The translations under genes were made by a program, and so were the position numbers. Shown here piece after piece: positions 1 through 64,000 of a stretch of DNA of 64,000 nt; positions within the stretch are counted from its first letter, which is position 1; the number at the start of each line of letters is the position of its first letter. Where the stretch lies: assembly GCF_016432865.1 (NCBI RefSeq), contig NC_067400.1:614730001-614794000 (forward strand), read 5' to 3'. The notes beneath the pieces were generated by a model. The model was not told the origin of the DNA. It saw only the letters and a program-made list of their open reading frames with translations, and made no database searches. This DNA comes from Antechinus flavipes. Lineage: Eukaryota.

Positions 1-82
1 CCCCCTCCTCTCTCCCTTTTGCTGAGGTTGGTTTCAGGGGACCACGCCCGTTGAACCCCTTTTCCCCCTCCCCCCGCCGCAG

Positions 83-197
83 TAAGGTGGACGACAACCC
101 GGAATTTGACAACTTGGACATTGTGACTCGGGATGAGGAAGAGCGCTATTTTGATGAAGAGGAGCCGGGGGAGGCGGAGCCAGATGAGGAGGACTAG
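83..197 (+). CDS. CCDC97: CCDC97 final coding exon (rest of gene lies upstream of the window)
   Basis: Acceptor ccgcag at 81-82, then [37 protein letters not shown] and TAG at 195-197. Matches the recalled CCDC97 C-terminus ([26 protein letters not shown]) and is syntenic with TGFB1. Confidence 0.9.
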
Positions 198-3155
198 CTA
201 GAACCCGGACCCAAACTTGTACCCCGGGCAGTGGCCACCGGACCCCAGCAGGGGGCGCCCTCTGCCAGGCGCAGACCTCCCCCACCTGGAACATGACTGA
301 TGAGGAAGCGCAGCCTCTGGTGCTTGTGTGGGGGGCCCGGGCAGCACCCCCTCCCCGGGATCCCTCCGCCTCTGCCTCTCGGGGCCTCTCGTCGCGCGAC
401 CTCCGATCTCTGTTAATTCCCCGTCCCCAGCCTGCCTCTCCCCCGAGTCCCCTCCCCCTTCCAGGCCCCCAGTGGCTCGGGATTCGGCCGCCCCCGAGCC
501 CCATCTTGGTCAAGGTCGCTCAGAACAGGACTGGCCTCCGAGGAACGGCGCTCGCTAGGAGAGGCCGGCCCCCGGCTCCCCTCGCGTCCCCAACCACAGC
601 CGCAACTTTCCCTTCCTTCACTTCCTCCTGCCCTGTTTACACTCCCCAAATACTTGCAGCCTGTTATCATGGGCCCTGAGTCATCCTTTGCCTTTCCCCT
701 CCCCTCCCCCTGGAGGGCCTTCCCACCCCTTCAGCCCAGCCCCATGGCCCGTCTGGGTGGGGGGCGCAGATGGCAAGCTAGCTGTGCCTAACGGGAGCCA
801 GATGACCCTGGTGACTCAGCCGGCTGTGTGGGAACCCAGGCGTCCTGCCTTCCCAGGCCCCTGGCTCCCCTCCCCCAAAGGAAAAGTCAGCTCGGATTCT
901 CCCTCCGTCCTCCCCCAAACCCTTGGGTTGGTCGGCCCGGCGCTGCAGAGATATCCGAAGCCATGGGAAAGAGACCACCTAGGTGCCTTGCCCTCCCTTT
1001 CTCCCCTTCCAGTGGGGCTTTCCTACTGAGTCACGGGGGGAAGTGGGGTGAGTAAGGACTGGGGAGACGGGCCCCACCCCTCCTGCCGGGCCCCAGGGGT
1101 CAGGGACAAAGTAATGAGGGCCCAAGCTCGGAAAAACCTGCACCAGTGGAAGCACAAGGGCCAAGGTGAAGCCCCAGCAGCTCCGGTCCCGAGAGCCAAA
1201 GGGGGACACTGAGGCAGAGGACCGCACTCAGAAAACCCAAGCCAGGCTCAGACTAGTAGCACAGAAGGCCGGGGAACAGGCCTGGGGACTGAGGGGGGGG
1301 GACCCCGGTCTCGGCGTGAGCCTCCCTGCAGTTCCCCTGGGGAAATGAAACGGCCCCGGACCATTGGGCTTCTGCGATCGCTTGTCCCCCGGTGGCTCCA
1401 ACCTCCCACCCCGACCCCGGGGCCGGGCTGGGTGATTCCCGGCAGAGGATGACTGGTGTCCCACGCGGGGCTGGGGGGTCGGGGGTCGGTCAGTCTGTCT
1501 GTGTCTCTCCCCGTGGGGGTTACGGGAGTGAGTCTGCGTCTGCGTGCTGGGCCAGGCCCTGTCTCGCCCACGGCCCTGGAGTCAGAGAAAATATTTGTGT
1601 TCCGGGCTGCCCCCTGCCGCCCCCTCAGGGACCCAGGCATCCCAGCAGCGGGGCTCTGCCTCTCCCCTCCCAAGCGGGGAGAAAGGAGTCGGGGAGAGGC
1701 GGCCCCCCTGCCCAGGATCCCCTCCCCAGGGTATGTGCCGGGTAAACACAGCAGGCCCGGGGATATTTATACAGTGGGCTGGGCTTGGTGCCAACGCCCA
1801 CCGCAGCCCCTGCCCGCGGGCGCCCGCCTGCCACCGTGGCAGCAGAGAGGCCCCAGGGAAGGGGGAAGGAGGGGTGGGCACACAAACGCACACCCCAAGC
1901 CACAGACAACACAAAACACACCAGCTGGAGGGAAAACACCCAGGCTCCAAGACACAAACACACCCACTCAGATGTGAATGTGCACAGACTCGGCCGGGCC
2001 GCCCTGACCCCCCTCGAGCCTCTCACACGCGCTCGCCCGGGGAAGGAGCCGGGCCGGGAGGGGGCAGGGACAAGCCCTTGTTTAAGACCAGGAGCAGAGA
2101 CAGGAAGGGTCCCTACCGCCCTCAGTTTCCTGCCCCTGTGGGGGCCGGACAGGAAGCCACGCCGGAACCCAGCCGTGCCCCCCTTCACTTCCCTCCGGCC
2201 CCAGCCTCAGGGGAGGGACTCGGGCCTTTGGGGGAGCAGCCACCTTTCCAGCCCTCCTCCTTTCCCCCTCCCCCACCCCCCAGCCGCGAGCAGCTTCGGG
2301 CATGGGGCAGACGTGCCCTGACTTAGCCTGACCACCCAGCCGGGGGCCCCTGGCAGGCACGAGCCAGGCGTGGGGCAGGGCCCCGGGTGCGAGATGGGGA
2401 GGGAGGAGGGGCTCTGGAGATGCCAGGGTGGCACACAAAGGGGTGGGGCTTCCCCCCACCCACCACCTCTCCCGAAAGGGGAAGGTGCTTAGCTGCAGTT
2501 TCTCGGCTGTGCTGGGCAGGGCGGGCACCCCCGAGGCCCAGCCCCCTCCTCTTGCCAGCTCACTGGGCATCCCTGGCCCGAGAACTCGAGCCCGGGGGCA
2601 GAGGGAGCGGCTCGGAGGAGGAAAGAGGCGTCCGGCCGGGCTGTGTGTGCACATGCACACGGCCGGGCTCCCTCGGAGCCTCCATGTTGCCGCGGTGACC
2701 CCGGTTTGGCGGCCCTTCCGCGGGGCGGCCCTTGTGGCACGGCTGTGGCTGCTTCTCGGCAGGGGGCTCTTCACGGGTCTTGGGCCTGCCTGTTCCCCTT
2801 CCTGGCCCATCCCGAGGCCCGAGGAACCCCCAACCCCCGACCCCGGCAGAAGTAGCTTCAGAGAGGAGCCTGGGCCTCGGCCTCAGTCGGGGGATCCCTC
2901 AGCCCCCAGACTGGGGAACAAGGAGCACAGGGAAACCCGCGGGGGGTCGGGCACAGAGATGGGCACCACAGATGGGGGAAAGATGCCAGAGAATGCCGGA
3001 GGCTGAGGAGGCCGAGATGCGTCAGGAGAGGCTCGTTGGGGATGGAGGGAGCCCGGAATAAGGAAGGCAGACAAGTGGAGACGTGCCCCCAGCTCCTCAT
3101 CCCAAACAGCTCCCGTTCCCTCAATAACACACAGATCCCAGTTTCTCTCTCCACC

Positions 3156-3161
3156 TTTAAT
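3156..3161 (-). terminator. TGFB1 polyadenylation signal ATTAAA
   Basis: Plus-strand tttaat about 160 nt past the stop, followed on the minus strand by a GU-rich element (gtgtgttattga). Confidence 0.6.
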
Positions 3162-3318
3162 CGGCCCCCAGGGGGTTGGGGTCCGGGTGGCCTTTAAATA
3201 CCACACAACCCCCCCAGGCCGGGTCCCTCTCCCCCTCCCTTAAGGGTCCAGCTTGGGGAGGAGTGGGGGGAAGGGGGCCGGGCCTGCCGGGGGGTCCCCG
3301 GGGATCAGGGCGGGGGTC

Positions 3319-6300
3319 TCAGCTGCACTTGCAGGAGCGGACAATCATGTTGGACAGCTGCTCCACCTTGGGCTTCCGCCCCACATAGTAAACGATGGGC
3401 AAGGGCTCCAGGGCCTGGGGCACGCAGCAAGGGTTGACCGAGGCCCCCGGGTTGTGCTGGTTGTAGAGGGCCAGAACCTGCAAGGAGAGAGATGAGACAT
3501 GGGGCTCCCTGGCCCCCCGGCCCTCGCCCCCTCCCCCGGCCGCAGCAGCTCACCTTGCTGTACTGGTTGTCCAGGCTCCAGATGTAGGGACAGGGCCCCA
3601 GGCAGAAATTGGCGTGATAACCTTTGGGCTCATGGATCCACTTCCAGCCCAAATCTTTGCGAAAATCGATGTAGAGCTGCCGGACACAGCAGTTCTTCTC
3701 CGAGGAGCTAGAGGGAGGGGGGACAGTCGAGAGCGGGCCGGCGGGGTCGGAGAAAAGGAAGGGGGCGACCAAGGGGGGATGAGAGGCCAGGAAGTCAGGG
3801 GTCAGAGAGGGGGGAGCAGAAGAAGCGGTCGGAGAAGGGAGAAGCTAGAGGTGGGTGCACGGGAGCAGGGGGACAGGTCATTCTCACCTGAAGCAGTAGT
3901 CGGTGTCCAGGGCCCTCCGGTTCCTGTGGGTGTGAAGGTTCTGGGCCCTGTCCAACGGGGTGGCCATGAGCAGCAGGAAAGGACGGTTCTGGTTCTGAAT
4001 AATGCCCATGTCTCCGCGGACGTTGTTCAGACCTGACGGGGGAGGCAGGGAGGTGAGCCCAAGGCCACCGGGCTCCGTCCTGACCCCGGACGTTAGCCCC
4101 CAGACCAGGCACTCACCACTAATGTCCATATGTAGCTGGGTATCCTTCTGGTCACACGAGCAGTGGGCGCTGAGGCGGAAGGTCTCCGTCTTTTCTGGGA
4201 GCCACGAGAAGAGGGGGAGATGAGGTGGGGGCGGACAAAGGAAAGGACAGGGCTGGGGGCCCCAACCTGTGGCCACCGAGTCCCCAAAGGGCGGAAAGAG
4301 AATTGCCACAGGGAGGGGGGGTCTCCGTTCTCCCGGGGATTAGCCCGTGCTTCGCTGGGACGTGTGGGGGCCCAGCTCCCCGGGCTCGGTTTCTCAGCAC
4401 AAGCTTCCCTGGCTGGAGCAGCCTTCCTCCCGGAGCAGCGCCTCCCTCCGCCTTCCCCACCCTCACCTCTGCTGCTCAGCCACTGGTACACCACACTGGT
4501 GACATCAAAGGACAGCCACTCCACGCTCTGGCTGGGCCGCACGCGCTGGTTGGTCAGGTAGCGCCAGGAGCCGTTGCCAAATTTCTTGGGGAGGGCAGAG
4601 GGCAGTGAGGGGGCAGCCCCGGAGGAGCCCCCGCCAGGCCCTGCCAGCCCCCCAGGCCCCAGCGGCCGGGCTCACCTGATAGAGCTCCACGTGCTGTTCC
4701 ACTGTAGACTTGGTCTTCAGCATCCGGAGCTCAGCTCGAGACAGCAGCGTCGGGTCGGGCACGGCTTCCCGGAGCTCCGAGATGTTGAAGTGGAAGTAGA
4801 CGCTATGGGGGATCTTCTCAACATCTGGGGGACAGGGCAGGACAGCGGTCAGGGGGAGCTGGCCTCGCCAGCCCTGGCCAAAGCATCTCCGGGCCTGTCT
4901 CGCAGAGAGGCGAGGGATGCCCGAGGAAAGATGGCAGAGGCCGGGGGCCCGTCCTTTCCCCGGAGCTCCCCTCTTTCCCTCCCCCTCTGCTTCCTGATCC
5001 GGTGCCCTCGCCCGACACACAGACCACCCCCCACCCCCAAACAACCCTCCTGTGGCTGAGCCATTCAGAAACCACAGAGCCAGTCCCTGGGTGGCCCGAG
5101 CCCCAGGGAGAGCGAGGGACCAGAATGTGGGGGGAGAGTGGGGGCTGGGGTCCAATAGGAACGCAGGCTTGGAGGGGGATGATGGGACATCAGACTCTTG
5201 CAGGGTACTCGGGGAGGTGGAGGAGGTCTAGAAAATAAGTGATTTGTCCAATGTGGCGTGGGTGGGTGTTAAGTGGAAAAAGCTGGGGCTCCTTGACTCC
5301 AAACCAGGGCTCCTCTGCTTGGGGGGAGGGGGTGTGGAGAGCAAAGAGAGGAGCCTGGATGGGGAGGGCGAGAGAGAAGCAGCGGGACGGGGGAGGGGAG
5401 AGAGGGAGCGGGATGGGGAGGGGAGAGGGAGAGAGCGAGGTGGGGAAGGGGAGAGGGAGCAGGAAGGAGAGGGGGAGACAAATGCGGAGGAGCCCGAAAC
5501 GCAGGAGACGGGACAAAAGGCCAGACAGCGCCGGAGCTGGAAGGGCTCATCCTGACCCGCCGCCCATAGGAAGTGGGCGAGTAGTTTGGATTCGAACCCA
5601 AGGCTTCGGCCTCTAAAGCAGGCACTTTCTGAGGATGAGGAAGGAGACGGGAGAAGGGATGGAGGGGGGGAGGGGAGAGCAGGATGCAGAGAAGGGGACC
5701 GGGAGCCGGGCCCGGGTCCGCGGCATCGGAGGAGGCGGGGCGGAAAGCGGGCAACCCGGGCAGGAACCTGCCGCGGCTCGCCCTCCGGCCCCGAGGTTCC
5801 AGCCGCCGATTCCCTGCCCCGGGGCCACTGGCGGGAGGGAGGGACGGGGGCTGGACTCCGGGGTTTCCCGGCCGGCAGAGGGACGCCCCGCCCACGGCGT
5901 GTGGCCGCCCTCGTGGGTCCGGCCGGGGCTCCCCCGTTTGCCCGAGCGTGCGGGGCTCGGGCTCCCCGATGCCCCCCTCCTCGTCCGCCTGGAGCAGCCC
6001 TCCCGAGGCACGCGGCCCTCCCCCAGGCTGTCGGCGCCCCCTCCCCCCAGGGGCTCACCCGGATTCTGGGGCAGCATGAGGACCCGGGTGACCTCCTTGG
6101 CGTAGTAGTCGGTCTCGGCCTCGGGCCCCGGCTCGGCCACGCGGTCCCGGGTGCTGTTGTAGAGGGCGAGCACGGCGTCGGGCAGCGGGCCCGGGGGCAC
6201 GTCGCCCGGGCTTGGCGGGCTGTCCAGCCGCAGCTTGGACAGGATCTGCCCGCGGATGGCCTCGATGCGCCGCCGCTTCACCAGCTCCATGTCCAAGGTC

Positions 6301-6404
6301 TTGCAGGTGGACATGGCCGCAGCCGGGCGCGGCGGGGCCAGCAGGAGCGCCAGCAGCGGCACCAGGGCAGCCGCCGCCGCCGCCCGCAGCCCCGAGGGCG
6401 GCAT
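3319..6404 (-). CDS. TGFB1: Transforming growth factor beta-1 proprotein, 7 exons, 382 aa
   Basis: Exons 6404-6059, 4824-4676, 4584-4467, 4194-4117, 4032-3888, 3707-3554, 3477-3319; all GT-AG, total 1149 nt. Signal peptide, [34 protein letters not shown], furin site RNRR, and mature ALDTDYCF...[26 protein letters not shown]...CKCS. Confidence 0.98.
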
Positions 6405-7450
6405 GGAGGAAGAGGCGCCCGCGGCGGCTGCTCTGGCCTCGGGGCCGGCGGCCAGGGGAGGGCTGGGGTCCCCGAGGGAAGGGGGGATTTAAAGCTCTTC
6501 TGGGAGGTCTGCTGGAAGGGGAGGGTGTCTGAGACTGAAGGCGGGGGGCACTGAGGGACGAGATCCGAGATGCGACTACTGGACGCCGGGGGTGAGAACT
6601 TCGGAGACTGAGCTGGGGGCCAGGCGTCCCCGACTGTCCGGAGGGCCAGAGGGCCGGGGTCCGCGCGGCTTTTCCTGGATTCGGGGATGGGCTGCTGGGG
6701 GCGAGGGACCAGAGGTCCCGCGGGGAGGCGGGAGCGGGCGGCTAGGTCCGGAGTGCCCGGGGCGCGGTGGCCCAGGCTCCCGGGGGCAGGCAGGGCGCGC
6801 TCCGGCTCGGCCGGTGAGAAAGTCTCAACTTCTGGGCAACAAGTCCCGTCCCTCCTCCTCCTCCTCCTCCTCCCCTTTCCTCCCCTCCTCCCGGCGGCGG
6901 CGACGGCGGCGGCGGCGGCTCCTGCGGCTGCTCTGGAGACAGCGGCTCCTGGGCCCCCGGCTCCTCCTCGTCCTTCCTCCTTCCTCCCGCTGGGGCCGGC
7001 GGCCCGGGCTCCGCTAGAGCCGGGGGGGTCCCGGCCGGCCCCAGGGGCCCCGCATGGGCCGGGGCGGGGCTGGGCTACGAGGCTGTGGCGGTGGCTCCGG
7101 GTGAGACGGCGCGGGGGGCGCCCCCCGGGAACGCGGCTCCGGCTCGGGGGTGGCGGAGGGCAGGGGCAGGGGGCGGGCGACGGCTCCGGCGGGGCAGCCG
7201 GGTTCGGGCTTCGGAGCTTTTTGAAGCGGCTGCGGCCCCACCCAGGAAGCGCGCGCGGGGGCCGGGGAGGAAAGGCGGGGGGAAGGAGGGGAAGGAGGGA
7301 GGGAGGAAAGCGCGGCTCCCCCCCCCAGCTGCCCAGAGGCCGGGGGCTGGCGCCCCTCCCCACGCCGGCAAAGGGGGGCGGGGTAGGAATAGCGGGCTGG
7401 TCTAGGGGCTCCCCCCACCCCCCGCGGCTGTCTGCCCAGGCCCTGGCCAC
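6405..7450 (-). promoter_or_regulatory. TGFB1 long GC-rich 5' UTR and CpG-island promoter
   Basis: CpG-dense. (GGC)n run near 6892-6918, TCC run 6850-6872 and many GC boxes, directly upstream of the ATG. TSS not determinable from sequence. Confidence 0.7.
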
Positions 7451-8486
7451 AATGGGGAGGGGCCGCGAAGCGCCGGGAGACCTCGCCCGGGGCTCTCCCA
7501 GCCGGATTCTGTTCCTCCAGGAGTGGGGGGCCAGGGATTCCCCTCACAACTGGAGCGTTTGGCCTCTCACTGGCCCCGATTTGGCACTTCCCCCAACGCC
7601 CCCCCCCCATTCAGACACCGCGGGAGGGGCTTAACCTCCGATCCGAGGTTGCTTGTAGGAAAAAGGTCAGGAGGAAGAAATTGGGGAGGGGGGGAACCTA
7701 CGGGCTCATCCCCCGGGACCCCAGCTGAAGAGTTCTCTGGGGGCAGAAAGACCCCGACTTAGAGCCAGAGCTTCACTGGGGGTGGAAAAAGCACCCGGAG
7801 GGCGGAGAGAGACCAGTCTAGATTATTGGGAGGGGGGACAAGGCTGGGGGGACATAGGGAGAGGGGCTCAGCAGCCATAGACCCCAAGGAGACAGGGTTC
7901 AGGCCCAGGGACACCCAGAGGTTGCTAAGGGAAGAAGTACAGGAGGCCAGAGGCCCAAGAAGGAAGATGGAGGCCAGGAAGTAGGTTTAAGGAAGGTGGC
8001 TCTCCAATGGCTGGAGCCCCCCACCTTAGGCAGGTGCCTTTTCCTTTCTGGGCCTCGGTTTCCCCATTTTCCAAAGAGCAGAATAAATGAGACCACATCG
8101 AGAGTCAAAAAGGCTCCTTTTAACTCACACACTGGGGTTCAATCACTCAAGGTGCCGTCCCTGGACAACCCCCCCCCCCAAAGGACCAGACTCGGGGCTG
8201 AGGCCGTTTCCCTTTAACATGAGGGGGGGACTGCGATGTCTGCTCTCTGTAGGACTCCTGGATGTACAATTTGTGCATTTCCTTCATGAGGTCACCCCCA
8301 CTCACACGGACACCCCTGGAAAGCCTCTTGGTTTCTTGGCATCTCCCGGGGCTTCCTCAGCCCAGCGCCCGGCCCCCAGAGAGAGCTCAGGAAGTGTGCG
8401 GATTGACCGCTGAGGGCAGGAGTCTCGGACGGACAGAGAAGGGGACAGGAGGAAATGAGACCGAGCTTGGGAGCCCGCCCAGGTGC

Positions 8487-10469
<1,983 letters not shown>

Positions 10470-10629
10470 GGCCCCGGGAGTGGACAGCTGTCAGAGGCCC
10501 AGGAAGGAAGCCCTGGAGTTCAGTGGCCGAACCCGGAGCCGGCCTGGGGCATGTCCCTGGGGTTTTGTTCCCGGCCGCAGGTCTGTTTCCTCATCTGCAA
10601 AATGAATGCGTCCTGACTTCAGCCGGGAG

Positions 10630-10725
10630 GCTAAGTGGACAGAGACCAGACCCAAACGAACTCCTGAAGATCTGAGTTCAAATCCAGCCTCAGACACTTC
10701 CTAGCTCTGTAATCCTGGGCAAGGC
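10630..10725 (+). mobile_element. CORE-SINE (MIR/MAR1-like) fragment
   Basis: B-box-like gagttcaaatccagcctcagacacttcctagct...cctgggcaag. Confidence 0.7.
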
Positions 10726-10899
10726 CCGGCCTCTGCATGATAAAATGGGCGCAGACCTTCCAGAGTCGGTGTAAGGTTCAGTACAAATATTTTAAAGCGG
10801 TTTGCAAATCTTAAAAAGATACATATGTATGTGCAAGTATGTATACACATGCGGATACTATGTATCTATATATGTATATAGGCTGTTAACGGAAAACCC

Positions 10900-11500
10900 A
10901 TAACCCTTCCCATCGCCTTGGCCCCGCCCCCTCGTCGCCATAGCTCCGCCCCCTACTTCTAAATAGACATGCGCAGTACCGCTGCAGCGCCGCAAAATGC
11001 TCATGCCTCCAGCCCCCACGCAGGCGCCGTTTCTCTGGCAAGCTCCCGCACTACTCTACGGAAACGCGTCTCCGCGTCTCTGGACACCCGGCCCCTGTCT
11101 CCCCCGCCCCTAATTCACCCGAGAAGTCTGAAAACTTGGGGACCGTCGGCAGACTCGGCGGCTTCCGGGGCCTGCTCCGGCTGTTGCTCTGGCAACAGAG
11201 GCTCGCAGTCTTCCCTCCGCGGCATTCGTGCCTGCCCCAGCACCGCTGATTGGCCGTCGGAGGGGAAATGAGGCCGGACAGTAGATATCTCCCGCCTTCC
11301 CCTCGTGCGCGCCTTGCGCACCGCTGATTGGGCCTCAGATGAAATGGGTGTGCCAGTAATGAAAGCGCTCCTTTCCCTTCGTGTGTGCCCGCCCAGCCCG
11401 CTGCTGATTGGTCTTTGCGGAAGGTGATGGGGAGGGATTAAAGTCTTCTCCCTTCCAAGGTCCCTTGCGTCCATCCCATTGCTGGGCTCCGATTGGTGTG
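10900..11500 (-). promoter_or_regulatory. B9D2 promoter and probable non-coding exon 1 (donor at 11118; exon approx 11119-11230)
   Basis: CpG-rich. ETS-like gcttccgg at 11161, NRF1-like catgcgca near 10969, four CCAAT boxes (ATTGG at 11249, 11327, 11407, 11492), and minus-strand donor cgg|gtgaat. Confidence 0.6.
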
Positions 11501-12100
11501 TTCCTTAGCATCCAGGGCGGGACCACGTCTAATAGGTTCTCTTCCCCTCTCACGAAATGGTTCAGCAGGGAAAATAATACCCGGGTGCCATATTGAGTGT
11601 GGCAAGTAAGGTGTTGGTGTGCGGCCATGTTGAGTGTGTCGTTCGGCTTTATTCTCCTTACTATTCCAAATAAACAAGAAGAAAACCCAAGCCTCCCACT
11701 TATGGTAAAACCACATTCTTCCCATATAGCACCTGTCAGCCCTGCTGGAAACCGCTTCTCCTCAACGTAGCCTCAGACGCAGAAATCCAATCCAGTTCAT
11801 GCTGACTCCCTACTATGTGCCTCTGGTAATGCTAAATAATTGTCTACTTGCTAGACAGCGGAGCCGCGAGGTCAAAAATAAAGCAGTCCCTGCGCTCAAG
11901 ACAGGAAAACGTCATTTGGCTGCGGGATACGACAGAGAAATCAATAAGTTTCTTTTTTTAATCAATCAGCATGCATTTAAACGTCTGATGTGTCCAATTA
12001 AGTATCTGATGTGTTCTAATGTATGTAAGGGTCTAATTAAGGGTCTCATAAGATGTTAAAAGGACAAAAATGAAACATGAAACCAGGATCAGAGATTTTT

Positions 12101-13576
12101 TTTTTAATAACTTTTTATTGACAGAACCCATCTCAGGGTAATTTTTTACAGCATTATCCCTTGCACTCACTTCTCTTCCGATTTTTCCCACTCCCTCCAC
12201 CCCCTCCCCAAGATGGCAAGCAATCCTATACATGTTAAATAGGTTACAGTGTATCCTAGATACAATATATGTTTGCAGAACTGAACAGTTCTCTTGTTGC
12301 ACAGGGAGAATTGGATTCAGAAGGTAGAAATAACCCGGGAAGAAAAACAAAAATGCAAACAGTTTATATTCATTTCCCGGTGTTCTTTCTTTGGGTGTAG
12401 CTGCTTCTGTCCATCATTGATCAACTGAAACTCAGTTAGGTCTCTTTGTCAAAGAAATCCACTTCCATCAGATACATCCTCATACAATATCATTGTCGAA
12501 GTGTATAATGTTCTCCTGGTTCTGCTCATCTCACTCAGCATCAGTCCATGTAGGTCTCTCCAAGCCTCTCTGTATTCATCCTGCTGGTCATTCCTTACAA
12601 AACAATAATATCCCATAACATGCATATACCACAATTTACCCAGCCATTCTCCAAGTGATGGGCATCCATTCATTTTCCAGTTTCTAGCCACTACAAATAG
12701 GGCTGCCACAAACATTTTGGCACATACAGGTCCCTTTCCCTTCTTTAGTATTTCTTTGGGGTATAAGCCCAATAGAGACACTGCTGGATCAAAGGCTATG
12801 CACAGTTGGATAACTTTTGGGGCATAATTCCAGATTGCTCTTCAGAATGGTTGGATTCGTTCACAACTCCACCAACAATGCATCAGTGTCCCAGTTTTCC
12901 TGCATCCCCTCCAACATTCATCATTATTTTTTCCTGTCATCTTAGCCAATCTGACAGTGTAGTGGTATCTCAGAGTTGTCTTAATTTGCATTTCTCTGAT
13001 CAATAGTGATTTGGAACACTTTCATATGAGTGGTAATAGTTTCAATTTCATCCTCTGAAAATTGTCTGTTCATATCCTTTGACCATTTATCAATTGGAGA
13101 ATGGCTCGATTTCTTATAAATTAGAGTCAGTTCTCTATATATTTTGCAAATGAGGCCTTTATCAGAACCTTTAACTGTGAAGATGTTTTCCCAGTTTGTT
13201 GCTTCCCTCCTAATCTTGTTTGCATTAGTTTTGTTTGTACAAAATTTTCTATTTTGTGATCAGTAATGGTCTCTAGTTCATCTTTGGTCACAAATTGCTT
13301 CCTCCACAAGTCTGAGAGATAAACTATCCTATGTTCCTCTAATTTATTTATAATCTCGTTCTTTATGCCTAGGCCATGGACCCACTTTGATCTTATCTTG
13401 GTATATGGTGTTAAGTGTGGGTCCATGCCTAATTTCTGCCATATTAATTTCCAGTTATCCCAGCAGTTTTTATCAAATAATGAATTCTTTTCCCAGAAGT
13501 TAGGATCTTTGGGTTTGTCAAACACTAGATTGCTATAGTTGACTATTTTGTCTTGTGAACCTAACCTATTCCACTG
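12101..13576 (-). mobile_element. 5'-truncated L1 (ORF2 C-terminus + 3' UTR + polyA) with 16-bp TSD
   Basis: ORF2 remnants (LLGLYPKEIL...MFVAALFVVARNWK; WDNWKLIWQKL...DPHLTPYTKI). TSD aggatcagagattttt 12085-12100 and aggatcatagattttt 13577-13592, followed by aa (TTTT/AA endonuclease site). Confidence 0.95.
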
Positions 13577-13649
13577 AGGATCATAGATTTTTAACAGGTC
13601 ATTTGCCTTCAGGGACTTTACATTCTGCTGGGGGATTGCAAGTGCCAAG

Positions 13650-14110
13650 ACAGATAACATGGATGGATAGGATGGCTAGAAAGAGGTTTTGATGGAGGGA
13701 GGGATGGATAAATAGGTGTCTGGATGGATGGGGGGGGATAGATAGATAGATGGGTTTTTAGATGGATAGATAGGTGTTGGATGGATGGATGGATGGATGG
13801 TAGATAGATGTTTGGGTGGGTGGGAAGATAGATGGACCAGTTTGGATGGATGGCTAGATAGATAAATGTTTGGATGAATAGATGAGTGAAGAGATGTCTG
13901 GATGGGGATGGATGGATAGATAAATAGAATAAGTGTTTGGTTGGATGGGTAGATAGATGAGAGTTAAATGTGGATGGATAAGTAGAGATAGATCATAGAT
14001 CTAAATATGGGTGGATGAATAGATTAGATAAATATAAATACAGAGAGATGATATCAGCAGATAAATAGATAGGTAGGTGTGGATGGAGAAATAAATTAGA
14101 GCTAGATAAA
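13650..14110. repeat. Degenerate (GATA/GGAT)n simple repeat
   Basis: Runs of ggat, gata and tagat. Confidence 0.85.
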
Positions 14111-14264
14111 GGTCAGCTCTGTCTGAAGCCACTTGTTTCAGCCTACACCTATTGTTTCTCCCAACAAAATCTTCTCTCTTTTAATGCTGGGATGGCCTCT
14201 GGGCATTTAATTGAAAGAGAGTTCCCTGAGGTCATCTCATGTGGGATTTCCCCCCCCCCCACTT

Positions 14265-14400
14265 CCCATGGAGCAGTTGGGGTTAAGAGACTTGCCCAGG
14301 GCCACACAGTTAGGCAGTGTTGAGTGTCTGAGGTGAAATTTGAACTCAGGTCCGCTGACTTCAGGGCTGGTGCTCTATCCCCTGCGCCACCTGGCTGCCC
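14265..14400 (-). mobile_element. Marsupial tRNA-derived CORE-SINE (WSINE1/SINE-1-like)
   Basis: Reverse complement reads ggggcagccaggtggcgcaggggatagagcaccagccctgaagtcagcggacctgagttcaaat..., with A and B boxes. Confidence 0.85.
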
Positions 14401-26770: not shown

Positions 26771-28399
26771 TTTTGCTCTACTCTCTGCCCGGTGGACCCA
26801 TTTTGGGGATGAGCATGTCGAGGCCAGGACTTTCTGCCAGTGTCCGGAGAAAGGCCAGTTCCTTGACCCAGAGATTTGCTCTTTTGACCCTCCAAGGGAA
26901 GAACAGAGAGGGCAGAGTCTGCTCAGCCCCAGCTAGTCCAAAAAAGTCCTGGACATTGGTATTCCCAAAGATGGAGAGGCTTTTCCCCGCTTCCTTTCTC
27001 GGCCCTGGGGTCTTCCCAGAAACTCCTCTCACGCCAAGTGTTCCCCAGGCCTCTGAGCCAGATGGGTGTCCCTCAAACTGCTGGCTCAGAGTCCCAAGGG
27101 GAGGGTTCAGGGGCAGGCTCAGAGGGCTAGAAAGAGACCTGCATCCCCCATCAACCAGAGAGAGGACACAGAGCTCAGTCTGAGGGGAACACGGGAAATC
27201 AAACCAGAGAGTGCTCACGTGGCGAGAGTGAGATCCAGGCCCAAGGCCGCCTCCTCCATCAAGCCTTCCCGGATTTCTCCCCTTCTTCAAATGAACGTGG
27301 GGACGCCACACCAAGGCAGGACGGGCTCCCCCAGGGAGCTGACACGCTACTAGGCGGGGGATCGTGGCCCCATTTCCTGGAACAGAGTAAGCAAATGCTT
27401 AATGAATATGCATAGAAGTGAATCGTTGAATTAATGAAATTCAGTGCTGGATCGTGGGCTCCTGACGCGGGACTTTGGAGAGCACCCCTAGAGAATCTTG
27501 TCGTTTTACGGAAGAAGAAACTGAGCCGGAGCAGGGAAGGTGGGACGAGAACCCCGGGAGGGCGGCAGCGATCCCCACCGGGTGCCGGCCCGCAGCCCGT
27601 CCTGGGGCGGGCGGGCAAGGCAGCCAAGCTGAAAGAAAAGGGCCCTCGGGTGCCGGGCAATCGAGCCGCTCGCTCCACCTGGGCCACCGCCTCCCTACGG
27701 ATGCGTGAGCTGGGAAGCAGCCCCGGCTGCGAGAAGGGAGTCCTGGGCCCGCCTCGGCCGCTGTCCCCCCCGCCCCACTAGGCTGCAGGCCCCGTCTGTC
27801 TGGCCCCTCCGCTTCCCACAGTGCTCTGCTCTCTGGTGAGTCTTTCCCAGGCTTTATTCCCAAGGCCGGCGTTGGCCAGAGGTCCCTCCTGGAGAGCTCC
27901 GGGGCCTCCAAGTCTGTCCTCTGTCCCTCAAAATCAGCCCTGCCCCCAGGCAGAGCCAGGCACATCTCCAACCTCTCTCTGGGAACAGACACTTCGTTCC
28001 TGGAAGGCATCGGTGCACCCAAGGCCTGCCCCCAGACTCTCCCCTCAGAGGCGGGCGGCCCCCCCGGGCAGAGCACCAGCTTTCTCGGCCTGTCTCCCCC
28101 CAGGGACGGCGGCGGGGTGTTTGGCAGCCGGCGCTAACCAGGCCCCGCAGCCAGCAGATCTGGAAGGGATGCCAGTGGTGAGTGGGTGGGAGGGGAGCCA
28201 GAGAACCCCCTCCCAGCGCAGAAGGAAAGGGCCCTCCTTCGCCTGGAGGGGGAGAGCCTCCTCCCGAGCCGTCTCCTCTCCCCCCATCCATCTTCATCTC
28301 TTCCCAGTCTACGGGAACCTCCACGCCTGCTTTGTGAATGAGAGGCTGGGCTGAGACTCGGCTGGCGGGCCTTTCGGATGCTGTCTGCGCGTGCCACGG

Positions 28400-28760
28400 G
28401 GTAGGACTGAGGTTGGGGAGCCAGAGCGCCAACCCCCGTCCCGGAGAGCAGACCCACCCGCCACAGAGCGCCGACCCCTGCTACAGAGAGCAGACCCCCC
28501 TCCTCAGAGCCGACCCCCGCCATAGAGAGCAGACCCACCTGCCACAGAGCGCCAACCCCCCACCACAGAGAGCCAACCCCCGCCACAGAGCAACGACCCC
28601 CGCCACAAAGAGCCAACCCACTCACCACAGAGCGCCAACCCCCCACCACAGAGCAACGACCCCCGCCACAGAGAGCAAACTCCCGCCACAGAGAGCCGAC
28701 CCACCCGCCACAGAGAGCCGACCCACTCACCACAGAGCGCCAACCCCCCACCACAGAGCG
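28400..28760. repeat. About 19-21 bp C/A-rich minisatellite (ccacagagcgccaacccc)
   Basis: Many degenerate copies of c(g/a)ccacagag...acccc. Confidence 0.9.
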
Positions 28761-29899
28761 CTGCATCCAGCTCCTGCCCTTGTTACACACTAGCTCTCGA
28801 GACACTTAAGCAGGAAGCTTCCACACTGGGCTGCAGGAGATGCCCTCTGCTGATCCCAGGGGCAGCCATCTTGGCCACTGACCGGCTGGCTAGCCATCCA
28901 GCAATTCTGCTAAGAGAGCTTGGGCCCACGGTCCCGGAGGCCCACCAGCCGGCCGTCCCCCACCTCTTCTGCCCAACCAAGCAGCGTCTCACCGACTGCC
29001 CCAGCGGCCCGGGGAGCCGTCTAAACCCAAGTGGACACGGGTCACTGAGGGCACACCCAACGGTGTCCAGGAGCCGTCACCATGGCTTCACACGGGCCAT
29101 TGGCCCCACCATTGGGCGCTTTGTGCTCACTGGTGCCCACCTCCCCGGCACCGATGGCTGCCCCCGGGACCCTGGTTCCCCCTGGGGGGACCTTCAAGCC
29201 GTTCCCCATGGGGAACCTTTCAGGCGGCTCCTCCACGGCTGCCTTCGGGAGGGCTCTTGTCTAAAGGCCCTAAGTGGCCATCCATTGGGAACAAAGGACC
29301 TGAGCCTGGGCCTCCAAGAGGGGCCTCCCCAGTGTGCGTGACCTTGGAGCCTGCGTGGAACCCTGGAGCTACCCCAGATGACCTTGGGCCACCTCCGAGT
29401 CTCTCTGCAGCTCCACATCCCCCGCCCTGGACACGGCCTCCATTTAGACTCAGTTTCCACATTTGCAAAATTAATAGGTTGGCTGAGCCCCCTTGGACCC
29501 TTAAATCCTCCGAATATGCCCCATGGACATCCTCATGGAACTGAGGCCTTAGGGGGTGAAGAGTGAAGGTGCTGCAGGGCAGCAGGGGCAGAGCTGGGCA
29601 GACCAAGGTCATCCTGACGGAGGAGCAGGGGTCCCCGCAGGAGGCGGCCGCTCGCCCCCCAGCCCCTCAAGGCTGGCCCAGCACGGAGTTAGGGAGTGCG
29701 AGCCACCCAGCCAGGATAGAGGCCTTTGGGGGAGGGGGCTCGCGCTGGAGGGGCTGGAGAGGGGAGAATTCTGGGGGTCTGGAACGTTTAGGGGAGGGGG
29801 GCTCGTGCTAAGTCCAGGAGGGACTTGGGGAACCAGAAGGGACTGGGGTTCAGGGAAGATGGGAGATATTACTGGAGGAAATGGGGAGGGTCTGCGGGG

Positions 29900-30284
29900 G
29901 CGGCGCGTGCACACATTGTGTACGGTGGTGAGGGGCGTACCCTAGCGGCAAGAGCCCACTCTCCCCACAGCCTTCGAGGTGGGGATCCAGGCGCGGCCCC
30001 CTCCCCTGCCTTCCCCGCGCAACATCTGCCTCCTCCAGGTCCGGGGGAGGGAGCGGGGAGCGGAGGGAGGAGGGGGAGTGCGGTCCTGGGCGCCTGGGGC
30101 TCCGGGCGGGGGCGGCGGGAGCAGCTGCGCAGAGCGAGGCGCCCAGAGCCCGAGCGGACTAGCCAGCGCAGCTCCGCAGCAGCAGCAGCTTCGAACGGTC
30201 CTTCCCGGCTCTGCGCTCGCAAACCCTGGGCACCCTGAACCCTCAGCCTCAGGCGGCTGGGCTGCCCGGTCCCGGAGGGTCCGG
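29900..30284 (+). promoter_or_regulatory. TMEM91 CpG promoter and probable non-coding exon 1
   Basis: CpG/GC-box rich. Strong donor cgg|gtgagt at 30285; acceptor ttccag at 30926 precedes the ATG exon. Confidence 0.6.
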
Positions 30285-30933
30285 GTGAGTGGGGCAGCCT
30301 CGGGAGGGGGCGGCCCCCTGGGATACCCCGCAGAGCCCGGACAGCTCCTGGGCACTTAGCCCCCCGTGGGGGGAAGGGGTAGCTGGGGGGGAACTGGGGG
30401 TCACAGGCAGCTTCCCCAAACCCCTTCTTCGAGGGTCTCCGGGGCTTCCCAGGCTTCTGCCCCCGTCCCAAGAGGACCACCAGCCCTGGCTTCCTAAGTT
30501 TGGGGGGAGGGGATGTAGGGATGGATTGGGGGGGCGATGCTGTACGACTCAGGTAGGTAGTGGATGGGGGGGTAGCCTTGGCGTTTTCGGGAGCATCAGC
30601 GAGAGGCTGGGGGCACTGAGGAGGTGGGGGTGGGGCGGCGGCGGGAGATCTTTTCTATGTGCGAACCCTGGGATTTAATGGGGGGGGATGATTAGGGGAC
30701 GAGTGGGTTGGAGGAAAATCTGTCTGGGGGGGTGGAGGTCTGGACCCCGAGGTTCTGACCTTGACCGCTTTCTGAGCCTCAACTTCCCCATCTGTAAAAT
30801 GGGGGTGGGGATGGCGGAAGAGCTAGGTTCTCTCTAGCGCCCTATTAAGGGTCTGTGGGTTCGTAGGATTGAACTGCGGCGATTTATTTCTAACCGGATT
30901 CCTTGTTTCCCTCCGCGGGGTTCCAGACAGACC

Positions 30934-32261
<1,328 letters not shown>

Positions 32262-32561
32262 AGACTCAGGGGGACCAGAGGGGTCTCGAGGGATGGCCTC
32301 GACCCCCCCCACCCCATGGCCACGCCCACCCTATGGCCACGCCCTCTCCTGGGCCACCCCCTCCCCTCCCCGTGGCCACGCCCCTCCCTCCCCTCGGCCA
32401 CCCACTCCCCGTGCCTACTCCCATTCCCCACCCTGATCCCTATCAATCCTGTTCCCCACTCCCCCTCCCCCATTCCCCACTGAAATCCCCCCTTCCCCAT
32501 CCCTACCTGTCCCACCCCTCCCCCTCCCCCGCCCCCGCTCCCAGCCAGGCAGAAACAACTA

Positions 32562-32567
32562 ATTAAA
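32562..32567 (+). terminator. TMEM91 polyA signal ATTAAA
   Basis: 300 nt after the stop, with downstream ctgtgtctctgttg. Confidence 0.6.
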
Positions 32568-32605
32568 ACCTGGGATTCATCTGAAGCCGCATTGCTGTGT
32601 CTCTG

Positions 32606-32705
32606 TTGGGGACGGGGAGGGGGGGGAGGGGGAAGGAAGGGGAGAGGAGGGGGAAGGAAGGGGAGGGGAGGGGGAAGGAAGGGGAGGGGAGGGGGAAGAA
32701 GAGAA
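32606..32705. repeat. Polypurine ggggaaggaaggggag repeat
   Basis: About 21-bp purine-only units between the convergent TMEM91 and EXOSC5 3' ends. Confidence 0.85.
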
Positions 32706-32904
32706 TGGGAGGGGGTTGGGGCCCGGGGCCCACGGAGCCCTTATGGGGAGATGGCCAGCCCCTTCCCAGGAAGAGCAGAGCCGGGCAGGACCAAGGTTCT
32801 GAAGGCCCCCCAAGCCCGGCTCACCGCATCCCCACCTCCCCACTTTTGCCCAGGCTGTTCCTCTGCCTTCACTTTCAAGGCTCAACTCAGACACAGTTTT
32901 AGTT

Positions 32905-32960
32905 GACATCAAGCATTTATTGAGTGTCTACTGCGTGCCAGGCACTGAGAACACAAACAA
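32905..32960 (-). mobile_element. L2 3' tail carrying an AATAAA in the EXOSC5 sense orientation (32916-32921)
   Basis: aagcatttattgagtgtctactgcgtgccaggcactg is the antisense L2 terminus. Confidence 0.7.
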
Positions 32961-33443
32961 GCAGATTCTTGAATCAGATTTCTCCCCCCAGAAGTCGTTC
33001 TCTCCACCTCTTCAAGCGCCCCAAGCCTGGTGATCCCTCCAGCAAAGTGGAGCTTCTTGGGGGGTGGGGGAAAGGGGCCATGCAGGGAGGCCTCAGGTTC
33101 ACCTCCTTCCCAGGGCTGCCACAGTGCAAGATTCTCAGCACACAGTAGGCGCCCCAAAAATGCTTGCTTCTGCTCCATTCTTCAGGACATAACACAAAAG
33201 GGCTTCCTTCCAAGGGGATCACAGGGTCTGGAGGCCCAATGCCCCACCCGCACTGAGGGGGAAACTGAGGCTTACAGGGGTGTCCCCAGAGCCCTCACCC
33301 AAGCCCCTCCAGACTCCCCCACACCGAGGAGCTGCATCTCCATCTTCCCGGGGAACGTAGGGTGGGAGAGCAGCAGTGCCCAGAGCTGCATCCCCTCCTC
33401 TCCAGAGGGGCCGAGTTCCCGGGGGGCCGGGCCTGGCTCCCAC

Positions 33444-43328
<9,885 letters not shown>

Positions 43329-43941
43329 CCACGTGAAGGCCAGCCACTACAAAAGTACTTCCGGCGGCGCGAGGGCGCATGTCTGAAGATCTGGAGGAGC
43401 ATGCGCAAGTATTTTGTTTGTTTGAGCACGTGGGCTTGGCTGACTTCAACTTCCCTCCTCTTCTCCGGCGGACAGGTGCAGTCCCGTCTGAGCAGTCGGA
43501 GAGGGCGCGCGCGCCCGGATCGCGAGGCGCTTGCGCGTAGTTTGTTTGTAAAGGCTAGACGCCACGCTTTCCCTCAGCCCCGCCCCCGACTTCTTCCGCG
43601 CCTCGGTAGAGAAGGGGGACGGTTCAGAATGGCCCGAGGCCCTATCCCAGGCCGAGCGCGGCCAAGGGGCGGGGCACCCCTGTGGACCCGCGTTCTAGAG
43701 GCTGTCTGCGCTTCCGCCTGAAGGGGAGGCCGCTTCGGGGGCCATCTAGCCGAGGGTCAGGGCTGAGGGGGTGTGGCGGACTGAGGCTGTCCCTCGGACG
43801 GGCTGTGTTCGGCGGCGTGGGAGGCGGTGCCGGCTCACGTGGGGCCGTGGGCGTGGACAGCTTTTCAGGCGGCCGCCTTGCCGGCCCGGAGACAGCCTCG
43901 GTGGCAGCCGTGAAGCGGGACGGTTAACGGCTCCTGTCAAG
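43329..43941. promoter_or_regulatory. Bidirectional CpG-island promoter EXOSC5/BCKDHA (ATGs 613 bp apart)
   Basis: E-boxes cacgtg at 43330, 43427, 43836; ETS acttccgg at 43357; actaca at 43346; NRF1-like gcatgcgca at 43399; YY1 aagatggcgg overlapping the BCKDHA ATG. Confidence 0.8.
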
Positions 43942-49780
<5,839 letters not shown>

Positions 49781-50161
49781 GGGGAGCGAGCAGGGGGGAC
49801 CAGGGCTGGGGGCCAGACCAGCGAGGAGGGTCGGCCCCGCTCGGCCTCTCCTCCCCCTTCTGCAGAGAGAGCCGACCGACGGGGGAGCGGGGCCGGGGAC
49901 GGGGGGCAGAAGCCATCCCCTGTCCCTCTGAACCCTTAGCACAACTCCCCTTCCCCAGGTCACTGCCCCGAGGGGAGGGGGACAGGCCAGTGATCGCCAC
50001 CAGCACCCCGTCTGGGACTGTGCCTTTTGGGAAAGCTCAGGCTGCTGAAGCCCTCGGGGCTCCTCGGGGGGCTGCGACTCGCCTCCAGACCAGAACCCGG
50101 ATGCGGCCTCACCGTGGGCTGAGAGGGATGGGACCTGGTGCTCTCGGGTGGCTGGGACTCA

Positions 50162-50167
50162 AATAAA
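50162..50167 (+). terminator. BCKDHA polyA signal AATAAA
   Basis: About 380 nt after the stop, with downstream U-rich cttctttgcctttgg. A second AATAAA lies at 50635-50640. Confidence 0.7.
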
Positions 50168-50784
50168 GACTTCTTTGCCTTTGGCTCAGGCCCGGCTGGC
50201 TTTTGTTTGGGGGCGGGGGGCAGTGGGAGGGAGGGAGAAGGGCGGGGGGTGAAAAGCTGCCTCCAAGCAGAGCCACAGCTTGTGGCCACCAGGGCCCGGC
50301 CTAACCAACAGCCTGGTAAGGGGCACGGCTGGCACCGGACCCCCCGTTTCTCACATGTGCTCCGAGGTCCTTTCCAGGAGGCACAGGGGGTGCAGGCCCA
50401 TAGCACCCCCCTGCTCCCCCAAGTGAAGTTCACCAGTTAAGCCTGGGCCCGGGCTCGGTGGACTGGGGACGAAGGGCCGGCGCTTAACCCGTGGGCGCAG
50501 TGGGCAATGCTGGCCCCGGCTTTGTGCCCCTGGGGGAGGGGGAGGAGGGCCCGGCCCCCCGCCCTGCGCGCCACCCCCGCCAGGACAAACAGCACGCACT
50601 CGGGAGCCCAGGTTCGGGGAGGGAGGGTGGTTTAAATAAACAGAAGCCGCTACAGCTCGGTGCCCTCGGGTCCCCGCGGGAGGGCCTTCCTGCTGGGATG
50701 GCGCCCTCCCCCCGTCCGCCCCAGTCCGGGCTCTCTGCGAGCGGCCCCCGGCCTCCCTCGCCTCCCTCGGGGGCCGCCCGGCCC

Positions 50785-51966
50785 TCAGCAACGGGCCTGG
50801 AGGTTCTGCATGAGTTTCCAGAGGCGGATGGTGGTCTGGGGGTCGCGGGGCTGAGCCAGCACCAGGCGCCGGTGGACGCAGGGGTCCCCCTGCTTGTCTC
50901 TGTCCGGCCAGTTGGTGAGGAAGCCGGGGTGGTTCTGGGGGGCCAGGCCCAGCGCCTGGAAGCAGAGGCCGGAGTAGACGTCGTCGATGGGGAAGGGGAG
51001 CACCCTCTCGGCCGCCTTGAGCAGCCAGGGCGCCAGCTGCCCCGAGAAGACGTAGCCGCCGCCGCTGGCGTAGGCCGGGTAGGGGCCGGCGTAGAAGGAC
51101 TCGGGCACGTAGTAGGGCCCCCGGGGGGTCCGCACGGGCGCCGCCCGCTCGAAGACGTGGCCCAGGTAGAGGCCCCGGGCCGAGGCGGGCGGCAGCCCCC
51201 GGAGCAGCCCCAGCAGGGCCCGGACGTTGACGAAGCTGTCGTCCTCGGCGCGGAGCACGAAGGTCACCTGCGGGCAGTGGCGGCCCAGCCAGCGCAGGAA
51301 CAGCACATCCTTGAGGCTGCGGTTGAAGGGCACGTCCAGGAAGTCCCAGAGCAGGAGGTCCCGGTAGCGCCGGCTCTCCCACTGCACCAGGGGGCCCAGG
51401 TCGGGGCCCGGCTCCCCCCGGGGGGAGCCCAGCAGGAAGAGCAGGCGCACCCCGCGCTCGGGCCGCCCCCACGTCTCCCGGATGGCCTGGCGCTCCCCGA
51501 ATCTGCCCGCGGCCGACTTCACGGCCAGCAGCAGGTAGGGGGCCTCGGAGCCCCCGCAGCCCGGGACCCCCGCGCCCGACACCCAGCGGGGGTAGTCTCG
51601 GCAGGCGGCCGAGAGCAGGAAGCGCCGGTAAGCCTCGGGGTAGGAGGAGAAGTCGGGGATCTCGGCGGCCGCCGCCCTCCCCCAAGCGCGGCAGTCCCCT
51701 GCCGCAGAGCCGGCCGCCCCGGGCAGGGCCTGGAAGAGCTGCTGCTGCCGGTTCCAGTAGGCGGAGGCTCCGGGCCGGCCCAGGCGCTCCGAGAGGTTGG
51801 CAGGAAGCGAGGGCTCGAAGGGGCCGGGCTGGGCCGGGACCCCGGGCTCGGGCCCCTCCTGGTGCCTCCTGGGCCGCAGCGGCTCCGAGCTCCACTCGAT
51901 GTAAACCTTGAGGGCCAGCAGGGTGAGCCCGGCCAGGAGGCAGAGCAGGCACTTGGAGCAGCGCAT
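50785..51966 (-). CDS. B3GNT8: Beta-1,3-N-acetylglucosaminyltransferase 8 (GT31), single coding exon, 393 aa
   Basis: Type II TM N-terminus, LLLAVKS...RQAIRETWG, LLWDFLDVPFNRSLKD, EDDSFV, YPAYASGGGY, IDDVYSGLC. Probable upstream non-coding intron 51999-52151. Confidence 0.96.
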   Translation of the reverse strand: MRCSKCLLCLLAGLTLLALKVYIEWSSEPLRPRRHQEGPEPGVPAQPGPFEPSLPANLSERLGRPGASAYWNRQQQLFQALPGAAGSAAGDCRAWGRAAAAEIPDFSSYPEAYRRFLLSAACRDYPRWVSGAGVPGCGGSEAPYLLLAVKSAAGRFGERQAIRETWGRPERGVRLLFLLGSPRGEPGPDLGPLVQWESRRYRDLLLWDFLDVPFNRSLKDVLFLRWLGRHCPQVTFVLRAEDDSFVNVRALLGLLRGLPPASARGLYLGHVFERAAPVRTPRGPYYVPESFYAGPYPAYASGGGYVFSGQLAPWLLKAAERVLPFPIDDVYSGLCFQALGLAPQNHPGFLTNWPDRDKQGDPCVHRRLVLAQPRDPQTTIRLWKLMQNLQARC

Positions 51967-53130
51967 GGCCGGGCCCCCGGGGCCAGGGGGGCCCCGAGCT
52001 GCGAGGGAAAGGCGGGATCAGCGGCCGCCGCTCAGCCCGGAGGGGAGGGGCGCCCCCTCCCTCCCTCACCCCGCGCCTCCGCTCCCTCCCTAAGCCCAGG
52101 TGCCCTCTCCCCTCCCCTCCAGCCCGGGCATCCCGGTCCCCCGGCACTCACTGCTGGGCCGGGGCCTGGGCCCGGGCCGCCAGCCCCCTCAGGTCGGGCT
52201 CCTCCGGCAGCGGCCTCCCTCCCGGACTGAGTCAGTGTGGGGGGGAGGGGAGCCGAGAGCCCCCAGGGGCCAGGGAGCGGCAGGGGCGGGGCCGGGGAGG
52301 AGACCAGAGATACCGCCTGAGAGGCGGGAGCCCAGGGCGTGTTCGGGCGGGTTCTGGGGCCGGCCCAGGAGAGGGGCCCGGGAAATGGGGGGCCCCGGGG
52401 GTCGGCAGAGCCTGGACAGCGCCAGAGCCGGAGAGCCCGGGCCCGGAGGCTGAGGGGAGGGAGTGGGGCTCCGGGGAAGCGGCCGTCCCAGGGCATCCAC
52501 AAAAGGGGGGTCTAGTGACAAAGGGCTCCAGCGGGTCAGGAGGGGGTCTGCTCAGGGGGGAGGTGAAGAGGTGTTACAGGGGAGCGGGGGCTCCAGGGAA
52601 TAGTCCAGAAGGGGGGTCTGGTCAGAGGGGAGAGTGATAAAGGCAGGTAAGGGGGGGGGCAAGGAAGCTGGGAGCCAGGGGCAGAGGAGGGAAGCCCCTC
52701 GCCCCCACACCCAGGGGTGGGGAGGTAGGCCGCAGGATTGGGGGCTCTGCTCCCAAAGCTCCCAAATGAGAAGTGGATGGCAGCTTTCGCCCCCCCAGCC
52801 CCCTCCCCACCAGGTAGCCCCATCAGATACCTGGAGGCTCTGCCGGTCGGGGGCGCGTCTCGGGCCCCCTCTCCACAGCCCGCCCCTCTCTTTCTCCCTC
52901 CTGCAGGGACTAGGGAACTTCCAGCCCCCCGGGAAACCTGGGTGTTTGCATCAGTCGGCCCACTGGGGCCTCTGGGTACCAGCTTATCTCCTAACCGTCA
53001 ACAAACGCTTCCTCACTTCGGCTATAAAGAGGAAGGCATTTCTCTCCAGGGGAGGAGGGGGCCGGGCCCCGCCCCCGGACCCCCAATTCCTGCTGCCTCC
53101 TGACCCGCCCCACGGGACTTCATTTGTTGT

Positions 53131-53488
53131 TTTATTTATTTAACGGCAGCGCCTGAGAGGTGGAGTCCCCAGTAGTCTCCAGCCCTTCCCCCTCCCTGGG
53201 AGAAGGCGGCAGCTTGAGGTCCCCCGAGGTCCCCAGCTCCGGGAAGGGGGGGGAGGCCCAGCCCGGCCTCTGCCATCCACGAGCGCCCCCCCGAGTCTTT
53301 CACTTCTGGGCTTCAGCTTCCCCGTCCCCAGGAATCCTCCCCCGCCCCCGCCCAGGGAAACAGGTGCCAAGTGGCCAAGCCCGGCTGCTGGCCATCTTCC
53401 TCTGGCTCATCCCGGCCTCCCCGGAGCCTCCTCCTCCCCTCCCTCAGGGAGCCTCCCAACTCCAGACTGGTTTCCAGCAATGTTTATT
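53131..53488 (-). terminator. Candidate DMAC2 polyA signals (AATAAA at 53483-88; 53131-40 doubled)
   Basis: Plus-strand tttatt motifs downstream of the DMAC2 stop. Confidence 0.55.
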
Positions 53489-53957
53489 ATCCCTTGTGAA
53501 GGAAGCGGGGCCCAACCCCCTCCCGGCCTCAGACTAATGAAGCCCTTGGGGAGGGGACGGGAATTAATGGACTCGGCTCAGACACCACATCCCGGCAGAG
53601 GCTGGGGGGGGGCGGGGGGACTGCGGGCCACACTCATCCCGTGTTCCTTCCATCCCTCACGCCGGCTGCCAGCCCCAGGGAGGGGAATTCTGGGCACAAC
53701 TGCATGACCTGGGCGGGGGGCGCCCTCCCTTATTCGGGGTGCAACAGAACACAACAGCCAAAGCTGACTTCTGGGGCACCAATGTGCGGGGGGCGGAGGG
53801 AGGCGAGGAAAGGGGCTTCTGGGAGACATCCCTGATGGTGCCCCTCTGTCCCGGCGGGCTCCTGCACCACGTGTGCCCCAGTGGTACAAGGGAGAGAGGG
53901 ATCCTGGGGCTCGCAGAGCATCTAAGGCAGCACCGGAGCAGTGGGGGCTCCTGGGAT

Positions 53958-54215
53958 GCCCGCTGCCATGTCCACTGTCACACCCACTGCTGCACCTGCT
54001 GCCGCTTCCACTGCTGTGCCCGCTGTCACGCCCGCTCCATGCCTGCTGCTGCACCTGCTGCCATGTCCACTGCCGTGCCCGCTGTCACGCCCGTTCCACA
54101 CCCGCTGCCGTGCCTGCTGCTGCATCTGCTGCCATGTCCACTGCCGTGCCCACTGTCACGCCCGCTCCACGCCCGCTGCCGTGCCCACTGCCTTACCCGC
54201 TGCCGTGCCCGCTGC
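53958..54215. repeat. GC-rich tandem repeat (about 12-bp core) spanning the DMAC2 stop codon and 3' UTR
   Basis: Block ctgccatgtccactg at 53963, 54058 and 54129, with gccgtgcccgct and gctgtcacgccc units. Confidence 0.85.
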
Positions 54216-57200
54216 CGCCTCCTCTTCCGCCGCCCCCTCGTCCTCAGAAAGCAGCTCCAGCCCGTCGGCATAGTCCGCCCCGACCACCTCACAATCGGGC
54301 AGCATCTCCTCCACCAGGATCTGGGTCAGGCCCTTGTTGGACACGGCCGGGAGGTTGGAGATGTCCAGGCGCCGCAGGCTCCTGGAGGAAGTTTGGGGAG
54401 GGCAGAGGTGGGCACACCGCGTGCCCGGGGGCCCCTGGGGGAAGCCGGGAGACCCGGGGGGGGTGGGCTGAGCTCTTACCGGAGGTGGTGGAGGCAGGCC
54501 AGGCCCCGCTCGGTGACCCTGGGGCAGCCAGCCAGCGAGAGCTCCTGCAGGCAGCTGCCCAGGGGGTGCAGGCAGCTCAGGCACCAGTCATCCACGTGGG
54601 GGCAGCCACACAGCCTCAGAGACCGCAGCCCGCTCAGCCGCACTGGCCGGAGAGGAGGAGGGGCGGATTAGGGCCGGCCTCCGGCCACAGTCAGCTCCCT
54701 CCCCAGCCTGGCCAGCCCCCTCACCCAGGTTCTTCAGCCCATAGTAGTTGATGATGCAGCCGCTGGCGTCCACCTCCTCCAGGGGCAGCTCCTCCAAGAG
54801 AGAGCAGTTCTGAAAGAATCTTTTCTTGTTTTGGGGCAGGATCCACTCCTGGTCCTGGAACCTGAGAGGTCAAAGCAGGCAAGTGTTCCCCCACCGACCG
54901 CAGCTCCCAGCCCCATTACCATGACCCAAAGGGCTCCCAGATCCCACGTCCTGAGCCCCCCATTAGGTGAGATGTTCTCTGGGAAGCACTGCCCCCCCAC
55001 AGCGGCGCCCGGTAAATGCTCAGGCCCCCATCAAACTCAAGCCTCCCTGAACCTCTCCTGGAGTCCCCAGATCCAAGTCGCCCCAAAGAGGACGCCCGGA
55101 TCTCTCCAGCTCTCACCTGACCGCTCCTCCTTGGTTCAGGATAAAGTTAGCCCCCGCCACGTCCGCGCTGTGGTATTTCAAGGTGTAGCTGAACACCCTG
55201 GGTTGAGAACGGGGTTTACTTCAGAGTGGGGAGGGGGAGGAAGGGGACAGCTAGCTCGACCACAGGCTCTAACACGTGATTGCTGAATGGGGGCTCCACT
55301 GCCATCCTCTAGTCCAGAAGTATTGGGGAAAGGTGGATCTTGGGGGGAACGCCCGGGATGGGGACCCCGTTGGAGGCAGCACAGTCTCCCCAAACGGGGA
55401 GGGGGCTCAGCCGTCTCCGGCTGACGGCCTGCGGCTCGGGTTCCTCGATGTGATCGGGCTGAGCGCGCTGCCCTCTCTGAAGAGGAAGGGACTGGACTCG
55501 GGCTCCTAAAGGCTTTTCCATCTCTGACACCCTGGCCCTCAGAAACCTGCACCAAGCACTCACTTGTTCATCTTATACAGGTTCCAGCTCCGGAAACGGG
55601 CAATCCAATCGCGTAACTGTTCCACGTCGTAGAATCGAGAAGCCATGGTGGCCAGCACGCCCCGCGGGCGGTCACGGCCAGGGCTCAGGTCATAGATGGG
55701 GTTAGGGCGGTAGCCAAAGTTACTCTGGTTGCTCAGGCTCCTGAGGGTCCCTCCTCCCGAGCACGTGGGAGGTCCAGCTCTGAGAAGCTACAAAGAAACA
55801 GACAAAAGAAGAGGAAGGGTGTAATGTCCCGGCCAGCTTTCTGGAGGGTCTTCGGACCCGCCCCGCTCTCAGCTGCATAATCCCCACGAGAATAGTCAGG
55901 GATAAAGTCCCAAGTCTTCATGGTCTCCTTCAGTCTCCCAGCCTGTCAGCAGCTCAGTCACCAGCCACTCAGCAGTCTGCACACCCAGATGGAATGGCCT
56001 GCTTTCCAGAGCCCCCGAGTTGGGGTGACAAAGCGTGTCATTGTGTTCTAGAGCCCCCACGCGGGGTGACTAAAATACAGTGTCCACACTGGCTCTCTGG
56101 AGGACCTCGGGACCAGCCCAAGTCCTCGGTCTTCGCGGAGAAGTGATAAAGGCAGAAGAGCCACCATGAGGCTGGTCAAGTCTTCTCCCCATGGCTGTCC
56201 CCAGTTTGCATACTCTATTACAATTCAATCAGTTAATCATACCGAGCATAAGCCAATCGTTGTATCGCTAGGGAACCATTATTTCTTGTAAGATTAAATC
56301 AATCCTACTGAACTAGGAACTAGTCAGCCCCGCACTAAACCAGATAGCCATTGTCTCATCAGTTCCACTGAGTTAGCACCTTGTAAGGATCTCCAGAGTT
56401 CTGGCCCATTACAGAACGGAGAGAGGGAAGGAAGAAAGGAGGGAGAGGGAAGGAGAGAGGGAGGGAGTGGGGAGGAGAAAGGGAGGGAGAGAAGGAAGGA
56501 AAGGGAGGGAAAGAGAGGGAGGAAAGGAGAGGAAGGGAGAGGCATTTAGGAAAGAGGGAGGAAGGGAAGAAGGGAGGAGAGGAGGGAGAGAAAAAAGGGT
56601 GGGAGGGAAAGAGAAAGGGGGAAGGAGGAAAGAGGGAAGGAGGGAGGTGACCCGCAGGCAGGGGGTCCCCCACCTCACTAAGGAACCTCAGATTTTCTGC
56701 TTTTTCCAGAATCACTAAAATTCCCCAATTCTTTTCAATTCCCAGATTTAAGTTTCAAACTATTCCCAGACCCCATATTTAGGACTCCCCAATTTCCCCT
56801 ATCCAATTCAGCTAGCTCCCTTCCCCTGGGCAGCCCCGCCCCTTTCTCAATCAAGCTCCGCCCCGGGTGTGTCCCGCCCTCCTGTCCAGGGGCATCTCCA
56901 GTTCCGCCCCTACACCAGCACTCTCACGCAAGCTCCGCCCCTTGGCTTGCCCACCCCGGTTGCTCCTCCCCTGAAGAGTCAGTCCCAGTTGCCTTGCCAA
57001 CTCGCCCGCCCCAATTTCACCCGGCACCTCAGCACACTTCATTCTCCATTGGCTGCTCGGCCCTCTCTCCTTATCCTCCCATTGGTCCTCAGTCGTGCTC
57101 TTGCCTATTCTTATTGGCCATCCCATCAGGTACCTCTGGCGACAGGCCTGCTGCAAAGGCCGATTTTCCCGGTCCCCCAGTGACCCTGGAGCTCGAACCC

Positions 57201-57372
57201 CGTCCACGTTTCCGCCCCTCTCCCCCCAGGAGCCTCAGTGACTTTCTGAGATCCAGTGCTCCGCCGCGAGTGTGGGAGAGGAAATCTTAGGAAGAGTCTG
57301 GTCCCAGAAGTCGTCTCCCTTCAGCAGAACCCCTGGATCAGCCTGGGAACCTACCGCCCTGGGCGCCGCCAT
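54156..57372 (-). CDS. DMAC2: Distal membrane-arm assembly complex protein 2 (ATP5SL), 6 exons, 282 aa
   Basis: Exons 57372-57355 (MAAPRA), 55787-55564 (..[10 protein letters not shown]..), 55197-55117 (..FILNQGGAV), 54861-54725 ([19 protein letters not shown]), 54642-54480 ([29 protein letters not shown]), 54381-54156 ([21 protein letters not shown]). Total 849 nt. Confidence 0.95.
56405..56645. repeat. Polypurine (GGAA/GGAG) low-complexity tract in DMAC2 intron 1
   Basis: About 240 nt almost devoid of pyrimidines on the + strand. Confidence 0.9.
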
Positions 57373-57620
57373 CTTGGTTCTTTCCTCTGGCCAGAATCTG
57401 CCGGCCTCGCCCTCGCAACTGCTCAATCATTGGCTCTTCCTTCTTGAGATCCCGCCCCCCCATGACATTTACTGGATCCTCCCTCCCTAAATTCAGCCTT
57501 TACGATCTCACTCAGGTTCCCGCCTCTGGGTAATAGACAAGCCACCACCACGCCACTTTAGGCCACTCATTGGTTCCTTCCCTTCTTAGACCCGGCCCCT
57601 TCTTAAAGGCGCCAGAGTTC
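56820..57620. promoter_or_regulatory. DMAC2/ERICH4 divergent promoter region with GC boxes and multiple CCAAT boxes
   Basis: ATTGG at 57048, 57081, 57113, 57429, 57569; ccgccc boxes; YY1 gccgccatctt over the DMAC2 ATG. Confidence 0.65.
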
Positions 57621-57833
57621 CTAATTCTGCATCTTTCCGAGGTCCTGCGCTCTCCTGCCGCCGCCCCCGGTTAGTCCTTCCTGGAGTCTGCCCTCCATCC
57701 CTCCTGCTGCTGGGGGCCGCGGCAGTCAGGGGCCAGCGGGTGCCCCGGCAGCAGGAGGGATTGTGGGAAGGCAGCAGGAGCCCGGGCCGGGCGGACTTTG
57801 GCCCCGTTGTCTGCGTGGCCCCGACAGCTCACG

Positions 57834-58682
57834 ATGGAGGCCTGGGGGCGGCTGGCCAGGGCCGGGCTGGTCCCGCTGGAGCTGGGACCCCCTCCCCGCG
57901 CCCTGCGAGACCCCAGCGGGACCTGGAGCCGTGAAGGGGCCGGAGCCGGGGCGCCCCGGGCGCAGGACCCCGTGGGCTGCGTGTGGGAGCAGTTGGTGAG
58001 ACAGAGAGAGATGGGGAGAGACAGAGATGGGAGAGAGAGACAAAGAGATGGGGAGAGACGGAGAGGTAGAGACAGAGATGGGGAGAGACAAAGAGATGGG
58101 AGAGACAGAGGAATGGGGGGGGGGGGGACAGAGGCCGATGGAGAAAGGGCAGGCGGCGGAAGCCAAGGCCGGAGGGAGCATCCGAGGGAGCATCCGAGGG
58201 AGCCGGGGGACGGCGGGGAGCTGAGCCGAGCCAGATACATGTGCGGCGGGGACCAGCCGGGCAGGGATGGAGGGGACTCTAACCACTGCCCCGCCCCCCA
58301 GTCTTTCTGTCCTAGATTGTCTTCGGGGAGTGACTGTGAGTTCCAAGAGCAGAGACAGCCCTTGGGGGGGACAAACTCCCCAGAGAGAGGGGAGGGGGAG
58401 GCGGAGGCTGAGAGGGAGCGGACGCTGGGTGCCGGGGCTTGCGGGACCGAGGCCGGGAATTGTGACCGCCCCTCCCCCTCTCCCCATCCCCCTCACCAGC
58501 CTTCTCCCCAACAGTGGAGCCTGCGGAGGATGGACCTACAACTGTTCAGTCAGCTGTGTGCCCTGGGCCTGGAGATCCAGGCCCTCCAGGAGGAGGCCGA
58601 GGCCGACTTGGATGAGGAAGAAGAAGGTCTGCGGACCTCCCCGACCGATTGGCTCATCCCAGACTTTGAAATCACTATCTGA
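57834..58682 (+). CDS. ERICH4: Glutamate-rich protein 4 (C19orf69), 2 exons, 109 aa
   Basis: Exons 57834-57995 (MEAWGRLARAGLVPLELGPPPRALR..VWEQL) and 58515-58682 (WSLRRMDLQLFSQLCALGLEI..PDFEITI*). Syntenic position. Confidence 0.9.
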   Translation: MEAWGRLARAGLVPLELGPPPRALRDPSGTWSREGAGAGAPRAQDPVGCVWEQLVRQREMGRDRDGRERQRDGERRRGRDRDGERQRDGRDRGMGGGGTEADGERAGGGSQGRREHPREHPREPGDGGELSRARYMCGGDQPGRDGGDSNHCPAPQSFCPRLSSGSDCEFQEQRQPLGGTNSPERGEGEAEAERERTLGAGACGTEAGNCDRPSPSPHPPHQPSPQQWSLRRMDLQLFSQLCALGLEIQALQEEAEADLDEEEEGLRTSPTDWLIPDFEITI

Positions 58683-58905
58683 GAGCCCAGCGCCGAGGAC
58701 GGCCGCCCCCCAGAGAGCCCCCCAGGGAGCCCCAGATGTAGCAGAGGCTTCCTCCGGGAAGGCTCTTGAACTTTGCCCTGTCGGGGACAGAGGGGCTGCC
58801 GTTTGATCGATGGGAGAATGCGATATCGATAATAATGATGGCGTGGAAATTTTCTAAGGAAAACAGATTTCGGGTTCAGATGTTTGCTTATTGTATGTAG
58901 ATATT

Positions 58906-58911
58906 AATAAA
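58906..58911 (+). terminator. ERICH4 polyA signal AATAAA
   Basis: In an AT-rich patch about 225 nt after the stop. Confidence 0.65.
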
Positions 58912-59402
58912 TGAGTCCCAGATTTTTAAAGATTCAGCTCATAGGATATGGAGCTTAAAGAAACTTTATGCATGATTTAGTCCGCTCCCTCAGTTTACAG
59001 ACAAACAGTCTGCAGAAGTAACTTGGCCAGGATCACCTGAGCTGGGGGTTCTCAGGGACAAGGTGACGCCATCTGCCGCTCTGCCCACTGAGCGCCTAGA
59101 AACCCCCCAGATCCAGCGACAATGTCTGCCCGTGAGCCGCGTCCGGGCAGCAGAGCGAGGGTCCCAGGCGAGGGTGGCAGTTCACGAGGTGGCGACAGCG
59201 AGGTGGGCAGCGGGGTGAGATGGGGACGGATTGTGGCCGGGAACATGGCGACTTTTGTGAGTGTGCGTTCGCCAGCGGGGTCCCGGGGGGGTGAGAAATG
59301 GGGGGGATGAGCCGCGGGACTTCCCCCAGCTCGGAGAGAAGAGGCACCAATGGCTCCACGAAGCTGAAGTCTCCTCTGTCGCCGGGCGGCCTGGGCCCTT
59401 GC

Positions 59403-62400
59403 TCAGGAGCTCCCCCCGAGGGCTTCTGCCTCCCGGAGCCAGACCTTGAGCTGCCGGGCGATCTTCTATCAGGGAGGAAGGGGAGGCCAGACCTGAGTTC
59501 CCAGCCCCCGCCCCCCTGCCTGCCCCTCTGACTTGGGGGGGCGGGGCCTGGGAGGGCCGGTCCCTGCTCACCTGGCGCCCCAGGCGGAGGCTGGGCGGGT
59601 CCGAGGGCCGGGCCGGGGCCATGTCTGAGCAGTGGGACGTGCCCCTCAGGAGCAGGGCCGGCTCGGAGGGCCGCGGGGCCCGGAGCACGCCCAGCACGTG
59701 CCAAGGGTCGATGTCACCTGGCGGCAGAGGGAGATGCTGAGGGGCCGCTTAGGGTGATCCCGGGAGCGAGGGTCTCCGGGGAGCCACGCACCCCTTACCG
59801 TTGACAAAGATCACACGGGTAGCCCCGGGGCTCTGGCCCCCGTAGTAGGTGTTGGTCCGGGCCACGGCTTCGGCCACGGAGGCCGGCGAGAGCCCGAACA
59901 CCCGGGCACACAGCTGGAGCTGGGCGGAGAGCGCGCTGCGCCTGGAGAAGGGGCAGCTGGGGTCCTGACAGGTGATATCTGATGGGGCAGAGGCGGGTCT
60001 CAGAGCCCCCACCAACGCTCACGGGCGGTAGGTTAGGCTCGGAGGTCCCTGCGGGGCACAGGTGGGCCTGTGCAGGGCGGAGACTCAGCCGAGGGGAGTC
60101 GGGACTGGGGCCCGAGCACTGAAGGGATGCTACAGAGGCAAATCTGGCCTGGGCCTGGGGGAGCAGAGCCGGCCAGGAGAGGGCCGAGTGGGGGGCTTGG
60201 GCTCTGGGCTGGAGGGTCTGCAGCGGGGCCCTTGGCGTGCTCCCCGGGGGTGGCCAGGGGCCCGAGCGCAGATGGGGGGCGGGAGCTTCCTGGGCCCGAG
60301 GCGGATGGAGGCGGGATTGGGTCTCGCCTGGACGCCCCGGGCTTCTCGGCCGGAGCAGGAGCGTCACTCACAGTATCCGAACTCTGTGCACGTCTGGTAG
60401 AACCACTGCCTGTCGCCGGGGCCCGTGGCCCGGGGCCTGGTGTCCCTCAGGGCGGCCACGGCAGCCGCCCTCGAGCTGGGCAGGCAGGGGAGGCCCAGGG
60501 CCTGCAGGACAAGCTACGGCAGAGAGATGGCGTCTCAGCGAGGGAGCCGGGGCCCCGAGGTCCAGGGCGGCGGGACCGGCCCTCACCTGGACGGCGTCCC
60601 GGAGCCCCGACAGGGGCCCCCCGCTCCGGTTGGCCAGGATGAGGTGGCAGAGGCCGCTCACGTCCAGGGGCGCTCCGACCTGCCGGTCGTACTGCACGGC
60701 CGCCCCCACCAGCCCCTCCAGCTGCTCCAGGAGCTCGGCCTGGTCCTCGGGGGCCTCCAGGGCTCCACAGGCCCTCACCGCTGCCCGCAGGGCCACCCGG
60801 GCCTCCTGGCCCTCGGACAGGCCACGGTCCAGCTCGGAGAAGGCCCGGGCCACGGCCCTCTGGCACTAGCGGGGGGAACTCGGTCACGACGCCCTCCTCC
60901 CTCCTCCCCGCGCCCGACGCCAGGCCCACCCGCCTTCCCCTCAGCTGCGGACGCCTGGGAACCAGGAGCCCCCAGGCCGGGCAGGACCTCGGGGCTTCCT
61001 GGTCTCCCTGCCCCCAACAGCCCGAAGGGGAGGCTTCGGCCAAAGCCACGCAGGTGATAAAGGGAGTCTGGGAAGCTGAACCCCCAGGTCTGGAGGAGGC
61101 AACGGAGCCCAGGGAAGGGGATCCTGCAGGAGGAGGCCAGAGCCGGGCCTTCCGGGCCCTTACTGAGCCACGGTCCCCTCGCCCTCCCTGGTCAGTCGCT
61201 GCTCCCCGAAGGGAGAGGACGGTGGGGATCAGAAGGGCCTCCCTTTGGGGGGACTGGCTCACCCCGGGGCCCTCCAGGTGTCCCCAGCAGGCTTTCAGCT
61301 CGTTCCCCCCCAGGACCACCCCGCCAGCTCCGGGGTAACCAGTCCCACCCCAAGGCCCCACATCCCCGCGGCCCAGAGAGTACCTTCGGGGATCCACCCA
61401 CTGCGGGGTCCGCCAGGCTCCTGGACACTCCCTGGGGGGGAAGGCAGGACTCCAGATCTGGCCCTCACCCGCCCCAGGCCCAGCGCCCGCTCGCAGGGGG
61501 GTCTCCTTACCCGGTTGTAGCTGGAGAAGTCCAGCTGGGCTTGCACGGGAGCCGAGGAGGCCACGGCTGCCCAGATGAGGTGGGGGAACTAGGAGGGGGA
61601 GACCGGCTCGTGAGGTCCAAGGGGGGCAGTCCTCCCCTCGGGCCTCCAGAGGGGGCCGGCCCGGCTGAGTTCTAGCCTCAGCCCCCGCCTCTCCCTCCCT
61701 TAACCCCCCAACGTGGGCTAGAGGGGGAGGATCCCGAACCTTCAGCCGGGCCCAGGCAGCCAAGGAGCCGGCGTAGGAGCCGCCAAAGCTGACCCAGGGA
61801 CTGGAGGCCGAGATGTTGTAGATCCGAGAGAGATGGACGCGGGCGGAGGCCACGTCGGCCAGGCTGGGGGGGAGGCAGAGGGAGAAGCGGGATGGAGAAG
61901 CGCCGCGGCGCCGCGGACGGCGCTCGGACCAATCTGCAGGCCCGAGGAGGACCGGGGCGCTCCACACCCCGGGGTCCTCCATATCTGGGGGGTCGTCCTC
62001 CACCCCATGGGAGGATCCTCCACACCCCGGGGGGGTGGTTTAGTTTCCTCCTCCATAAATTGAAGAGATTGCACTCCGTGGTCCCCGAGTTCTCCTGCTC
62101 TCAACCTATGACCTTATCATCCCTTGTCCCTGGGAGAAAGAGATGCAAAGAAACCTGGGGAGCTGAGAAGGGCAAATGCCCACCTAGGGGTCCGGCGCTT
62201 GGCGGTCCCTTCTCCCAGCCAGGAGGAAGTCCCAGGTGAATCAGGACTCCTTCGCCGAGGAAGGGGCAGCCCTACCCTGGGAAGGGGCCCCAGCCGGACC
62301 CTCAGAGGGAGGGAGAGACTCCTGGCTCCCCCTCGGCCCCCTCCCACCACCACTCACGCATGCCGGCTGGACAGGAAGCGCAGCTGTTCCAGGCCCAGTC

Positions 62401-63823
62401 CTCCTGGGGGGACGCTGTGGCCGTAAAACCGGTGCTCCAGAGATACCACCAGAGCCCCAAAGGGAGGGGCCAGGGTCCCGGGGTGACCTGAGGGAGGGAG
62501 CTGATGGAAGGGGCCACCCTGGGCTGATGCCCGTCCAGGCCTCTGGCCCAGCAGTTTGGGAGACCCTCCCCAGCCTGAGGGACCCCGGGATGGGGAGCTT
62601 CTCCCTGGTCCCGCAGCTCGAGGCCCCCTCTCCCAGCCTCGTCCCTTCTCAGGGCCCTCGGGCTCCTGTCTGCAGCCTTCCCTACCTTTAAGCACAGAGC
62701 TCGGCCCAAGGCTGCCTTCGCCCCCGATGTGCAGGAACACGGGGCCGTCCGGGGCCCTCCAGTGATCAGCATTCACCCAGTACCTCTGAGCAGGGCGGGA
62801 GGAAGGGAGACCACCACCCTCACTTCTCTGAGCCGCAGATCGCCTTCCTCAGGTCCCCCAGGCAGGAAGAAAGCCCCCAGGCTTACCTCAGGAAACGGGG
62901 ATGGCGCCAACGATGTCACTGATCCACCCTTGCACTAACCCCCCCCCATCACTCCTGATTCAACCACAGCCTCAAGCCCTGACCTCCCCTCTGCTCCTGG
63001 CCCTCGAGCTCCTGCTCCCCGAGGGTGACGGGGAGTCAGGGAACCCCAGCAGGGCCGCCCCCGGCTGCAGAAGGACAAGCCAGCCTGGGACGGCAGCGGG
63101 TCAGACCCTCAGCATATTTTATCCGAGAACAATTTGGGGACGTTCCCGAGTGGGGCTGGGCTACCCAGGATTTGTGCGGGGGGAAAACTTTGGGTGTTGG
63201 AGGTTAGACAGAAAACATGGGGTCCAGCAAGAAAGGTTGGGAGAGATTTCAGGGCCTCGGGCCCAGGATGAGTGTGGAGGGAACTTTTCCTGGGGAAAGG
63301 ATTTGTACCCCAGAATGTATCTGGGTACAGGCCCGGGCTGAGGCGAGGGACCCGGACTGAGGGGATGGGCCTGGGCTAAGGCGAGGGACCCGGACTGAGG
63401 AGACAGGCCCGGGCTGAGGCCACAGGCCTGGTCAGGGAGGGAAGCTGAATTCTGGGAAGGATTGTTCTGAGAGCAGATGAGGAAAGGTCCCTGGGGGGCT
63501 GGGGGACAGAGGCCCGGGGAGCTGACCTGCAGGAAGGAGCGTCGGTCCGAGCTGTTAAAGGGATCCAGGGGCTGCCAGAGCCAGCCCTCCCTCGCCGAAC
63601 TCGGCTCCCCCAGCTCAGCCTGCGCTTCTTGGACGTGCTCCCCAAACCGGCTCAAGAGGGAGCCTGGGAAGGAGCGAGAGGAAAGGCAGAGCTCAGCCTG
63701 GGAGACTCAGGGACCTCCCCCCGCCCCGGTCCTCGGCGAAGGGGGAGACACACCTGCAGCGGAGAGCCCCCAGAGGGACCCCAAGAGGAGCGGAGCCAGC
63801 AGGAGAGCGGCAGCAGGAGCCAT
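59403..63823 (-). CDS. PRSS16: Thymus-specific serine protease (peptidase S28), 12 exons, 498 aa
   Basis: Exons 63823-63754, 63663-63527, 62785-62686, 62487-62358, 61863-61740, 61588-61511, 61431-61384, 60865-60587, 60513-60372, 59978-59799, 59717-59572, 59465-59403; total 1497 nt, all GT-AG. Signal peptide, QPLDPFN..RYWVN, LEHRFYG, catalytic GGSYAG, QTCTEFG, GDIDPWH, SHC. Confidence 0.93.
63325..63425. repeat. About 39-bp tandem duplication (2.5 copies) in PRSS16 intron 2
   Basis: ggccyggGctRaggcgagggacccggactgagg repeated. Confidence 0.75.
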
Positions 63824-63872
63824 GGCTCAGATACCGGAGAGAGGGGACGATCTGGGAGCTCCCCTGAGGGCC

Positions 63873-63895
63873 CTTATAATACCCCCGCCCCCAGT
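63873..63895 (-). promoter_or_regulatory. PRSS16 TATA box with adjacent GC box
   Basis: Minus strand gggcgggggtattataaggg, about 50 nt upstream of the ATG. Confidence 0.6.
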
Positions 63896-64000
63896 CTGGA
63901 CATGCGTCTCTAGGAACAGCCCAAGCTCACCAGGAATGCCCCAAGCCCAGCGGGAGCCTGCCCAGACATCTGCAGCCCCCCCATTCCTTTCTCAGGTTAC

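What the first reader, a model, noticed from the sequence alone, without database searches (positions are those of the whole stretch)
59403..63895. Intact PRSS16 sits next to ERICH4/DMAC2, outside the MHC
Human PRSS16, the cortical thymic epithelial protease shaping the CD4 repertoire, lies in the extended MHC class I region on 6p22, while ERICH4 on 19q13.2 is followed by the CEACAM cluster. Here a 12-exon PRSS16 with an intact Ser/Asp/His triad and a TATA promoter directly follows ERICH4 in continuous, gap-free sequence. This implies MHC linkage is a eutherian-derived translocation or this is a marsupial relocation, and it marks a synteny breakpoint.
Basis: partly seen in the sequence, partly recalled or inferred. 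Interest (0 to 1): 0.7.

Follow-up and report, generated by a model that had tools for sequence, protein, structure and literature searches.

The report
PRSS16 at its ancestral, non-MHC locus
This is the intact thymus-protease gene PRSS16 of the yellow-footed antechinus, lying beside ERICH4/DMAC2 as it also does in opossum, possum and alligator and, less firmly, in frog, turtle, lizard and stingray, so its place next to the MHC in humans is a placental-mammal novelty, not an ancient linkage.

Summary
A 12-exon S28 serine-peptidase gene lies on the minus strand (ATG 63823, stop 59405-59403). All 11 introns are GT-AG, and Ser175, Asp433 and His458 are intact. The peptides of exons 1-11 are exact substrings of the RefSeq "thymus-specific serine protease" of Antechinus flavipes, and exon 12 matches it at 100%. 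The window is that genome. ERICH4 (plus strand, stop 58680-58682) converges on the gene tail to tail. DMAC2, B3GNT8, BCKDHA, EXOSC5, B9D2 and TGFB1 follow in the human 19q13.2 order, with no gap from 40026 to 64000.

The order CRX/OTX5 - PRSS16 - ERICH4 - DMAC2 - B3GNT8 recurs in independent assemblies of Monodelphis and Trichosurus. Alligator has OTX5 - PRSS16 - DMAC2 - B3GNT8 - BCKDHA - EXOSC5. A DMAC2-like gene follows PRSS16 on the same strand in a frog, turtle, lizard and stingray. The marsupial position is therefore ancestral, and the placental position in the histone cluster of the extended MHC is derived.

The gene and its neighbours are already in public annotation. I found no paper that states the evolutionary inference. 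It is a tidy, modestly interesting result. This scan had not noted it before.

The parts
59403..63823 (-). PRSS16 (thymus-specific serine protease) coding region: 12 exons, 498 codons plus stop
   Evidence: Exon model, phases and splice sites. Per-exon Pfam S28 hits. Peptides of exons 1-11 are exact substrings of RefSeq XP_051846829.1. Exon 12 is 100% identical.
63754..63823 (-). Exon 1: start codon and hydrophobic signal-peptide-like N-terminus
   Evidence: Read from the sequence. Exact match to P0148 residues 1-23.
61740..61863 (-). Exon 5: nucleophile motif GGSYAG, with the Ser175 codon at 61778-61776
   Evidence: Pfam S28 positions 93-133. Aligned to GGSYGG of PRCP 3N2Z and to the GGSY of dipeptidyl peptidase 2. 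Codon checked.
60587..60865 (-). Exon 8: variable helical insert, the most PRSS16-specific part of the protein
   Evidence: No Pfam or PDB match. In 1.84 billion representatives it hits only 12 proteins. All four full-size ones belong to TSSP (three named so; the fourth is 69% identical to cattle TSSP over 99%), and the rest are short unnamed fragments.
59572..59717 (-). Exon 11: Asp433 (59709-59707, in the motif DPW) and His458 (59634-59632, in the motif SHC)
   Evidence: Pfam S28 positions 385-432, E 2.3e-13. Aligned residue by residue to the Asp and His of dipeptidyl peptidase 2, 3JYH. Codons checked.
59403..59465 (-). Exon 12 and the TGA stop codon (59405-59403)
   Evidence: tblastn of P0148 residues 479-498 gives 100% identity. 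Stop codon checked.
63873..63881 (-). TATA element TATTATAAG, 50-58 nt upstream of the ATG
   Evidence: Read from the sequence. The core TTATAAGG is invariant in Antechinus, Trichosurus and Monodelphis. Promoter function is inferred.
63901..63935 (-). Promoter-proximal block conserved in marsupials, containing AGACGC (an ACGC core as in FOXN1 sites)
   Evidence: Invariant columns in the three-marsupial alignment. It does not align outside marsupials. The FOXN1 link is an idea drawn from knowledge of mouse Prss16 and was not tested.
57831..58682 (+). ERICH4 (DUF4530 family), convergent with PRSS16, with AATAAA at 58906
   Evidence: Pfam PF15039, E 1.6e-17. Reading frame and C-terminus. Poly(A) signal. 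The start coordinate is an estimate from the first Met in frame.
54159..55787 (-). DMAC2 (ATP5SL), an LRR protein
   Evidence: Exon-like open segments. The called product in the same genome, and in Monodelphis and Trichosurus, carries PF25372 LRR_FBXL15. Collinear tblastn hits in frog and alligator.
50788..52017 (-). B3GNT8, a single-exon ORF
   Evidence: Pfam Galactosyl_T, E 4.7e-29. 49% identical to the alligator gene at the syntenic place, E 1e-85.

Best explanation
The stretch is the single, functional PRSS16 (TSSP) gene of Antechinus flavipes. It encodes a secreted or endolysosomal S28 serine peptidase with a Ser175-Asp433-His458 triad. By analogy with mouse and human it would be made in cortical thymic epithelium, where it trims peptides for MHC class II and so shapes CD4 T-cell selection. 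That function is inferred and was not tested here.

Its place between CRX/OTX5 and ERICH4-DMAC2-B3GNT8-BCKDHA is the ancestral place of the gene. The whole block is shown back to the amniote ancestor. The PRSS16-DMAC2 adjacency goes back at least to the tetrapod ancestor, and probably to the jawed-vertebrate ancestor. Marsupials simply kept it.

In the stem of placental mammals the intron-containing gene was moved, or copied with loss of the source, into the histone cluster that flanks the MHC. The CRX-ERICH4 interval then became an evolutionary breakpoint, now bordered by CEACAM genes. MHC linkage of PRSS16 is therefore a placental acquisition.
For: Identity of the gene:
- Per-exon Pfam S28 hits are collinear along the profile.
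- The peptides of exons 1-11 are exact substrings of the RefSeq TSSP of A. flavipes, and exon 12 is 100% identical.
- Exon 8 finds only TSSP-like proteins among 1.84 billion representatives.
- TSSP orthologues outside marsupials score 474-697 bits. The human paralogues score far lower: dipeptidyl peptidase 2 gives 155 bits and PRCP 134 bits.
- A maximum-likelihood tree of 26 TSSPs follows the species tree. Marsupial, eutherian and therian clades each have 99-100% support.
- dN/dS is 0.18 against Trichosurus and 0.23 against Monodelphis, summed exon by exon.

Position of the gene:
- Monodelphis and Trichosurus have OTX-like - PRSS16 - DUF4530 - LRR_FBXL15 - Galactosyl_T, with the same strands. 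Monodelphis then shows E1_dh.
- Alligator has OTX5 - PRSS16 - DMAC2 - B3GNT8 - BCKDHA - EXOSC5. tblastn from the window confirms this. The OTX gene is named otx5/cone-rod homeobox.
- In the frog Spea, PRSS16 is followed by DMAC2.
- In a turtle, a lizard and a stingray, PRSS16 is followed on the same strand by a 266-276 aa LRR_FBXL15 protein. One exon is confirmed for the turtle.

Placental mammals:
- Elephant and cattle have no DMAC2, ERICH4 or B3GNT8 within 10 kb of PRSS16.
- A sheep-hybrid assembly has a histone gene pair about 35-40 kb upstream of PRSS16.
- Human PRSS16 is listed as an extended class I gene (PMC1309616).
- Gene lists put ERICH4 next to CEACAM1 in cattle and in the same interval as CEACAM21 in human (PMC9172108, PMC10100507).
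- The cattle and elephant genes keep their introns, so the move was at DNA level.
- Earlier notes place this genome's MHC on another piece (I did not check this).
Against: - Thymic expression and enzyme activity were not tested.
Orthology rests on score gaps, names, the orthologue-only tree and synteny.
- For the lizard and the stingray, the identity of the downstream gene as DMAC2 rests only on a precomputed Pfam hit and on its size.
- Flanks were limited to 10 kb, so the placental neighbourhood is only partly seen.
- The echidna CRX flank (10 kb) shows no PRSS16, and no monotreme TSSP was among the top 120 hits. The state in monotremes is therefore unknown, and the move can only be dated to after the marsupial-placental split by parsimony.
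- L001 is the same assembly as the window and is not independent evidence.
Confidence: 0.88

Rival explanations
1. Duplication with reciprocal loss. A second copy of PRSS16 arose in the therian stem at the histone-cluster site. Placentals later lost the 19q-type copy and marsupials lost the MHC-side copy, so the two lineages carry old paralogues rather than one relocated gene.
For: Nothing positive. The orthologue tree cannot tell a duplication just before the marsupial-placental split from a simple move. The eutherian stem branch is about twice the marsupial one (0.37 against 0.19), as might follow a copy escaping constraint.
Against: No marsupial, reptile, amphibian or fish shows two TSSP clusters among the listed hits. 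The explanation needs two losses instead of one move. Outgroups have only the DMAC2-linked position.
Confidence: 0.08
2. Marsupial-specific relocation. PRSS16 was MHC-linked in the therian ancestor and moved next to ERICH4 in marsupials.
For: The placental position was described first, and antigen-processing genes do cluster in the MHC.
Against: Alligator, frog, turtle, lizard and stingray have PRSS16 next to DMAC2 or a DMAC2-like gene. Alligator also shares OTX5 upstream and B3GNT8-BCKDHA-EXOSC5 downstream.
Confidence: 0.02
3. Assembly artefact. The ERICH4-PRSS16 join is a chimeric contig.
For: The region is very GC-rich (64-72%), and the window has four gaps elsewhere.
Against: There is no N between 40026 and 64000. 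The same order and strands occur in independent assemblies of Monodelphis (GCA_027887165.1), Trichosurus (GCA_011100635.1) and alligator.
Confidence: 0.01
4. The gene is another S28 paralogue (PRCP or DPP7) or a decaying copy, not a working PRSS16.
For: S28 members share the fold and the triad motifs.
Against: TSSP orthologues score 474-697 bits, against 134-155 bits for PRCP and dipeptidyl peptidase 2. All sources name it TSSP. The open frame is intact, the splice sites are canonical, the triad is present and dN/dS is about 0.2.
Confidence: 0.01

Closest known systems
Placental PRSS16 / TSSP (human 6p22.1, mouse chromosome 13; cattle and elephant proteins P0009 and P0095 used here)
   Same: It is a 1:1 orthologue, 61-65% identical over 93-100% of the length. 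It shares the S28 domain, the triad motifs, a similar length (498 aa against 505-516) and a multi-exon gene of 4-8 kb.
   Different: The genomic place differs. Here the gene lies between CRX/OTX5 and ERICH4-DMAC2, and the 54 kb of the window on the ERICH4 side hold no histone, zinc-finger or MHC-region genes. In placentals it lies beside the histone cluster of the extended MHC class I region. The promoter does not align with the placental ones.
Non-mammalian PRSS16 (alligator, turtles, lizard, frogs, gar, stingray)
   Same: They are orthologues, 47-52% identical. They share the same downstream neighbour and strand arrangement. Alligator has the whole block OTX5-PRSS16-DMAC2-B3GNT8-BCKDHA-EXOSC5.
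   Different: In alligator no ERICH4 fits in the 440-bp gap between PRSS16 and DMAC2. In the turtle and the lizard only an unannotated ERICH4-like open frame is seen there.
DPP7 (dipeptidyl peptidase 2; PDB 3JYH, 3N0T, 4EBB)
   Same: It has the same S28 fold family and aligns end to end (query 48-491). The Ser, Asp and His positions match.
   Different: It is a paralogue, scoring only 155 bits, with a different insert region. Exon 8 has no match to it.
PRCP (lysosomal Pro-X carboxypeptidase; PDB 3N2Z)
   Same: It belongs to the S28 family and shares the GGSYxG nucleophile motif.
   Different: It is a paralogue scoring 134 bits. With exon 11 alone it is not detected.

Membership tests
Peptidase family S28 (Pfam PF05577) | Sequence match to the S28 domain over its whole length | tested here: met
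   Exons 3, 4, 5, 6, 9, 10 and 11 hit PF05577 in order, covering profile positions 17-432 of 434. Six of the seven are above the 25-bit cut-off on their own. The RefSeq product aligns over residues 48-491 to dipeptidyl peptidase 2.
Peptidase family S28 (Pfam PF05577) | Catalytic Ser-Asp-His triad, with Ser in GGSYxG, Asp in DPW and a downstream His | tested here: met
   Ser175, Asp433 and His458 are present as codons. Asp and His pair residue by residue with chain positions 395 and 420 of 3JYH. Ser lies in the aligned GGSY motif of 3JYH and 3N2Z. That these chain positions are the catalytic residues is taken from knowledge of DPP7.
PRSS16 / TSSP orthologue group | Closer to PRSS16 of other vertebrates than to PRCP or DPP7 | tested here: met
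   The top 120 hits are, wherever they carry an informative name, TSSP or serine protease 16, down to frog, gar and stingray at 474 bits. PRCP and dipeptidyl peptidase 2 score 134-155 bits. Exon 8 hits only TSSP. A tree including the paralogues was not built.
PRSS16 / TSSP orthologue group | Gene tree follows the species tree (single-copy orthology) | tested here: met
   Marsupial, eutherian and therian clades have 99-100% support, with sauropsids, frogs and fishes outside them.
PRSS16 / TSSP orthologue group | Gene under purifying selection with an intact frame | tested here: met
   There are 498 codons with no internal stop and GT-AG introns. dN/dS is 0.18 and 0.23 against two other marsupial orders.
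PRSS16 / TSSP orthologue group | Expression in cortical thymic epithelium and a role in CD4 selection | not testable with these tools
   No expression data are available here. The only hint is a TATA box and an upstream block with an ACGC core that are conserved among marsupials.
Extended MHC class I region gene set | Physical linkage to the MHC or the major histone cluster | tested here: not met
   The window is the TGFB1-B9D2-EXOSC5-BCKDHA-B3GNT8-DMAC2-ERICH4 block, with CRX/OTX5 on the other side. Earlier notes place this genome's MHC on another piece (I did not check this).

The most novel reading that the evidence does not exclude
One rearrangement in the placental stem broke the ancient CRX-PRSS16-ERICH4 interval. 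It carried PRSS16 into the histone cluster beside the MHC. It left CRX about 6 Mb from ERICH4 on the same chromosome arm; the strands fit an inversion with one breakpoint in this interval. It also opened the site where the CEACAM family later expanded. The relocated gene then evolved faster: the eutherian stem branch is 0.37 against 0.19 for marsupials. This could reflect new regulation in an MHC-linked chromatin domain. Separately, monotremes and birds may lack PRSS16 altogether.
Probability: 0.25. Interest if true: 0.5.

Novelty: already known. Interest (0 to 1): 0.35.

Why it matters
PRSS16 is often cited as an antigen-processing gene that sits in the extended MHC. Its human disease associations are hard to separate from HLA linkage.

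The evidence here shows that this linkage is confined to placental mammals. The gene has sat next to DMAC2 at least since the tetrapod ancestor, and probably since the jawed-vertebrate ancestor. This removes PRSS16 from arguments for an ancient functional clustering of antigen-processing genes with the MHC. It also dates the linkage to the placental stem.

Marsupials thus offer a natural system in which PRSS16 variation is unlinked from MHC haplotypes. The CRX-ERICH4 interval is pinpointed as an evolutionary breakpoint.

The gene and its neighbours are already in RefSeq and Ensembl annotation. Only the polarity of the change and its depth seem not to have been written up: six literature searches found nothing.

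Tried and rejected
- **Exon 8 alone.** It gave no Pfam S28 hit and no meaningful PDB hit. It is the variable insert, so this is not evidence against S28 membership.
- **Promoter alignment beyond marsupials.** Cattle, elephant, alligator and turtle could not be aligned with the marsupial promoter, so nothing can be said about whether the promoter moved with the gene.
- **Histone genes near placental PRSS16.** ORFs within 10 kb of PRSS16 in elephant and cattle gave no histone hit. The only hit was a dUTPase-like ORF, probably from a retroelement. Only the sheep-hybrid locus reached a histone pair.
- **tblastx of the alligator DMAC2 region** against the turtle, lizard and stingray flanks was swamped by GC-rich noise. 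Only one frog-turtle exon match was usable.
- **Pfam DUF4530 on the reptile ERICH4-like frames** gave no hit. That homology rests on pairwise BLASTP and on position.
- **Echidna CRX flank.** It holds no PRSS16, DMAC2, ERICH4 or B3GNT8 within 10 kb. This is inconclusive.
- **One literature search was badly framed** and returned only general marsupial papers.
- **The spliced protein was not joined** from the window's exons. Every search of the window's gene was done exon by exon, by reference. Whole-protein steps (PDB search, tree) used P0148, the RefSeq product returned by a tool.
- **No human contig was fetched.** Human protein rows that appeared in hit lists were not used. No N stretch was filled.
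Full report
**What is in the sequence**

The minus strand between 63823 and 59403 carries a 12-exon gene. The exons are E1 63823-63754, E2 63663-63527, E3 62785-62686, E4 62487-62358, E5 61863-61740, E6 61588-61511, E7 61431-61384, E8 60865-60587, E9 60513-60372, E10 59978-59799, E11 59717-59572 and E12 59465-59403. They total 1497 nt, which is 498 codons plus TGA. I first set the E12 start two bases too far upstream and corrected it from the tblastn result. The first ten introns showed GT..AG. The last acceptor (…gatag|AAG) can be read.

Seven exons hit Pfam Peptidase_S28 in strict order along the profile, at positions 17-47, 53-91, 93-133, 134-158, 296-320, 323-383 and 385-432 of 434. Exon 8 is the variable insert and hits nothing in Pfam or the PDB.

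**Identity of the gene**

Exon 8 alone was scored against 1.84 billion representative proteins. It found 12 proteins. All four full-size ones belong to thymus-specific serine protease (three are named so; the fourth is 69% identical to cattle TSSP over 99% of its length), and the rest are short unnamed fragments.

A cattle TSSP used as query then returned the marsupial TSSPs. One of them is P0148, which is XP_051846829.1 of Antechinus flavipes. The in-frame peptides of exons 1-11 are exact substrings of P0148, and exon 12 is 100% identical.

ERICH4, DMAC2 and B3GNT8 of the window are 100% identical to the A. flavipes assembly locus L001. For this reason L001 is not independent evidence. It only extends the view 10 kb beyond the window's end.

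I used P0148 for whole-protein steps because a tool returned it:
- TSSP orthologues outside marsupials score 474-697 bits.
- The solved human paralogues score 155 bits (dipeptidyl peptidase 2) and 134 bits (PRCP).
- A maximum-likelihood tree of 26 TSSPs gives marsupial, eutherian and therian clades with 99-100% support. Sauropsids, frogs, gar and stingray fall outside these clades.

**Is the gene intact?**

Ser175 (TCC, 61778-61776) lies in GGSYAG. Asp433 (GAC, 59709-59707) lies in DPW. His458 (CAC, 59634-59632) lies in SHC. Asp and His pair residue by residue with chain positions 395 and 420 of 3JYH. Ser lies in the aligned GGSY motif of 3JYH and 3N2Z. That those chain positions are the catalytic residues of DPP7 is taken from established knowledge of that enzyme.

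I counted Nei-Gojobori differences exon by exon and summed them. This gave dN/dS of 0.18 against Trichosurus and 0.23 against Monodelphis, over 467-468 codons. That indicates clear purifying selection.

The TATA element TATTATAAG (63881-63873) lies 50-58 nt upstream of the ATG. Its core TTATAAGG is invariant in three marsupial orders. A further conserved block just upstream contains AGACGC. Any link of that block to FOXN1, which controls mouse Prss16, is only an idea. The block cannot be aligned outside marsupials.

**Neighbours in the window**

Open segments and Pfam hits place these genes:
- TGFB1 (minus strand, 3.3-6.5 kb)
- B9D2 (minus, about 9.1-9.4 kb)
- EXOSC5 (minus, 37.5-41.4 kb)
- BCKDHA (plus, 46.3-49.3 kb)
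- B3GNT8 (minus, 50788-52017)
- DMAC2 (minus, 54.2-55.8 kb)
- ERICH4 (plus, stop 58680-58682; DUF4530, E 1.6e-17)

This is the order and strand pattern of human 19q13.2, from my own knowledge and from the gene lists in PMC10100507 and PMC9172108.

ERICH4 and PRSS16 converge tail to tail, with 720 bp between their stop codons. ERICH4 has AATAAA at 58906. PRSS16 has only a weak CATAAA, at 58970-58965 on its own strand. The window's N runs all lie below 40026, so the join is gap-free.

**Polarity of the change**

The gene orders found are:
- **Monodelphis domestica** (Didelphimorphia): OTX-type homeobox - PRSS16 - DUF4530 (opposite strand) - LRR_FBXL15 - Galactosyl_T - E1_dh.
- **Trichosurus vulpecula** (Diprotodontia): the same order as far as Galactosyl_T, where the locus ends.
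- **Alligator mississippiensis**: OTX-type homeobox - PRSS16 - a 244-aa gene - a 389-aa gene - E1_dh - RNase_PH.
- **Spea bombifrons** (frog): PRSS16 followed 1.7 kb downstream by a gene whose four exons match DMAC2 collinearly (42-61% identity).
- **Turtle, lizard and stingray**: PRSS16 followed on the same strand by a 266-276 aa LRR_FBXL15 protein.

The two marsupial loci come from independent assemblies. With Antechinus they span the marsupial crown group.

In alligator, tblastn from the window shows that the 244-aa and 389-aa genes are DMAC2 (65% identity in the best exon) and B3GNT8 (49%, E 1e-85). BCKDHA (72-83%) and EXOSC5 follow.

The last exon of the upstream homeobox gene retrieves marsupial "otx5-like / cone-rod homeobox", monotreme CRX and fish, frog and alligator OTX5. 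The alligator hit has the same length (290 aa) and lies on the same contig as the gene in L007.

For the turtle, one DMAC2 exon is detectable within the part of the gene that was fetched. For the lizard and the stingray, the identification rests on the precomputed Pfam hit and on size.

The block CRX/OTX5 - PRSS16 - DMAC2 - B3GNT8 - BCKDHA is therefore ancestral for amniotes. The PRSS16-DMAC2 adjacency is shown back to the tetrapod ancestor. It probably dates to the ancestor of jawed vertebrates.

**Placental mammals**

Elephant and cattle PRSS16 have no called neighbour within 10 kb. There is no trace of DMAC2, ERICH4 or B3GNT8 there either. A merged gene model in a sheep-hybrid assembly shows a divergent histone pair about 35-40 kb upstream of the PRSS16 exons.

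The zebrafish MHC survey lists human PRSS16 among extended class I genes. The opossum MHC paper reports that the histone cluster is absent from the opossum MHC scaffold. Positional gene lists put ERICH4 next to CEACAM1 in cattle and in one interval with CEACAM21 in human.

The cattle and elephant genes are still split into exons, so the move was at DNA level and not by retroposition.

From my own knowledge, not tested here, human CRX lies about 6 Mb distal to ERICH4 on 19q13, on the opposite relative strand. This would fit an inversion with one breakpoint in the CRX-ERICH4 interval.

**Verdict**

The marsupial-relocation, misassembly and wrong-paralogue readings are refuted. Reciprocal loss after a duplication in the therian stem cannot be excluded, but it has no positive support.

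The gene and its neighbourhood are already annotated in public records. Six literature searches found no paper that states the polarity or the depth of the linkage.

No human contig was fetched. Human protein rows in hit lists were not used. No N stretch was filled.

Noticed in passing
L004:23983-24180 (-) and L003:19244-19666 (-): Lizard and turtle have unannotated open frames between PRSS16 and the DMAC2-like gene, on the opposite strand, exactly where marsupial ERICH4 lies. The lizard frame is 60% identical over 25 aa to the antechinus ERICH4 C-terminus (E 6e-7, single comparison). The two reptile frames are 59% identical over 37 aa (E 1e-11). Pfam DUF4530 does not detect them. ERICH4 may therefore predate mammals.
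   Followed up: partly
L007:15258-15697: In alligator only 440 bp separate PRSS16 from DMAC2. No ERICH4 fits there, which suggests loss in that lineage, or at least absence.
   Followed up: partly
L012 (echidna CRX locus) and the hit list: No monotreme or bird TSSP appears among the 120 best hits, although frog, gar and stingray do. The 10 kb downstream of echidna CRX hold no PRSS16, DMAC2, ERICH4 or B3GNT8. A 2010 degradome paper (PMC2865498) lists PRSS16 as absent from chicken and zebra finch. This may be true loss, or the gene may be hidden in GC-rich sequence. It is unresolved.
   Followed up: partly
Tree: In the PRSS16 tree the eutherian stem branch (0.37) is about twice the marsupial stem branch (0.19). 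Faster change after the relocation is possible, but it was not tested with a rate or selection model.
   Followed up: no
window 57675-58679 (+): The ERICH4 frame stays open for 335 codons, from upstream of exon 1 to the stop. It runs through what the same-genome annotation treats as an intron (a 114-aa product). The intervening part encodes an Arg/Asp/Glu/Gly-rich repeat.
   Followed up: no
window 17.5-21.5 kb, 23.5-25.6 kb and 34.0-37.6 kb: Three long, strongly skewed tandem-repeat arrays lie between B9D2 and EXOSC5. GC falls to 31-41% and GC skew reaches +0.99 and -0.72. Assembly gaps lie inside or near them (17278-17545, 19077-19210, 39107-39257, 39893-40025). TMEM91, expected in this interval, was not looked for.
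   Followed up: no
window 58887-58970: The 3' ends of ERICH4 (AATAAA at 58906, plus strand) and PRSS16 (only a weak CATAAA at 58970-58965, minus strand) would lie within about 60 bp of each other. The two transcripts may abut or overlap.
   Followed up: no
L008:23162-23890 (-): A 243-aa ORF with a dUTPase domain lies about 5 kb downstream of elephant PRSS16. It is probably a retroviral remnant.
   Followed up: no
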